Below are positions 1 to 64,000 of a stretch of 64,000 bases of DNA, piece by piece (position 1 is the stretch's first letter; each line of letters begins with the position of its first letter). Source of the stretch: an uncultured Nitrososphaerota archaeon (lineage in GTDB: Archaea > Korarchaeota > Korarchaeia > Korarchaeales > Korarchaeaceae); contig CAZQNA010000004.1 in assembly GCA_964594835.1 (NCBI GenBank), positions 96,001-160,000 on the forward strand. The letters are read 5' to 3'. A program made the translations under genes and the position numbers. A model generated the notes under the pieces. That model made no database searches. It had not been told where the DNA came from and was given only the letters and a program-made list of their open reading frames with translations.

Positions 1-620
1 ATCCCCCTGGCAGCTTCCTCCAGGGCCGCCTGCGACGTCGGGGTCGCGGTGATCACGGTGAGGGCCGAGGCCAGGGGGAGGTTCCCGACGACCCTCAGGA
101 ACTCCGAGACAACGAGTTCCCTCTCCTCCTCGCTGAGGCCGACGTACCTCCCGGGTCGGGCGGCCCTGAACACCGGCTCTGCTATCAGGTTTGCCTCAAG
201 AGACCCGTCTAGGAGGATGCAGTCGACCTCCCGGGCGGCCGCCAGCGTGGAGGCCATCTTCGCCTCCAGCGCCTCTCTGTATATCCTCACCCTGTCCTCG
301 GCCTTGAAGAAGTCGATGACCCCCACCTGAAACACCCGGCGAGACAGCGGCCTGTCTCCCGCCCGGAAGGCGGCGGAGGCTGCGCTCACGGCGAAGAGGC
401 TCTGTCCGAGGTTGACCTCCACGAGCTGACTCCCTCCGTCCACCCCGGCCACGGAGCCCAGCCTCTCTATGGCCTCACTAGGCCTCAGGTCCGTGGTTAT
501 GGGGAGCCAGGCCGCCGAGAGCTCCTCGAACCTTGGCCCCGCCCCGAGGGCCCTCTCGATGTCCCCCCTCGCGATCAGAAAGGCCTCGACTATGTCCATG
601 AAGCGGGCCTCTTCGGCCAT
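1..620 (-). CDS. nurA: NurA 5'-3' nuclease (DNA double-strand break repair), 3' part outside window
   Basis: Manual minus-strand translation from ATG 620 (MAEEARFMDIVEAF...) gives VAGVDGGSQ and CILLDGSL, the NurA acidic motifs. The frame is open to the window edge. Confidence 0.8.
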   Translation of the reverse strand, partial: MAEEARFMDIVEAFLIARGDIERALGAGPRFEELSAAWLPITTDLRPSEAIERLGSVAGVDGGSQLVEVNLGQSLFAVSAASAAFRAGDRPLSRRVFQVGVIDFFKAEDRVRIYREALEAKMASTLAAAREVDCILLDGSLEANLIAEPVFRAARPGRYVGLSEEERELVVSEFLRVVGNLPLASALTVITATPTSQAALEEAARG

Positions 621-643
621 TCGGCATGTCCACCCCACCCTGC

Positions 644-651
644 CTTTTAAG
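644..651. promoter_or_regulatory. Probable bidirectional TATA box between nurA and acdA
   Basis: CTTTTAAG is the only AT-rich patch in the 40-bp gap between divergent starts 620 and 661. Confidence 0.45.
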
Positions 652-660
652 GTGGGGGAG

Positions 661-2085
661 TTGCCCGTCAGCTCGGTGCCGCAGATGGCCCGGGAACTCG
701 CCGCCTTCTTCGAGCCCGAGTCCGTGGCGGTGGTGGGCGCCTCCAGGAATCCGGAGAAGCTCGGCCACGTGGTCCTGAGGCAGCTTCTCGAGGGCTTTGG
801 AGGCAGGGTCCACCCCGTCAACCCCAAGGCCGATGAGATACTGGGGGTCAGGTGCTACCCCTCGGTCGCCGACCTTCCAGGGCCCGTCGACCTCGCCGTG
901 ATCGCCGTCCCTGCGCCGGCGACCCCGAGTGTGGTGGAGGACTGCGGGAGGAGGGGGGTCAAGGCAGCCATAGTGATCTCCGGCGGGTTCTCTGAGGTGG
1001 GAAACGAGGAGCTCGAGCGGGAGCTGAGGGAGGCAGCCCGGAGGAGCGGGGTCAGGCTCATCGGCCCGAACTGCATGGGCGTCTACAGGCCGAGCGTGGG
1101 GCTTGACACCCTGTTCACTCCCTCGGACAGGCTGCCGAGGCCCGGCCCGGGCGACGTCGCGATACTCACCCAGAGCGGGAGCTTCGGGGGCGCCATCCTC
1201 ACCTGGCTCGCCGTGGAGGGGAGGGGGATAAGCGCCTTCGTGAGCTACGGCAACAGGGCCGACGTGGACGAGGCGGACCTGCTCCGCTACTTCTCCGAGG
1301 ACCCCGAGACCAGGGTGATAGCGATCTACGTAGAGGGCTTGGCGGACGGGAGGAGGTTCATGGAGGCGGCCAGGGAGGTTACTCCCTCCAAGCCCGTGGT
1401 CGTGTTCAAGGCTGGCAGGAGTCAGAGGGGGGCGAGGGCCGTCAGGAGCCACACGGGCTCCCTGGCCGGATCGGACGCGGCCTACGAGGCGGCGTTCAAG
1501 CAGTGCGGGGTGGTGAGGGCGTACTCCACGGAGGAGTTCCTGGACGCCTCCCGGGCCCTGGCCAGGCTGCCGCCCCCCAGGGGTCCCAGGGTGGGCATAA
1601 TCACCAACGGCGGGGGGTACGGCGTCATAGCAGTCGACGCGCTGGAGGAGAGGGGGCTCGAGGTCCCTGACCTCGACGAGGACACCGTGAGGAGGCTCAG
1701 GGGGCGGCTCCCACCTTACTACCCCGTGGGCAATCCCCTGGATCTCACCGGCAGCTCCACGCCAGAGCAGTACCTTGCCGGGATGGTGGAGATGGCCAAG
1801 TCTAGTGAGATCGACGCCCTGATAGTCATGGCCCTATACTCGGTCCCCCTGATGGAGCCCAGGACCACCACGGACTACATCCTGCAGGTCCTCCGGGACT
1901 ACGGGAAGCCCATCGTCGTCGTGTCTCTGGACGTCACCCCGGAGGTGGCCAGGGAGAACTCCAGGCTGGAGGCCGAGGGCGTGCCCGTCTTCCCGTCCCC
2001 AGAGAGGGCTGCCTCGGCCCTCGCCGCCCTCTGGAGGTACTCGAGGCTGACGGACCAGCTCAGGCTCAGGCGGTCGCCGACGTGA
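661..2085 (+). CDS. acdA: ADP-forming acyl/acetyl-CoA synthetase alpha subunit
   Basis: FFEPESVAVVGASRNPEKLG, GPNCMG, SYGNRAD, phospho-His motif SHTG, NPLDLTG. Start TTG 661 after a GGTGGGGGAG SD; alternative ATG 685. Confidence 0.9.
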   Translation: MPVSSVPQMARELAAFFEPESVAVVGASRNPEKLGHVVLRQLLEGFGGRVHPVNPKADEILGVRCYPSVADLPGPVDLAVIAVPAPATPSVVEDCGRRGVKAAIVISGGFSEVGNEELERELREAARRSGVRLIGPNCMGVYRPSVGLDTLFTPSDRLPRPGPGDVAILTQSGSFGGAILTWLAVEGRGISAFVSYGNRADVDEADLLRYFSEDPETRVIAIYVEGLADGRRFMEAAREVTPSKPVVVFKAGRSQRGARAVRSHTGSLAGSDAAYEAAFKQCGVVRAYSTEEFLDASRALARLPPPRGPRVGIITNGGGYGVIAVDALEERGLEVPDLDEDTVRRLRGRLPPYYPVGNPLDLTGSSTPEQYLAGMVEMAKSSEIDALIVMALYSVPLMEPRTTTDYILQVLRDYGKPIVVVSLDVTPEVARENSRLEAEGVPVFPSPERAASALAALWRYSRLTDQLRLRRSPT

Positions 2086-3427
2086 ACCTCACTTCTCTGA
2101 CGGCCATCACGGGGGTCAGGACGGGAGGGCCAAACTCCGCCCACCAGTGCGTCATCTGCCTCGCCTCCCTCCCGACGGCGTAAACGTTGGACAGCATGTG
2201 GAGGACGTTCTCGCTGAGCCTCAGCCCCCTTATCGCGCCCACCATCTCTCCCCCCTCGACCAGGAACACCCCGTCCCTTATCACCGCCGAGAAGTCCCCC
2301 GTCCGGTAGTTCTGGAACCTCAGGTAGGTGGCGTTCCTGACTACGATGCCCCTCCCCAGGTCCTCGAGGATCTCCTCCTCGGTCCTGTCCCCGGAGCTCA
2401 TGCGCAGGAACCAGGGGTTGGGGAACACCCAGCCGGCGTTCCCCGTGGGCTCGACTCTGAAGTGCGCGGCAGTCAGCCTGTTGTGCAGGAGCGTCTTCAG
2501 GATCCCGCCCTCGATTATCACGTTCCTCCTGGTTGGGAGGCCCTCCAGGTCGAAGGACCGGGAGGCGTATCCCCCGTCCATCAGGGGATCGTCCACTATG
2601 GTCACGAGTTCGCTCCCGACGCGCGACCCCACCCTGTCCACGTAGGGGGTCATCTGCATCAGGGCCCTTAGGCCGGAGGCCATGGCCCCGAACACCCCCA
2701 GCAGGGTGGTCATGGCGCTCCACCAGAAGGCGGCGTTGTACCTCCCGGCCGGGACCCTGACCACCTTGCTGGCCAAGACGGCGTCTCTCCCGGCCTCGCG
2801 ACCGGCCCTCTCGGGATCAAGCCCGTCCAGGAATCGGGAGCACGTGACCCCGTGGCCGGTGGCCTGGTCGTCGACCAGGGCCCTGACCTCCATGCTGACC
2901 CTGCTGAACCTCTCGCACACCTCAGCGCCCCCGGATGTCAGGAGGCACTCGTGCCCCGCCTGGGACCTCACCACGCCCGCCGCCCTCTTTGCCCCCTCTC
3001 CAAGGGCCGCGTCTATCCCGGCCTTCGCCGCGTCCACGAGCTCCTCCTGGGCCTCCTCAAGCCTTGGATCGTAGGTGTCCCGGATGACTGGGTAGTCGAA
3101 GGGCCCCTCGGGAAGCGGGGCGTACACGTCCCGGGGAGGGGCCCTCCTCAGCCTCTCGAAGGCGCGCCCCACGAAGACCTCCAAGGCCTCCTCCTCGGGC
3201 GGCGACTCCGTAGAGACCACCGCGACCCTCCGATCGGCGGCCAGCTGAACCTCTATCAGAGTCCCGAGCCACGTCTTCACCACGTCCACGGAGCTGTTGT
3301 AGAAGCGCACCTGCCTTCCCCTGTTCACGACGACGCGGACGGCCACGTCGTCGGCCCCCCTGGCCTGGGCCAGCTGGAGGACCCGCTCCGCAAGACCGAT
3401 GCTCTCCTCGTGGAACACCTCACACAC
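2066..3427 (-). CDS. tldE: TldE/PmbA family protein (non-catalytic partner of TldD)
   Basis: SRSFDLEGLPT, PTGNAG and NYRTGDFS motifs; no HExxxH; follows tldD. Confidence 0.88.
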   Translation of the reverse strand: MCEVFHEESIGLAERVLQLAQARGADDVAVRVVVNRGRQVRFYNSSVDVVKTWLGTLIEVQLAADRRVAVVSTESPPEEEALEVFVGRAFERLRRAPPRDVYAPLPEGPFDYPVIRDTYDPRLEEAQEELVDAAKAGIDAALGEGAKRAAGVVRSQAGHECLLTSGGAEVCERFSRVSMEVRALVDDQATGHGVTCSRFLDGLDPERAGREAGRDAVLASKVVRVPAGRYNAAFWWSAMTTLLGVFGAMASGLRALMQMTPYVDRVGSRVGSELVTIVDDPLMDGGYASRSFDLEGLPTRRNVIIEGGILKTLLHNRLTAAHFRVEPTGNAGWVFPNPWFLRMSSGDRTEEEILEDLGRGIVVRNATYLRFQNYRTGDFSAVIRDGVFLVEGGEMVGAIRGLRLSENVLHMLSNVYAVGREARQMTHWWAEFGPPVLTPVMAVREVRFTSATA

Positions 3428-4841
3428 CCCCCAACCCGACGCCCCTCAGCCTAAGCGTGGGGCCGCCCGTCCAGACCGGCACGCCCTGCTCCGGATCGCC
3501 CTTGCCGCAGGTGGCCGCCTCGAACTCCAAGTCCCTGCCGGCGGCGTCCACGGCTGAGTAGAAGGCCGGCGTCGTCACCTCCAGGACAGGGTTTAGCACA
3601 GGCTCGGCAATCCTCCCTCCCCTGATGGCGTAGGCCTCGGAGCCCACGTACCTCTGGTTGTACCTGCGGTCGTCGATGTTCCACTCCATGAACCTCCTCA
3701 TGTAGACCCCCTCGGACACGCCCTCTATGAGCTCATCCACCGACATGTCTCCCGGCGCTATGTAGGTGTTGGCCATCCGCACTATCGGCTCCCGGTCGAA
3801 CCTGTTGGCCCTGGCCGCGGCGTTGCTGCCGACGCCGAACTCGGCGGCCGTCTCCCTGTTGTGGAGGAACTCGTTGATCACGCCCTCCCTCATCAGGACC
3901 CTGGGCCTCGCCCTGACCCCCTCGTGGTCGTAGAGGTAGAACCCGTAGCTGCCCGGGATCGTAGGGTCGTCTATCACGGTGACGACCGGCGAGCCGATCC
4001 TCTCCCCCAGCATATCGGGCCTCACGAACGACTCGCCAGCCTGGGCCGCCTCCCTCCCGAGTATGCGGTCGGCCTCGTACGGGTGTCCGGTCGACTCGTG
4101 GGCTATCAGGCCCGTAACCTGCGGACCGAGGACGACGTCCAACCTCGCGCCCCTGGGCGCAGGCACCCCCTTCTCCAGCCTCTGCCTCATCGAGTCCGCC
4201 AGGTAGGCCACCTTCTCCTCGAGCCCCCACCCATCGACCATCTCCCAGCCCCCGCTCCCCCCCGGCTGGGTGAACTCCTGGGTGGCCCCGGCCCCAGAGA
4301 CGTGGGTGAGCCTGACCATCATGGTCACCCGCCTCACGTCCCCGGTCACCCTGGCGCCCTCGCTGTTCACCACGTGCGTGGCCGACCTCGACGAGAGGAG
4401 CCAGAGCACCCTGGCCGTTATCCCCCTCTCGGCGGCGGGGGCGTCGACCGACCTCATGTACTCCACCCTCTCGTCCACCGGCACCTCCAGGGGGTCTCTC
4501 CTGTAGGGGGACGAGAATTCCGCGGTCTCAAACCTCTCCTCCGACAGCCTGGTTCTCTTCCCAGCCTTGGAAGCCGCCAGGGCGTTTCGGTGGGCCTCCT
4601 CCACTGCCTTCTCAATGGAGTCAGGTCTGTTCGTTGAGGCGAACCCCAGGCCCCCGTCCACGAGCATCCTCATGGAGATCCCCGCGAATGTGTCCAGGCC
4701 GAAGGCCTCCACCACCCCGTTTCGCATGAAGAGCCCGTCAGACGTGTCCACCTGGGCCCTGACCTCGAAGTACTCGGCGTTGTACCTCTTGGCTATCTCC
4801 AGGGCTCTGTCCACGTGAGTTAACAGACTCTCGAGCTCCAT
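3420..4841 (-). CDS. tldD: TldD family metalloprotease
   Basis: HESTGHPYEAD zinc motif, YDHEG, PIVRMANT, CGKG. Confidence 0.92.
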   Translation of the reverse strand: MELESLLTHVDRALEIAKRYNAEYFEVRAQVDTSDGLFMRNGVVEAFGLDTFAGISMRMLVDGGLGFASTNRPDSIEKAVEEAHRNALAASKAGKRTRLSEERFETAEFSSPYRRDPLEVPVDERVEYMRSVDAPAAERGITARVLWLLSSRSATHVVNSEGARVTGDVRRVTMMVRLTHVSGAGATQEFTQPGGSGGWEMVDGWGLEEKVAYLADSMRQRLEKGVPAPRGARLDVVLGPQVTGLIAHESTGHPYEADRILGREAAQAGESFVRPDMLGERIGSPVVTVIDDPTIPGSYGFYLYDHEGVRARPRVLMREGVINEFLHNRETAAEFGVGSNAAARANRFDREPIVRMANTYIAPGDMSVDELIEGVSEGVYMRRFMEWNIDDRRYNQRYVGSEAYAIRGGRIAEPVLNPVLEVTTPAFYSAVDAAGRDLEFEAATCGKGDPEQGVPVWTGGPTLRLRGVGLGGV

Positions 4842-4895
4842 CGGGGCGGGCGAATCTCAGAGTTCAATAATAAGCTTCCCCGGGGCCTTCAGCTC

Positions 4896-5636
4896 ATGCC
4901 CGGCCGCGGCAGGCTCCTTCACCTGAGGTTGAGCGCCGAGGACGTCCCCGAGAGGGTGCTCCTCACGGGCGATCCGGGGAGGGTGGATCTCCTCTCCCAG
5001 CTCCTGGAGGATCCCAGCCTGGTTGCGCACAACAGGGAGTTCAAATCCGTAATCGGAGAATACGGCGGCGAGGAGGTCCTAGTGTGCTCAACCGGGATAG
5101 GCGCCCCCTCCGCGGCCATCGCGGTAAACGAGCTGCTCGAGGCGGGGGCCGAGGCGTTCGTCCGGGTCGGAACGACCGGGGCTCTCCAGAGGGGTATTGA
5201 GGTGGGATCCGTCGTCGTCCCCCACGGCGCAGTGAGGATGGAGGGGACCTCGGACTTCTACGCCTCCCCCGAGTACCCGGCGATCCCCGACCTCAGGATG
5301 ACCCTCTCTCTGGCCAGGGAGGCCAGGTTGTCCGGCCTGAGCGTCTACGAGGGAATAGTCGCCACGATGGACGCCTTCTACGTTGAGGAGGACTGGCTGC
5401 TGGAGGAGGCTGGCGAGCTGAACCTGGTGGCCGTCGAGATGGAGTGCAGCGTGCTATTCGTCCTGTCCCGACTGGCTGGGGCCAGGTCCGCCGCCATACT
5501 CGTGGTCGACGGGAACCTGGCGGAGGGCAGCGGGAAGGCGGACGTGAGGCTAGAGGAGTCAGAGATCCCCACCGAGGCGGGGGAGTCCCTCCTGCGCGCC
5601 GCCGAGGTGGCCCTCAGGGTCCTGACCTCCCGGTAG
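4896..5636 (+). CDS. Nucleoside (uridine/purine/MTA) phosphorylase, PNP/UDP family
   Basis: GDPGR, STGIGAPS, RVGTTG, VEMEC motifs. Confidence 0.88.
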   Translation: MPGRGRLLHLRLSAEDVPERVLLTGDPGRVDLLSQLLEDPSLVAHNREFKSVIGEYGGEEVLVCSTGIGAPSAAIAVNELLEAGAEAFVRVGTTGALQRGIEVGSVVVPHGAVRMEGTSDFYASPEYPAIPDLRMTLSLAREARLSGLSVYEGIVATMDAFYVEEDWLLEEAGELNLVAVEMECSVLFVLSRLAGARSAAILVVDGNLAEGSGKADVRLEESEIPTEAGESLLRAAEVALRVLTSR

Positions 5637-5691
5637 GGGCAAAGTCACCCAAGATTTTTATCTCCGGGATGATCCCGATTACCAGATCGCC

Positions 5692-6402
5692 ATGACTGGT
5701 TTCTGGGATCGCCTGGTTGCGAGCATAGAGGCGAAGCTCAACAGGCTTCTCGACCGCTTCGAGGACCCGAGGGAGCAGCTGGACTACGCCTACGACAAGC
5801 TGGTCCAGCAGCTCCACGACGTCGACATGGCCCTGGCGAGGGCCATAACCGCACGGAAGAAGCTGGAGTTCAACGCCGAGAGGATTAGGGAGAAGGTCCA
5901 GGACCTTGACGAGAAGGCCAGGAGAGCCCTGGAACTCGGGAGGGAGGACCTGGCCAAGAAGGCCCTGGAGAGGAAGCACGTCCTCCAGGCGGAGCTCCAG
6001 TCCCTTGAGAGAAAGATCGAGGAGATGAAGGAGGACGAGGAGAAGCTGAAGCAGGTGAGGGAGACGCTGCAGACCAGGGTGGAGCTGTTCCGCGCCAAGA
6101 AGGAGAAGCTCAAGGCCGAGTACGAGGTCTCCAAGGCCCAGGTCGAGGTGAAGGAGAGCCTCACCGGCCTCTCCGATGACATGCTCTCGGCGGCGAGGGC
6201 CATCGAGAGGGCGGAGAGCAAGGTCGAGGGAATGAGGGCTCGGGCGGCGGCCATAGACGAACTCGTGGCCGCCGGAGGGGAGCTGGACATACTGGAGCCG
6301 GAGGAGAGGGACGAGATAGAGAGGGAACTGAAGACCCTGGAGATCCAGAAGTCTGTCGAGGAGGACCTGGCGAGGCTGAAGCAGGAGCTGGGGAGGTCCT
6401 GA
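5692..6402 (+). CDS. pspA: PspA/IM30 (Vipp1, ESCRT-III superfamily) protein
   Basis: N-terminal amphipathic FWDRL...NRLLDRFEDP, ALELGREDLAKKAL, RARAAAIDEL; long coiled coil. Confidence 0.9.
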   Translation: MTGFWDRLVASIEAKLNRLLDRFEDPREQLDYAYDKLVQQLHDVDMALARAITARKKLEFNAERIREKVQDLDEKARRALELGREDLAKKALERKHVLQAELQSLERKIEEMKEDEEKLKQVRETLQTRVELFRAKKEKLKAEYEVSKAQVEVKESLTGLSDDMLSAARAIERAESKVEGMRARAAAIDELVAAGGELDILEPEERDEIERELKTLEIQKSVEEDLARLKQELGRS

Positions 6403-6412
6403 GGGGGATCGG

Positions 6413-6802
6413 ATGAGGGACGCCTCCTCACTCGCCCTCATCGGAGTCGCCGCCCTCTTCGGCCTGCTGGGGATAGTGTTCGCCGTGGCGGCGGCCTACA
6501 ATCCGGCGAGGGTGTTCCCCTCCCTCCTCTTTCTGTTCCTCGCGGGGACTTCGATCTACCTGCTGAGGATCAGGCAGAGGTCTGGGGTCGCGCTGGGTAG
6601 AATCGAGGCGGAGACCCTAAGGGTGGCCAGGGAGAAGGGGGGGAGGCTGACCCCCGAGGAGCTGGCCCTTGAACTCGGCATACCAGTCGATCTGGCCCTC
6701 AGCGTACTGAGGGGGCTGGAGAGGAAAGGGGTCGCCTACCTCGACTTCGAGCAGATAGAGGAGAGGGGAGTGGAGGTCTACCGCTTCCCAGCGCTGGGCT
6801 GA
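6413..6802 (+). CDS. Membrane protein with two TM helices and a C-terminal winged-helix domain
   Basis: Two hydrophobic segments, then GGRLTPEELALELGIPVDLALSVLRGLERKG...GVEVYRFP. Confidence 0.7.
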   Translation: MRDASSLALIGVAALFGLLGIVFAVAAAYNPARVFPSLLFLFLAGTSIYLLRIRQRSGVALGRIEAETLRVAREKGGRLTPEELALELGIPVDLALSVLRGLERKGVAYLDFEQIEERGVEVYRFPALG

Positions 6803-6810
6803 CCGTGTGA

Positions 6811-7137
6811 TCACAGGACCTTGCTGCCCGGCGGAACTTGACTGTCGGGCCTCAGCAGGACAGGCCTGCCGTTCACGTCGGCGGCCAGCAGCATCCCCTG
6901 CGACCACAGCCCCCTTATCTTCTTGGGCTGGAGGTTGGCCACAACGACGATCTGCGTCCCGATCAACTCTTCTGGAGAGTAGTACTGGGCTATCCCCGCA
7001 ACGATCTGCCTCTTCTCGCCTCCCAGGTCTATCTCGAGGACTAGAAGCTTGTCTGCACCCTCGACCCTCCTGGCCGAGGTGATCTGGGCCACGCGGAGGT
7101 CCAGCTTCGAGAAATCCTGGTACGAGACGAACTCCAT
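6811..7137 (-). CDS. Stand-alone tRNA-binding OB-fold protein (Trbp111/CsaA/MetRS C-terminal-like)
   Basis: DFSKLDLRVA, GADKLL, RQIVAGI, NLQPKKIRG-SQGMLLAA. Confidence 0.9.
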   Translation of the reverse strand: MEFVSYQDFSKLDLRVAQITSARRVEGADKLLVLEIDLGGEKRQIVAGIAQYYSPEELIGTQIVVVANLQPKKIRGLWSQGMLLAADVNGRPVLLRPDSQVPPGSKVL

Positions 7138-7265
7138 GGTCGACCCCTCCAGCCCCGCGGGGACGCACTTAAATAGTGAGGCCCGGGAGTAGGCCGTGAG
7201 AAGGCGGGGCCCGAGGTCCGTCGACCTCAGGAGACCCCGTCGGATTGAAGGGAGTGAGCTGAGAT

Positions 7266-8540
7266 ATGAGTAAGATGTCAGTTTCCGTGCTCAGTGGACA
7301 CAATGAGGTGGGACGCTCGGCCGTCCTCGTCGAGGCGGGCGACACCAGGATACTCCTGGACTACGGGATGAAGCTGGTTCCCAAGAGCCAGCCGCTCTTC
7401 CCGCCCGAGGTGGAGGATGTCGACGCCGTCCTGCTCTCGCATGCCCACCTGGACCACTCGGGCGCCATACCGGCCCTCTTCAGGTCCAGGGGGAGGTGGC
7501 CAAAGGTCTACTCCCTGGACATAACCAGGGACTACAGCGATGTCCTGCTGGCGGACGCCATCAAGGTGGCGAAGGCCAGGGGGCACACCCTCCCGTACGG
7601 TATGAGGGAGGTCAGGCAGGCCCTCGCCAACTTCAGACACGTGGAGTTCGGCGTGCCGTTCAGGGTCGGGGACGTCGAGGTCACGGCCTACAACGCCGGC
7701 CACATACCGGGCAGCGCCATGTTCTACCTCAGGCACGACGGCAGGTCCATCCTCTACACGGGGGACCTCAACATGCGCGAGACCAGGCTCATGCCCCCCG
7801 CAGACACCTCCATCCCAAAGGTCGACCTCCTCATCATGGAGTCCACCTACGCCTTCAAGGAGCACCCCCGGAGGGAGGGGCAGGAGATGCTCCTGAGGGA
7901 GGTCGTGGACGAGACCCTCAAGAGCGGGGGCGTTGCGGTCATAGCCGGATTCGCCATAGGGAGGCTCCTGGAGATAGCCATGGCCCTAAAGGCCAGGGGG
8001 TTCAGGGGGAGGATGTACCTGGACGGGATGGCGAGGAGGGGCGTCGAGATAACCGACGCCTACCCCGACAGGGTCAGGGACCCGGATGTCCTGAGGTACG
8101 TGGAGAGGTTTATAAAGCCCGTGGACGGGTGGAGGCTGAGGAAGAAGCTCGTCAGGAGGCCCAACGTGATACTCACCACCTCTGGCATGCTTGAGGGCGG
8201 GCCGGTACACTTCTACCTGAAGGAGCTGAAGGACGACACCAACAGCTCGGTCACGCTCACGGGCTACCAGATCGAGGGAACAGAGGGCAGGAGGCTCATA
8301 GAGGAGGGCAGGATGACCATAGACGGAGAGGAGGTTGAGATCCAGATGAAGGTGAACCAGCTTAACTTCTCCGCCCACGCCAGCGACAGCGGACTGAGGA
8401 CGTTCGTCAAGAGGCTGGAGCCAGAGGCCATAATGACCATTCACGGCGAGCATTCCGCCAGGTTCGCCAGGGAGCTGACGGAGGAGTTCGGGATATCGGC
8501 CGTCTCGCCCTCTGAGGCTGGCGAGGAGATCCTGGTCTAA
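7266..8540 (+). CDS. MBL-fold beta-CASP ribonuclease (aCPSF-like)
   Basis: EVGRS, SHAHLDHSG, AGHIPGS, YTGD, MESTY, SGMLEGG, FSAH, IHGE. Confidence 0.9.
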   Translation: MSKMSVSVLSGHNEVGRSAVLVEAGDTRILLDYGMKLVPKSQPLFPPEVEDVDAVLLSHAHLDHSGAIPALFRSRGRWPKVYSLDITRDYSDVLLADAIKVAKARGHTLPYGMREVRQALANFRHVEFGVPFRVGDVEVTAYNAGHIPGSAMFYLRHDGRSILYTGDLNMRETRLMPPADTSIPKVDLLIMESTYAFKEHPRREGQEMLLREVVDETLKSGGVAVIAGFAIGRLLEIAMALKARGFRGRMYLDGMARRGVEITDAYPDRVRDPDVLRYVERFIKPVDGWRLRKKLVRRPNVILTTSGMLEGGPVHFYLKELKDDTNSSVTLTGYQIEGTEGRRLIEEGRMTIDGEEVEIQMKVNQLNFSAHASDSGLRTFVKRLEPEAIMTIHGEHSARFARELTEEFGISAVSPSEAGEEILV

Positions 8541-9655
8541 GCCTGGAGGTTCCTCTCTCCCCTCCCTCCGCCCCTCTCAGCCACGTAGTCCAGGGGGTAC
8601 TCGGCCAGGACCATCCTGTCGTCCAGGGGGGCGACCTCGACGAGCCCGCCGTCGAGGCCTAGGGACCTGAACTCCTTCGCCAGGTCCATCAGGGCCTCCG
8701 GGGCCACCCTGATCTCCCCCGGCGCGACGGCTATTCGCTCCCCGGGTACGCCTCTCTCCCTCATGATCTCGAGGGCGCGGGAGAGGGCCCTCTCGTCGCC
8801 TCGGAGGACCCCGTAGACGAGCGACCCCCTCTCCTCTGGGGACTCGTAGGGCCTCGCCACGTTCCTGGCGCGTCTCCGCCACCTCATCCACATCTGGTGG
8901 TCCTTCTGGTCCGCCGGACAGAAGTACCCCGCTATGCCCGTCTCCTCCTCCAGGAACTCCAGGACCCTCCTGGCGGCCTCCCTGCTCCCCGCCGCGGCGA
9001 CCTCGCTGTCCGGCCTGGGCCTGAAGCCCATGGCCAGGAGGGACTTCCTGTTTCCCTCGGTGAACTCGAGCTCGTTCAGGTTGAGGAAATCAGCCCCCAC
9101 GGAGTCCAGGTACAGAGCCAGGTCCTTCAGGCGATTCTCCCACGGGGAGCCCGGGATTGCCGGCATCTCGGCCCCGACCCGGAGACCGAGGTCCACGGCG
9201 AGCTCGATCTTCCGCCAGCCCTCCTCATCCCAGACGTGGAACCTTATCTCGTCCAGGCCGGCGTCGGCCCACCTGGCCAGGACCTCCTCCGATATCCCGA
9301 CGCCGTTGGTGTAGAGGTGGGCGTGAAACCCGGCCCCGAACTCCCCCTTCAACAGCCTCAGATAGCGCTCCACCCTCTCGGGAACCACTGAGGGCTCCCC
9401 TCCGGTTATTCCGACTCCCTCCGCCTCGATGAGCCTGGCCTCCCTCAGCACGTCTTCGTCGGAACCTACCTCGACCTCGTCGGCGTAGACCACGTCTCTG
9501 TTCCTCCGCCACGGGGATATGGTGCAGTAGGGGCACTCTCGATACTTCGGGCACGCCCCGGTCACGAAGAGGACCATCTTCGCCCCTCTCCAGCATATGT
9601 CGCAGCCCCTGCTCCAACCCCTGACCCTCAGGGCCCCCAGGTCAAGTTCCTCCGT
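8537..9655 (-). CDS. Radical SAM protein (COG2108-like); start probably non-AUG
   Basis: GCDICWRGAKMVLFVTGACPKYRECPYC, GITGGEP, HLYTNG, GLDEIRFH, NLNELE. No in-frame ATG/GTG/TTG between the upstream gene's stop and the first CxxC. Confidence 0.8.
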   Translation of the reverse strand, partial: TEELDLGALRVRGWSRGCDICWRGAKMVLFVTGACPKYRECPYCTISPWRRNRDVVYADEVEVGSDEDVLREARLIEAEGVGITGGEPSVVPERVERYLRLLKGEFGAGFHAHLYTNGVGISEEVLARWADAGLDEIRFHVWDEEGWRKIELAVDLGLRVGAEMPAIPGSPWENRLKDLALYLDSVGADFLNLNELEFTEGNRKSLLAMGFRPRPDSEVAAAGSREAARRVLEFLEEETGIAGYFCPADQKDHQMWMRWRRRARNVARPYESPEERGSLVYGVLRGDERALSRALEIMRERGVPGERIAVAPGEIRVAPEALMDLAKEFRSLGLDGGLVEVAPLDDRMVLAEYPLDYVAERGGGRGERNLQA

Positions 9656-9669
9656 GGCGGACCTCCTCC

Positions 9670-9906
9670 CTAGAGTCTCTTTCTCACCACCACCCTCCAG
9701 TACCCACCCTCGTCCTGAACACGCATCACCCTGTTCCCCGTCCTCTCCGCCCACCTCTGGATGTCCTCCAGCGACCTAAGGTCGTCTATCAGGAACTCGG
9801 CGCTGGTGCCCGGCTTGATCTTCTTCACGACCTTGGCGACCCTCACGACCGGGAGGGGCGACTTCCTCCCCCTGAGGTCCACTCTGGGCGGGGACGCTCT
9901 TGCCAT
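9670..9906 (-). CDS. TusA/SirA family sulfur-carrier-like protein lacking the catalytic Cys
   Basis: VDLRGRKSPLPVV corresponds to the family motif LDxRGLxCPxP; DDLRSLEDIQRWAERTG; typical 78-aa size. Confidence 0.8.
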   Translation of the reverse strand: MARASPPRVDLRGRKSPLPVVRVAKVVKKIKPGTSAEFLIDDLRSLEDIQRWAERTGNRVMRVQDEGGYWRVVVRKRL

Positions 9907-9928
9907 CTGCGGCCCGGACCCACCCTTG

Positions 9929-10471
9929 CTAATTTACTTGCCTCACCCTGCTCCCCAGCGCCCTCCTCACCCTGTCCTGGGTGGCCGCCCTCGAAGTCGG
10001 CTTGTACATCAGGTATGCGTCCTCGCCGTCGGCGTAGTAGAGAGGTATGACCCCCAGAACGTCGTAGCCGATCTTCCTGTAGAGGGAGACAGCGGGGCGG
10101 TTGGACACCCTCACCTCCAGGTACATTAGGTCGATGCCCCTCTCCTCCACCAGGTTCCTCTCGGCCTGCAGCATGAGCCTCGTCCCTATTCCCCTCCTCC
10201 TGTGGGCCCTGTCCACCGCGACCGAGAGGACGTGACCCATCCGAAGGGTCACGTCGTCCGTGAACCTCGTCTCGACCCTGCACATTATGTAGCCCACCAC
10301 CCCCCCGCCGGGACCCTCGGCGACGAGGAAGCCCTCGGGGCACCTCCTGTAGTTCTCCACGAAGAAGTAGGAGGGGTAGTTCTCGGGGAGGAAGACCCTG
10401 TTCAGCCTGACCACGCTGCTCAGGTCCTCTGAAGGGTCGAAGCGGCGTATCCTGTACTCGCCCCCCTCCAA
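9929..10471 (-). CDS. RimI/Ard1-type N-terminal acetyltransferase (GNAT)
   Basis: LPENY, VGYIMCRVE, GHVLSVAV, RRRGIG, LEVRVSN, YYADGEDAY. Confidence 0.92.
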   Translation of the reverse strand: MEGGEYRIRRFDPSEDLSSVVRLNRVFLPENYPSYFFVENYRRCPEGFLVAEGPGGGVVGYIMCRVETRFTDDVTLRMGHVLSVAVDRAHRRRGIGTRLMLQAERNLVEERGIDLMYLEVRVSNRPAVSLYRKIGYDVLGVIPLYYADGEDAYLMYKPTSRAATQDRVRRALGSRVRQVN

Positions 10472-10541
10472 CGGATCCCCTCACCCCGCCGCATCCTGCG
10501 ACATTTTTAACCCCCCACGCGGGCGATGTATCGGAAAGGCG

Positions 10542-11642
10542 ATGTTCGAGCCCCTCTTCGACGATCCGATCAGGGCCGTGTCGAAGCACTTCCAGGTCCT
10601 GGACGTCAGGGAGGTCGGAGGAGGATACGACTTCCTCGTGACCCCCCTCCCGGGATCCGACGTGAAGAGCGAGTTTCGACTCCTCGTGAACGATCTGAGC
10701 GACATGGACATGCTGCCCAAGCTGGTTCGCTCCAGGGAGGGCCCCTACCTCCTGCTGGTCAGGAGGATCAGGAGGCCGGGGCCGCTTGCGGCCTGGAAGA
10801 GCCTCCTCTCCCTAGCGGTGAGCGCCGCCACAGTCTGGATCAGCGGCTCGATGCTGTCCTCCAGCTTCAGGGACCTCGTGACCAGGGTGGACGTCCAGTT
10901 CATCAGCGAGCTCGGGAGGTCCATGAGGCTCATCGACCCGATCTTCTTCGTCATCCCCCTGTTCGCCATCCTGGGGATCCACGAGTTCGGCCACATGCTG
11001 GCGACCCGCAGGTGGGGCGGGGAGTGGGAGCCCCCCGTGTTCATTCCGGGCCCGCCGCCGCTGGGCACATTCGGGGCCGTGATAAGGAGCGCCAAGGTCC
11101 CCGTGAACCGGGACGAGGTGTTCGACATGGGCCTGTCCGGCCCGATCTCTGGCTTCATACCCGCCGTCGCCGTGACCGTCCTGGGTCTCCTGACCTCGCC
11201 GGTCCTCCCCTCAGAGGTCGCAGTTCAGCTGTCCAAGCAGGAGGGCCTTCAGTTCGTCCCCACGCCCCTCCTCTTCGGACTCATCCAGAGGGGCCTGTCG
11301 GTCCCGGAGGGAACAGCCGTCATAATGTCCCCGATAGCCTTTGCCGGTTGGGCGGGCCTAATACTGACGTTTCTAAACCTCCTACCGGCGGGTCAGCTCG
11401 ATGGGGGGCACGTGGTGTACGCGCTGGTCCCTAACGCCAGGCTAAGGTCAGTCCTGGGCCTCACGGCGGTCCTCGTCGCGATGCTCTACAGCCCCTTCAT
11501 GGCGCTCCTCGTCGCCCTGTTCACCTTCACAAGGCACCCTCCGCCCCTGGACGAGGTCAGCCCCCTGTCCACGTCCAGGAAGGTGGCGGGACTCGCGATC
11601 TACCTGGCGGTCCTCCTGCTCACGGCCCCGGTTCCCCTGTGA
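10542..11642 (+). CDS. Site-2 protease (M50 intramembrane zinc metalloprotease)
   Basis: HEFGH, GTFGAVI, NLLPAGQLDGGH; several TM segments. Confidence 0.92.
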   Translation: MFEPLFDDPIRAVSKHFQVLDVREVGGGYDFLVTPLPGSDVKSEFRLLVNDLSDMDMLPKLVRSREGPYLLLVRRIRRPGPLAAWKSLLSLAVSAATVWISGSMLSSSFRDLVTRVDVQFISELGRSMRLIDPIFFVIPLFAILGIHEFGHMLATRRWGGEWEPPVFIPGPPPLGTFGAVIRSAKVPVNRDEVFDMGLSGPISGFIPAVAVTVLGLLTSPVLPSEVAVQLSKQEGLQFVPTPLLFGLIQRGLSVPEGTAVIMSPIAFAGWAGLILTFLNLLPAGQLDGGHVVYALVPNARLRSVLGLTAVLVAMLYSPFMALLVALFTFTRHPPPLDEVSPLSTSRKVAGLAIYLAVLLLTAPVPL

Positions 11643-12099
11643 CTCCGGGCGCGGGGTCGAAGCGCGGGGCCGCGATGCCCCTCCTCAGACTCTCCTCCAT
11701 CATGCAGACGCCCCATACCACCTTCATTCCGGCCCTCAAGCAGGTCAGGATTGCCTCCTCGTCCTCAGATCCCGGCTGGAACCAGATCCTCTCCAGACCA
11801 AGCCTGACCGCCTCCGACGCAACGCTCCGGCTCACCTCGGGAGGGACCACGACGTTGACCACGTCGGGCCTCTCCGGGAGGCTGCCCAGCGAGGGGTAGG
11901 CCCTGTCACCGTCTATGGAATCGGCCCTCGGGTTCACGGGGTAGACCCTCCTGTACCCGGCCTCCTTGAAGAATCTGTACAGCCTGTAGCCCCACTTCTC
12001 CGGGTTTCTGGATGCCCCCACCACGGCCACGACGTTGTTCACGTTCAAGAAATCGTCTAGGAGCTCTGAGAGGTTCTCTGGAATGCGGGGGAGTCCCAT
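11620..12099 (-). CDS. CoA-binding domain protein (YccU-like)
   Basis: VAVVGASRNPEKWG, YPVNP, WFQPGS, GVCMM. ATG 12099 chosen because the longer ORF overlaps rps25e. Confidence 0.88.
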   Translation of the reverse strand: MGLPRIPENLSELLDDFLNVNNVVAVVGASRNPEKWGYRLYRFFKEAGYRRVYPVNPRADSIDGDRAYPSLGSLPERPDVVNVVVPPEVSRSVASEAVRLGLERIWFQPGSEDEEAILTCLRAGMKVVWGVCMMEESLRRGIAAPRFDPAPGVTGEPGP

Positions 12100-12193
12100 T
12101 TTCGGCTCCCGTCCCGGGCTGGGACGGCGGGTATATAAGCGGATCGGCTCCGCAAACCTCATATAGGCGGGGCGGGGGACCTCACCGATCGGC

Positions 12194-12433
12194 ATGAGTT
12201 CGCAGGTCGCGGAGAAGAAGGTGCGGGCCCCGGACGTCACTCCAGAGCTCCTAGAGGAGATAAAGAAGTACGTCCAGCGGGCGAAGGTCGTCACTCCCCA
12301 GTCGCTGGCGATCAAGTACGACGTAAGGGTCAGCGTGGCCAAGAGGCTCCTCCGTCAGTTTGAGAGGGACGGGCTGGTCGTCTACGTGGATGGAAACTCC
12401 AAGCTCAGGATATACCGGGGCGCCAAGGCGTAG
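12194..12433 (+). CDS. rps25e: Ribosomal protein eS25
   Basis: KVVTPQSLAIKYDVRVSVAKRLLR...RIY; small basic wHTH protein. Confidence 0.88.
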   Translation: MSSQVAEKKVRAPDVTPELLEEIKKYVQRAKVVTPQSLAIKYDVRVSVAKRLLRQFERDGLVVYVDGNSKLRIYRGAKA

Positions 12434-12516
12434 GGCCGGGCCCCGACCTGGGGCGAGTTTTTTATGGAGCCCAGCCCAATACCATAGGCAGGCCCCGCTT
12501 TTTCGCCGCCCGGGAG

Positions 12517-12918
12517 GTGTGGGGGCTGGTTGAGTCAGTTGAGAGCTACTTGGTAGAGGTTGCGATGCCCTCCGGCACAGCTGAGGTGGAGATAAAGAGG
12601 CACCTGTCGCCTCTGACCGCCGAGAGGCTGTACAGGAGTCTGCCGAAGAGTGCTCTGGTGGTCAGGGACGGTCCGAAGGTCTACCTCTTCGTCGAGATGA
12701 CCGCCAAGCTCGAGAAGGGCAGGAGGGAGCTTCGCAGGGGAGACGTGGCGTTCGTGCCCTCCAAGGGAGCCCTCCTAATAGCCCTCCGGAGGATGAGGCT
12801 CCCCTCCCCGGTGCTGATCCTGGGTGAGGTCGTGTCGGGCCTTGAGGTCCTTGAGTCGGCGGTGACCGGACAGACCGCCGAGGTTAGGAGGAAGGAGAAC
12901 CGTGATGAGGGGAGTTGA
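12517..12918 (+). CDS. Cyclophilin-like fold protein (TM1367/DUF369-like)
   Basis: RHLSPLTAERLYRSLP, RRGDVAFVP, ILGEVVSGLE pattern. Confidence 0.65.
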   Translation: MWGLVESVESYLVEVAMPSGTAEVEIKRHLSPLTAERLYRSLPKSALVVRDGPKVYLFVEMTAKLEKGRRELRRGDVAFVPSKGALLIALRRMRLPSPVLILGEVVSGLEVLESAVTGQTAEVRRKENRDEGS

Positions 12919-13603
12919 GGCCATAGGCTGGGTGCTGGAGGAGCCGAACTCCTTCTACCTGAGGCTGCCGTCCTGCGTGCTCCTGAACCTCGAGTCGCGC
13001 CTGGTCCTTGTGGATCCGGGGTCCACCCTGTCCCGAGAGGAGCTGGAGGCCATAGACAGGCTGGACGTCGTGGCGGTGACGCAGGACAGGAGGGATCACT
13101 ACAGCAGGGACGCGGTCGTGCACCTCGCCAGGCGAACGGACGCCGCCGTGGTGACGAACAAGGCCGTGTTCAAGGACCTCAGGAGGCTCGTCCCGGATGA
13201 GAACATCGCGAGGCTCAGGCCGGGGGAGTCGGTCGACCTGGACGGGCTGAGGATTCACGCCCTGAGGGCAGTCCACCCCGGGCTCAACCCGCTCGTCCTC
13301 CTGATCGAGACCGACGGACTGGCCGCGTTTCACGGGTCTGGATCTGCGTACTCCTCCGCGTTCAGGGCGTTCTCTCCAGTCGACATTGCGTTCGTCCCCG
13401 TTGGCGGGACCTCACCAACGGCGAGCGTGAACGACGCCATAAGGATGGCCAGGATCCTCAGCGCGACCGTCGCGGTCCCGATCAACGGGAGCGAGGGAGA
13501 GCTCACCACCTTCGTGGAGAGGGCCAGGAAGGCCCTTCCCGGAGTGAGGGTGATCCTGCCGGAGGACGGCGCAGCCTACAGGATCCGGCTACAGCCGGCC
13601 TGA
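12902..13603 (+). CDS. MBL-fold hydrolase-like protein with degenerate metal ligands
   Basis: VLVDP, VTQDRRDH (HxHxDH position), DIAFVPVGG; UlaG/UPF0173-like layout. Confidence 0.7.
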   Translation: MMRGVEAIGWVLEEPNSFYLRLPSCVLLNLESRLVLVDPGSTLSREELEAIDRLDVVAVTQDRRDHYSRDAVVHLARRTDAAVVTNKAVFKDLRRLVPDENIARLRPGESVDLDGLRIHALRAVHPGLNPLVLLIETDGLAAFHGSGSAYSSAFRAFSPVDIAFVPVGGTSPTASVNDAIRMARILSATVAVPINGSEGELTTFVERARKALPGVRVILPEDGAAYRIRLQPA

Positions 13604-14569
13604 CACGGAGTCCCAGCCGCCCTCTCTCAGCCCGATCAGCTCGCCCTCTCGCTCCAGGAACACCCCCTCTCCCGCCTCCACCCTGCCGATCCTGATGAGC
13701 CTGTACCCCCTGGAGCTGAGTTCCCGCTCGACAGAGTCGTAACTCTCCGGATCCACCGTCACGACCAGGTGAAACTCCTCGCCCCCGTAGAACACCGCCT
13801 CCACCGGGTCCACCCCACCCGCCGACGCGAGGCCGGCGAGCCGCGGGTCCAGCGGGGGTTCGTCCACGATCACCCTGACCCCGCTGGCCCTGGCAATGGA
13901 GTTCAGCGTCTTGAACAGGCCGTCGCTGCTGTCGGCCGAGGCCGTGACTCCCTCCATGGACCCGAGGAGGATCCCCTCGCCTATGGACGCCCTCGGCTCG
14001 TAGACTGCCCTTAGGGCCTCCACCCTGATGGGCTCCGGGACCTCCATGCGGCCGAGGGCCACCCGATAGCCGATCCAAGTCCAGCCGAACGTCCCCGTCA
14101 CGGCGATCAGGTCTCCCACCCTGGCGCCGGCCCGCGGTATGACCCGCCCGGCGGCCCTCCCAACCCCGACGCCCGTCAGGACTATCTCGGTAGAGGAGTC
14201 CACGTCGCCCCCCAAGAGCTGAGCCCCAACTTCCTCCAGCCCCCACTCTATCCCGCGGGCCACCTCCTCAAGATCCTCTCCACTGAACGTGCTGGGAACG
14301 CACATTGAGAGGAAGAAGTAGTCGGGCCTGGCCCCCTTGGCCGCGACGTCAGAGAAGGTCTGCACGACCACCTTCCTGGCCAGCCTGCGGAGGCCCATTC
14401 CGGGCAGGAGATCGGCGCCGCGCGTCACGGTGTCCACATTCACAACGTAGGTCCCGTCAAGCCTCACGGCAGAGGCGTCGTCTATCCCTATGGGAAGGAG
14501 GCCACCCCTGGCGGCCTGTTTGATCGATGCCAGCCTGGAGATTATCTCGCCCTCGCTCAAGCCCTCCAC
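13589..14569 (-). CDS. thiL: Thiamine-monophosphate kinase
   Basis: GIDDAS, SDVAAKGARP, LLGGD, DSSDGL, GGEEFHL. GTG 14569 follows a GGTGA SD. Confidence 0.9.
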   Translation of the reverse strand: MEGLSEGEIISRLASIKQAARGGLLPIGIDDASAVRLDGTYVVNVDTVTRGADLLPGMGLRRLARKVVVQTFSDVAAKGARPDYFFLSMCVPSTFSGEDLEEVARGIEWGLEEVGAQLLGGDVDSSTEIVLTGVGVGRAAGRVIPRAGARVGDLIAVTGTFGWTWIGYRVALGRMEVPEPIRVEALRAVYEPRASIGEGILLGSMEGVTASADSSDGLFKTLNSIARASGVRVIVDEPPLDPRLAGLASAGGVDPVEAVFYGGEEFHLVVTVDPESYDSVERELSSRGYRLIRIGRVEAGEGVFLEREGELIGLREGGWDSVSGRL

Positions 14570-14639
14570 AGGATCACCGCGTGCGGTAGCAGCTAAAGAT
14601 TTTGAGCACTTCGCGCGGCCGCCGCGCCGGTGTCTCGCT

Positions 14640-15977
14640 ATGGGTGAGCGGGTTCGGCGAGTCGTCATCATGGGGGCCGCCGGCAGGGACTTCCACAACT
14701 TCAACGTCTTCTTCAGGGACAATCCGGATTACAGGGTCGTCGCCTTCACCGCGGCCCAGCTCCCCGACATCTGGGGGAGGAAGTACCCGCCCGAGCTGGC
14801 CGGCAGCCTCTACCCCGACGGAATCCCGATCCTGAGGGAGGAGGACCTTCCCGAGATAGTTAGGAGGGAGAAGGTCGACCTCGTGGTGTTCTCCTACAGC
14901 GACGTGTCCCACCAGTACCTCATGGAGAGGGCGGCCATAGCCCAGGCCGCGGGCGCGGACTTCATGCTACTCGGCCCGGAGAGCACCATGCTCAAGTCGA
15001 ACAGGCCCGTCATAGCCGTGACGGCCGTCAGGACGGGCGCCGGAAAGAGCCCCACCAGCAGGAGGGTCGCCGCCATTCTGAAGGAGAGGGGGCTCCGGGT
15101 CGCGGTGATAAGGCACCCGATGCCCTACGGTGACCTGAGGAAGCAGATAGTTCAGAGGTTCGCCTCTCTGGAGGACCTCGACAGGCACGAGTGCACCATC
15201 GAGGAGAGGGAGGACTACGAGCCCCACATCAAGATGGGCAACGTCGTGTTCGCAGGGGTGGACTACGAGAAGATCCTGAGGGAGGCCGAGAAGGAGGCGG
15301 ACGTGATACTGTGGGACGGCGGCAACAACGACTTCCCGTTCTACGTCCCGGACCTCTGGATCACAGTGGCCGACCCTCTGAGGGCCGGGCACGAACTCAC
15401 CTACTGGCCGGGCTCCGTCAACGTCAGGGCCGCTGACGTGGTCATAATCAGCAAGGAGAACGTGGCCGGCGCCGACCAGATCGAGTGCGTCAGGAGCAAC
15501 GTGATGAGGGTCAACCCGGGGGCGACGGTGATCGAGGCGGCCATGCCCTTGACGGTCGACGCGCCCGAGCTGATCAAGGGGAAGAGGGTCTTGGTGGTCG
15601 AGGACGGCCCCACGGTCACCCACGGGGAGATGGGCTACGGCGCAGGCTACATGGCCGCCAGGAGATTTGGGGCTGCCGAGATAGTCGATCCAAGGCCCTA
15701 CGCCGTCGGCTCCATCAGGGAGACCTACCAGAAGTACACCCACCTGGGACCGGTGCTGCCGGCCGTCGGCTACAGCGACTGCCAGATGAGGGAGCTGGAG
15801 GAGACGATAAACAACGCCAACGCGGACTCGGTCATCCTGGGAACCCCGACGGACCTCAGCAGGTACCTCCGGATAGACAAGCCCGCGGTTCACGTGAGAT
15901 ACGAGCTTCAGGAGATCGGCAGGCCGAACCTGGAGGACGTGATCGACGAGTTCCTCTCGAGGGTGGGCCTGAGGTGA
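14640..15977 (+). CDS. COG2403 P-loop protein (cDPG synthetase-like / arginine synthetase ArcE-like)
   Basis: GAAGRDFHNFN, AVRTGAGKS, RHPMPYG, TIEEREDYE, WDGGNND, EDGPTVTHG. Confidence 0.85.
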   Translation: MGERVRRVVIMGAAGRDFHNFNVFFRDNPDYRVVAFTAAQLPDIWGRKYPPELAGSLYPDGIPILREEDLPEIVRREKVDLVVFSYSDVSHQYLMERAAIAQAAGADFMLLGPESTMLKSNRPVIAVTAVRTGAGKSPTSRRVAAILKERGLRVAVIRHPMPYGDLRKQIVQRFASLEDLDRHECTIEEREDYEPHIKMGNVVFAGVDYEKILREAEKEADVILWDGGNNDFPFYVPDLWITVADPLRAGHELTYWPGSVNVRAADVVIISKENVAGADQIECVRSNVMRVNPGATVIEAAMPLTVDAPELIKGKRVLVVEDGPTVTHGEMGYGAGYMAARRFGAAEIVDPRPYAVGSIRETYQKYTHLGPVLPAVGYSDCQMRELEETINNANADSVILGTPTDLSRYLRIDKPAVHVRYELQEIGRPNLEDVIDEFLSRVGLR

Positions 15978-16756
15978 GCCGGTTGGAGGGCGAGAGGGAG
16001 CTTCGGATCTGGCGTCTCACCTGGCCGGAGTTCGCGAACCTGCTGGGGGACACGGACCTGGTCATACTCCCGGTGGGGGTCGTCGAGGCCCACGGCCCCC
16101 ACCTCCCCCTCGGCACCGACTTCATGCTCCCCGAGAGGCTGGCGCTGGACCTGGCGCCCAAGCTCAACGCGGCCGTGGCGCCGGCGATTCCGTACGGGGT
16201 TGTGGGCTCCCTCTCGGCCTATCCCGGCACCATGGGGATCTCCCAGTCGACCTTAGAGTCCCTTCTGTTCGATGTCCTCAGGGGGCTGGCGGAGAACGGC
16301 TTCGAGAGGGTGATCCTGATCAACGGGCACGGGGGGTCCGAGCACGTCGCGGCCCTCAAGTCCGCGACTAGGCGCGCGTGGAGGGAGCTGGGCGTGAGGA
16401 CCGCCGTTGTCCACTGGTGGATCTACGCCGAGGGTCTCGCCAGGGAGTCGATCGGCGGAGGCCACGCGGCGGGGGTGGAGGCCGCAGCCGTGATGGCCAC
16501 TTACCCAGAACTCGTGAAGACCCGCAGCCCGGCTGCGAGGGAGGTGTACAGGGTGCGGGAGGGAATAGAGCCCTTCCCGGCCCCCGGGTCCGTCCTCCTG
16601 TACAGGGACCAGCCTGCCGACGTCCCGGACGAGGGGGTGTCCCGCGAGTTCTACTCCAAGCTCCTGGACAGCCTGACCGCCGAGCTGGGGCGGATCCTCG
16701 GCGGTTGGGACTACCAGGAGATTCCGATCGGTGAGGGGCTTGAGGAAGAGGGCTAA
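15974..16756 (+). CDS. Creatininase/amidohydrolase family protein
   Basis: PVGVVEAHGPHLPLGTD, NGHGG, GGHAAGVE; GTGA overlap with the upstream stop. Confidence 0.9.
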   Translation: MSRLEGERELRIWRLTWPEFANLLGDTDLVILPVGVVEAHGPHLPLGTDFMLPERLALDLAPKLNAAVAPAIPYGVVGSLSAYPGTMGISQSTLESLLFDVLRGLAENGFERVILINGHGGSEHVAALKSATRRAWRELGVRTAVVHWWIYAEGLARESIGGGHAAGVEAAAVMATYPELVKTRSPAAREVYRVREGIEPFPAPGSVLLYRDQPADVPDEGVSREFYSKLLDSLTAELGRILGGWDYQEIPIGEGLEEEG

Positions 16757-18125
16757 GATCGTCGCCACCCTCGGCCCGGCGTCGTCGAACGAGGACACCG
16801 TGGCTGCGATGATGAGGGCCGGAGCTGACGCCTTCAGGGTGAACTTCTCTCACGGGAGCGAGGAGGACTGGAGGGCCTACGCCAGATCCGTCAGGGCCGC
16901 CGAGCGGAGGCTGGGCAGATGGGCGGCGCTGATAGGGGACCTCACCGGCCCCTCCGTCAGGCTTGGCGAGATGAGCAAGCCCATCTACGTGAAGAGGGGG
17001 GAGGTCCTGGAGCTCAGGATGGCCCAGCGGTCGGACGGGGGCTTCGTCCCGGTGCCCGTGAGGGAGTTCTTCGACGGGGTGGAGGAGGGCGACGAGCTCC
17101 TCGTTGACGAGGGGAGGGTCAGGCTCAGGGTGATGGAGGTGGGCCTGGACCTGGTGAGGGCGCAGGCCGTGGTCGACGGGGTTGTGAAGCCGAAGAAGAG
17201 CCTGGCCATATTCGGGAAGGAGCTTGACATACCGACCTTCACGGAGAGGGACGCTCGCTGCGCGGAGTTCGCCGTTGAGCAGGGCTTCGACTACCTCGCC
17301 ATGAGCTTCGTGCGGTCGGGCTCAGACGTCAGGCTCCTCAGGGACTTCCTCTCCGGGAGAGGCGGGGACGACGTGAGGATCATATCGAAGATAGAGACGA
17401 GGGCCGGGGTGGAGAGGCTCGAGGACATCGCGAGGGAGTCGGATGCCATAATGGTCGCCAGGGGGGACCTGGGGAACTTCTTCCCCCTGGAGGACATCCC
17501 CGGACTTCAGAGGGAGATAATCGGGAAGTCTCTGTCCATGGGGAGGCCGGTCATCATCGCAACCCAGCTCCTGGAGAGCCTGATGTACAGCCCGGTGCCC
17601 ACGAGGAGCGAGGTGGTCGACGTCATGGTGGCCGTGCGGGAGGGCGTCGACGCCCTCATGCTGGCCGGCGAGACCGCGGCCGGGAGCTACCCGGTTGAGG
17701 CCGTGAGGTGGATGAGGAGGATCGTGGAGAGGGCCGAGCACGGGCGCCCCCCCGCCAGGGTGTCCGAGGGGGCAGAGAGCCTATACGACAGGTTTGCGAG
17801 GGGCATCGCACTGCTGGCAGAGAGCCTGGGGGCGAAAATAGCCGTATACACGAGGAGCGGGAGGACTGCGGCCAGGATATCGAGGTACAGGCCCATGACG
17901 GCCATCTACGCTGGATCCCCGAGCCAGCGCGTGGCCAGGCAGCTCTCAGTCCTGTGGGGCGTGTCTCCCATGGTCTTAGATGGTTCTTCGGGGAGAGAGG
18001 AGGCCCTGGAGGCCCTCTTATCGAGACTCCGCGAGATCCGCGAGGTGTCGTTTGGCGACATAGTCGTGGTCGCCTATGGAATCAGAGAGGGGGCAACGGA
18101 GGTAGTCAGGATAGTCCAGGTGTGA
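16740..18125 (+). CDS. pyk: Pyruvate kinase
   Basis: KIVATLGPAS, RVNFSHG, SKIET, MVARGDLG, ATQLLES, PTRSEV, ML-GETA. Confidence 0.95.
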   Translation: MRKRAKIVATLGPASSNEDTVAAMMRAGADAFRVNFSHGSEEDWRAYARSVRAAERRLGRWAALIGDLTGPSVRLGEMSKPIYVKRGEVLELRMAQRSDGGFVPVPVREFFDGVEEGDELLVDEGRVRLRVMEVGLDLVRAQAVVDGVVKPKKSLAIFGKELDIPTFTERDARCAEFAVEQGFDYLAMSFVRSGSDVRLLRDFLSGRGGDDVRIISKIETRAGVERLEDIARESDAIMVARGDLGNFFPLEDIPGLQREIIGKSLSMGRPVIIATQLLESLMYSPVPTRSEVVDVMVAVREGVDALMLAGETAAGSYPVEAVRWMRRIVERAEHGRPPARVSEGAESLYDRFARGIALLAESLGAKIAVYTRSGRTAARISRYRPMTAIYAGSPSQRVARQLSVLWGVSPMVLDGSSGREEALEALLSRLREIREVSFGDIVVVAYGIREGATEVVRIVQV

Positions 18126-18720
18126 TCCGCCCGAACAGGCCTCGGAGGATAATTATCCAAAACCACCGTTGTGGGGCCATCTCGAGCGTAGGATAGCTCT
18201 CCAACGGGATAAGATGGCATATATCTGTTCGTATGATTAATTTCCTTCAGCGCCTCCAGGGACGGATCGATCGGCCCGGCGGCTCTGGTTCGAGCCTCAA
18301 ACCATTAGTCGATCGACGTAATTACTCGGCCGACGGTGTTAAGGATGAGATCGGTGAGTTGGATTGAGACGACCCGAGTCGGTGACTCGACCGCCATGGG
18401 GCGCCCCTAGAGTGGGTTGAATAACTCAACCAGTTAACGGGCGATTAACGCTTTTTTGACCTTTAAATTCTCCCATATATTGGATATTAGTCTACCAAGA
18501 TGTCCGATTAAGCCTTCGCAATGTGTTCGCGCCAGAGAGCACTCGGAATCACGAGTCGATTCCGGTGTGAAGACCTGGGCCCAAGCGGCCAACCCCCTAT
18601 TTTGCAATTGACGATTAGAACTGCCTTCGGGAGCACTATCAGAAGAGCTTAAATATAGCAGTCCCTCTTACTGATCAGGCCCCGTGTGAACGGGGTCAAG
18701 GTGTGACAGGATATAGGGGG
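18126..18720. other. Low-GC, palindrome-rich intergenic island (regulatory region, origin or ncRNA candidate)
   Basis: By far the longest non-coding gap in the window; visibly more AT-rich than its flanks, with many inverted repeats. Confidence 0.5.
18648..18658 (+). promoter_or_regulatory. Probable TATA box of the histone gene
   Basis: CTTAAATATAG preceded by a purine-rich BRE-like AGAAGAG, about 70 bp upstream of the ATG. Confidence 0.5.
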
Positions 18721-18729
18721 TGTATGTAT

Positions 18730-18960
18730 ATGCCTCAGAGGTCTGCCAAGCACCTGCCCCTGGCTCCGGTCTACCGGATAATCAAGGAGGCCGGCGCCGA
18801 GAGGGTGAGCGACGCCGCCAAGGAGAGGCTCGCCTACTACCTCGAGAAGTTCGGGTCCGAGGTCGCCAAGTACGCGGCCGACCTCGCCCGGCACGCCAAG
18901 AGGAAGACCGTCACCGACAGGGACATCGAGCTGGCCGTGGAGGCCGTCTGGAAGAAGTAA
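18730..18960 (+). CDS. Archaeal histone (HMf/HTk family)
   Basis: LPLAPVYRIIKEAGAERVS...ARHAKRKTVTDRDIELA histone-fold signature. ATG 18730; alternative 18724. Confidence 0.95.
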   Translation: MPQRSAKHLPLAPVYRIIKEAGAERVSDAAKERLAYYLEKFGSEVAKYAADLARHAKRKTVTDRDIELAVEAVWKK

Positions 18961-18973
18961 GCCGGCCTCCAAC

Positions 18974-18993
18974 CCTCCTTCTCTTTTTTCTTG
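18974..18993 (+). terminator. U-rich intrinsic terminator after the histone gene
   Basis: Pyrimidine tract CCTTCTCTTTTTTCTT just past the stop codon. Confidence 0.5.
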
Positions 18994-19029
18994 CCCTGGC
19001 GGGCTCCTTCAGCGAAAAGGCAGGTTGGA

Positions 19030-19425
19030 TCATCTTGGTCTACTGAGGACCCCCTCCACAAGCTCCACGATCCTCTCCGCTGCCTTCACGGCGGCCTCTG
19101 AGTCAAGGCTCGTGCATGAGCCCTCCCTTGGACCCTCCACGCTCTTCTCCAGCCTGGCCTCGCAGGCCAGCGTTATCCACTTGGACCCCTCGCAGGCCTC
19201 TCTGAGCGCCCTCTCGAACTCCTCCCCAAGCCCCCTGGAGATCCTGTCCATGTGATCGACCACGGCCCCTGTCGGCTCCAGCCCGAGCGATGCGAGGAGG
19301 CTCGTGAGTGCGACCTTGGCGGCCTCTTGAGCCTTCCTTATGGACGAGGCGCACCTCCCCTCGGCCTGCAGCCTCCTGGCCTCCTCAAGGATCCGCCTCG
19401 CCTCGTCCAACCTCAGGGGGCCCAC
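19030..19425 (-). CDS. Stand-alone HEPN-domain protein (divergent)
   Basis: LDEARRILEEARR...AQEAAKVALTSLL...EAAVKAAERIVELV helical HEPN pattern; start uncertain. Confidence 0.6.
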   Translation of the reverse strand: MGPLRLDEARRILEEARRLQAEGRCASSIRKAQEAAKVALTSLLASLGLEPTGAVVDHMDRISRGLGEEFERALREACEGSKWITLACEARLEKSVEGPREGSCTSLDSEAAVKAAERIVELVEGVLSRPR

Positions 19426-19489
19426 CTCCCGGGCGACAGGTGACGGTCTCCGTAATAAGCTCTGCACGGCCCCCCTCACGGCGCCGAGG

Positions 19490-20539
19490 ATGCCCAGGTT
19501 CCCCAACGTCTCCAAGAGGAGGCCCAGGCCCTGCGGCCTCACCATACACCCTTCGCTGGGATGCAGCCTCGGGTGCGCCTACTGCTACCTCTGGGAGATG
19601 GGCCTGATGGTGCACTCTCCCGCCCCCAACCCGCTCCCCCCGGATCGGCTGGTGCGCGACCTGAGGAGGAACCCCTACTTCGTCGAGTCCAGGATGGGCA
19701 CCTTCCTGGCGCTGGGGAGCCTCGGGGAGCCCTTTCTCACGCGAGAAATAGCCGAGAAGACTCTGCGTTACCTGGACGCCCTGAAGACCCTGGGAAACCC
19801 GCTGCAGGTCTCGACGAAGTTACCTCCACCGGCGGACCCCAGGCTGGCCGACGTCAACGTCCTAGTCACGGTCGTGGCGTGGGACTCCCACGCGCTCCTA
19901 GAGCCTGGGGCGCCGCCCCCGTGGGACAGGATCCACTCCGCTGGGGAGCTCGCGGATGTCGGAGCCGCCCCGACGCTCTTCGTGAGGCCCATCATACCGG
20001 GCGTGACGCTCAGCGAGCTGCCCGAGATCCTAGACTGCGCCAGGGACGCGGGGATAGAGTCCGTTGTGTTCGGCTCGCTCAGGGCATCTCCAGAGGTACT
20101 CAAGAGGCTCAGGAGGGCCGGAGTCGACACGTCCGAGATAGAGCGAAGGCTGGGGAGGAGGCCGGCGCCGGGGGAGCAGCTCCACGTGCCCTCCTCGGAC
20201 CTCAAGGCCCGGGCGATAGAGGAGGCGTGCAAGAGGGGCCTAATTCCGCTCGGCTCAGCCTGCTGCGCCAGCGCGCTGTCTCACGGCGTGCCCTGCTTTG
20301 ACGTCAGGTGGCTGCACAGGATGTGCACCGGCTGCCCGAACGACTGCCAGACCAAGCTGCCCAGCGAGCGGGAGGTGCAGGGCGTCCTGGAGAGCTGGGG
20401 CGTCAGAGGGAGGGTGGCCGGCGACTCGGTGGTCCTTGAGCCGGAGTCGTGGAGGGCCCTTGGGAGACCCGGGAGACACAGGCTTGAGGTGCTGACGAGG
20501 AGGATCGTCGTGAGGGGTGGCGGGCCCGGCGGGACTTGA
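19490..20539 (+). CDS. Radical SAM protein (SPL-like archaeal family)
   Basis: RRPRPCGLTIHPSLGCSLGCAYCY, GSLGEPF, QVSTK, LEPGAP, RPIIPG; C-terminal CCA...C...CxxC. Confidence 0.85.
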   Translation: MPRFPNVSKRRPRPCGLTIHPSLGCSLGCAYCYLWEMGLMVHSPAPNPLPPDRLVRDLRRNPYFVESRMGTFLALGSLGEPFLTREIAEKTLRYLDALKTLGNPLQVSTKLPPPADPRLADVNVLVTVVAWDSHALLEPGAPPPWDRIHSAGELADVGAAPTLFVRPIIPGVTLSELPEILDCARDAGIESVVFGSLRASPEVLKRLRRAGVDTSEIERRLGRRPAPGEQLHVPSSDLKARAIEEACKRGLIPLGSACCASALSHGVPCFDVRWLHRMCTGCPNDCQTKLPSEREVQGVLESWGVRGRVAGDSVVLEPESWRALGRPGRHRLEVLTRRIVVRGGGPGGT

Positions 20540-20596
20540 ACCCGCGACCACCGGCTCCGAAGGCCGGCGCTCTGATCCGTGCTGAGCTACGGGCCC
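20518..20596 (-). tRNA. tRNA-Arg(UCG), intron-less, CCA encoded
   Basis: GGGCCCG acceptor stem, anticodon arm CCGGC-CTTCGGA-GCCGG, T-loop TTCAAGT, 3' GCCA. Confidence 0.95.
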
Positions 20597-20621
20597 CAGC
20601 CAGTGGGGGCGGGTCCAGTAT

Positions 20622-21836
20622 TTACCCTTCTCCCCTCCCCCTCACCAGCCGCCTCAGCCTCCCCCTGGCCGCGTACGCGGCAGCGCTCCCCAGGATGACG
20701 ACCAGGAGGAGGACGACGGGCCAGACCTTTCCCCTGGAGAGGAGGTTTCCAATGTAGCCGAAGAGGGCTGCCCTAGGTATCAGGGCGACCAGGTTGGCGG
20801 CGAAGAAGTGGAGGGGGTTCATGCCGGTCAATCCGGCGGCGTACGAGATAAGGTCTATCGGGCTGAAGGGGATCAGCCTGGCGATCACCACCGCCAGGGG
20901 CCCCCACCTCGCGAACCACCTGTCGACGGCGTCCAAGACCTCGCTCCTGAATGCCCTCTCGACGAACGGCCTGCCGGCCAGCCTGGCTATGTAGAAGTTG
21001 GCCATGGCCCCCAGGGCTGAGCCTATCCCGCCGACCACGCCCACAGTCCAGGCGTCCATCCCAAGGGCCCCCGCCGCCACCAGGATCGCGTCGGCGGGGA
21101 TCGGGGAGATGACTGACTGCACGACCATCGCGAGTATCAGGCCCGAGGGCCCCCACCTCCTCACCCAGGACGTCACCCTCTCGGTGAGCTGGTCGTAGTA
21201 GAGGCGCCTCTCCAGCAGCACCCTGACGCTCCCGGCGTTGGCCACCACGACCGGGACGGATATGGCCAGGGAGATCGTCGTCGGCTTGACCGTCTCCAGG
21301 GCCCTGGACGCCGCGAGGACTCCCGCCGCCGAGGCGGCCAGCGGGAGGATCGAGTCCCACCCCACGCCGGACGCGAGGGCGACGGGGATGCCAGCCGCGG
21401 AGGACACTATCAGCGCCTCCCGCAGCCTCACCCCCATGGCAGTCAGGGCGGCGACGCTGACGCCAGATCCACCGAACCCGAGCATGCTCACTCCCTGTAT
21501 TATGCCCGCCACGGCCCCCTCGACCACGCCCACCCGGGAGAACTCCGAGGTCTGGAGCAGCTCGAGCCTGGTCATCAGGGCGCCGGCGGCGGTTATGACG
21601 CCGAGCCCGAGGAGGGCGACGCCCCCCAGCACCCAGTCGGGCCTGAACCCGAGCCTCACCCAGACGAGGGTGATGGCCATTGAGGTGACGAGCGCCGAGG
21701 CCTCCGCCGGGAGGAGTTCCCCGGACAGTACCAGCCTCGGGTCGACCAGCAGGCCGGCGACGGCCTGGGATCTCTGGGTCAGCTGAGCGGTCAGAGGGAT
21801 CCACTCAAGCGCAGCGTCGATCAGTAGCCTCCACAT
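20622..21836 (-). CDS. Fusion of a degenerate UppP/BacA-like domain and a DedA/VTT (TVP38/TMEM64) domain
   Basis: N-half: DAALEWIPLTA and GIIQGVSMLGFGGSG resemble BacA motifs. C-half: QSVISPIP, GSALGA, ARLIPFSPIDLISYAAG are VTT motifs. Confidence 0.75.
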   Translation of the reverse strand: MWRLLIDAALEWIPLTAQLTQRSQAVAGLLVDPRLVLSGELLPAEASALVTSMAITLVWVRLGFRPDWVLGGVALLGLGVITAAGALMTRLELLQTSEFSRVGVVEGAVAGIIQGVSMLGFGGSGVSVAALTAMGVRLREALIVSSAAGIPVALASGVGWDSILPLAASAAGVLAASRALETVKPTTISLAISVPVVVANAGSVRVLLERRLYYDQLTERVTSWVRRWGPSGLILAMVVQSVISPIPADAILVAAGALGMDAWTVGVVGGIGSALGAMANFYIARLAGRPFVERAFRSEVLDAVDRWFARWGPLAVVIARLIPFSPIDLISYAAGLTGMNPLHFFAANLVALIPRAALFGYIGNLLSRGKVWPVVLLLVVILGSAAAYAARGRLRRLVRGRGEG

Positions 21837-21893
21837 TCCCGTCGCGGGAGATCGGCAACCTACTTAAGATCATGCGCGGCGGGCTCAGAGGAA

Positions 21894-22694
21894 ATGCCCC
21901 TGAAGTTCGGCGCCATGAACAATCCTGCCAACGACGTGCTCGACGACGTCAGGGCTCTCCTGAGCCTTGACCTAGACTACATTGAGCTGACGGTGGAGTG
22001 GCCCGGCGCTGGGCTGGACAGGGTGAGGGAGGCCGCCCGCGAGATATCCGACATCCTGTCGACGGCCGACCTGGACGTGGTGCTCCACGCCCCCTGGTAC
22101 CTAGAGATAGCCAGCCCGTACGAGGGGGTGAGGGAGGGGGCTATGAGGTACGCCGAGGATCTCCTGACCCTGGCCGCGGAGCTGGACGCGCCATTCCTGA
22201 CGATACACCCGTACACGCCCGGCTGGCTCTCTAGGTACAGGGAAGAGGCCAGGAGGCTCAACCTCGAGGCCATGAGGAGGCTGTCGGCCAAGGGCCTAGA
22301 GGTCGGGGTCAGGGTCCACGTGGAGAACGTGGACCACGGCGCCTTCAGCTCGGTCTCCGACATTCTCTACCTCCTGGGCGCCCTCCCGGAGCTGGGGTTC
22401 ACGCTGGACCTGGGCCACGCTTTCTTGGGTGGGGTGGAGAAGGTCCAGTCCTACATCGAGAAGGCGGCGAGCAGGATACTGCACGTCCACGCCCACGACA
22501 ACCACGGCAAGGGGGACGACCACATGCCCATCGGCGCCGGGAGGCTCCCCTGGGACAGGGTGCTCGCCCTCCTCAGGGGGACAGGTTACGAGGGGACGGT
22601 CACGCTGGAGATACACTCCAGCGACTTGGAGTACGTGGAGATATCGAGGAGGAAGTTCCTGGAGCACTGGGAGGCGGGGGGTGAGCGGGGCTGA
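21894..22694 (+). CDS. Sugar phosphate isomerase/epimerase (AP endonuclease 2 TIM barrel)
   Basis: VLHAP, VENV, TLDLGH, HVHAHDNHG--DDHMPIGAG, TLE. Confidence 0.85.
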   Translation: MPLKFGAMNNPANDVLDDVRALLSLDLDYIELTVEWPGAGLDRVREAAREISDILSTADLDVVLHAPWYLEIASPYEGVREGAMRYAEDLLTLAAELDAPFLTIHPYTPGWLSRYREEARRLNLEAMRRLSAKGLEVGVRVHVENVDHGAFSSVSDILYLLGALPELGFTLDLGHAFLGGVEKVQSYIEKAASRILHVHAHDNHGKGDDHMPIGAGRLPWDRVLALLRGTGYEGTVTLEIHSSDLEYVEISRRKFLEHWEAGGERG

Positions 22695-23533
22695 GGATCG
22701 ATAGGGTGGCATTCGTGGCCTCTAGGGTCGATCCGGCTGCCAACCTGATGGCGGAGGAGCTCCTGGCAGAGGTGGGGGACGAGGAGTTCAGGGTGGGCCG
22801 AGTGAGGGCCTGGCTCTCTCGCCCCGACGGGGAGGTCCTAAACGTCAGGAGCGAGGGCGAGCTGGGGGCCGACGGGGCGGACCTGATCGTCATACTGTCG
22901 AGGCACAGCGGGGTCCCGGGGACCCCCGTGGTGACCACGCACGTGCCGGGCAACTTCGGGCCCGCGCCCTTTGGCGGGGAGCCCGAGACCCTCTCGACGG
23001 CCTGCCCCCCATTCATGAAGGAGTTCCTCCGTGCGGCGGCCAGCGGGGCCCGGGAGATCGGGTTCGAGCCCGCCCAGGAGCCCACGCACCACGGCCCCAC
23101 CCTGGGCACCCCGCTGGCGTTCGTCGAGGTGGGGTCCAGGCCGGAGCACTGGGAGGTGAGGGAGGCGGCCAGGGTGGTCGTCAGGGCGTCTCTGGAGGCG
23201 CTCAGGAGGCTGGGCGAGCTGGGATCGGAGGGGGAGTCTGGGGGGTACACCCTGGCGGTGGGGTTCGGCGGTCCCCACATAAACCGCTACTTCACGGAGA
23301 TCCAGATGAGGTCCTCCTACCTCGCCGTCGGGCACATACTCAGGAGACACGACGCGGCAGCCGCCACGGAGAGGACGATAGCCCTGGCCTTCGAGAGGAA
23401 CTGCGGGCGGACAGACACAGCCATCGTCGACTGGAAGGGGCTCAGGGGTGAGGAGAGGTCCAGGATACTGGAGGTGCTGAGGGACCTCGGGGTGACCGTT
23501 CTGAGGGCGAGGAAGGTTGCCCACTCGCTCTGA
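22691..23533 (+). CDS. dtdA: D-aminoacyl-tRNA deacylase (DTD2/GEK1)
   Basis: SRHS, TTHVPGN, EPTHHGPT, FVEVGS, GFGGPH, GHI, DWKG. CTG 22691 overlaps the upstream TGA; alternative GTG 22706. Confidence 0.88.
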   Translation: MRIDRVAFVASRVDPAANLMAEELLAEVGDEEFRVGRVRAWLSRPDGEVLNVRSEGELGADGADLIVILSRHSGVPGTPVVTTHVPGNFGPAPFGGEPETLSTACPPFMKEFLRAAASGAREIGFEPAQEPTHHGPTLGTPLAFVEVGSRPEHWEVREAARVVVRASLEALRRLGELGSEGESGGYTLAVGFGGPHINRYFTEIQMRSSYLAVGHILRRHDAAAATERTIALAFERNCGRTDTAIVDWKGLRGEERSRILEVLRDLGVTVLRARKVAHSL

Positions 23534-23927
23534 CCCCAGGGTGGGGCGCCTCCCCGATCGCGGGGGGAGGCCGGGCCCGAGGTACAAGACCCTCTTCATG
23601 TTCGACCGGACCGTCCCCAGGGACCTCTACTACTCCGTTCAGAGGAGGCTCAACTACATGGGCTACGGGGCCGTCTGGGCCCCGAGGTCGGCGGTCAGGG
23701 GCAAGAGGAGCCCGGAGGAGCTGGTGGACTACTGCCTCCACAGGGGCATATTGGTCCTGGCCACCTTCGACAGGAGGGCCCGGCTGCCCGAGCGGGCCAG
23801 GGGCAGGCTGGCCCTGCTTAGGCTGAGGGGCGGGAGGTCCTGCACCGTCAACAAGATAGTGGCCAGCATCTTCGCGGCGGCGAGGGACCTCAGGGGCACT
23901 CCGTCAAGCGAGAGGCTGGACTGCTGA
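23517..23927 (+). CDS. PIN-like (DUF5615/Mut7-C) domain protein, divergent
   Basis: FMFDRTVP...LNYMGY...ELVDYC...LATFDR pattern; start uncertain. Confidence 0.55.
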   Translation: MPTRSDPRVGRLPDRGGRPGPRYKTLFMFDRTVPRDLYYSVQRRLNYMGYGAVWAPRSAVRGKRSPEELVDYCLHRGILVLATFDRRARLPERARGRLALLRLRGGRSCTVNKIVASIFAAARDLRGTPSSERLDC

Positions 23928-24001
23928 GGAGGACGGCGACCGGGGCACCGAACTTATATATTGTGTCCCCGAGGCGGCCGAGAGGAGGGGAAGGAGGGCC
24001 G

Positions 24002-24319
24002 GTGTTCGGCTCTAGGTCGTCGGCTGAGGAGGACTCACAGGTCTCGGAGAAGGAGGTTCGCGTAGTCAGACTGGTTCTCGACATCGTCAAACCCCACAAC
24101 CCAACGATAATCGAGCTCGCAGAGGCTCTGAACGAGCTGCCCGGCGTCTTCAAGGTGGAGATCGACGTCCAGGACTACGACACCAACATCGAGCGCCTGA
24201 AGGTCATACTGGAGGGGGAGGACCTGGACTACGAGGAGATAAGCAGGGTGGTCAAGTACTACGGCGGGAACATCGCCAGCCTGGACGGGGTGACCTCCAC
24301 CTCGGAGGAGTCCGATTAG
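24002..24319 (+). CDS. DUF211 (COG1888) family protein
   Basis: RLVLDIVKPHNPTIIELA, EGEDLDY, GGNIASLD. Confidence 0.85.
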   Translation: MFGSRSSAEEDSQVSEKEVRVVRLVLDIVKPHNPTIIELAEALNELPGVFKVEIDVQDYDTNIERLKVILEGEDLDYEEISRVVKYYGGNIASLDGVTSTSEESD

Positions 24320-24381
24320 GCCGCTCGAGCCCTGTCCCGCCAGAACTCCTTATAACCCGCCGCGCCGCCGGCGGCGCCGAG

Positions 24382-25713
24382 ATGGGGAGCCCAGCCAGGG
24401 TGTACATCGAGACCCACGGCTGCACGGCCAACAGGGCGGACTCCGACGTGATGGCCGCCCTGCTCCAGGGGGCGGGCTACGAGCTGGTGGGCTCCCCCGA
24501 GGAGGCCGACGTGATCGTCCTCAACACGTGCAACGTGAAGAAGCCGACGGAGGACAGGATGGCGCACAGGATCTCCCGACTGGCTGAGCTCGGCAGGCCC
24601 GTGGTGGCCGCGGGCTGCATGGCGCTGACCCAGCCCTCGAGGCTAAGGGATCACGCCACAGTACTCCTGGGGCCGAAGTCCATTCACAGGATAGTGGAGG
24701 CGGTTGACCTAGCGAGGAGGGGCTCGAGGGCGGAGTTCCGCGACACGTCCCCCATAGACAAGGCCGCCCTCCCGAGGAGGCTGGGGTCGGGCGTGTCGGC
24801 CCCCCTGCCGATAGCCGAGGGGTGCCTTGGGGCCTGCACCTTCTGCATAACCAGGTTCGCCCGCGGGAGACTCAGGAGCTTCTCCCCCCGCCTCATAGTC
24901 GAGAGGGCCTCTGAGTTCCTCCGGGCGGGGGCGGTCGAGCTCCAGATAACCGCCCAGGACACGGCCGCATACGGTCGGGACATAGGGTGGGACCTCCCGA
25001 GGCTCCTCAGGAGTCTCCTGGAGCTGCCGGGGGAGTACAGGGTCAGGGTGGGCATGGCGAACCCGAACACCCTGGCCAGGGTGGTGGACGACCTCCTGGG
25101 GGTCATGGGGGACCCCCGGGTCTACAGGTTCCTGCACGTCCCGGTCCAGAGCGGGAGCGACGAGGTTCTGAGGAGGATGGCCAGGGGCTACAGGGCGTCG
25201 CTCTTTGAGGAGATCGCCTCCAAGTTCCGGACTGCCTTCCGAGACACAACGCTCGCCACCGACGTGATAGTGGGCTTCCCGGGGGAGACCGAGGACGACT
25301 TCGAGTCGACCCTGAGGCTGCTCGAGAGGACGAGGCCCGAGATCGTCAACGTGAGCAGGTACGGACCCAGGCCCGGGACCCTCGCATCCAGGTGGAGGCC
25401 CCCAGACCCCAGGGAGGTCAAGAGGCGCAGCAGGACGCTCTTCTCCCTGGTCAGAGAGCTGGGCCTGAGGGCAAACGAGGCCTACGTGGGCAGGGAGCTC
25501 ACGGCGCTCGCACTGGAGCGTGGCCCCAAGGGGTACCAGGGGAGGACTGACTTCTACAGGCCCGTGGCCCTGCTCGGGGATGACGTGAGGCTCGGGGTCT
25601 TCTACGACGTCGTCGTCGAGGAGGCCAGACCCAGCTACTTGGTCGCCAGGGTGCTGGCCGCCAGGGAGCCTGCCGCCCCGACCGCGGGGGGAGCTCACTC
25701 GGTTGGGAAGTAG
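24382..25713 (+). CDS. MiaB-like tRNA methylthiotransferase (archaeal MtaB/CDKAL1 type)
   Basis: ETHGCTAN, NTCNV, AGC, EGCLGACTFC, HVPVQSGS, IVGFPGET; C-terminal TRAM-like region. Confidence 0.9.
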   Translation: MGSPARVYIETHGCTANRADSDVMAALLQGAGYELVGSPEEADVIVLNTCNVKKPTEDRMAHRISRLAELGRPVVAAGCMALTQPSRLRDHATVLLGPKSIHRIVEAVDLARRGSRAEFRDTSPIDKAALPRRLGSGVSAPLPIAEGCLGACTFCITRFARGRLRSFSPRLIVERASEFLRAGAVELQITAQDTAAYGRDIGWDLPRLLRSLLELPGEYRVRVGMANPNTLARVVDDLLGVMGDPRVYRFLHVPVQSGSDEVLRRMARGYRASLFEEIASKFRTAFRDTTLATDVIVGFPGETEDDFESTLRLLERTRPEIVNVSRYGPRPGTLASRWRPPDPREVKRRSRTLFSLVRELGLRANEAYVGRELTALALERGPKGYQGRTDFYRPVALLGDDVRLGVFYDVVVEEARPSYLVARVLAAREPAAPTAGGAHSVGK

Positions 25714-26789
25714 TCGTATATGGGCCACTGGGCCGGCCTGAACCCCTCCGCGGCCTCCGGCTCCTTGAGCACGAGGACGTAGAGGTTGCTGGAGTAGCCG
25801 ACGACCCTGTCCGCGAGTTCGGGCCTGCCCATCTCCTGGGCGACCTCCTCTGCCAGCCAGTATATCGGGCTGTCCCTTGCCACCACGTATCGGTTCAGTC
25901 CCACGACCACCCTCTCAACCGCGAAGCCCATCTCACCGAAGCTCCTGAACACCCGGCTCATGTGAGAGCCGAGCTCGTCGGGCAGCAGGCAGACGTACCC
26001 CCTCCTCCCCCTCTCCTTCACCAGGGCCTCCCAGCCCCTCAGGGTGAAGGTCTGGACGCCCGGGAGCGTGTACGTGGGGTCCGCCAAGAAGACGTCGTGC
26101 CGATCCCTGAGCCCCTTGGGGATCGGCCTGGTCAGGTCGTGCCTGACGACCCTGATGTCCAGCCCCCTCTCCCTCGCCAGGTCCTCTATCCTCCTGATCA
26201 CCCTCTCGTCTAGCTCGAAGACCGTCACCCTGACGTCGAAGCTGCTGGCGAGGACCAGGCTCTGAAAGTCGTCGTCTCCCATGATCGCCACGCTCTTCCC
26301 GTCCAGGGGAACGTCCGAGGCCACCTCACTCAGCCTCCTGAGGAGGCTCTCCCTAGACACCTGGAGCTGGTCGAACTCGTAGTTGACCTCTATCCTGGGC
26401 ACGAGTTCGACGGCGGACTCGTCCGGCGCCTGCCTGCCGAACGGGTTGACCCTGAACCTCACCCCACCGTCGTCGTCAACCTCGGCCAGGCCGGACTCCT
26501 CCAGGGCCCTCGCCAGGTTAAGGGCCCTCTCGGGTATCAGGGGCCCCTCCCTCACGAGCCTGTCCAGGCGACCGAGCCTGAAGAGCCGGTACGCCAGGAC
26601 CTCGAACTCGAAGGGAGACAGTCTGTGGACCCTCTCCCAGGACACCCTGCCCTCCTCGGGGGACTTCCTCCCGTAGACTGTGCCGGCCGCCTTGACCGTG
26701 GACTCCAGGTCGTACTTGGAGAAGAGCAGGAAGGCCCTCCTCAGCGCCTCCCGGCCAGGCGGGTGACCCCCATCCAACCGCCCACTCAT
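25695..26789 (-). CDS. bpsA: Branched-chain polyamine synthase (N4-bis(aminopropyl)spermidine synthase)
   Basis: FDQ, GDDD catalytic motif, ELDER, HDL--P, ADPTYT, F-RG. Confidence 0.8.
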   Translation of the reverse strand: MSGRLDGGHPPGREALRRAFLLFSKYDLESTVKAAGTVYGRKSPEEGRVSWERVHRLSPFEFEVLAYRLFRLGRLDRLVREGPLIPERALNLARALEESGLAEVDDDGGVRFRVNPFGRQAPDESAVELVPRIEVNYEFDQLQVSRESLLRRLSEVASDVPLDGKSVAIMGDDDFQSLVLASSFDVRVTVFELDERVIRRIEDLARERGLDIRVVRHDLTRPIPKGLRDRHDVFLADPTYTLPGVQTFTLRGWEALVKERGRRGYVCLLPDELGSHMSRVFRSFGEMGFAVERVVVGLNRYVVARDSPIYWLAEEVAQEMGRPELADRVVGYSSNLYVLVLKEPEAAEGFRPAQWPIYDYFPTE

Positions 26790-27157
26790 CTCCCCTGTCT
26801 TTCTCGGGCCCTGCCGGTCTTTATCTCGACGACGCTGTCGTTCTCTGGTCTAAGCCTCTCTCTCAGGAACTCCAGGGCCCTCTCCTGCCAGTCCGACCTC
26901 CCGGGGGCGAAGTCGACTATGTTCACCGTGGCGTAGTCGTGCTCGGGCCAGGTGTGAAGGGCGACGTAGCCCCTCTCAGTGAGCAGGAGGGAGCTAACGC
27001 CGTAGGGCTCGAACTCGTGCACGTGAAGGGCCTTGACCTCGAGCCCGAGAGCCCTCGCGAGGTCCCTCAGCATGGACTCCATCAGGGCGGGGGAGTCGAG
27101 CGCCTCGGACTCCCCCACGTTGTAGAACTCCACAATCACGTGGCTCTCCAGCGACAT
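26786..27157 (-). CDS. AdoMet decarboxylase (SpeD class 1b)-like protein lacking the pyruvoyl cleavage site
   Basis: HEFEPYGVS and HTWPEHDYA are retained, but ESH reads RGY and the DxFTCG segment reads NIVDFAP. Confidence 0.8.
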   Translation of the reverse strand: MSLESHVIVEFYNVGESEALDSPALMESMLRDLARALGLEVKALHVHEFEPYGVSSLLLTERGYVALHTWPEHDYATVNIVDFAPGRSDWQERALEFLRERLRPENDSVVEIKTGRARERQGR

Positions 27158-27204
27158 CCCGTTTTACCGGATCTCTCGCCCTAAAAAAGGCTCGGGGGCG
27201 GGGT

Positions 27205-27879
27205 CTACAGCCCCGCGGAGGAGCCGGGGGACAGCTCGATGACCTCGACGTCCAGCCCCCTGGCCTTGACCTCCTCTCTGAGCTGACCTGGGGTTCCCCA
27301 TAGGACGGGGAACGTCCCGTAGTGAATCGGCAGGACCCGCGGGCTCCCCAGCATCTCCAGCGCCTTACCGGCCTCCCTCGGACCCATGGTGAAGTGGCCG
27401 CCTATCGGGAGGATGGCGAGCTCCGGGGAGTAGAGCTCTCCGATGAGGCTCATCCCCGGGAAGATCCCAGTGTCCCCCGCGTGGTACACCGTGAGCCCGT
27501 CGGGGAACTTCACCACGGCCCCCGTGGGGGCCCCGAGCGGGGAGCTGTGGAGAGCCTCGGTCAGGACTACCTCGACGTCCCCGACCTTGAAGGGCCCGCC
27601 TATGTTCGCCCCGACCGCGTCGGCCCCCCTCTCCGAGGCGTGGTTCGCCAGCTCGAATATCCCCACGACCTTGCCGCCCCTCTCCTTGGAGAGCCTTATC
27701 GCGTCTTCGAGCCCGTGATCTCCGTGTCCGTGCGTGACGACGTACGCCAACACGTCCCCCGGCACCTCTACGCCCCTCGGATACGCCGGGTTGTCCCTTA
27801 TCCACGGGTCGAACAGGACCCTGACGCCCCCGGACTCGACCAGGACGTTAGCGTGGCCTAGGAATGCCACCCTACCCAG
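27205..27879 (-). CDS. UPF0173 metal-dependent hydrolase (MBL fold)
   Basis: FLGHA, DPW, THGHGDH, HSS, YHAGDTG, LPIGGHFTMG, PIHYGTFP. CTG 27879 or GTG 27870. Confidence 0.9.
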   Translation of the reverse strand: MGRVAFLGHANVLVESGGVRVLFDPWIRDNPAYPRGVEVPGDVLAYVVTHGHGDHGLEDAIRLSKERGGKVVGIFELANHASERGADAVGANIGGPFKVGDVEVVLTEALHSSPLGAPTGAVVKFPDGLTVYHAGDTGIFPGMSLIGELYSPELAILPIGGHFTMGPREAGKALEMLGSPRVLPIHYGTFPVLWGTPGQLREEVKARGLDVEVIELSPGSSAGL

Positions 27880-27926
27880 GACCCATCACCCCCCGGGCCC
27901 CTCCAGACCCCAAATTTAATCGAGAC

Positions 27927-28550
27927 TCAGCGGTCCCCGCGTTTCAGGAGCGAGAGGAGTGCGGAGACGATGCCCAGCCTAACCTCGGGGTCCCGCTCCC
28001 TGGGGAGCAGGCTGGCCAGCTCGGAGGTCACCCTGTCCCTTAGGTCCCCCCGCGACGCCGCGATCCCCCACAGGCTGCCCAGCGCCGCGAGGCGGACCCT
28101 CCTGACCTCTCTCCCCGTCCTCAGCACCTCAAGGAGCTTATCCAGCGCGGCCTCCTCTCCCCCCTCCGCGAGCGCCCCCAGGACCTTTACGGCCGCGACC
28201 CTCAGGTCTGGCTCCACGCGATCGAGCCATCGGAGGGCGGATCTTAGGGCCTCCCCCCCGGCCCGGGGAGCAGAGTCCACGAGCAGGACCGTGGCGGCCG
28301 CCCTAAGCCCCCGTTCCCAACCCTCGAACTCCTCGTCCACGATCCTCGACAGGTCCTCCCAGCCCGAGAGATACGCCAGGCATAGCCTGGCGAAGGACTC
28401 GCCACCGGCCGTTCTGGCCCTGGGGACCTCCCCCCTGGAGACGGCCCGAGCTATCTCCGACAGCTCCTCCACGTCGACCGTCTCTCCGTCGCTCGCCGAC
28501 GCGGCTTCGGCCGCGAGGCGTAGGATTTCGGCGAGGCTCTCGTCGCTCAA
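27927..28550 (-). CDS. HEAT-repeat protein
   Basis: Repeated EPDLRVAAVKVLG / RRVRLAALGSL / DPEVRLGIVSAL units. Confidence 0.6.
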   Translation of the reverse strand: MSDESLAEILRLAAEAASASDGETVDVEELSEIARAVSRGEVPRARTAGGESFARLCLAYLSGWEDLSRIVDEEFEGWERGLRAAATVLLVDSAPRAGGEALRSALRWLDRVEPDLRVAAVKVLGALAEGGEEAALDKLLEVLRTGREVRRVRLAALGSLWGIAASRGDLRDRVTSELASLLPRERDPEVRLGIVSALLSLLKRGDR

Positions 28551-28727
28551 GTCGCTCCCTCCAAAAAACTCTTAACGGTGATGATGGGAAAATACGATCT
28601 CTCAGAGGTCAACTCGGCGCCATGGAGTGTCAAAAGGCCCGACAGACTTTAATTACTTATCGCGGGGGGATAGTGGAAATCGGCCCGCCACCCGCTCAGA
28701 CCGGCGGGCGGAGGGAGTTGGGGAGAT

Positions 28728-30440
28728 ATGGTGGAACAGAGCGTAGCAGGGAGGGTAATCAGGGTAGCAGAGAGAGACATACCCATAGGGGGGCCCTCGC
28801 CTCCGATTAGGGAGGGAGAGAAACTTCTGAGGAGGACGCTGTCACTCTGCCCCGAGTGCTACAGGCTTCTTCCGGCCGTGGTGTTCGAGAGGGACGGCAA
28901 GGTATTCATAAGGAGGGTCTGCCCGGAGCACGGGGAGGTCGAGGAGCTCTACTGGGGGGACGCCGGGTTCTACGAGAGGGCCCTCGGGTTCGAGGCCCCG
29001 CCCATGAGGATAGAGCCCATCGTCCCAATGACGGCCCCGTGCCCCTTCAGCTGCGGGCTCTGCCCGGCCCACGGCGACATGACCGCGCTGGCCAACATAG
29101 TCCTCACCAACAGGTGCAACCTCGACTGCTGGTACTGCTTCTTCTACGCCGAGAGGGCTGGCTTCGTGTACGAGCCCTCGCTTGAGCAGATCAGGCGCAT
29201 GATCCGCGTACTCAGGAGCGAGAGGCCAGTCCCCGGGCTGGCGGTCCAGCTGACCGGGGGAGAGCCGACCCTGAGGGACGACCTGGTGGACATAATCAAG
29301 ATGATCAAGGAGGAGGGCGTCAGGCACATTCAGCTGAACACCCACGGCATAACCTTCTTGAAGAGGCCCGAGCTCATGAGGCAGGTCAGGGAGGCCGGGG
29401 TCAACACGATGTACCTCAGCTTCGACGGCGTCACGCCGAGGACCAACGTGAAGAACCACTGGGAGATGCCCTACATCCTCGACATCGCCAGGAAGTCCGG
29501 CATGACGAGCATAGTCCTCGTCCCCACCGTGATAAACGGGTTCAACACCCAGGAACTCGGGGACATAATCAGGTTCGCCGCCCTCAACATAGACGTCATC
29601 AGGGGGGTCAACTTCCAGCCCATATCCCTGACGGGCAGGGTCCCCAGGTCCGAGAGGGAGAGGCTCAGGATCACCATCCCCGACGTCATCAGGCTCATCG
29701 AGGAGCAGACCGACGGCCAGATCCCGATGGACTCGTGGTACCCCATCCCGTTCGTAACGTTCCTAAGCGACCTCGTCGAGGCCCTGACGGGCAAGCCCCA
29801 GTTCAGAATGACGAATCACCCCGCCTGCGGGGCCGCGACGTATGCGTTCCCCGAGTACGAGCGCGTCGACGGAGAGAGGCGGGTGAAGAGGTTCGTCCCG
29901 ATCACGGACTTCATAGACGTGGAGGGGTTCAGGGAGTACGTCCTGGAGAAGGTGGAGGAGCTCAGGTCGGGGGCCAACAGGTGGGTCACGCTCCTCAAGA
30001 TAGCGGCCAACCTCTCTAGGTTCATCGACAGGGAGAGGCAGCCGGAGGGCATCAACGTCCTCTCCCTGATGAGGCAGGTGCTCATGAGGAGGAACTACGA
30101 CGCCCTGGCGGAGTTCCACTACAAGTCCCTCTTCCTAGGGATGATGCACTTCATGGACCTCTACAACTACGACGTCCAGAGGGTCATGAGGTGCAACATA
30201 CACTACCTCTCCCCGGACGGCAGGGTCATCCCGTTCTGCACGTTCAACGTACTCCCCGACCTCTACAGGGACTACGTTCAGAGACAGTACGGCGTCCCAC
30301 TGGAGGAGTACGCCAAGGCGCACGGGACCGGGGCCATCGGACCCGAGAGCAAGTACAGGAGGGACGTGAAGAGGCTCGAGTCGGGAGAACCCTACAAGAG
30401 GACCTACGCCCCCTTCATGCACCTGTGGAGGGAGTCCTGA
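28728..30440 (+). CDS. tes: Tetraether lipid synthase (Tes / GDGT-MAS, MJ0619 family radical SAM)
   Basis: SLCPEC...CPEHG rubredoxin-like motif, CPFSCGLC--H, TNRCNLDCWYCF, GGEPT, FDG, NFQP, HPACG, MHFMD-YN, C-IHY...IPFC. Confidence 0.88.
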   Translation: MVEQSVAGRVIRVAERDIPIGGPSPPIREGEKLLRRTLSLCPECYRLLPAVVFERDGKVFIRRVCPEHGEVEELYWGDAGFYERALGFEAPPMRIEPIVPMTAPCPFSCGLCPAHGDMTALANIVLTNRCNLDCWYCFFYAERAGFVYEPSLEQIRRMIRVLRSERPVPGLAVQLTGGEPTLRDDLVDIIKMIKEEGVRHIQLNTHGITFLKRPELMRQVREAGVNTMYLSFDGVTPRTNVKNHWEMPYILDIARKSGMTSIVLVPTVINGFNTQELGDIIRFAALNIDVIRGVNFQPISLTGRVPRSERERLRITIPDVIRLIEEQTDGQIPMDSWYPIPFVTFLSDLVEALTGKPQFRMTNHPACGAATYAFPEYERVDGERRVKRFVPITDFIDVEGFREYVLEKVEELRSGANRWVTLLKIAANLSRFIDRERQPEGINVLSLMRQVLMRRNYDALAEFHYKSLFLGMMHFMDLYNYDVQRVMRCNIHYLSPDGRVIPFCTFNVLPDLYRDYVQRQYGVPLEEYAKAHGTGAIGPESKYRRDVKRLESGEPYKRTYAPFMHLWRES

Positions 30441-30494
30441 CACCCTCGGCGGCCTCCACACCCCTCTCTTTCTCTGGACGTCCAAGTCGGGAGC

Positions 30495-31643
30495 GTGGGC
30501 GGATTGGGCTCAGGTGAGCGTCGCCAAGTTGCCGTCGTCGGGGCGGGGCCGGCGGGCGTCGCGGCGGCCAACCTCCTGGCGGAGTCCGGCGCGGACGTCG
30601 TCCTCATAACCCGTGAGAGGGAGCCAGGGAGGCCCACGATCTGCGGAGAGTTTGTTCCCGAGCCCGACTGGGCCAGGTCCATCCTCCCGGAGCACCTCTG
30701 GTGGTCGGTCGACTTCACCTACGAGCTCCTGGACCTCCCGAGAACCACCCTAACGCGCATAGAGACCCTAGAGCTGAGGCTCGGGTCGAGGAGAACCGTC
30801 GAACTCGAGTTCCCCTCCAGGGTCCTGGACAGGGCCGAGTCCATAGGGACGGCCGCCTCTCGGGCGGGGAGGGCGGGGGCCCAGCTGATGCTTGGGACCA
30901 CCCTCGTGGACCTATCCGTGGAGGGCGGCGGCGTGGAGGTCCGCCTGAGGAGGGAGGGGAGGCCCCTCTCCCTCACCGTCGACTGGCTCGTGGCCGCGGA
31001 CGGGGTTCCCTCCACGGCCGCCAGGTCGGCGGGCCTCCCACCCCACAGGGAGGTGGCCCTGGCCGTCAACCAGAGGAGGTCAGGGGTGGAGTACCCCGAG
31101 GATCGCCTGCTCATGTGGGTCGACTCGAGGGTGGCCCCCGGGGGGTACGCCTGGATAATCCCGCGGGGGGGCGGCGTGGCGAACGTGGGCCTGGGGTACC
31201 CCGTGCCGGGGGGCCGCGGCGCCGGCGAGTACTTCCGCAGGCTCCTGTCCTCCCTGCCCGAGCTATCGGCATCGTCCCCAGAGGGGGACCTCAGGGGGCG
31301 TCTGCTCCCGGTCGCCGGCCTGAGGGGGAGACTGCACGCGGGCCGACTGATCCTGGCCGGAGACGCCGCGGGGACCTGCATCCCGTCCAACGGAGGGGGG
31401 ATAAACACAGCCATGATATCCGGCGCCCTCGCGGCCCAGTCCGTCCTGAACCGAGGGGGCGGGTCCGCCTACGAGTCGGCCGTCAGGGCGAGCCTGGGGC
31501 CTATCCTGGAGAGGGCGCTGAGGTTCAGGAGGCTGGCGACGTTCCTGATGAGGTCAACCCTCCTCTGGGATCTCGTCGGCGTCCTCCTACCCGAGGGGCT
31601 CATCAGGTCGGCGGTCACTCTCTCGAGCTGGCCCTCGGGCTGA
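30495..31643 (+). CDS. Geranylgeranyl reductase family FAD oxidoreductase
   Basis: VVGAGPAG, ICGE, AADG, PGGYAWIIP, NVGLG, GDAAG, GGGI. Confidence 0.85.
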   Translation: MGGLGSGERRQVAVVGAGPAGVAAANLLAESGADVVLITREREPGRPTICGEFVPEPDWARSILPEHLWWSVDFTYELLDLPRTTLTRIETLELRLGSRRTVELEFPSRVLDRAESIGTAASRAGRAGAQLMLGTTLVDLSVEGGGVEVRLRREGRPLSLTVDWLVAADGVPSTAARSAGLPPHREVALAVNQRRSGVEYPEDRLLMWVDSRVAPGGYAWIIPRGGGVANVGLGYPVPGGRGAGEYFRRLLSSLPELSASSPEGDLRGRLLPVAGLRGRLHAGRLILAGDAAGTCIPSNGGGINTAMISGALAAQSVLNRGGGSAYESAVRASLGPILERALRFRRLATFLMRSTLLWDLVGVLLPEGLIRSAVTLSSWPSG

Positions 31644-32835
31644 GGTCTCTCAGCCGGACCCTCGCCCTGCGGGTCGGGCTCCCCCACACCACCAGCACCT
31701 CGTCCTCCCGGAGCCTCTTGAGCTCGCGGATGCTCTCGCCGTCCAGCTGCCTGAGCGACCCCAGGATCTGGGACTGCCAGGAGGCCCTCAGTCCCGGGCA
31801 CAGCACCAGGACCGGGAAGACGTCCCAGAACCTTGCGTCCGCCGCAGAGTCCACCGCCAGGACTACCCCCCTACCCGCCAGCCTGGTCAGCAGGTCTCCC
31901 ACCTCGGCGCGGAGGCGGCGATCCGAGTCCCTGGAGACGCTGGAGGAGAGGGCCGTCGCCACCAGGAAAGACGGGTGATCCGTCGAGAGGGACTGCATTG
32001 CGGCCAGGAGCGCCGCGACCTCCCTCGCGCTGGTTGGCTCGACGCCCGACAGGTCCACCAGTAGTGCGCCGAACCTGGGCATCGCGTCGATGACGGAGAC
32101 CCTGACCCCGCCGGAGAAGCTGCCGGCCAGGACCCTCAGGTCCTGGGGGGTGGTGAGGTTCCTGGCCAGCGCGTCCAGCGTCCTGTTCCTCAGGGCGGCC
32201 TCTATAGAGGAGGCGTTTCCGCCGCACGCGGCAGAGACCAGCCAGGCCGCCTTGACGTAGTGCTCAGGGGGCGCCGTCGGGCTCATCAGGTCCAGGTCCT
32301 CCGGGCCAACCTCGGTGTAGGCGGAGCCCACCTCGTCGAACTCCTCCCTCGCCACCCCGACGGTGTCCACCACCACGACCCTGAGAGGGAGGGCGGCCGC
32401 GGTGGCCGCCAGCCTGAACGCCACCCTGGCCGCCGATCTGATGTCCGGACCCACGACGAGGACGGACTCTGGGCCCTTAGGCGGGAGCGGAGGCTGCGCA
32501 GAGCCGGTAGTCTCCTCCCCGCTCGAACTCGGACCAGCCCCCGCCGCCCTCTCAACCCGGGGCCAGAGCCTCAGCCCCGCCGCGGCTCCCAACGCCGATC
32601 CCAGCAGGGGAGACAGGAGATAGGCGACGACCGAGCCCAGAGCGAGGCCAGCCAGGTCCCTAGCCCCCACTCGGCCGAGCCCGCCCGATATCCAGGCAGA
32701 CGTCACCCAGGCCGCCGAGACTGCCAGAGCGGGAGATATGGCCAGCCTCACCGGAGAATAGTGGACCTCAACGCTCGCGACGAACAGAGAGACGCCCAGC
32801 GCGGCCGTGACCTTGACGATCCTGCTCGGGCTCAA
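31615..32835 (-). CDS. Membrane-anchored degenerate HerA/VirB4-like protein
   Basis: About three N-terminal TM helices, then SVLVVGP, RVVVVDTVG, LLVDLS and C-terminal LKRLREDEVLVV; no GKT. Confidence 0.5.
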   Translation of the reverse strand: MSPSRIVKVTAALGVSLFVASVEVHYSPVRLAISPALAVSAAWVTSAWISGGLGRVGARDLAGLALGSVVAYLLSPLLGSALGAAAGLRLWPRVERAAGAGPSSSGEETTGSAQPPLPPKGPESVLVVGPDIRSAARVAFRLAATAAALPLRVVVVDTVGVAREEFDEVGSAYTEVGPEDLDLMSPTAPPEHYVKAAWLVSAACGGNASSIEAALRNRTLDALARNLTTPQDLRVLAGSFSGGVRVSVIDAMPRFGALLVDLSGVEPTSAREVAALLAAMQSLSTDHPSFLVATALSSSVSRDSDRRLRAEVGDLLTRLAGRGVVLAVDSAADARFWDVFPVLVLCPGLRASWQSQILGSLRQLDGESIRELKRLREDEVLVVWGSPTRRARVRLRDLSPRASSRE

Positions 32836-32910
32836 CCCGCCGCACCGCCTCGCCTTCCTCCCCGCGATGTACAGATTACAAGGCTTGCGGGTGGGCCGGG
32901 AGGGACCGAT

Positions 32911-32923
32911 GACTTAATAAGTC
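32911..32923. promoter_or_regulatory. Palindromic operator-like site upstream of the HTH regulator
   Basis: GACTTA-A-TAAGTC is a perfect inverted repeat overlapping a TATA-like TTAATAA. Confidence 0.4.
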
Positions 32924-32974
32924 GCCCATAAAACGGGCGTGATATAACCTAAAACCCCGTGAAGGTGAAGGAGC

Positions 32975-33415
32975 ATGATCGCCCAGCCCTGCGAACTCGT
33001 CGTGAAGACCCTCATACCGGCGATAAGGGCTATGGTGGCCAGAGAGCTGGTTTTGAACGCCGGGAAGAAGCAGGTTGAGGCGGCGGAGCTCCTGGGGGTC
33101 ACCCAGGCCGCCATAAGTCAGTACCTCCGCGGGACCAGGGGGGGTAAGCTGAGGCTGGATCGGTATCCAGAGGTGACCTCCATAGTGAAGAGGCTCGCCC
33201 ACGGTCTCGCCGAGGGGAAGCTGGACAAGGACGAGGCCGCGATACTGGTCTGCGAGGCATGCTACACGGCGAGGAAGCTGGGAGTCTTCTGCGACTCGAA
33301 CGTCGGGGCGAGGGAGAAGTACGCCGAGACGGCCCAGCTCATATGCAAGTACGACACCATGAGGCCCCAGCTGCTCAAGAAGGTGGCCTCGGGGGCATCC
33401 CTAGACCCGAGCTGA
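32975..33415 (+). CDS. XRE-type HTH transcriptional regulator (COG2522-like)
   Basis: PCE-VVK-LIPAIRA-VARELV, QVEAAELLGVTQAAISQYL-G-RG, CxxC. Confidence 0.85.
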   Translation: MIAQPCELVVKTLIPAIRAMVARELVLNAGKKQVEAAELLGVTQAAISQYLRGTRGGKLRLDRYPEVTSIVKRLAHGLAEGKLDKDEAAILVCEACYTARKLGVFCDSNVGAREKYAETAQLICKYDTMRPQLLKKVASGASLDPS

Positions 33416-33559
33416 GGCCTCATCCGCCGGAGAAGGCTCACTCCGCCGGCCGGGGGAAGCACCACAGGATCGGGCTCCAAGGGACCGGGAGACGGGCCCA
33501 CACTTCAAAGGGGAGAATATTTTTACGATTGATCTGGGGGCGGCCCCGGGTGTGACTTC

Positions 33560-34906
33560 TTGGAGGAGGCCCCCAAGATCGTGGTCGAGCCGCCCGGTCC
33601 CAAGGCCCGCGAACTCCTCGAGCGCGATCAGCGCGTGATCTCTCCGTCCTACGTGAGGTTCTATCCCCTCGTGGTCGACCGCGCGAAGGGCGCCCTGATC
33701 TACGACGTAGACGGCAACGTGTACATAGACCTGAACTCGGGCCTGGCGGTCATGAGCGTGGGTCACGGTCACCCAGAGGTCCTCAGGGCGATAAAGGAGC
33801 AGGCGGATCGCCTGCTTCACTACTCCAACACCGACTTCTACTACGAGCCCTCCGTACGGCTGGCTGAGAAGCTGGTGCAGATAACCCCCGGGAACTTCGG
33901 GAAGAGGGTGTACTTCGGGAACAGCGGGACCGAGGCCGTCGAGGCCGCCATGAAGATGGCCCGCTGGCACACGAAGAGGCAGTACTTCATCGGCTTCATA
34001 GGGGCGTTTCACGGGAGGACCCTCGGCTCGCTCAGCCTGACCTCCAGCAAGCCCGTCCAGAGGGGGAGGTTCTCGCCCCTAATACCTGGGGTCGTGCACG
34101 TGCCCTACCCCTACTGCTACAGGTGTCCGTTCAGGCAGCAGTTCCCCGACTGCGGCCTCTACTGCGTCGACTTCATCGAGGAGTGGGTCCTGAAGAAGTA
34201 CGTCCCGCCGGACGAGGTCGCGGCGTTTGTGATCGAACCGATCCAGGGAGAGGGAGGCTACGTCCCTCCCCCCGAGGGATACTTCGAGAGGCTCAGGAAG
34301 CTGGCCGACGAGCACGACATCCTCCTGATATTGGACGAGGTTCAGTCTGGGACGGGGAGGACTGGAAAGTGGTGGGCGATTGAGCACTGGGGCGTCGTGC
34401 CGGACGCGATCACCTCCGCCAAGGCCCTAGGGGGAGGTCTGCCGCTCGGCGCGCTCATAGCCAGGGAGGACCTCATGGACTGGGTCGGCGGGTCCCACGC
34501 GAGCACCTTCGGCGGGAACCCTGTCTCGTGCGCCGCCAGCCTCGCCACGATATCCGTCATAGAGCGGGAGAACCTGCTCGAGCGGGTTGCCAGGCTGGGG
34601 GAGGAGGTCAAGAAGCGGTTCAGGGACGCGATGAGCGAGCACCCGCTCATAGGGGACGTCAGGGGGAAGGGCTTCATGGTGGGAGTTGAGCTGGTCAAGG
34701 ACAGGGAGACGAAGGAGCCGGCGAAGAAGGAGGCCGCCGAGGTCATGATGCGGGCGTGGAAGAGCGGAGTGGCTGTCATCACGGCCGGAGTCAGCACCAT
34801 AAGGATAGCACCACCGCTCAACATCCCTGAGGACCTCCTCTGGAGGGCCATCGACATAATTCTCGACAAGATGGGCGAGGTGGAGCGGGAGAAGGGGCTC
34901 TCGTGA
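33560..34906 (+). CDS. Class III PLP aminotransferase (acetylornithine/4-aminobutyrate family)
   Basis: NSGTEAVEAA, AFHGRT, EPIQGEGG, DEVQSG-GRTG, SAK-LGGG, STFGGNP. Confidence 0.92.
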   Translation: MEEAPKIVVEPPGPKARELLERDQRVISPSYVRFYPLVVDRAKGALIYDVDGNVYIDLNSGLAVMSVGHGHPEVLRAIKEQADRLLHYSNTDFYYEPSVRLAEKLVQITPGNFGKRVYFGNSGTEAVEAAMKMARWHTKRQYFIGFIGAFHGRTLGSLSLTSSKPVQRGRFSPLIPGVVHVPYPYCYRCPFRQQFPDCGLYCVDFIEEWVLKKYVPPDEVAAFVIEPIQGEGGYVPPPEGYFERLRKLADEHDILLILDEVQSGTGRTGKWWAIEHWGVVPDAITSAKALGGGLPLGALIAREDLMDWVGGSHASTFGGNPVSCAASLATISVIERENLLERVARLGEEVKKRFRDAMSEHPLIGDVRGKGFMVGVELVKDRETKEPAKKEAAEVMMRAWKSGVAVITAGVSTIRIAPPLNIPEDLLWRAIDIILDKMGEVEREKGLS

Positions 34907-34981
34907 CCCCTCACCTTCATTAAGGCGGGCGTCGAGCGCCCGTCTTTTTCTTTCAAACCCCCCTCACCATTGGTGTCCCGC

Positions 34982-35233
34982 ATGGGAGGGTGGCCCAGGA
35001 GGCTGGCCGCCGCGGTGCTCGTGGCGGCCGCGCTGGGGATCTCCGTCGCATCCGCGATCCCCTATCAGGTGGTGGTCGTCTACCTGCCCTACGAGAGGGT
35101 CCCCGAGGAGCACGTAGTTCACTGGACGGGCGTCAGTCCACCTCAACCTCCTCCAGATCCTCCAGCTCCGTCAGAAGTCCCCCAGCTCGCCCCGGGGTTT
35201 AGGATCCCGGCGTCCTCGCTCATCCCCCTCTAG
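34982..35233 (+). CDS. Small hypothetical protein with signal/TM segment and Pro-rich tail
   Basis: RR followed by hydrophobic LAAAVLVAAALGISVASA; PPQPPPDPPAP tail. Confidence 0.45.
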   Translation: MGGWPRRLAAAVLVAAALGISVASAIPYQVVVVYLPYERVPEEHVVHWTGVSPPQPPPDPPAPSEVPQLAPGFRIPASSLIPL

Positions 35234-35346
35234 GCCCGGGTTCACCCCAATTTTTTATTTCAGGCCGGGCGTTTGTGAGCTGCCGGGGGAGTTTTCTCCC
35301 CTGAAGGACAAATTGGAGGGAGGGAAGGGACGTGGAGGCAAAGTTG

Positions 35347-35547
35347 ATGTCCGACGACATCTCAGCCCGGCTCAGGGAGAAGGGTTACGTGATCAAGCGG
35401 TACCCAACCAAGACGGTAGCCGAGTCCGAGGATGGAAGGGTAGTCGTCTTCGGCCACGGAGGCTGGGTGCTGATGTCCTACCAGGGGAGGGCCGTGAGCG
35501 CCTCCCTCTCGCTGGACAGGGGGAAGCTCGAGGAGGAGGTCCTCTGA
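35347..35547 (+). CDS. Small hypothetical protein
   Basis: 66-aa ORF with genome-typical codon use, a GGAGG SD and an upstream TTTTTTATT promoter-like tract. Confidence 0.5.
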   Translation: MSDDISARLREKGYVIKRYPTKTVAESEDGRVVVFGHGGWVLMSYQGRAVSASLSLDRGKLEEEVL

Positions 35548-35572
35548 CCCTCCTCTGACCCTCCTCTGACCC
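35540..35572 (+). repeat. Tandem repeat 3 x TCCTCTGACCC
   Basis: Three exact 11-nt copies spanning the stop codon of the small ORF. Confidence 0.9.
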
Positions 35573-35711
35573 ACTCACCTTTCTTTTCAGTTTCGAGCCG
35601 AATCACAACCCGTCGGGTCAGGTGGGGCCCTCTCAGCCCGTGGCGGGCGATCTTACATGACCACATAATATAAAAGCGGGAGTCTTATGCTTTTGACACG
35701 GGGGTGATTGG

Positions 35712-36791
35712 ATGGGAAAGGTCAGGGTTGCCTTGGCGGGCATCGGGAACGTCGCGTCCTCGATCGTTCAGGGGGTCTTCTTCTACAGGGATGCCCCGGA
35801 TGACAGCTTCGTTCCGGGGCTGATGCACGTGAGGTTCGGCCCGTATCACGTCTCGGACATAGAGTTCGTGGCGGCCTTCGACGTGGACGAGAGGAAGGTC
35901 GGTAAGGACCTGTCGGAGGCGATATTCTCGCCTCCCAACTGCGTGCCCAAGTTCGCCGACGTTCCCAGGCTGGGGGTCGAGGTCCTCAAGGGGCCCGTGC
36001 TGGACGGAGTGGCCCCACACATGAGGGAGTTCAAGTACGGCGAGGGCTTCAGGGTGAACGACTCCAGGCCCAGCGTCGACGTGGCCGACGTCCTGAAGGA
36101 GGTCGGCGCGGACGTGCTCGTGAACCTGGTCCCCGTGGGATCCTACGAGGCCAGCAGGGCCTACGCCAGGGCGGCGCTGGAGTCGGGCACCGGCTTCGTC
36201 AACGGGATACCGGAGTTCATAGTCAGCGACCCCGAGTGGGCCAAGAAGTTCGAGGAGGCTGGCGTGCCCGCCGCGGGCGACGACTTCAAGAGCCAGCTCG
36301 GCGCGACGATCCTCCACAGGGCCATAGTCGACCTGGCCGTGGCCAGGGGTCTCAAGGTGATCGAGACCTACCAGCTGAACATAGGCGGGAACACGGACTT
36401 CCTCAACATGATAGAGGAGGACAGGCTGACCACCAAGAGGATCAGCAAGACTCAGGCGGTCACCAGCCTGGTGCCCTACGACGTGAAGGCGAGGATAGGC
36501 CCGAGCGACTTCGTCCCATTCCTCGGGGACAGGAAGGTTATGTACGTCTGGCTGAAGGCGGAGCAGTTCGGGGGCTTTCCGATATACATCGACGTCAAGC
36601 TGAGCGTCATGGACTCGCCGAACGCCGCAGGCGTTGCGATTGACGCCATCAGGGCCGTGAAGATAGCCAGGGACAGGGGGCTCGCGGGGCCGCTGGTCGG
36701 GGTTAGCGCCTACTTCTTCAAGCACCCGCCCGAGCAGTACCCCGACTCGGTGGCCAGGCAGATGGTCGAGGACTTCATCAGAGGAGGCTGA
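35712..36791 (+). CDS. ino1: Myo-inositol-1-phosphate synthase
   Basis: GIGNVASS, AAFDVD-RKVG, GDDFKSQLGAT, YQLNIGGNTDF, DSPN-AG. Confidence 0.93.
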   Translation: MGKVRVALAGIGNVASSIVQGVFFYRDAPDDSFVPGLMHVRFGPYHVSDIEFVAAFDVDERKVGKDLSEAIFSPPNCVPKFADVPRLGVEVLKGPVLDGVAPHMREFKYGEGFRVNDSRPSVDVADVLKEVGADVLVNLVPVGSYEASRAYARAALESGTGFVNGIPEFIVSDPEWAKKFEEAGVPAAGDDFKSQLGATILHRAIVDLAVARGLKVIETYQLNIGGNTDFLNMIEEDRLTTKRISKTQAVTSLVPYDVKARIGPSDFVPFLGDRKVMYVWLKAEQFGGFPIYIDVKLSVMDSPNAAGVAIDAIRAVKIARDRGLAGPLVGVSAYFFKHPPEQYPDSVARQMVEDFIRGG

Positions 36792-36887
36792 GCCTCCCAC
36801 TCCCTTTTTGGAACGATCTTTTCCAACCTCTGGCCCGCCCGGGCCGACGGGGTGTTAATATATTCGGCTGACCGCTGACAATCCAAC

Positions 36888-37892
36888 ATGCCCCTCAGGG
36901 CCAGAGCGTCAGCTCCCTCCCAGGCTTTCCTGCTCGGAGAGCACGCGGTACTTTATCGCCAGCCGGCGCTGGCCGCCTCCATAGACGTCAGATCCCGAGC
37001 GTCTGCGGAGCTGACCTCCACGCCCCAGGTCATCGAGATAGAGTCCACCGCCTTCGAGGGCGGGCTCAGGGCCAGGCTGGCCGAGGGGACCTCCCTGGCC
37101 GTGGCCAGGGGTCATCCCGCGCTCGAGCCACTTGCCAGGGGACTCGCACGCTTTCTCGAGCGTCACGCCCCCGGAGACGTCGGGCTGAGGGTCAGGATAG
37201 ACTCGGACGTCCCGGTTAACAGCGGGATGGCGAGCTCCGCGAGCGTCTCGGCGGCCGTCGTGGCCGCCGCCTCGGGCGCGCTGGGGCTGAGCCTCTCGCG
37301 CGAGGAGATCCTCGAGGAGACCTACTCTTTCGAGACGATGATCCACGGCAGGGCCAGCAAGACCGGGCCGGCGTGCGCGGTCTTCGGCGGCATCATATGG
37401 ATCGAGTGGAGGGACGACGGCATGGTGGTCGAGCCCCTCCCGGAGGTCCCGGGACTGAGCTTCGTCATGGGCCTGACCGGAGAGCCCAGCAGGACCAGAG
37501 AGATGATAGAGAGGGTCTCGAGGCTGGCGGACCTGGTGCCGGGGCCGCACGCCAAGATAGTGTCCGCGATAGGGGATCTCGTCCGCTCCGGCAGGGAGGC
37601 GCTCGAGTCCGGCGACGCCGAGGCGCTCGGCCGTCTGATGAACGTGAACCACGGCCTCCTCGCGGCCCTGGGGGTGTCCACCCCGGAGCTGGACCGCATA
37701 GTCTGGGCAGCCAGGTCGGCCGGGGCCCTCGGCAGCAAGCTCTCGGGGGCAGGGGGAGGGGGGTGCGCCGTCTCCCTGTGCGAGCGCGGCGGGGCCGAGA
37801 GGGTGGCCTCCGCCATCGAGGAGAGCGGATACAGGTCCCTCCTGGCCCCCCTCGCCCGGGATGGAGTTCTGATCGAGGAGGTGAGTTCATGA
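36888..37892 (+). CDS. mvk: Mevalonate kinase (GHMP kinase)
   Basis: LLGEHAVLY, PVNSGMASSAS, IHGRAS, NHGLL-ALGVS, SKLSGAGGGG. Confidence 0.8.
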   Translation: MPLRARASAPSQAFLLGEHAVLYRQPALAASIDVRSRASAELTSTPQVIEIESTAFEGGLRARLAEGTSLAVARGHPALEPLARGLARFLERHAPGDVGLRVRIDSDVPVNSGMASSASVSAAVVAAASGALGLSLSREEILEETYSFETMIHGRASKTGPACAVFGGIIWIEWRDDGMVVEPLPEVPGLSFVMGLTGEPSRTREMIERVSRLADLVPGPHAKIVSAIGDLVRSGREALESGDAEALGRLMNVNHGLLAALGVSTPELDRIVWAARSAGALGSKLSGAGGGGCAVSLCERGGAERVASAIEESGYRSLLAPLARDGVLIEEVSS

Positions 37893-39736
37893 GGATTTTC
37901 GCCCTTCACTCCGACTGGATCTGGTACAGGGTCAGGGAGAGGGCCGTCGCCTCTGCGCCAGAGCCGGAGGTGCCCGAGGCCCGCTACGAGGAGGTTCTGG
38001 TCCTGTTCACCGCCTTCGAGTCCTTCGACGGGCGGACCTCCGTCGAAAGGGCCGTCTCCGAGATAAGGACCCTGGCGGGCCGCCTGGGGGTCGGCGAACT
38101 GGTCCTCTACCCCTGGGTCCACCTGACCGATCAGCCGGCGCCCTTCCAGAAGTCGGTGGACCTGTACGAGTCCCTGCGAACGGCCCTCGCGGGGGCTGGC
38201 TTCACGGTCCACCCGGTTCCGATAGGCTGGTACAAGGAGTTTGAGATCAGGGTGAAGGGCCACCCGCTGGCGGAGTCCTTGAGGACCATCGGCCCGGAGG
38301 GCGAGGCCCCGGTCGAGGCCGGGGTGGAGGAAGAGGGGGAGGAGGGAGAGGGGAGGTTCATCATCCTCTTCCCAGACGGGAGTGAGAGGGAGGTCGACGG
38401 GTGGCAGTGGATCGAGGACCCCGAGCTCAGGATAGTCGTTCGGAACGAGGTCTTCGGCAAGCCCCCCTCCGGCAGGGAGCCGGACCACATACGCCTCATG
38501 AGGAGGCTCGAGCTGGTCGACTACGAGCCCTCCTCCGACGTGGGGAACTTCCGATTCTATCCGGAGGGAACGCTGGTCAAGAGGCTGATAGAGGACCTCG
38601 CCTTCGAGGTCGCTCACAGGATAGGGGCCATGGAGATTGAGACCCCGCTCCTCTACAGGCTAGACGATCCCGCGATAGCGGGCCAGGCCGCCAAGTTCAG
38701 GGAGAGGAACTATCAGATCCCAATGGGGAAGACCACCCTGATCCTGAGGTTCGCCGGGGACTTCGGGCTCTTCTCGATGATGAGGGACATGGGCATCTCC
38801 TACAGGGACCTGCCGCTGAGCTTCTACGAGATCTCTCCCTCCTTCAGGCTGGAGCAGAGGGGGGAGTGCGTCGGCCTAAGGAGGCTCAGGGCCTTCACCA
38901 TGCCCGACATCCACTCCTTCGTGGCGGACGTGGACCAGGGGATGGAGATGTACGAGAGGTACTTCATGGAGTATCACCGCCTCCTCCGAGATCTCGGCGT
39001 CGACTACGCCGTCGTGTTCAGGGTGGTGGAGAGCTTCTACGAGAGGCTCAAGCCGGCCATAGTCTCGATGCTCTCCGCCGTGGGGAAGCCGGCCCTCATA
39101 GAGCTTCTCCCGAAGATGAAGCACTACTGGGCCCTGAAGCACGAGTTCCAGGTCGTCGACACCTCGGAGGGAAACGGACAGCTGAGCACGGTCCAGCTGG
39201 ATGTCGAGGACTCGGAGAGGTACGGGATCTTCTACGTCGACAGGGACGGGAGCAGGAGGCCGGGGGTGATAGTCCACACCTCCATGGGGAGCATAGAGAG
39301 GCTGATCTACGCCATCCTGGAGACCGCGGCCAAGGCCGCGGCCAGGGGTGAGAAGCCCTCCCTGCCGCTGTGGCTCTCGCCCACCCAGGTGAGGGTGATC
39401 CCAGTCTCCCCTGAGAACGTGGAGTTTGCCGTCTCCCTGGCCGAGAGGCTCAACGCAAGCGGGATCAGGGCGGACGTGGACGACAGGGATCTGACCCTCG
39501 GCAAGAGGGTGAGGGAGGCCGAGAGGCGCTGGGTACCCTATGTGGTGGTCGTGGGGAAGCGGGAGCAGGAGACCGGCAGGCTCTCGGTGAGGAGGAGGAG
39601 CGACGGGTCTGAGTACGAGGCCACCCTGGAGGACCTGATCTCAGAGGTCAGGTCCCTCACGGAGGGCAAGCCGTACAGGCCGCTGAACGTCCCGATGAGG
39701 CTGAGCAGGAGGCCGGTGTTCGTCGGGTCGTCCTGA
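37889..39736 (+). CDS. thrS: Threonine--tRNA ligase (archaeal type with N-terminal editing domain)
   Basis: MRIFALHSD, YPWVHL, GWYK, GHPLAE, LRFAGDFG, FRLEQRGE, RAFTMPD, GSIER, PLWLSP. Confidence 0.95.
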   Translation: MRIFALHSDWIWYRVRERAVASAPEPEVPEARYEEVLVLFTAFESFDGRTSVERAVSEIRTLAGRLGVGELVLYPWVHLTDQPAPFQKSVDLYESLRTALAGAGFTVHPVPIGWYKEFEIRVKGHPLAESLRTIGPEGEAPVEAGVEEEGEEGEGRFIILFPDGSEREVDGWQWIEDPELRIVVRNEVFGKPPSGREPDHIRLMRRLELVDYEPSSDVGNFRFYPEGTLVKRLIEDLAFEVAHRIGAMEIETPLLYRLDDPAIAGQAAKFRERNYQIPMGKTTLILRFAGDFGLFSMMRDMGISYRDLPLSFYEISPSFRLEQRGECVGLRRLRAFTMPDIHSFVADVDQGMEMYERYFMEYHRLLRDLGVDYAVVFRVVESFYERLKPAIVSMLSAVGKPALIELLPKMKHYWALKHEFQVVDTSEGNGQLSTVQLDVEDSERYGIFYVDRDGSRRPGVIVHTSMGSIERLIYAILETAAKAAARGEKPSLPLWLSPTQVRVIPVSPENVEFAVSLAERLNASGIRADVDDRDLTLGKRVREAERRWVPYVVVVGKREQETGRLSVRRRSDGSEYEATLEDLISEVRSLTEGKPYRPLNVPMRLSRRPVFVGSS

Positions 39737-39761
39737 CCCCCCCTAGGGCAGAAGTCGCCTG

Positions 39762-39838
39762 TGGCGGCGGGGGTGGGACTCGAACCCACGACCGCCCGGT
39801 TAACAGCCGGGCGCTCTACCTAGCTGAGCTACCCCGCC
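39762..39838 (-). tRNA. tRNA-Asn(GUU), intron-less, CCA encoded
   Basis: GGCGGGG acceptor stem, CCCGG-CTGTTAA-CCGGG anticodon arm, TTCGAGT T-loop, GCCA end. Confidence 0.95.
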
Positions 39839-39880
39839 CGGAGGGGAGGGGAGGAGCCCCGCATAAAAAGGGTTTCCCCC

Positions 39881-42145
<2,265 letters not shown>

Positions 42146-42162
42146 TTAATAAGGGGTTCCTC

Positions 42163-43275
42163 TCACGCCGAGGAGATGACGGGCTTCCCCCTCGACTCGA
42201 GGTCCCTCACCATCTGGGGCATGACCGCCCAGGTGCTGTGGGCCACTATCTCCTCCCACTCGTCCTCCACGAACCCGTAGTGTATCGAGGCCATCAGGAG
42301 GGGGTCGAACCCGTCGAAGTTCGCCATGAACCTCTCGTCGCTGAGCGCCAGTATCACCCTGGCGGCCGCCAGGGACTCGTCGAGCTCGCCGTAGATCGGC
42401 CGCTTCCTCCGCACGTCCGCCCTGGAGCGCGCCTCCCTCACGAGGGACTCCTCCAGCTCTGCGACCCTCCTCCTGGCCCAAGCCGAGAGTTCGGCCTCTA
42501 TGGGCATGAGCCTGCTCCTCTCCTCGTCTATGGGGAGGTTGGCCGACGCGATCCGCCCCTCCCTCCGGAGCAGGTCCCTGACCCTCTCCGAGTCCCCCAG
42601 GCGCTCGGCGGCCCGGGACTTGATCGAGTTGAACTCCTCCCACCTGGAGATATGGACGGTCTCCTCCGGAGTCAGAGCCTCTGGAGGGACCTCTAGGTCC
42701 CCCTCGGCCACCATGTAGTCCAGCAACTCGTCCATTCTGAAGAACACGAGCGCCTCCCTCACAGCCGCGGCCGGGTCGTCAGAGGCGTGCACCAGGTTGA
42801 GGACCCTGTTGACACCTTTCAGGTCGTACCTTATCTGACCTGGCCTCCCAGCGTCCGGGGTCGTCGGTCCGAGCAGGTCCCTCAGCCTGCCGGCCAGGTG
42901 CTCGTGCCCCCCCGGGTCCCCCCTCAGGATCAGGGCCACGGTGGGCGAGGTCGTGTACACCTTCTTCATTATCCACCAGGAGTCGGAGTACTTCCTCCTC
43001 ACGAACTCGTAAAGCTCGTCTATCACCTCCGGAGTGAACCTGGCGAGCCTGTAGCCCGTGACCCGGAGCCCCGCCGACCTCAGCCTCCTCAGAACCTCCG
43101 GGGCGAGCCCCCTCGCGTAGCACCCGGGCTTTATCAGGGCGAACGCGAAGTTCCGGAGCTCCCGGAGGTGGCGCGGGGAGGCCTCCGCCGCGAACCTCTC
43201 CCTGAGGTCGGCGAAGGCGTCCCTCTCCACCGCGTCCTCCCGGTCGAAGTACGACAGTGGATCAGGATCCGCCAA
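42163..43275 (-). CDS. Nucleoside-diphosphate kinase domain protein with a long C-terminal extension
   Basis: FALIKP, ELY, RDLLGPT-P, GQIR, NLVHASD (phospho-His), then about 190 aa of helical tail. Confidence 0.75.
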   Translation of the reverse strand: MADPDPLSYFDREDAVERDAFADLRERFAAEASPRHLRELRNFAFALIKPGCYARGLAPEVLRRLRSAGLRVTGYRLARFTPEVIDELYEFVRRKYSDSWWIMKKVYTTSPTVALILRGDPGGHEHLAGRLRDLLGPTTPDAGRPGQIRYDLKGVNRVLNLVHASDDPAAAVREALVFFRMDELLDYMVAEGDLEVPPEALTPEETVHISRWEEFNSIKSRAAERLGDSERVRDLLRREGRIASANLPIDEERSRLMPIEAELSAWARRRVAELEESLVREARSRADVRRKRPIYGELDESLAAARVILALSDERFMANFDGFDPLLMASIHYGFVEDEWEEIVAHSTWAVMPQMVRDLESRGKPVISSA

Positions 43276-45322
43276 GCCCCTTCACCCTGAAGACCGCGAC
43301 GTTCGGCACCCCGAGGGACCTGCCGCCGATGTGCGCCAGCTCGAACATCTCGGGCCTCGGTCCGTAGGTCTGGTTCTGGAACTCCGAGAAGGCCTCGAGG
43401 CTCAGCTTGAAGAGGGACTTCTCCAGGGCGTAGTCCGACGGGAAGTACCTGTTGGCCTGCTGCGAGTACTGGAAGAGCCTCGGGATGTCGTACTCCCCGA
43501 ACCTGTAGGGCTCCGTGTAGGGGCTGTACTCGAACTCCCCGGCTATCCACCCTATCGCGAGCCACTTGCCCCCGTACGGGGTGAAGCACTGACCGGTCGT
43601 AACCTCGCAGACCTCCTGGGCCAGGTCTATCACGACGTAGCTCGCGTTGAACCTCATAGCCAGGTCGAAGAGGTCCTCCTCCGTCCCCATGAAGCCCCTG
43701 GCGATCAGGCGTATCTGAGAGCTGTTGATCGTCAGCCCGTCCGCCAGGGAAACGACGCCCGACCCGTAGGCGAGCCAGTACCCGTAGTCCCACCAGGAGA
43801 TGGCAGTCTGACCCTCGGCGTTCTCCCTCATGTAGGAGAGGGCGTCGTCCCAGCCTGGCGTGAAGCCCAGCCTGTACCTGGTGGCGAGCTGGTATGACCT
43901 GTAGGCGGTTCCGACCGTGGGTAGCACGGCGACGAGGAGGAGCATAAGTATGGGGAGCGTGAGGACCTTCAGCTTACGTGACAGGCTGATCTTCTTCGCC
44001 TTCCTCCTCTTGACAGCCGTGAACCTCCTCGCCCTCGACTCCCAGGCGTCCCACGCCCTGTTGGTCAGGTAGGCCATGGAGAGGGCGGCGAAGGGCGACG
44101 CCAGGGGAGGGAGCCTGACTATTGAGTAGGAGAAGTAGAGCGTGAGGGCCGTGAAGTAGACGAGGAGGAGGTGATCCTTCTCCCTCCTCCTCTCTATGAA
44201 CATCAGCGCGAGCCCCAGGAGGGTCGGCAGCAGCACTATCCTCATGCTGACGCCTATCTCCCCCGGCCTGTGCTCCGCGACCGTCTCCACGACGCTCCCC
44301 CTGGGGAGCTCGATCCACGGAAACACCACCCTCGCCAGCCTTGCGGTCAGGGGGCGGTACACACCGAGGGTGAACAGGATCGCCACTACCCCACCGAAGG
44401 CGGCCAGGGCCGCCACCCTCCTGTCTATCTGCCCCGCGACCCTGTCCCTCACCCTCGGCCACGAGAAGTAGACCGCGCCGGCCGCGAGGGCCCCGTAGAC
44501 CAGGGTGGTCTCCATACCGATGTAGATCTTCCTCTGGTTGAGGTGGGGGAACAGCGCCAGGGACGAGAGTATCACGTAGCCCGAGGGGAGGGCCAGGGCG
44601 AAGTAGTCCCCCAGATCGGCCCTGTCAAGAGCCATCAGGGCCAGGAGGAACAGAGGATAGCCGTCGTACAGGGACCTGAAGCCGGCCCAGAGCCCGGCCG
44701 CGCAGACGAGCATGAGCCCGCTCCCTGCGGCGAAAATCAGGGCCCTCGAGTGGTCCTCCTCCCTCATCGCCCTCAGCGTGAGGTAGAAGCTGGCGGCCAG
44801 GAAGGGCAGGGCGAACTGCTCGTGCCTGTAGAAGCCCGCTATCGTCCTCATGACCGCCGGATAGCTCACGCTGGCGAGCATGGCCGCGGTGAACGCCGGG
44901 ACCCTCCTCCCACCCCAGAGGAGCTTGGCCGAGTAGTAGATGGGGATGACGACGAGGGGGGCGAAGAACGCCGGCGTGTACACCGTCACCTCTAGGAGGG
45001 AGACGTCCAGCCTGAAGAGGGTGGCCACGCGGTATATCAGGGCCCCAAGGTAGTAGTGCAGGACCGGCAGGACCCTTGCCGGGTCGTACGACCACGGGTG
45101 CCACCCGAGCGGCCAGTAGTGCGGGAGGGACCCGTGCTCCACCAGGTGCTTGGTGATCATGTAGTGGAGTAGCGGGTCGTCCGATGTTAGCTTGACCCCG
45201 TACTTCAGGGCGCTCTGGGCCCGTATGAAGACGCCAGCGGCGTAGGAGGCTAGTATGAGCGCGAGGTCCAGGGCGTAGCCCCTGAGTACTACGTGACCAT
45301 CTCCCTTCGCTTCGACCGGCAC
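43262..45322 (-). CDS. aglB: Oligosaccharyltransferase AglB (STT3)
   Basis: SDDP, RT-AGFYRHE, TVAEH, SWWDYG; many TM helices. Confidence 0.9.
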   Translation of the reverse strand: MPVEAKGDGHVVLRGYALDLALILASYAAGVFIRAQSALKYGVKLTSDDPLLHYMITKHLVEHGSLPHYWPLGWHPWSYDPARVLPVLHYYLGALIYRVATLFRLDVSLLEVTVYTPAFFAPLVVIPIYYSAKLLWGGRRVPAFTAAMLASVSYPAVMRTIAGFYRHEQFALPFLAASFYLTLRAMREEDHSRALIFAAGSGLMLVCAAGLWAGFRSLYDGYPLFLLALMALDRADLGDYFALALPSGYVILSSLALFPHLNQRKIYIGMETTLVYGALAAGAVYFSWPRVRDRVAGQIDRRVAALAAFGGVVAILFTLGVYRPLTARLARVVFPWIELPRGSVVETVAEHRPGEIGVSMRIVLLPTLLGLALMFIERRREKDHLLLVYFTALTLYFSYSIVRLPPLASPFAALSMAYLTNRAWDAWESRARRFTAVKRRKAKKISLSRKLKVLTLPILMLLLVAVLPTVGTAYRSYQLATRYRLGFTPGWDDALSYMRENAEGQTAISWWDYGYWLAYGSGVVSLADGLTINSSQIRLIARGFMGTEEDLFDLAMRFNASYVVIDLAQEVCEVTTGQCFTPYGGKWLAIGWIAGEFEYSPYTEPYRFGEYDIPRLFQYSQQANRYFPSDYALEKSLFKLSLEAFSEFQNQTYGPRPEMFELAHIGGRSLGVPNVAVFRVKGLGGS

Positions 45323-45367
45323 GAGCCAGGCCGCCCGGCGGTCTATAAATTACTTGTCTCCGTGGTG

Positions 45368-45676
45368 TCACCGGCCCTCCACGCGCCTGAGCTCCTCCTC
45401 TACGGACTCCCTCAGAGACGAGAACTCCTCCCTCAGCCTGTCGAGGGCCTCAAAGATCTTCCTGACGGGATCGCCCTCCCTCGACCTCACGTAGAGGACT
45501 CCCTCCTCCTTCAGCGGATGAGGGACGTCGTATCCGGCGAAGTCGACCCCCACCTGATGGAGGGCCTTCACCAGCGGGTCCAGCAGGGTGTAGGTCTCTC
45601 CCCGCACCCTGACGGTGACGAGGTCCCCGTCCCTCTCTATGGAGACCTCCATCCTCTCCTCACGCTCGGCGCTCAC
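45368..45676 (-). CDS. rpoL: RNA polymerase subunit Rpo11 (L)
   Basis: GETYTL...V-FAGYDVPHPL; exosome-operon context. Confidence 0.88.
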   Translation of the reverse strand: MSAEREERMEVSIERDGDLVTVRVRGETYTLLDPLVKALHQVGVDFAGYDVPHPLKEEGVLYVRSREGDPVRKIFEALDRLREEFSSLRESVEEELRRVEGR

Positions 45677-46308
45677 GCCCCCTCACCCCCTCCTCCCTTC
45701 AGCCTCCTTATGACCTCCTCGGGGGAGGTCCTGAACCAGAAAACGCCATCCTCGTCCTCCTCTATCAGGCCCTCCTCGAGGGCCTCCTCCAGGACGTCCA
45801 GAAAGGGCCTGCCTGACGCGTAGGCCGCGGCCACGAGGGTCTCCCTCACCTTCCTCTGCCTGACCTCCACCCTGGCCTCGGTCACGAGGTCCTGGAGCTC
45901 GGTCACCATCTCCTGGAACTCCTCCGGGGAGACGTCCGTGATCAGCTCGTCACCCGACCAGCCCACGTGGTGTCCCGAGGCCTGGAGGGCCGCGGACAGG
46001 AGGCTGTAGGAGACGCCCCCCCTCCGCTCGTCTATCCAGTCCCTCGGGTACCTCCTGGTTGGCCCCTCAGCGTGGACCAGGGCGAAGTTCCTGTACGCGG
46101 ATCGTGCGACCATCTCGGCCCTCGCCATCTCCTCCCGCGTCCCGTAGACCGTGACGTAGAGCTTGCCCGGCACGGCGAACCTGTAGCTGTAGTCGAGACC
46201 CTCCATCTTCCTCTCGAGGTAGTCCAGGAAGTCGGACAGCTCCTCCTGGTTCACGTTGAGCACGAAGCTCCTCTTCTCGATCCTCCTGAGTCCGCCGTGC
46301 CTCACCAA
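45673..46308 (-). CDS. Conserved archaeal protein (DUF2067-like)
   Basis: Lies between csl4 and rpoL; EELSDFLDYL, LYVTVYG, LEEGLIEE pattern. Confidence 0.65.
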   Translation of the reverse strand: MVRHGGLRRIEKRSFVLNVNQEELSDFLDYLERKMEGLDYSYRFAVPGKLYVTVYGTREEMARAEMVARSAYRNFALVHAEGPTRRYPRDWIDERRGGVSYSLLSAALQASGHHVGWSGDELITDVSPEEFQEMVTELQDLVTEARVEVRQRKVRETLVAAAYASGRPFLDVLEEALEEGLIEEDEDGVFWFRTSPEEVIRRLKGGGGEGA

Positions 46309-46309
46309 C

Positions 46310-46876
46310 TCACACCGACTCCCTCAGCGGGTTCCGCCCATATAAGTCGCTTACCCTCCTGTCCAGGACGACCCTCCCGCACTCCTCGCACACGAGGGTG
46401 TACCCGACCCTCTTGAGCGCGGACCCGCACCTGGGGCACCTCGCCAGGATGACCCCGAGCGAGGGGCCTGCCATCGTCACGACCACCTGCTCGGAGTCCG
46501 ACCTCATCACCCTCGCCAGGATGAGGTCTCCGGGCCTGGCCCCCTGGTTCGCCGGGTGAGACTTGAGCATGATGCCCGAGATGGGCCTGTGAAACCTCAC
46601 AGGCCTCTTCCCGGCAATCCCGACTATCTTGACGTGATGGAGGGCCCTCTCCGTGCTCCAGACTATGCCGACGACCTCCGTCCCCGGCCTCAGCGGGAGG
46701 GAGGGCACCTTGATGGGCTCCACACTAACCTTCCCCTCCCTCCGCCTGAGGAGGCCGAGCCTGGTCGACCTCACCCTGCCCCTCCTGTCCACGTAGGCCC
46801 CCTCTCCGGGGAGGACCTCCTCAATCACCCCAAGCTGATCTCCCGGGAGCACGAGCTTCTCATCACCCCTCGACAT
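46310..46876 (-). CDS. csl4: Exosome subunit Csl4
   Basis: VLPGD-LG-IEE--PGEG, GDLILARV, LGVI-A-CPRCG...CEECG. Confidence 0.9.
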   Translation of the reverse strand: MSRGDEKLVLPGDQLGVIEEVLPGEGAYVDRRGRVRSTRLGLLRRREGKVSVEPIKVPSLPLRPGTEVVGIVWSTERALHHVKIVGIAGKRPVRFHRPISGIMLKSHPANQGARPGDLILARVMRSDSEQVVVTMAGPSLGVILARCPRCGSALKRVGYTLVCEECGRVVLDRRVSDLYGRNPLRESV

Positions 46877-46887
46877 GGAATCACCCC

Positions 46888-47523
46888 TCAGGCAGACTCA
46901 TTCCCGCGAGATCGCTCGAACCTGAGCACCTCTACGCCTATCTCTACACTCCTCCTCCTGTGAAACGGGAACCTCTTCGAAATGGAAAAAGGATATCGCC
47001 AGACGTCGGTGAGCCTGCAGCCGTACCGCGAGGCCACACCGGCCAGGAACTCCCGGTTTCCCTCTCTGTGAATGGAGTAGACCACCCTGGCGGACTGAAG
47101 GGCCCTCACGAGGAACGTCAGGTCGGGGGTTCCCCCCCTCAGGCCGAAGGGAGGGTTCATCACGACCGTGTCGACGCTCCCCCTGAAGTCGACCACGTCC
47201 ATCTCCACGATCTGGACCCTGTCCGACACGCGGAGCCTCTCCGCGTTTCTCACGGCGACTTCAACCGCCCTCGGGTCAACGTCCAGACAGATCACCTTCC
47301 TGGCGCCAAGGAGGGCCGCCCCCAGCCCGAGGATGCCCGATCCGCAGCCGAGGTCGGCCACGGCCCTCCCCCGGACGTCCCCCATGTCGAAGGCCCTGAT
47401 CAGGACCTCCGCGGCCAGCTCTGGGGGCGTCTCGTACTGCTCCAGCTCTGGCCTCGGATGGGGGAGTGGCTCCAGGGAGGAGAGGAGCCTGGCGAGCTCC
47501 CTCTTGCTGGGCCTACTCGCCAC
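46888..47523 (-). CDS. METTL5-family SAM-dependent methyltransferase
   Basis: LEQYETP, DLGCGSG, MNPPFG, VYSIH. Confidence 0.9.
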   Translation of the reverse strand: MASRPSKRELARLLSSLEPLPHPRPELEQYETPPELAAEVLIRAFDMGDVRGRAVADLGCGSGILGLGAALLGARKVICLDVDPRAVEVAVRNAERLRVSDRVQIVEMDVVDFRGSVDTVVMNPPFGLRGGTPDLTFLVRALQSARVVYSIHREGNREFLAGVASRYGCRLTDVWRYPFSISKRFPFHRRRSVEIGVEVLRFERSRGNESA

Positions 47524-48025
47524 CTGAGATCCTCTCTACCACCAGCCTCGTCATGTGGGGGAGCTTCCTCTTGCCTATGCTCAGGCAGTACTTGCCCTCC
47601 TCTAGGTCCTCCTCCCTGACCCTGAGCAGGAGGATGGTCTGGCCCCTCCTGACCTGGGCCGCCCTCCCGTCGGGCTTGCCAAAGGCGAGCCTCATGCCCT
47701 TCTGGAGCCTCTCCGCCTTGTGGACGCCGGCCATCGCGTGCTTCCTCAGTATGTGGTGCGGGTAGGGAACCACCTTGAAGAAGTACTCGCCGCTCACGAT
47801 CCTCTTCCTGAGCTGGGAGAGCACGGCCATCCTGGCTGCCTCCATGGCGTTCGCCCTCAGCTGGAAGCTGGCGGTGGCCTCCACCCTGATCTCGTAGTCG
47901 TAGTCCAGGTTCGGGTCGCCGTGGTCGAACTTCTGGATCTTGCTGTAGGGTATGCTCTTGATGTACTCCTTGCGGGTGTAGGGCCTCTGTATGGCCCTGT
48001 AGTTCCGGGCCGGCCTCAGCGACAT
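47513..48025 (-). CDS. rpl10e: Ribosomal protein uL16 (L10e)
   Basis: RPARNYR, YTRKEY, EAAR, YPHHILR, GMRLAFGKP. Confidence 0.95.
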   Translation of the reverse strand: MSLRPARNYRAIQRPYTRKEYIKSIPYSKIQKFDHGDPNLDYDYEIRVEATASFQLRANAMEAARMAVLSQLRKRIVSGEYFFKVVPYPHHILRKHAMAGVHKAERLQKGMRLAFGKPDGRAAQVRRGQTILLLRVREEDLEEGKYCLSIGKRKLPHMTRLVVERISGGE

Positions 48026-48026
48026 A

Positions 48027-48746
48027 TCAATCACCCACCAGCGCGTCCCTTATTCTCCTGACCAGCCCGAGCGCGTAGAGGACCTCCTCCTCGGTGAGCC
48101 CGCAGGGGAAGGCCCTCCCCACCACCCGTCGGGCCATCAGGCGGAGCCTCCGCCTCTTGTGCCCGGGCAGGTCTACGCGGTCGATGATGTCGTCGAGGTA
48201 CTTAAGCATTATCTCGACGGTCTCCCTCCCAGGGGGCCTCAGCCTCGCCTCTCCCGACTCAAAGGCCATCCTGAACTCGTACAGCACGACCGCGACGGCG
48301 TTGGCAAGGTTCAGCGTCGGGTACTCCGCGGAGGTCGGTATGGTCACGATCACGTCGCACTTGGCGAGCTCCTCGTTCGTCAGGCCGGTGGACTCCCTGC
48401 CAAAGATCAGGGCGTACTCGGCGTCCCACCGGAGACTCTGGGCGTACTGCCTGAGGGGGATGACCTGCCTCAGGATGGAGCCGGGCGGGCCGGGCTTGGC
48501 CGTCGTCCCCACGACGACATCCGCCCCCTCGAACGCCTCCTCCAGGGACGTCACGACCCTGGCAGCCTCGAGGACGTCCCTGGCCCTCATGGCCGCCGCG
48601 TAGGCCCTGTCGAAGGACTCGAACATGGGGTTCACTAGGTAGAGCCCGTCGAACCCGAAGTTCTTCATGGCCCTCGCGATCGAGCCAACGTTTATTGCGT
48701 TCTCGGGCTCGACCAGGATCACTCTCAGCGAGGCCAATGGCACCAC
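48027..48746 (-). CDS. trmJ: tRNA 2'-O-methyltransferase TrmJ (SPOUT)
   Basis: VILVEP, NVGSIARAMKNFG, FGRESTGLTNEEL, YPTLNLA. Confidence 0.9.
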   Translation of the reverse strand: MVPLASLRVILVEPENAINVGSIARAMKNFGFDGLYLVNPMFESFDRAYAAAMRARDVLEAARVVTSLEEAFEGADVVVGTTAKPGPPGSILRQVIPLRQYAQSLRWDAEYALIFGRESTGLTNEELAKCDVIVTIPTSAEYPTLNLANAVAVVLYEFRMAFESGEARLRPPGRETVEIMLKYLDDIIDRVDLPGHKRRRLRLMARRVVGRAFPCGLTEEEVLYALGLVRRIRDALVGD

Positions 48747-48759
48747 CGGGTGGTCAGGG

Positions 48760-49440
48760 TTGCTCAAGCACCTGCCAGACTTAATAACGCTCGTCGGGCT
48801 CGAGATAGGCTTCCAGTCCATATACATGGCCGCCACCGGCAGGTTCCAGCTGGCGGCGAGGCTGTTCTTCCTCGCACTGTTCTTCGACTACCTGGACGGG
48901 CTGGCGGCCAGGCTCCTGGGCGCCGGGTCCCCCAGGGGGGAGGTCCTCGACAGGGCCGTCGACAGGATCAACCAGTGCGTCGCCCCGGCGGTGCTCTACG
49001 CCGCTGCCGGGGGGATCTTGGACAGCGCAGTGGCCTCGCTGCTCGTGATCATAGGGATAGTGAGGCTCTCCATCCCGAAGGATTCCCGCTACTTCAGAGG
49101 GGCCCCCCTGTTCATACCGGCGCTCCTGATCGAGTGCTCCGTCCTTGCCGGCATGGACCTGCATCCCCTGATCCTCCTCCCCTTCATACTGGTGACCGGC
49201 CTCCCGATCCCCTACCCCAGGTCCCAGGTGACGTCCGTCGGCGAGGGGGGAGGGTGGAGGAGACTCGTCTGGGGGATGAGGCCGATCGTCCCCCTTGTTA
49301 TGGTGCTCGGGCCGGGCGGCCTGGTAGCCCCTCTGTCGAAAGCCGTCGTGGCCCTGGCGGTTGCGTACACAATGGCCGGGCCCGTCCTGGCGAGGATGAG
49401 GTGGGTGGGGGAGCCCGTCTGGGCCAGGAGGTCCGAGTGA
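48760..49440 (+). CDS. CDP-alcohol phosphatidyltransferase (archaetidylserine synthase-like)
   Basis: PDLIT, DYLDGLAAR---G--LD---D motif, FRGAP; hydrophobic. Confidence 0.82.
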   Translation: MLKHLPDLITLVGLEIGFQSIYMAATGRFQLAARLFFLALFFDYLDGLAARLLGAGSPRGEVLDRAVDRINQCVAPAVLYAAAGGILDSAVASLLVIIGIVRLSIPKDSRYFRGAPLFIPALLIECSVLAGMDLHPLILLPFILVTGLPIPYPRSQVTSVGEGGGWRRLVWGMRPIVPLVMVLGPGGLVAPLSKAVVALAVAYTMAGPVLARMRWVGEPVWARRSE

Positions 49441-49486
49441 TCGCCCCCCGGGGCGGACGAAGGGGGAGAGAGGGGGGAGGGGGTGC

Positions 49487-51706
49487 TCACAGGCGGTCGA
49501 TGTAGTCCTCGGCCCTCGGGAGCTCCTCCTTCATCCCCTTCCTTCTCCTGATCTCCAGGATCACCTGCTCCATGAGGGACTTCGGCAGGGGCTCCCAGTG
49601 GGAGAACTTCGTCTGCCAGAAGGCCCTGCCCCCGGTGACGCTCCTCATCTCGTTGCTGAAGTCGCCCAGGGTCTCCCTGACCGGGATGTACCCCTTGACC
49701 AGGCTGATCCTTCCCCTCTCCTCCACGCCCGTGACCTTCCCCCTCTTCTGCGAGATCAGGCCTATCACGCTGCCGATCAGCTCCGGCGGGACCGTCACCT
49801 GAATCTCGTAGACCGGCTCCAGCAGGACCGGCTCGTCGCTGAGCATGGCGCCGAATATGGCCCTCCTGGTGGCCGGGACCAGCTGGGCCGGTCCCCTGTG
49901 GGCCGGGTCCTCGTGGATCATGGCGTTGACCAGCCTTATCACCAGTCCCATCGAGGGCTCGCCGGCGAGCGGGCCCTCCTTCATGGCCCACATGAAGCCC
50001 TGCTTCAGGATCTCCCTCACCTCGTCCAGCCTCTGGACGCCGACGGTCCTGTTGATGAACAGGTTGTAGTTCTCCTCGTCGATCTTCCAGACGTTCCTGG
50101 CGTCGTCGGTCTCCATGCCGCCCTCCTCCCTCAGGATCTTGGCGATGGACCTGCTGTCCATCCTCTCGTGCACCTTCCTCTCCCTGATGAGCTCGATGAC
50201 CTTCTCCGGCAGCCTCTCGGCGGTGATCCAGAGCCTGTTCAGCTTGTTGGGCGACTTGGCCAGCACGGGCTCCGGGGAGGAGGACTTCATGCTCTCCCTG
50301 TATACGACGGTAGGTTCGCTGACCTCGAACTCGAGGCCTGACTTCTTGATGTCGTAGAGCGACACCTCCAGGTGCAGGGCGCCGGTCCCCTTGAGGAGGA
50401 TCTCGCCCGTCTCGGTGTTGTGTATGAGGATCAGGTTCGGGTCCTGGAGCGTGAGCTTCCTGAGGGAGTCGACCAGCTTCGGCAGGTCAGACGGCCTCTT
50501 GGCCTCTATCGCCACCGTGACCACCGGCTCAGTGACGTAGTGCATCGCCTCGAAGCCCGCCTGCACCCTCTCCCTGACTGAGGGGAGCACGAGGGTCTCG
50601 CCCGAGCTGGCCGCGTCCACGCCGAGCAGGGCGGCTATGTTCCCGGCGGGGATCTGCTCCATCCTGACCCTGTAGGGCCCCATGTAGATGGCGGTCTGCT
50701 GGATCCTCTGGGTCTTCTTAGCGTTGAGCAGGTATACCTCCTGCCCCTCCTCGACTGTCCCGCTGAACACCCTGCCGGTGACCACGACCCCGGCGTGCGG
50801 GTCGACCTTGGCGGCGTTGACGCCTATGATGAGCGGGCCGTTGGGGTCGCACCTCTTCAGGGCCTCGAGAATCTCCTCGTCGTGCTTGTCCTTCCAGATC
50901 CTGTCGATCCTGTACTGCTGGGCCTCTATCGGGCTGGGGACGTGCTTCACCACCATCTCCAGGATGGCCTCGTGAACCGGCAGCTCGTGCTTGAGCCTGA
51001 CGTGGTCGTCCTCGGCGTAGGCCTTCAGGATGTCCGCGAAGGTGACGCCCTTCCTCTTGGAGATGGACGCGTTGAGGCCCCAGCCGTGCAGGCCCGATCC
51101 CAGGGCCACGGTGTCGTTCTCCCACCTGACCTTCCACTTGTCCCTGAACTCCGGCTCGGCGTAGGCCTCTATCAGGTCGTTGAACTGGGTTATGATCCTG
51201 GCGATCTTCTTCTGGGTCTCCTGCGGCGTGAGCCTGAGTTCCTTGATGAGCCTGTCGACCTTGTTGATGAACAGGAGCGGCCGAACCCTCTCCTCCAGGG
51301 CCTGCCTGGTCACCGTCTCTGTCTGGACCATGACCTCCTCCACCGCGTCGACCACCACTATGGCGCCGTCTATCACCCTCAGGGACCTGGTGACGTGCCC
51401 GGTGAAGTCGATGTGGCCGGGCGTGTCGACCATGTTGATCGCGTACTCCCTCCCCTCGTGCTTGTAGTACAGAGAGACGTTCGCGGCCTTTATCGTGATC
51501 CCCCTGGCCTGCTCGAGCTCGTGGTAGTCGAGCCACCTCATCTCGCCGGCCATCTTGGTGCTGATCATGCCCGCGGAGGAGAGCAGGTTGTCCGAGAGCG
51601 TCGTCTTGCCGTGGTCTATGTGGGCGATGATCCCGATGTTCTTTATGTTCTGGGGATCCATCATAAGGCCCTGGAGGTGCTCTACGATCTTCTTGTACTT
51701 CTGCAA
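49487..51706 (-). CDS. fusA: Translation elongation factor EF-2
   Basis: AHIDHGKTT, RGITI, DTPGH, NKVD, diphthamide loop HEDPAHRG, LLEP. Confidence 0.95.
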   Translation of the reverse strand: MQKYKKIVEHLQGLMMDPQNIKNIGIIAHIDHGKTTLSDNLLSSAGMISTKMAGEMRWLDYHELEQARGITIKAANVSLYYKHEGREYAINMVDTPGHIDFTGHVTRSLRVIDGAIVVVDAVEEVMVQTETVTRQALEERVRPLLFINKVDRLIKELRLTPQETQKKIARIITQFNDLIEAYAEPEFRDKWKVRWENDTVALGSGLHGWGLNASISKRKGVTFADILKAYAEDDHVRLKHELPVHEAILEMVVKHVPSPIEAQQYRIDRIWKDKHDEEILEALKRCDPNGPLIIGVNAAKVDPHAGVVVTGRVFSGTVEEGQEVYLLNAKKTQRIQQTAIYMGPYRVRMEQIPAGNIAALLGVDAASSGETLVLPSVRERVQAGFEAMHYVTEPVVTVAIEAKRPSDLPKLVDSLRKLTLQDPNLILIHNTETGEILLKGTGALHLEVSLYDIKKSGLEFEVSEPTVVYRESMKSSSPEPVLAKSPNKLNRLWITAERLPEKVIELIRERKVHERMDSRSIAKILREEGGMETDDARNVWKIDEENYNLFINRTVGVQRLDEVREILKQGFMWAMKEGPLAGEPSMGLVIRLVNAMIHEDPAHRGPAQLVPATRRAIFGAMLSDEPVLLEPVYEIQVTVPPELIGSVIGLISQKRGKVTGVEERGRISLVKGYIPVRETLGDFSNEMRSVTGGRAFWQTKFSHWEPLPKSLMEQVILEIRRRKGMKEELPRAEDYIDRL

Positions 51707-51822
51707 GGCCTTTTCACCCTTCCAAGGCCAGCCCTCGCGCCCGCGTTAAAAAAGAATGCCCCCGCCGCCGGGAGACGCTGGCCTATTATATAGCCGTGGG
51801 CGCCGCATCCGCGGTGGATTGA

Positions 51823-53100
51823 TTGGCGGGCCTCGCCGGAAGGGAGAGGAGCCTCGAAGTCATCCTCGGTCTCTCCAGGAACCCGTTCACCCCACTAGCC
51901 GACTTCGATCCCGAGCTGGCCAGGCAGATGTTCGTACCCCTCCAGCCAGACTCGGGCCTGTTCGCCATGGCCAGCGATACCCTCGCCGGCACAGGGTCGG
52001 CCTTCGTGGCGGTGGTCGGGGAGCCGGGGATGGGTCGGACCTCGAGGCTCAACGTGCTGGCGCACGACTTCTGGGAGTCCGAGGGAGAGTACATCCTCTA
52101 CGAGGTCAACCCCCTGGAGGGACCCGACGCGATAGACGATCTCCTAAGCTTCACGTACGAGCGAAGCCGGAGCATCAGGAAGGCGCTCAAGAGGCTGGTC
52201 CTCGGCGTCTCGGAGCTCAGCGACGAGGAGCTGGAGAGGCTCAGGAGGTCCCCGGCGAGCGTCGGGGAGGCCTTGGTCGACTACCTCGATCCCATAAGGC
52301 CCGTCGCACTTCTCCTGGACGACGCCCACAACATGCTCCTCGGGGGAGACAGGTGGTCCTTCTTCTTCTTCGAGAGCATCAGGGAGCTGGTCTCGGTCAT
52401 GCCGGAGGGGATCATGGTCGTGATGACCATGAGCCCGGACGCCTTCAACGCTCTGAGGAAGAGGCACTCCGCCCTGATATCTAGGATGCACGACAGGGTG
52501 GAGCTGAAGCCCCTGACCAACGAGGAGGCTATCCAGATAGTGGAAAAGAGAGTCTCGACGTTCAGGGTCAGGGAGCCGAGGTTCGAGCTGGACCCGTTCA
52601 CCCCGGAGGCGGTGGAGGCCGCCAACGGCTACGCGCGCGGGGTGCCCAAGAGGCTGATGGACATACTCTCCCAGGCCCTGGAGGCCGCCGTTGCCCTGAG
52701 GAGGACCACGGTCACGGAGGTGATCGTGGACGACGTGATGGAGCCGGAGGCCCCTCTTCTGGAGTTCCTAGAGAGGGTTCCGGAGAGGTTCAGGAGGGAG
52801 GTGGAGACGCTGATCAGGGACTTCGGCGGCGGGCCGATAACCCTCGAGAAGCTGGCCCTGGCCGCGGAGGTCCCAGTGGACGAGGAGTACAGGAGGCTTG
52901 AGACCCTGGTGGCGGCCGGGTACCTCTCGAAGGACGCCGCCGGCATGTACTACCTGCCCAAGGATGTCCTCGAGTCTGCCGAGGCCAGAGAGGAGCCGAC
53001 GAAGAGGAGACCTTCCAGGGCCCGTCCCAGGGAGCAGGAGAGGCCGAGGAAGATCTCCAAGTCCATAGAGAAGCTCCTGAGGAGGACCAAGAGGCGCTGA
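51823..53100 (+). CDS. AAA+/P-loop ATPase with C-terminal winged helix (Cdc6/ExeA-like), atypical Walker motifs
   Basis: NPF, GEPGMGRTS, LLLDDAH, SRM, PFT, GVPK; wH-like tail and basic C-terminus. Confidence 0.65.
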   Translation: MAGLAGRERSLEVILGLSRNPFTPLADFDPELARQMFVPLQPDSGLFAMASDTLAGTGSAFVAVVGEPGMGRTSRLNVLAHDFWESEGEYILYEVNPLEGPDAIDDLLSFTYERSRSIRKALKRLVLGVSELSDEELERLRRSPASVGEALVDYLDPIRPVALLLDDAHNMLLGGDRWSFFFFESIRELVSVMPEGIMVVMTMSPDAFNALRKRHSALISRMHDRVELKPLTNEEAIQIVEKRVSTFRVREPRFELDPFTPEAVEAANGYARGVPKRLMDILSQALEAAVALRRTTVTEVIVDDVMEPEAPLLEFLERVPERFRREVETLIRDFGGGPITLEKLALAAEVPVDEEYRRLETLVAAGYLSKDAAGMYYLPKDVLESAEAREEPTKRRPSRARPREQERPRKISKSIEKLLRRTKRR

Positions 53101-53160
53101 GGATCTGTGGGATAATCTTTTAACGGATTGGGCCGGAGCCTGCCGCGGTGACGTGCGTCC

Positions 53161-53856
53161 ATGTCCAGGGGGAGGGAGATAATCCAGGGGGCCATCTCCG
53201 AGGGCAGGAAGGTCCTACTGGAGCCCGAGGCGAAGGCCCTGGTCGCCGAGTACGGAATTCCAGTCACGAGGGTCAAGGTGGCCAAGTCCGAGGATGAGGC
53301 CGTTCAGTTCGCCAGGGAGATCGGCCTGCCGGTCGTCCTCAAGATAGTCTCCCCGGACGTCCTCCATAAGAGCGACGTGGGCGGAGTGAAGGTGAATCTG
53401 AAGACCGAGGAGGAGGTGAGGAGGGCCTACAACGAGATCATCGAGTCCGTGAGGTCCAGGGTGCCCAACGCCAGGATCGTCGGGGTGCTCATCCAGGAGT
53501 TCGCCCCCTCCGGCGTGGAGGTCATCATAGGCCTGATCAGGGACCCGCAGTTCGGCCCCACCGTCATGTTCGGCCTCGGAGGGGTGTTCGTCGAGGTCTT
53601 CAGGGACGTGTCCTTCAGGGTGGCGCCCCTGACCGAGAGGGACGCCGAGGAGATGATCAGCGAGATCAAGGGGAGCAAGCTCTTGGAGGGCTACAGGGGA
53701 GCGGAGCCGGTGGACAAGAGGGCCCTCGTGGACGCCCTCGTCCGGGCGGGCCAGATCGGGGTGGATCACCCTGAGGTGAAGGAGATGGACCTCAACCCCG
53801 TGATGGCGTACCCCAGCGGACTTAAAGTGGTGGACGCCAGGGTCATACTGGGGTGA
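53161..53856 (+). CDS. acdB: ADP-forming acyl/acetyl-CoA synthetase beta subunit (ATP-grasp)
   Basis: PVVLKIVSPD-LHKSDVGGV, DPQFGP-VMFGLGG, EMDLNP, DAR. Confidence 0.92.
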   Translation: MSRGREIIQGAISEGRKVLLEPEAKALVAEYGIPVTRVKVAKSEDEAVQFAREIGLPVVLKIVSPDVLHKSDVGGVKVNLKTEEEVRRAYNEIIESVRSRVPNARIVGVLIQEFAPSGVEVIIGLIRDPQFGPTVMFGLGGVFVEVFRDVSFRVAPLTERDAEEMISEIKGSKLLEGYRGAEPVDKRALVDALVRAGQIGVDHPEVKEMDLNPVMAYPSGLKVVDARVILG

Positions 53857-53860
53857 TGGA

Positions 53861-54070
53861 TTGGCCAGGAGGGTGTCGGAGCTATACGACATGGAGGTCT
53901 ACACCACCGACGGCAAGTTCGTCGGGACGGTGGACGACATAGTGTTCGACGACGCCGAGGGCCGACTCGCCGCGATAGTCGTGGCCCTTGACGAGAAGGG
54001 TAGGGAGAGGAGGACGATCCCGTACCCGGCCATAAGGGCCTGCGCCGACATAATCCTCGTGTCGGTGTGA
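53861..54070 (+). CDS. PRC-barrel protein (CdpB-like cell-division accessory)
   Basis: SELYDMEVYTTDGKFVGTVDD...IPY-AIRA-ADIILV. Confidence 0.82.
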   Translation: MARRVSELYDMEVYTTDGKFVGTVDDIVFDDAEGRLAAIVVALDEKGRERRTIPYPAIRACADIILVSV

Positions 54071-54183
54071 GCTGGCCCCCCGGCGGCGAACCTTTTTAAT
54101 CTCCTAACACCGGCCCGATCCGAGCACGCTTGGTGGCGGGCGATCTTTCGGGCAACGCAACGGCTGAGAGAGGAGGAGCCCCC

Positions 54184-55098
54184 ATGGGAGCAGCACAGGC
54201 GCAGGATCTTGATGTCCTCCGGCGTAGGGTTGAGGATCTGAGGGCGAAACTTCTCTCGATACGCGACGAGAGGAGGGCCATAATAGAGGTTCTCAAGGGT
54301 CTGAGGGAGAAGAGGAGAGAGCTCATCGAGCAGGTGAGGGGAAAGAGGGCCAAGATAAGGGAGCTCATGGAGGAGAGGAAGAAGATCAGGGAGGAGGTCG
54401 AGAAGCTCTTCGAGGAGAGGAGGAGGGTCATCGACGAGTACAGGAAGGCCAGGCAGGAGGCCATGGAGATCAAGAACAAGTACGAGAACCTCATCGCCGA
54501 GGTCGGGGTCCCCGAGCGCGTCCTTCGGAGGAGGATAGCCGCCCTGGAGAGGAGGATCGAGACCCAGCCCCTGTCCAGGGACGCGGAGAGGGACCTGGTG
54601 GTCAGGATAAGCCACCTGGAGGCACAGCTCCAGACCCTCGTCGAGGCCAAGAAGCTGAAGAGGCGCTACATCGAGATCATGGCCGAGGCGGAGAGGTGGA
54701 GGTTCTTCATCAGGGACACGGGGGAGAGGATCAAGGAGCTGAAGTCCAAGATATCCGAGATAAACTCGGAGATATCGCAGATCATAAAGGAGCTGGACGA
54801 GATCCGCCCCCAGATCGACGAGCTCAGCAAGGAGATAGAGGAGAAGAGCGGCAGGGTGGACGAGATGAAGGCTCAGATGGACGAGATATTCCAGGAGATA
54901 ACTCAGACGAGGGAACTCCTGAAGAAGGCCTACGAGGACATTCAGGCCGCCGCCAAGCTGACGGAGGAGCAGATAAAGACCAGGCTGGCTCAGGAGGCCC
55001 TGGAGAAGTACAAGGCTGGAGAGAAGCTGACCCTCGAGGAGCTGAAAGCCCTCATGGAGGCCGGCCTCCTGGAGGGCGGCCCCGCCTCCTCGAGCTAG
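54184..55098 (+). CDS. Archaeal coiled-coil protein (COG1340-like)
   Basis: Long heptad pattern, IETQPLS--E--LV, KYKAGEKLTLEEL. Confidence 0.75.
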   Translation: MGAAQAQDLDVLRRRVEDLRAKLLSIRDERRAIIEVLKGLREKRRELIEQVRGKRAKIRELMEERKKIREEVEKLFEERRRVIDEYRKARQEAMEIKNKYENLIAEVGVPERVLRRRIAALERRIETQPLSRDAERDLVVRISHLEAQLQTLVEAKKLKRRYIEIMAEAERWRFFIRDTGERIKELKSKISEINSEISQIIKELDEIRPQIDELSKEIEEKSGRVDEMKAQMDEIFQEITQTRELLKKAYEDIQAAAKLTEEQIKTRLAQEALEKYKAGEKLTLEELKALMEAGLLEGGPASSS

Positions 55099-55151
55099 CC
55101 GGCTCCGACCCACATTTTTAATTCCAGCCGGCCCCGGGCAAGCGATAGGAC

Positions 55152-56249
55152 TTGGTCACCAAGGGCCCCGAGGGAACTCCGCGGCGAGTGCTGGTTCTCT
55201 GCGTTGACAGGGACGACGATCTCGGCCTTAAGACTGGCCTGAGGGGCCCCGTGGTCGGACCTGACGCGAACACAGAGGCCGCTACGAGGCTGGCGCTCGC
55301 CGACCCCCAGGAGGCCGACGCGAACGCGATCTTCGGAGCGGTGAAGGTGGCCGAGGAGGTCAAGCGCGAGCTCCCTGAAGCCGAGGTCCTGGTGGCCACG
55401 ATAACGGGTCACCACACCAGCGAGCTGATAGCGGACCAGGAGATCATCAGGCAGATGGCGGAGGTCACCTCCACATTCCGCCCCGACCACGCCATACTCG
55501 TCTCGGACGGCGTCGACGACGAGAGGGTGATCCCCCTCCTCCTCAAGTTCGTCCCGACGATTAGCGTGAGGAGAGTGGTGGTCCAGCAGAGCCCCCAGCT
55601 CGAGGAGACCTACCTGCTCATAAGGAGGTACATAGAGAGGCTCCTTGAGAGCCCGGAGGCCAGGGCCTACGCCTTGGGAGTGCCGGGGGCCCTTCTGGCG
55701 CTGGCCGGGATCCTCTCGCTCCTGAACCTCCAGAGGTACCTCACCACGGGCTTCATACTCTTCCTAGGCGCGCTGCTAATGGAGAAGGGGTTCTCCATAA
55801 CTGGCAGGATCGTCAGGGCGGTCAAGTACTTCGGGGGAGCCATGGGGATATTCTCCCTGTTCTTTGGACTCACTGGGGTGGCTGCGAGCGCGTTTCAGGC
55901 CTACAGGACCGCATCAAGCATGATAGAGAGCAACCCAGCGAGCGTGGTGGTGGGGACGGTCCTGAGGAGCACCTCTCACCTGTTCTTCCTCTTCACGTCG
56001 GTGGCCTTCCTGGGGAGCGCGATAGAGTCCTACGCCATGAAGCGCGGGGACTATCTGGAGAAGCTCATAGCCGTACCCGTCTCCTTCTCGGCCTGGCTGG
56101 TCACCTACTACGCGGGGGAGTACCTCCTTGGGAGGATAGGGGCGGTCATCCTGGGCCTCGGCCTGACGGCCTCGCTGCTCTTCTCGATAGCCTCACTCTT
56201 CTTCCTCAGAGCCCTCGTAGGGAGGAGAAGGAGATCCGACGGTGAATGA
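55152..56249 (+). CDS. DUF373 family membrane protein
   Basis: VLCVDRDDDLG-K, DP-EADAN, VSDG-DDE, VVQQS; C-terminal TM helices. Confidence 0.88.
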   Translation: MVTKGPEGTPRRVLVLCVDRDDDLGLKTGLRGPVVGPDANTEAATRLALADPQEADANAIFGAVKVAEEVKRELPEAEVLVATITGHHTSELIADQEIIRQMAEVTSTFRPDHAILVSDGVDDERVIPLLLKFVPTISVRRVVVQQSPQLEETYLLIRRYIERLLESPEARAYALGVPGALLALAGILSLLNLQRYLTTGFILFLGALLMEKGFSITGRIVRAVKYFGGAMGIFSLFFGLTGVAASAFQAYRTASSMIESNPASVVVGTVLRSTSHLFFLFTSVAFLGSAIESYAMKRGDYLEKLIAVPVSFSAWLVTYYAGEYLLGRIGAVILGLGLTASLLFSIASLFFLRALVGRRRRSDGE

Positions 56250-56699
56250 GGCGTCGGCCGCCTTCCTGAGGGCCACGCTGAAGCCCGGCTCCGCGCCTAT
56301 CACGGCCACCTCCTTTCCCGCCTCCTTCGCCCTGTAGACGAGCGGGAGGTAGGCGGCCGACCTTGTGGCGAGGGCCAGGGCGTCTATCTTCTCGTCGTGT
56401 ATGGCGTCCATGGCGGCTATGGTGAGGTCCACCTCCGGCTTGCCCGGGGATATGAGGGCCTTGTATCCGGCGTTCATCACGGCCTCCACGAGCTTCTCGG
56501 GGGCCTTCCTGTCGAGGACGACCACCTTGACCCTCACGTTCCCCAGATCAGAGGCCACCTTGGATATCTCCTCCAGGTCAACCCCTAGCTCCTTCCTCAG
56601 CATGTTGGGGCCGTCCACTATTACGGCGACTCGCCTCCTCCTGTGCCTCGAGGGAAGTCTGAGCGGTACTCTGGGGACGGAGACGCGGCGGTGGCTCAT
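56193..56699 (-). CDS. NYN-domain protein (TIGR00288 family)
   Basis: VDGPNMLRKE, KLVEAV, GAEPGFSVAL--AAD. Confidence 0.85.
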   Translation of the reverse strand: MSHRRVSVPRVPLRLPSRHRRRRVAVIVDGPNMLRKELGVDLEEISKVASDLGNVRVKVVVLDRKAPEKLVEAVMNAGYKALISPGKPEVDLTIAAMDAIHDEKIDALALATRSAAYLPLVYRAKEAGKEVAVIGAEPGFSVALRKAADASFTVGSPSPPYEGSEEEE

Positions 56700-56796
56700 C
56701 GGACCACCCCTTCCCAGGACCTAATTAACGGTTGGCCCGTCGCCCGCGCAAACTAGATTAATCGCCACGCCCGGGGAACGGACCCGAGGGATAGGG

Positions 56797-57123
56797 TTGA
56801 TCTGCCCGAAATGCGGCGCGCTGATGTCTCCCAGGGTAGTGGACGGCAAGGTCGTGTTCAAGTGCCCCAGGTGCGGGTACGAGGGGACCGAGGGGAGGGC
56901 CCTCAACATAACCAGGAGGGTCGCCGGCAGCCCGGAGAACAAGGTGGTCGTGATAGAGAACCCGGAGGATCTGATCTCCCTCCCCAAGGTGAAGGCGGTC
57001 TGCCCCAAGTGCGGGCACACCGAGGCCTACCTCAGGATAGAGCAGACCAGGTCGGCGGACGAGCCCCCAACCAGGATCTACACCTGCGTCAAGTGCAAGT
57101 ACACGTGGCGGGAGTACTCCTGA
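56797..57123 (+). CDS. tfs: Transcription factor S (TFIIS/RpoM-like)
   Basis: Two Zn ribbons and QTRSADEP with the acidic hairpin intact. Confidence 0.95.
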   Translation: MICPKCGALMSPRVVDGKVVFKCPRCGYEGTEGRALNITRRVAGSPENKVVVIENPEDLISLPKVKAVCPKCGHTEAYLRIEQTRSADEPPTRIYTCVKCKYTWREYS

Positions 57124-57282
57124 ATCTCTCAGACTCAAATCGTGGTTCTTTGGGGTAGTGGATTGCGCTAGGCTGTGATGTTGGGTATGATTTGGGCGGC
57201 AAGCTCGAACTTCCGTCGGCCGCCACCTTCTCGGCCGATAATCAAAGAGCGGCTTGGGCGGGCTGGGTCAACCACCGGCGGC

Positions 57283-57642
57283 CTACACTACTCTGACCTT
57301 CCTTTCCGATACCACGACAAGCCTGCCTCCCACCTCTGATAAGCTCACCGACCTGAGCAGGCGAGACGTAACCTCTACAATCCTCTCTGGGGTTGGGGGG
57401 TCGACTCTGATTAGGACTATCGTGATCCTGCCCTCATAGAGCCGCCTGTAGAGGAGGCCGAAGTCCTTGTCGAGCGTGACTAGGATCAGCCCGCGGTCGG
57501 CAGCGTACTCGGCCACGGCTCTGTCCTCTGCCCCTCTCAAGCCAACTTCTGCGAGTCGCCTAACCTCGTATCCTCTCTCCAGCAGGAACTTTGCAAGGGA
57601 AATTGGCACGTTCTCGTCTAGGAGGAAAGCGGGCTCACTCAA
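57283..57642 (-). CDS. DUF5615 PIN-like toxin
   Basis: FLLDENVP, G-ED, LVTLDKDFG. Confidence 0.88.
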   Translation of the reverse strand: MSEPAFLLDENVPISLAKFLLERGYEVRRLAEVGLRGAEDRAVAEYAADRGLILVTLDKDFGLLYRRLYEGRITIVLIRVDPPTPERIVEVTSRLLRSVSLSEVGGRLVVVSERKVRVV

Positions 57643-57853
57643 GGGCCACGATTACCTCCTCTCCAGCTAGCTTGGCCGCGTACCTCAGGGCGGCCCTCAC
57701 ATCCTCCAGGGTGAGTTCGGGGTACTCCCTCACGATCTCCTCTGGCGTCATCCCCTCAGCCACGAGCCTGACAATGAGGGCTACCGGGATTCTGGTGCCC
57801 CGTACGACTGGCTTCCCCCCAAGCTTCTTCGGGTTGACCTCGATCCGCTCCAT
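57635..57853 (-). CDS. DUF433 antitoxin
   Basis: GGKPVVRGTRIPV, EYPELTLEDVRAAL-YA; overlaps the toxin start. Confidence 0.92.
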   Translation of the reverse strand: MERIEVNPKKLGGKPVVRGTRIPVALIVRLVAEGMTPEEIVREYPELTLEDVRAALRYAAKLAGEEVIVALE

Positions 57854-57968
57854 CCTCCCATTTGGAGACCCGGCCGTGTCTATTAAAGTCGCCCGCCGAC
57901 AACCTTTGGGTTAGCGCTCCTCTGCGCAAGCCTACGCGCAAGTCTGTTCCCAGACTCTTGTGGCGACC

Positions 57969-59453
57969 CTATCCTCCCACGTACTTCCTCCTGACGTACC
58001 TCACGAAGCTCTCGGGGTCGATGTCCCCTCCCAGGGCGCGCCTCACCAGCTCCTTAGGCGAGTACACGGAGCCCCACCTCTGGATTCTCTCCCTCAGGAA
58101 CTCCATGATCTCCCCAAATCGCCTCTGGGCTATCTTCTCACCCAGCCCCGGTATCTTGGATCCGAGCTGGGCGGCCAGGACCGTGCCCACGAAGTACGTC
58201 GGGAAGTAGCCCACGGACCCCAGGGACCAGTGGACGTCCTGAATGACGCCGTCCGCGTATCCCCTGGGCCTCACCCCTATCAGACGCTCCATCTCGTCGT
58301 TCCAGAACTCCGGAAGTTCCCTCACCCCGAGGGAGCCCTCCAGCACCGACTTCTCGACCTCGTACCTCAGGTAGATGTGGAGGCCGTAGTGGACCTCGTC
58401 CGCCTCGACCCTGATCAGCTCGGGCCTCACCAGCGTGAAGTACTCGTAGACATCCCCTGGCGCGTACCTCCTCAGGAACGGGAGGGCCAGGGCCATCTCG
58501 TGAAAGGTGGCCTCCACGAACTCCCTGCTCCTGCCGACCACGTTCTCCCAGAACCTCGACTGCGACTCGTGTATCCCGTATGAGGCTCCCTCCTGGACCG
58601 GCGTGGCCCAGTAAGACCTGTCTATGTTCATGTCGTACGTGGCGTGCCCGAACTCGTGCACCACTGCCAGCAGGGACCTCCTGAAGTCCCTCGGGTGGTA
58701 CCACGTGGTGATCCGGACGTCGTCGAGACCTATCCCCGAGGTGAACGGGTGGGGGGACACGTCCATCCTGCCGCGGTTGAAGTCGAACCCGAGAACGTGG
58801 AGGATGTGCTCGTTCAGCCTGCGCATGGCCTCCCTGTCGTACTCCTCCCCCTCGAGCGGGTGCTCCCTCGGCCTCCCCTCGGTGATCCGCTTGAACAGGC
58901 AGGAGAGATCGTCCACCACGGAGAAGAGGCGCTCGCAGTCCTTCACCGTGAACCCCTCCTCGAACCTGTCCAGCAGGGCGTCGTACGGGTGGTCCTCGTA
59001 CCCCAGGTACTCGGCCTTCCTCCTCTGGAGATCGAAGACCCTCTCCAGCGTGGGGGCGAACGACTGGAAGTCGTCCCTGCCCTTGGCCCTCACCCACTCG
59101 GTGTAGGCCCTGGTCGTCACCCTGGCCTCCTCCTCCACGAACTCGGGCGGGAGCTTGGCGTAGTACTCGATGTCCCTCTTCAGGACCCTGATCACGCCAG
59201 CCTCGAAGTCGTTGGCGGGCCTGGCGGACTCCACCAGGGACACGAACTCGGGGTGCGTCATGAGCCTCTGCACCATCCTCCGGAGGACGGCCCTCGCCTC
59301 TCCCCTCTCGACGGCCGAGCCAGGGGGCATGTACGTCTCCATGTCCCAGCCCATGAGCGAGAGGCCGTAGTAGACCGCCCACAGGTCCCTGTACCTTGAG
59401 AGGATCTCCCTGACCTCGGGGGTCTCGACGGGGGGCTTGAACTCTGCTTCCAT
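57969..59453 (-). CDS. Carboxypeptidase, family M32
   Basis: HPF, DVRITT, HEFGHA, HESQSRFWEN, IRVEADE, QDVHW, GYFPTY. Confidence 0.95.
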   Translation of the reverse strand: MEAEFKPPVETPEVREILSRYRDLWAVYYGLSLMGWDMETYMPPGSAVERGEARAVLRRMVQRLMTHPEFVSLVESARPANDFEAGVIRVLKRDIEYYAKLPPEFVEEEARVTTRAYTEWVRAKGRDDFQSFAPTLERVFDLQRRKAEYLGYEDHPYDALLDRFEEGFTVKDCERLFSVVDDLSCLFKRITEGRPREHPLEGEEYDREAMRRLNEHILHVLGFDFNRGRMDVSPHPFTSGIGLDDVRITTWYHPRDFRRSLLAVVHEFGHATYDMNIDRSYWATPVQEGASYGIHESQSRFWENVVGRSREFVEATFHEMALALPFLRRYAPGDVYEYFTLVRPELIRVEADEVHYGLHIYLRYEVEKSVLEGSLGVRELPEFWNDEMERLIGVRPRGYADGVIQDVHWSLGSVGYFPTYFVGTVLAAQLGSKIPGLGEKIAQRRFGEIMEFLRERIQRWGSVYSPKELVRRALGGDIDPESFVRYVRRKYVGG

Positions 59454-59553
59454 GGCGGGTCGCGCCGTCCGCCTCTCCCAAGTAAAGGAGTTTGCCCCGA
59501 GCCGGGGCCCGGCGAGCTATAATATCGCCCCACCCCGTGACCCCGGAGAGGCC

Positions 59554-60525
59554 TTGGAGAGGTTCCCCGAGGGCGTCCTGAAGAGGTCGTTTGAGGAGAG
59601 GTACCGCAGGCTGATGGGGGAGGAGTACGCCGAGTTCCTCAGGTTCATGGCCACGAGGCCGATCCCCTCCATCCGCCTCAACCCGATGAGGGCGGATCCG
59701 GACGCCCTCAGGGCCAGGCTGGAGTCGAGGGGGTGGGTTCTGAGGCCGATCCCCTGGTACGAGCACGGGTTCTGGGTCCTGAGGGGGCCTGAGAGGCTCG
59801 GAGCCACTCCAGAACATCAGCTGGGGCTCTACTACGTCCAGGAGGCCGCCTCCATGGTGCCGCCCGCGGCCCTCGCCCCGTCACCCGGGGAGAGGGTCTT
59901 GGACATTGCCGCGGCCCCGGGGTCCAAGACCACCCAGATGGCGGAGATGATGGGGTGGAGGGGCGTCGTCCTGGCCAACGACTCGAACCCAGGCAGGGCA
60001 AACGCCCTCTCGGCCAACGTCCAGCGGATGGGCTGTCCGAACGTGGTCGTGACCGTCAGGGACGGGAGGCGCCTGCCAGAGGTCCTGGGGGAGGGGAGGT
60101 TCGACAGGGTGCTGGTCGACGCGCCCTGCTCGGCGGTCGGAGAGGCCAGGAGGAGCTGGGGATCCCTGCGGAGGTGGAGCCTGAGGGCCGTCAGGAGGAT
60201 CTCTCGGCTCCAGACCTCGCTGGCCCTCGCCGGCTACAGGCTCCTGAAGCCCGGGGGGCTGATGGTCTACTCCACCTGCACCCTCGACCCGGAGGAGAAC
60301 GAGTTCGTGGTTCAGAGGCTCGTCCAGGAGGGGGCCGAGCCCGTCAGGCCGAACCTGAGGGGTCTGAGGTCGAGGCCGGGCCTCACCAGGTGGGAGGGGG
60401 TCGAGCTCGACCCCTCGCTGGCGAGGACGCTCAGGATCTACCCTCAGGACAACGACACCCAGGCGTTCTACGTCGCCCTCCTTCGGAAGCCCCTGGACGC
60501 CGGAGGGGGAGGTGCGCGGGTGTGA
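59554..60525 (+). CDS. RsmB/NOP2/Sun family RNA m5C methyltransferase
   Basis: YVQEAASM, AAAPGSKTT, DAPCS, YSTCT, EENE. Confidence 0.92.
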   Translation: MERFPEGVLKRSFEERYRRLMGEEYAEFLRFMATRPIPSIRLNPMRADPDALRARLESRGWVLRPIPWYEHGFWVLRGPERLGATPEHQLGLYYVQEAASMVPPAALAPSPGERVLDIAAAPGSKTTQMAEMMGWRGVVLANDSNPGRANALSANVQRMGCPNVVVTVRDGRRLPEVLGEGRFDRVLVDAPCSAVGEARRSWGSLRRWSLRAVRRISRLQTSLALAGYRLLKPGGLMVYSTCTLDPEENEFVVQRLVQEGAEPVRPNLRGLRSRPGLTRWEGVELDPSLARTLRIYPQDNDTQAFYVALLRKPLDAGGGGARV

Positions 60526-61016
60526 GCGGGCGGGACAGGGAGGACAGGCTGCTCTCCGCGCTGAGGGAGAGGTTCGGGATAGAGGGGATGCCGGAGGGGC
60601 TTTCGCTCCTCGCCTCCGCGAAGAGGGCCAGGCTGGTCACGAGGGAGGCCCTAGAGTTCCTCGAGGTCGCCTCCGTGGCCGGGGTGTACGCGGCCAGGGA
60701 GACCCCCTTCGGCGTCCACCTCAGCATAGAGGGGACGGCGCTCCTCGGTCCGCTGGCCAAGAGGAACGTCGTGGGGATCCCCGAGGATCTCGTTGACGCC
60801 TGGATGTCGGGCTCCGACCTGGAGCTCGGCGGGCTCCCGGAGGTCGAGCCGGGCCCGGTCATCCTGAGGTGCGGGGAGGTGTACCTGGGCTCTGGGATCT
60901 ACGACGGCCGGAGGATCAGGAACATGGTGTCCCGAGCCAGGAGGTCCGAGCCGGGGCAGGGGCTCATGGACTACGCCCTGAGGAGGGAGAAAGAGGAGGC
61001 GGGAGGGGAGGCCTGA
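60522..61016 (+). CDS. NOL1/NOP2-associated PUA-like protein (RsmF C-terminal-like)
   Basis: LSIEG--L-G--A-RNVV, W-SG-DL, LGSG; GTGA-coupled to the methyltransferase. Confidence 0.75.
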   Translation: MSGRDREDRLLSALRERFGIEGMPEGLSLLASAKRARLVTREALEFLEVASVAGVYAARETPFGVHLSIEGTALLGPLAKRNVVGIPEDLVDAWMSGSDLELGGLPEVEPGPVILRCGEVYLGSGIYDGRRIRNMVSRARRSEPGQGLMDYALRREKEEAGGEA

Positions 61017-61025
61017 CGGCCCGGC

Positions 61026-63458
61026 TCAGAGGAGGTCGAACTCGAAGACGTCCTCGGCCTCCTCGAGCTTGGCCAGCCTCTCGAGCACGAGCCTCCTCTC
61101 TATCCTGGCGACGAGCCTCCTGGTGCTGATCACCGCGTCCGGGTTGACGCTGATGCTGTCGATGCCAGCCCTGACCAGGAACTCGGTGAAGTCCGGGTAG
61201 ACGCTCGGGGCCTGCCCGCAGATGCTGACGGTCCTGCCGTCCCTGTGAGCCACCTTGATCAGGTGCTGGATCATCCTCTTGATGGCGAGGTCCCTCTCGT
61301 CGAAGTACCTCGGATCTATCTTCGGTAGGACGCCGCTGTCCCTGTCGACGCCCAGGGTCAGCTGGGTGAGGTCGTTGGAGCCTATGGAGTAGCCCTGGAA
61401 GTACCTGTTGAACTGGTCCGCGAGCACGACTATGCTGGGCACCTCGGCCATGGCCCAGACCTGGAAGTCCCTGCCCGGCCTGAGGCCCTCGTCCTCCATG
61501 ATGGCTATGGTCTTCTCTGCCTCCCAGACGGTCCTGACGAAGGGTATCATGACCCAGACGTTCCTGAGGCCCTGCTCGTGGAGGGACCTGATGGCCCTGA
61601 GCTCCAGCCTGAAGGCGGGCTCGAACTCCTTGCTGATGTACCTGGAGGCGCCCCTCCAGCCTATCATGGGGTTGGCCTCCTCTGGCTCGTACTCGGCCCC
61701 TCCCTCCAGCTTGGCGTACTCGTTGGTCTTGAAGTCGCTGAGCCTGACGACGACCGGCCTCGGGTAGATGGCCCTGGCCACCGTGCCTATGCCCTCTGCG
61801 AGCTTCTCGACGTAGAAGTCCTCCTTGCCTATGGACATGGCGTAGAGCGGGTGCATCTTGATCCAGCTGGCTATGATGAACTCGATCCTCATGAGGCCGA
61901 TCCCGTCGATGGGCAGGTCCTTGTACTGCTCGATCTTCTCGGGGATGCCGAGGTTCATGTAGATCTTGGTCCCGGTGACCGGGATCTCGAGCGTGGGGCC
62001 GGCCACTATCACGGCCTCTCCCGCGGCCGTGGGCGCGGCAGGCTTCTTGATGAGGTCCTCCCTGACCCCCTCGTACACCACGCCGGTACCGCCGTCGACC
62101 GTGTACTTCTTCCCCGTCTGGAGGACCTGGGTGGCCTTCCCGGTCCCGACTATGCACGGGATGCCCAGCTCCCTGCTGACTATGGCGGCGTGGCTGGTCA
62201 TGCCTCCCTCGTCGGTCACTATGGCGCTCACGATCTTCATGTAGGGCTCCCAGTCCGGCGTGGTCATCTTGGTCACGAGGACGTCGCCCTCCTTGATCAT
62301 CTGGGCGGCCTCGTCGACCGTGAGGGCGACCTTGGCCACGCCCGCGGCCACTCCGGGGCTGGCCGGGAGGCCCTTCAGGACCGGCTCACCCTTGGCCGCC
62401 TCGACCTCCTCCACGGCGGCCGAGGACCCGGACCCCGCCTCGGCCTCGACGGCCTTGAGGCTGTAGACCGTCTCCGGCCTGGCCTGAAGGATGAACACGT
62501 TCTCGGGCCACTGGAAGTCCTTGTCTATCGCCCACTCGACGTCCATGGGCCTTCCGTAGTGCTCCTCTATCTTCACTCCATACTCAGCGAGCTTCCTGAT
62601 CTCCTGATCCGACAGGGAGAACTGCTGGCGCCTGTCGGGCTCTACCTCCCTCTCCTCCGTCCCTCCGTTCGAGAGCATCACTATCTCGATCCTCTTGTCC
62701 CCAAGGTGCTTCTCCTTTATCTCCAGCGTCTCCTTGTCGACCACGAAGGTGTCCGGCGTGACCTTCCCGCCCACGACAGTCTCGCCGAGCCCGTAGCTCG
62801 ACTCGATGACCAGCTCGTCCATGGCGCCCGTCACCGGGTTGATTGTGAACATGACGCCGGCGCTCCTGGAGTTGACCATCTTCTGGACGGCCACGGAGAT
62901 CAACACGTCCTCGTGCCTGAACCCCTTGTCCTCCCTGTAGGATATGGCCCTCGCCGTGAACAGGCTGGACCAGCACCTCCTCACCTTGTCGATGAGGTCG
63001 TCCTCGCCCCTTATGCCGAGGTAGGTGTCCTGCTGGCCCGCGAAGCTGGCGTCCGGAAGGTCCTCCGCCGTGGCCGAGCTCCTGGCCGCGACGAGCGGGT
63101 TGGGGATGCCTATGAGGTCTCCCAGCCTCCGGTAAGCAGCCTTTATGGCCTGCTCGATGTCCTCGGGGATGGGCGTGCTCTCTATGAGCTGCCGGATCCG
63201 CCTGGACGCCTCCTGGTACTCCTGAGGCTTCTTCTCCTTCACGACCTCCTTTATGATCCTGTAGATCTCGTGGGCGATCCCGGTCTCGGTTATGAACCTC
63301 TGGTACGCGTAGGCGGTGACCGCGAACCCTGGGGGAACGGGGAGGCCGAAAGACCTCATCTCTCCCAGGTTGGCCACCTTGCCCCCGACGAGGGGGACGT
63401 CCTCCTTGCGCACCTCGTCGAACCACAGGACGAGTGCCCTCTCCTTGGCCTGACCCAA
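61026..63458 (-). CDS. ppsA: Phosphoenolpyruvate synthase
   Basis: GGK-ANLGE, RSSATAEDL, SFAGQQ, QARPET, GG-TSHAAIVSRE, EANPMIGWRG, SIGSNDL, ICGQAP. Confidence 0.95.
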   Translation of the reverse strand: MGQAKERALVLWFDEVRKEDVPLVGGKVANLGEMRSFGLPVPPGFAVTAYAYQRFITETGIAHEIYRIIKEVVKEKKPQEYQEASRRIRQLIESTPIPEDIEQAIKAAYRRLGDLIGIPNPLVAARSSATAEDLPDASFAGQQDTYLGIRGEDDLIDKVRRCWSSLFTARAISYREDKGFRHEDVLISVAVQKMVNSRSAGVMFTINPVTGAMDELVIESSYGLGETVVGGKVTPDTFVVDKETLEIKEKHLGDKRIEIVMLSNGGTEEREVEPDRRQQFSLSDQEIRKLAEYGVKIEEHYGRPMDVEWAIDKDFQWPENVFILQARPETVYSLKAVEAEAGSGSSAAVEEVEAAKGEPVLKGLPASPGVAAGVAKVALTVDEAAQMIKEGDVLVTKMTTPDWEPYMKIVSAIVTDEGGMTSHAAIVSRELGIPCIVGTGKATQVLQTGKKYTVDGGTGVVYEGVREDLIKKPAAPTAAGEAVIVAGPTLEIPVTGTKIYMNLGIPEKIEQYKDLPIDGIGLMRIEFIIASWIKMHPLYAMSIGKEDFYVEKLAEGIGTVARAIYPRPVVVRLSDFKTNEYAKLEGGAEYEPEEANPMIGWRGASRYISKEFEPAFRLELRAIRSLHEQGLRNVWVMIPFVRTVWEAEKTIAIMEDEGLRPGRDFQVWAMAEVPSIVVLADQFNRYFQGYSIGSNDLTQLTLGVDRDSGVLPKIDPRYFDERDLAIKRMIQHLIKVAHRDGRTVSICGQAPSVYPDFTEFLVRAGIDSISVNPDAVISTRRLVARIERRLVLERLAKLEEAEDVFEFDLL

Positions 63459-63566
63459 GTAACCCACCGCACGGCTGCGGTCAACCACGCTTATAAAGGA
63501 TTTTGATCGATCCACGGCGCGCCCCAACCGGCCCAGAAGCCCGCTCCGACCCGAGATCGGCCCAGA

Positions 63567-64000
63567 TCATCCCTCAGGGCGGCCTCGTCTGGCCCTGGAT
63601 ATCGTGATCCCGTCCCCTACCCCCAGCCCTGAGGCGGCCGAGGCGCTGGCCATGTTCGAGGCGACCTCCATCAGGCCGACGCTCCCCCTCACCAGGAGGA
63701 GCCCCCCCTTCCCCCCTCCGCAAAGCACTCCGCCATTCTGACCGTCCACTCCCGCCCCAGGGCCCTCAGGCAGAGGTCCTCCCCGCACCAGTCGGGAAGC
63801 CCGTCCGCGGGCACGTTGGTCACCAGGTTCCCGAACCTGTCCACGTGGATCACCTCGCCCTGCACAGAGTCGGACGAGACCTTCGCCACCCTGACCGTCA
63901 GCCTCCTCATCTCCCGTAAGGCCGGGCCGAGCTCCCCGATCGGGGCGCCGGCCGCCAGCCGACCCGCGGCCGGGGCGACGAGGAACCTCCCATCGAACGT
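63567..64000 (-). pseudogene. SAM hydroxide adenosyltransferase / chlorinase family (DUF62), 3' part, frameshifted
   Basis: TFDGRF-AP-A..., HVDRFGNLVTN in one frame. The C-terminal GSVGLMEVASNMASA continues in another frame after the G6/G7 runs at 63702-63716. Confidence 0.7.

Follow-up and report, generated by a model that had tools for sequence, protein, structure and literature searches.

The dead SpeD locus

The window (the whole stretch of DNA that was analysed, 64,000 nucleotides) carries on its reverse strand a gene for a SpeD paralogue without the self-cleavage serine (hereafter dead SpeD), flanked by an MBL-fold hydrolase gene and a BpsA-family gene. An ESH-bearing paralogue (live SpeD) belongs to the same genome, G000. 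The features are:

27205–27870, reverse strand: MBL-fold hydrolase gene, directly upstream of the dead SpeD gene (PF12706, E 4.1e-21)
26786–27157, reverse strand: Ser-less SpeD paralogue (the 'dead' subunit), 123 aa (ORF; PF02675 profile match)
26993–27013, reverse strand: FEPYGVS, residues 49–55, with F49, P51 and S55 kept (invariant in 23/23 dead-clade sequences)
26966–26974, reverse strand: codons of R62-G63-Y64, in place of the E-S-H self-cleavage site (ungapped 1tlu alignment)
26942–26956, reverse strand: HTWPE, residues 68–72, with H68 and E72 kept (invariant in 23/23 dead-clade sequences)
26909–26911, reverse strand: F83, in place of the catalytic Cys83 (ungapped 1tlu alignment)
26786–26789, reverse strand: ATGA stop/start overlap, the TGA stop of the dead SpeD gene sharing letters with the ATG start of the BpsA-family gene
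25695–26789, reverse strand: BpsA-family aminopropyltransferase-like gene, 364 aa (PF01861 match; phmmer to 5xnc_A)
26268–26279, reverse strand: GDDD of the BpsA-family protein, residues 171–174 (sequence)
G000:C4:165359–165745, just outside the window and 42 kb from the dead gene: ESH-bearing ('live') SpeD, motifs GESH and SSCKD

The initial annotation had described here a 123-aa SpeD-fold ORF that keeps FEPYGVS and HTWPE, reads R-G-Y for E-S-H so that the pyruvoyl Ser is absent, has lost the catalytic Cys and holds no Cys at all, and shares ATGA with the start of a bpsA gene that keeps GDDD. Mapping of both ORFs and of their motifs bears out each of these readings.

Dead SpeD matches PF02675 in a profile search (80.7 bits, E 1.2e-22, profile positions 1–105 of 107) and scores 70.9 bits against TIGR03330, under the curated equivalog cut-off of 75.65. 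The best Foldseek matches of its predicted structure (pLDDT 89.7) are T. maritima AdoMetDC 1tmi and 1tlu (TM 0.80–0.83); other fold matches include 3c6k (the domain of human spermine synthase that resembles AdoMetDC, E 2.8e-6) and 5tvm chain B (T. brucei AdoMetDC/prozyme heterodimer). The protein has the class 1b AdoMetDC/SpeD half-sandwich fold and the family profile, as a single half of 123 aa and not as the class 2 double-half architecture. A word-index protein search with it returned eight matches, close relatives only.

Loss of the cofactor side under purifying selection

We fixed the residue register by an ungapped profile alignment of dead SpeD to T. maritima AdoMetDC 1tlu, and compared 23 distinct orthologues (the dead clade) from four genera, g1, g3, g4 and g5, of one Korarchaeia-like family of hot-vent archaea. 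All 23 have G63 and Y64, two keep E62, and position 83 is Phe in 19 and Tyr in four; F49, P51, S55, H68 and E72 are kept throughout. Read from the sequence, the glycine at position 63 cannot give rise to a pyruvoyl group.

The dead SpeD gene is under purifying selection: dN/dS is 0.02–0.28 in 10 of 11 measurable pairs and 0.49, at dS 0.05, in the remaining one, two more pairs being saturated and outside this count. A decaying pseudogene or an assembly error, which would account for the loss of Ser63 and Cys83 and for nothing further, has next to no probability. The initial annotation had allowed that close orthologues might carry ESH, making the change an error or decay, and no such case occurred: S63 is found in 0 of 23 orthologues, G63-Y64 is common to them all, dN/dS lies well under 1 and the ORF is intact in four genera. 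Contigs from the coded runs of two studies, one of which may be the window's own source, span 26786–27157 with no differing letter listed. Sequencing error behind R-G-Y is ruled out by these contigs together with the 23 orthologues, and pseudogene status by dN/dS.

A live paralogue with the opposite losses

One further SpeD in G000 has E62-S63-H64 and Cys83 intact and is the second, ESH-bearing speD for which the initial annotation had suggested looking. It lies 42 kb from the dead gene; the distance is about 25.7 kb in g3 genomes and 25–44 kb overall. Its neighbours are Cas6 and unrelated genes and offer no functional hint.

Among the 14 distinct sequences of the live clade, E62, S63, H64 and C83 are universal, and F49, P51 and S55 occur in none. 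H68 is present in ten, with Arg in three g5 sequences and Thr in g4, and E72 in eight, HTWPN and HTWPD being additional variants of HTWPE. T. maritima SpeD requires S63, H68 and C83 both to process itself and to act as a catalyst, according to Li et al. (2023, PMC10407285). In g4 and g5 this trio is split between the dead and live proteins; because g1 and g3 live SpeD retains all three residues, it might process itself there as a homodimer.

Co-occurrence and distribution

Our family set comprised 36 genomes (g1 5, g2 5, g3 21, g4 1 and g5 4). Both genes occur in 24, the live gene alone in none, the dead gene alone in six and neither in six. Strong SpeE matches were found in 4/5 g1, 19/21 g3, 1/1 g4 and 3/4 g5 genomes and in 0/5 of g2, so that SpeE tracks the genera with the dead–live pair, which g2 lacks too; one g2 genome (G018) holds a weak, odd SpeD-like match of 28.7 bits.

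The live gene was not found in the six dead-only genomes (completeness 63–95%), on five of which the live-clade profile was run. The G022 contig breaks off within Cas6, some 150 bp short of where the live gene should lie, and this assembly break accounts for one of the six. The live gene stands at a contig start in four other assemblies.

These six genomes could favour dead SpeD as a stand-alone ligand binder, a sensor or carrier that keeps a SAM/dcSAM/MTA-type pocket and acts independently of live SpeD, as could the conservation of adenosine-side residues in the dead clade. Its constant neighbour in four genera would fit as well, being not a polyamine gene but the MBL-fold hydrolase gene, which adjoins dead SpeD in every genus that carries it (with a 47-nt gap in the window and a stop/start overlap in g3 locus L013). 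We nevertheless regard this role as quite improbable. At least one dead-only case is the assembly break in G022, and the MBL neighbour says little because gene order is conserved across the whole dead SpeD region. Moreover, a dead homodimer would set the intact half-site against its own G63/Y64/F83 side, and the degenerate half-site of the live clade would be left unexplained.

In database scans, which are keyed to short peptide patterns and may overlook remote relatives, the dead type had 12 loci in the family, the next matches being bacterial at 40% identity or less, and the live type had 18 loci in the family, with no more than 39% identity beyond them. One of 1.84 billion representatives fell under 1e-30 against the dead-clade profile, and database records of dead SpeD relatives bear archaeal titles. 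By these searches both clades appear restricted to this one Korarchaeia-like family; P0036 is an example of a stand-alone Ser-less SpeD from elsewhere. In a tree of 83 rows and 132 columns, made by a quick method, the dead clade and the live clade are each monophyletic (SH-aLRT 99). The tree does not join them as sisters, the dead clade nesting among ordinary SpeDs, and duplication within the lineage is therefore not shown.

The BpsA-family neighbour

The BpsA-family protein matches PF01861 BpsA_C (100.8 bits, E 9.6e-29) over profile positions 13–184 of 243 only, and by phmmer its residues 132–302 align with the Tk-type BpsA chain 5xnc_A (E 1.2e-16), whose numbering, derived from GDDD, is native plus 20. 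Its likeness to BpsA (EC 2.5.1.128, N4-bis(aminopropyl)spermidine synthase) lies in PF01861, in GDDD, with G171–D174 invariant in 6/6 orthologues, and in an aligned D, E and Y that match D225, E259 and Y290 of Tk-BpsA, residues with acceptor-side roles according to a review (PMC12979288). It differs in matching part of the profile, in giving no match in an NCBIfam search and in its tail: the alignment stops at residue 302, leaving the C-terminal acidic carrier cluster of Tk-BpsA (E339, D342–E345) unaligned, and the tail has scattered acidic residues and a poor predicted structure (pLDDT 63.8). A word-index protein search returned five matches, close relatives only. The same review has branched polyamines mostly lacking in Crenarchaeota (PMC12979288).

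Wherever the two genes occur together (6/6 genomes), the dead SpeD stop overlaps the BpsA-family start by 1–8 nt; the co-expression predicted from this layout is therefore taken as real in those genomes. A PF01861 gene over cut-off is present in 6/36 family genomes, all in g1 and g4, and in 6/30 that have the dead gene; none was found over cut-off in the 21 g3 or the four g5 genomes, though the dead gene is kept there. The link of BpsA to dead SpeD is secondary. The initial annotation had made a dead SpeD–BpsA module the core of the locus, which this distribution does not support. It had also suggested testing whether the RGY-type ORF is conserved next to bpsA in relatives; the adjacency holds where both genes exist, whereas 24 of 30 dead-gene genomes have no BpsA-family gene over cut-off.

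That distribution also bears on whether dead SpeD is a regulator or scaffold of the prozyme type, binding live SpeD or BpsA/SpeE to activate, stabilise or channel dcSAM without giving active-site residues. Such a protein could well stand beside a live paralogue in the same genomes, be translationally coupled to a BpsA-family gene in all six genomes with both, and count 3c6k and 5tvm chain B among its fold matches. We consider it rather unlikely, since it fails to explain why F49, P51, S55, H68 and E72 are invariant in the dead clade and lost from the live one; and with 24/30 dead-gene genomes lacking a PF01861 gene over cut-off, scaffolding of BpsA cannot be the conserved role.

A probable two-gene heterodimeric AdoMetDC

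The active site of the SpeD fold is made from two half-sandwiches, and the clades complement each other, in that the half-site residues lost from live sequences are exactly those kept in dead ones. For this reason we think it probable, though well short of certain, that dead and live SpeD are an obligate two-gene heterodimeric AdoMetDC with one composite active site, to which the dead protein would donate residues as a subunit. From sequence features, conservation, selection, co-occurrence and gene order we infer that the two form a heterodimer, that residues are donated in trans and that the substrate is AdoMet.

Live SpeD would cleave itself to generate the pyruvoyl group from S63 and would also bring the proton donor Cys83. 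Its pairing with dead SpeD would be face to face, like that of the protomers in a class 1b SpeD dimer, and the dead subunit would bring the other half-site: Phe49, Ser55, His68 for processing and catalysis, and Glu72 of HTWPE for ribose binding. From their spacing, we provisionally take F49, S55, H68 and E72 to be human F223, S229, H243 and E247. The second, mirror site of the heterodimer would be dead on both sides. The dcSAM produced would feed SpeE and, in g1 and g4 (the window's genus included), also the BpsA-family aminopropyltransferase, whose translational coupling to dead SpeD would make consumer and non-catalytic subunit together.

Which protomer holds which residue is assigned from published accounts of the eukaryotic halves and from this provisional human mapping rather than from coordinates, and the geometry of residues in the T. 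maritima dimer follows Kozbial and Mushegian, Li et al. and general background. In the description of Kozbial and Mushegian (2005, PMC1282579), eukaryotic AdoMetDC has the pyruvoyl Ser, the Cys and one Glu in its N-half and the His and ribose-binding Glu in its C-half, and the prokaryotic enzyme, a sandwich of two identical molecules, holds the union of both residue sets (PMC1282579). The layout proposed for the dead–live pair would equal that of eukaryotic class 2 AdoMetDC and of bacterial SpeD–degraded-SpeD fusions, placed on two polypeptides.

The losses in the live clade might instead mean that live SpeD has become an arginine or ornithine decarboxylase, as in Crenarchaeota, having shed its adenosine-binding residues, with an unrelated role for dead SpeD. 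SpeD-derived arginine and ornithine decarboxylases that lose substrate-binding residues are widespread according to Li et al. (2023, PMC10407285), and G000 has no PdaD. We give this reading only a small chance. It would leave SpeE, and in g1 and g4 the BpsA-family enzyme, without a source of dcSAM, and H68, kept in all active forms in the account of Li et al. (PMC10407285), is replaced by Arg or Thr in four of the 14 live-clade sequences. Live SpeD need not be an arginine decarboxylase, since every genus has other candidate diamine-forming decarboxylases: OKR_DC_1 is found in 4/5 g1, 1/1 g4 and 4/4 g5 genomes, Orn_Arg_deC_N in 18/21 g3 genomes and PdaD in 5/21 g3 genomes. The same distribution weakens the argument from the absence of PdaD.

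A heterodimer with a composite site also alters the role that the initial annotation had proposed, a non-enzymatic subunit that activates a true SpeD, scaffolds BpsA or channels dcSAM. Partnership with a true SpeD fits best of the three; 'non-enzymatic' does not fit fully, because dead SpeD would donate catalytic and binding residues, a stronger part than that of an allosteric prozyme.

Discussion

Pyruvoyl AdoMetDCs are known as prokaryotic homodimers of identical halves, as one-site fused pseudo-dimers in eukaryotes and some bacteria, and as the trypanosomatid full enzyme with a dead full-length activator. Two separate half-size genes dividing one active site would be a fourth form. Our literature search on AdoMetDC and korarchaeal polyamine enzymes found no description of such a split pair.

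The korarchaeal pair resembles the trypanosomatid one in that a genome retains both a live AdoMetDC and a dead, unprocessed paralogue, which presumably pairs with it; in the korarchaeal case too, activity could conceivably be controlled through the quantity of dead partner. The T. brucei prozyme is described by Volkov et al. (2016, PMC5201418) as a full class 2 protein that dimerises edge to edge and activates by lifting autoinhibition. Korarchaeal dead SpeD differs in being a single class 1b half, archaeal and not kinetoplastid, and would itself form the site, face to face, donating H68, E72, F49 and S55. Like the N-terminal domain of human spermine synthase (3c6k), it is an inactive SpeD-fold module tied to an aminopropyltransferase. 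The human AdoMetDC-like domain is fused to its transferase and serves dimerisation, whereas the korarchaeal protein is separate and keeps the HTWPE side, and most genomes that encode it lack a BpsA-family gene.

A further parallel, again of two SpeDs that have diverged in role within a Thermoproteota genome, comes from S. solfataricus, where SSO0536, as Giles and Graham reportedly found in 2008, is a SpeD-derived arginine decarboxylase. In Sulfolobus each paralogue cleaves itself at a conserved Ser and is an enzyme in its own right; one korarchaeal paralogue, in contrast, has no Ser there at all.

The residue split of the pair is matched in two SpeD–degraded-SpeD fusions, P0009 and P0015. The N-half of P0009 (271 aa) has ESH and the Cys but HTWPQ, and its C-half reads RAH, lacks the Cys and keeps F49, P51, S55 and HTWPEH; in P0015 (386 aa) the N-half has ESH and the Cys but RTFPS, and the C-half reads EHL with Tyr83 and keeps F49, S55 and HTWPEH. 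As in such fusions and in eukaryotic class 2 enzymes, one half has the pyruvoyl Ser and the Cys and an uncleaved half keeps the His/Glu side, which would leave one active site for each pair of halves; unlike them, the korarchaeal halves are archaeal and lie on separate genes 25–44 kb apart. Li et al. (2023, PMC10407285) report that a 271-aa fusion of this kind from V. vadensis is an active AdoMetDC cleaved once only, and state that they came across no SpeD fusion among extant archaea (PMC10407285). They derive the dead half of bacterial fusions from ornithine decarboxylase (PMC10407285), whereas for the korarchaeal dead clade our tree shows only a nesting among ordinary SpeDs.

We tentatively suggest, as a possibility held at less than even strength, that the role of dead SpeD as a subunit lies in maturation and specificity. 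In two or more genera the live proenzyme, with Arg or Thr at position 68, would need His68 in trans to form its pyruvoyl group, so that cofactor genesis and AdoMet binding would hang on the heterodimer; the amount of dead subunit, co-translated with the BpsA-family consumer in the window's genus, could then set dcSAM output. The pair may exemplify, as two genes in an extant lineage, a 'duplicate, split the site, then fuse' path towards eukaryotic class 2 AdoMetDC.

If true, the fourth form would be the one expected just before a fusion, and its two small thermostable proteins would make a simple system for asking whether self-processing can be driven in trans and how cells come to depend on a dead paralogue. 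Annotation of this family is corrected as well: inability to make the cofactor belongs to the gene scored as SpeD with canonical motifs.

A serine-less SpeD paralogue with an intact fold

The window encodes a 123-residue SpeD-like protein lacking the pyruvoyl-forming Ser ('dead' copy), set among the following genes:

23963–24319, plus strand: DUF211 protein (PF02680; Pfam)
24382–25713, plus strand: MiaB-like radical-SAM methylthiotransferase with TRAM domain (Pfam)
25695–26789, minus strand: BpsA-family ORF, 364 aa (ORF listing, PF01861)
26786–27157, minus strand: dead SpeD ORF, 123 aa (ORF listing and sequence)
27205–27870, minus strand: MBL-fold hydrolase gene
27927–28550, minus strand: HEAT-repeat-like protein (Pfam)
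28728–30440, plus strand: 570-aa ORF (ORF listing), read from its sequence as a putative radical-SAM protein; relatives border the cluster in g4 and g5 loci (g1–g5 denote genera of this Korarchaeia-like family)

The dead protein matches nearly the entire AdoMet_dc profile (PF02675, E = 1.2e-22) and does not reach the NCBIfam equivalog cut-off (70.9 versus 75.65 bits). Aligning a profile built from its orthologues to Thermotoga maritima AdoMetDC (1tlu, whose numbering we use; E = 1.8e-20) requires no gaps, which fixes the register: the self-cleavage site E62-S63-H64 reads R-G-Y and Phe replaces Cys83, with F49, P51, S55, H68 and E72 all retained. The initial annotation had noted the R-G-Y site, the retained motifs, the absence of any Cys and the ATGA (26786–26789) joining the dead-gene stop to the BpsA-family start; ORF sequences and the 1tlu alignment bear this out throughout. 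AlphaFold predicts its structure confidently (pLDDT 89.7). In a fold search with the model, the enzymes of T. maritima and Aquifex rank first (TM about 0.8), ahead of human spermine synthase (its AdoMetDC-like domain), eukaryotic AdoMetDC and one chain from a T. brucei AdoMetDC/prozyme entry.

A search over 41 related genomes located close orthologues in 19 of the 24 other same-family genomes, in g1, g3, g4 and g5, with none in g2. G63 and Y64 are invariant in an alignment of 20 sequences; with further loci added, G63-Y64 plus Phe or Tyr at 83 is common to all 23 distinct dead sequences. Values of dN/dS between orthologues are 0.02–0.28 for ten pairs and 0.49 for one nearly identical pair, two further pairs being saturated. 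Contigs of runs from two studies (the window itself may derive from one of these runs) cover the ORF with no differing letters listed. Sequence error or recent decay, which the initial annotation had weighed, does not account for this pattern: the Ser-site change is real and old. The dead clade is narrow; searching its profile against 1.84 billion representatives returned a single protein below 1e-30 (runner-up 92.6 bits), which is also the one G-Y type among the best 150. Ser-less homologues outside the family include P0036 (131 aa, site HGH, a stand-alone half like the korarchaeal protein, on a 2138-bp contig) and P0072 (320 aa, site KAH), both with HTWPEH.

A second, ESH-bearing copy

PF02675 has two matches in the window's own genome (G000), the other being an ESH-bearing ('live') copy about 5 kb beyond the window end:

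G000:C4:165359-165745: live SpeD gene, 128 aa (PF02675)

Its GESH and SSCKD motifs supply Ser63, His64 and Cys83, so the ESH-intact speD that had been suggested to exist elsewhere in the genome lies 42 kb from the dead gene. Classifying every PF02675 match in 36 family genomes gave both types in 24, dead only in 6 (completeness 63–95%), live only in none and neither in 6 (one 70%-complete g3 genome and five g2 genomes). In g1 and g3 the live gene and a Cas6 gene stand tail to tail (loci L058:5815-6642, L046:2125-2940). One dead-only assembly (G022) has a contig that stops inside Cas6, about 150 bp short of the expected live gene. In four assemblies that do have the live gene, it is found at a contig start. 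Assembly breaks next to CRISPR-Cas can therefore easily remove the gene, and the nearby CRISPR region probably explains its position at contig starts. Dead and live clades are each supported in a tree (SH-aLRT 99), with broadly matching internal orders, and are not joined to each other. The sole SpeD-like match in g2 (L055:2083-2436, genome G018) is weak and odd (28.7 bits; GQSH, ETWPE, DSCKE), placed with the live clade on a very long branch; this homologue aside, g2 is without SpeD and without strong SpeE matches (0/5 genomes).

Lineage-specific coupling to a BpsA-family gene

The 364-residue protein matches PF01861 at profile positions 13–184 of 243 and has no NCBIfam match. Its residues 132–302 align to solved BpsA chains (E = 1.2e-16), retaining GDDD together with the counterparts of D225, E259 and Y290, whose roles in BpsA are outlined in a review (PMC12979288); the C-terminal acidic carrier region of BpsA falls outside the alignment, and the structure model is poor. 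PF01861 genes above cut-off occur in 6 of the 36 family genomes, exclusively g1 and g4, and in all six the start overlaps the dead-gene stop by 1–8 nt. The other 24 dead-gene genomes have no such gene, and a convergent MiaB-like gene directly follows the dead gene. Upstream, the MBL-fold hydrolase gene is constant. Because the entire region is collinear across the family, adjacency is weak evidence. The interpretation in the initial annotation survives in part: the dead gene is conserved, a second, live SpeD is present and the coupling to BpsA is real, but this coupling is specific to the g1 and g4 lineages. We read it as co-production of a consumer of dcSAM, the AdoMetDC product, with a non-catalytic subunit.

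Within the 47-nt gap between the MBL-fold and dead genes (27158–27204), a TTTTTTA run some 30 nt ahead of the ATG may be a TATA-like box of archaeal type, in which case the dead-SpeD/BpsA pair would have a separate promoter; at a g3 locus (L013) the MBL-fold and dead genes overlap instead. A second PF01861-like match (window 47134–47463, G000:C4:143134-143463, minus strand; 21.5 bits, below cut-off, 215-aa frame) is probably a different methyltransferase-fold protein; three g3 genomes and one g4 genome have similar weak matches.

Active-site residues are divided between the two copies

Active-site residues in 23 distinct dead and 14 distinct live sequences
Residue: dead; live
F49: 23/23; 0/14
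P51: 23/23; 0/14
S55: 23/23; 0/14
E62: 2/23; 14/14
S63: 0/23 (Gly); 14/14
H64: 0/23 (Tyr); 14/14
H68: 23/23; 10/14 (g5 Arg, g4 Thr)
E72: 23/23; 8/14 (Gly in G000; Ser, Asp elsewhere)
C83: 0/23 (Phe or Tyr); 14/14

Position 72 is also Asn among further live sequences outside the 14. By spacing, F49, S55 and E72 would correspond to human F223, S229 and E247. In g4 and g5, S63, H68 and C83 never all stand on one polypeptide; the g1 and g3 live copies retain all three and, judged by these residues, could self-process alone. All three are described as essential for self-processing and active in catalysis in T. maritima SpeD, and as expected to be conserved also in SpeD-derived arginine and ornithine decarboxylases, in Li et al. 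2023 (PMC10407285).

In the account of Kozbial and Mushegian 2005 (PMC1282579), the N-terminal half of eukaryotic AdoMetDC carries the pyruvoyl Ser, a neighbouring Cys and a base-contacting Glu, and the C-terminal half the processing His and a ribose-binding Glu; the prokaryotic enzyme is a sandwich of two identical molecules, each with the union of both sets. On that description the dead clade matches the C-half in its residues and the live clade the N-half; the two sets are carried separately rather than on one protein as in the eukaryotic class 2 enzyme, and, unlike in the prokaryotic enzyme, with one set per copy. Most likely, though with moderate confidence, the two proteins would work only as a heterodimer, a class 1b AdoMetDC whose single active site is composed from both; the six genomes with a dead copy alone are a caveat to this reading.

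Tandem SpeD–SpeD proteins are among the best dead-profile matches, nine having two matched stretches among the matches listed. Of nine proteins inspected, two show the korarchaeal residue split on a single polypeptide:

P0009 (271 aa): live half with ESH and Cys, but HTWPQ; dead half with RAH, no Cys, and F49, P51, S55 and HTWPEH kept
P0015 (386 aa): live half with ESH and Cys, but RTFPS; dead half with EHL, Tyr at 83, and F49, S55 and HTWPEH kept

Li et al. 2023 (PMC10407285) showed that a SpeD fusion of 271 aa from Victivallis, whose C-domain is degraded, restores spermidine synthesis with a single cleavage; they propose that class 2 AdoMetDC of eukaryotes arose by way of such fusions, and report no SpeD fusion from extant archaea. 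One further tandem fusion, P0012 (269 aa; N-half ESH and Cys, C-half KSH without Cys), is titled 'MAG: adenosylmethionine decarboxylase [archaeon]' by one source.

Polyamine synthesis across the family

In G000, SpeE and agmatinase are each encoded once, and PdaD was not found. Strong SpeE matches track the SpeD pair by genus (g1 4/5, g3 19/21, g4 1/1, g5 3/4). In Sulfolobus a SpeD-type copy is an arginine decarboxylase; were the live copy one too, the aminopropyltransferases of these genomes would be left without dcSAM, and each genus has other candidate diamine-forming decarboxylases. The likely enzyme varies by genus: AAT-fold OKR_DC_1 (g1 4/5, g4 1/1, g5 4/4), alanine-racemase-fold Orn_Arg_deC_N (g3 18/21) or PdaD (g3 5/21). 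Within this single family, step one of polyamine synthesis seems to have passed from one enzyme to another (G000:C6:63481-64254 and family-wide).

For the SpeD pair as a two-gene AdoMetDC, the fold is ordinary and the arrangement unusual. Its known relatives are the prozyme, the fusions of SpeD to a degraded SpeD and class 2 AdoMetDC, and the proposed korarchaeal pair would be a variant of these.
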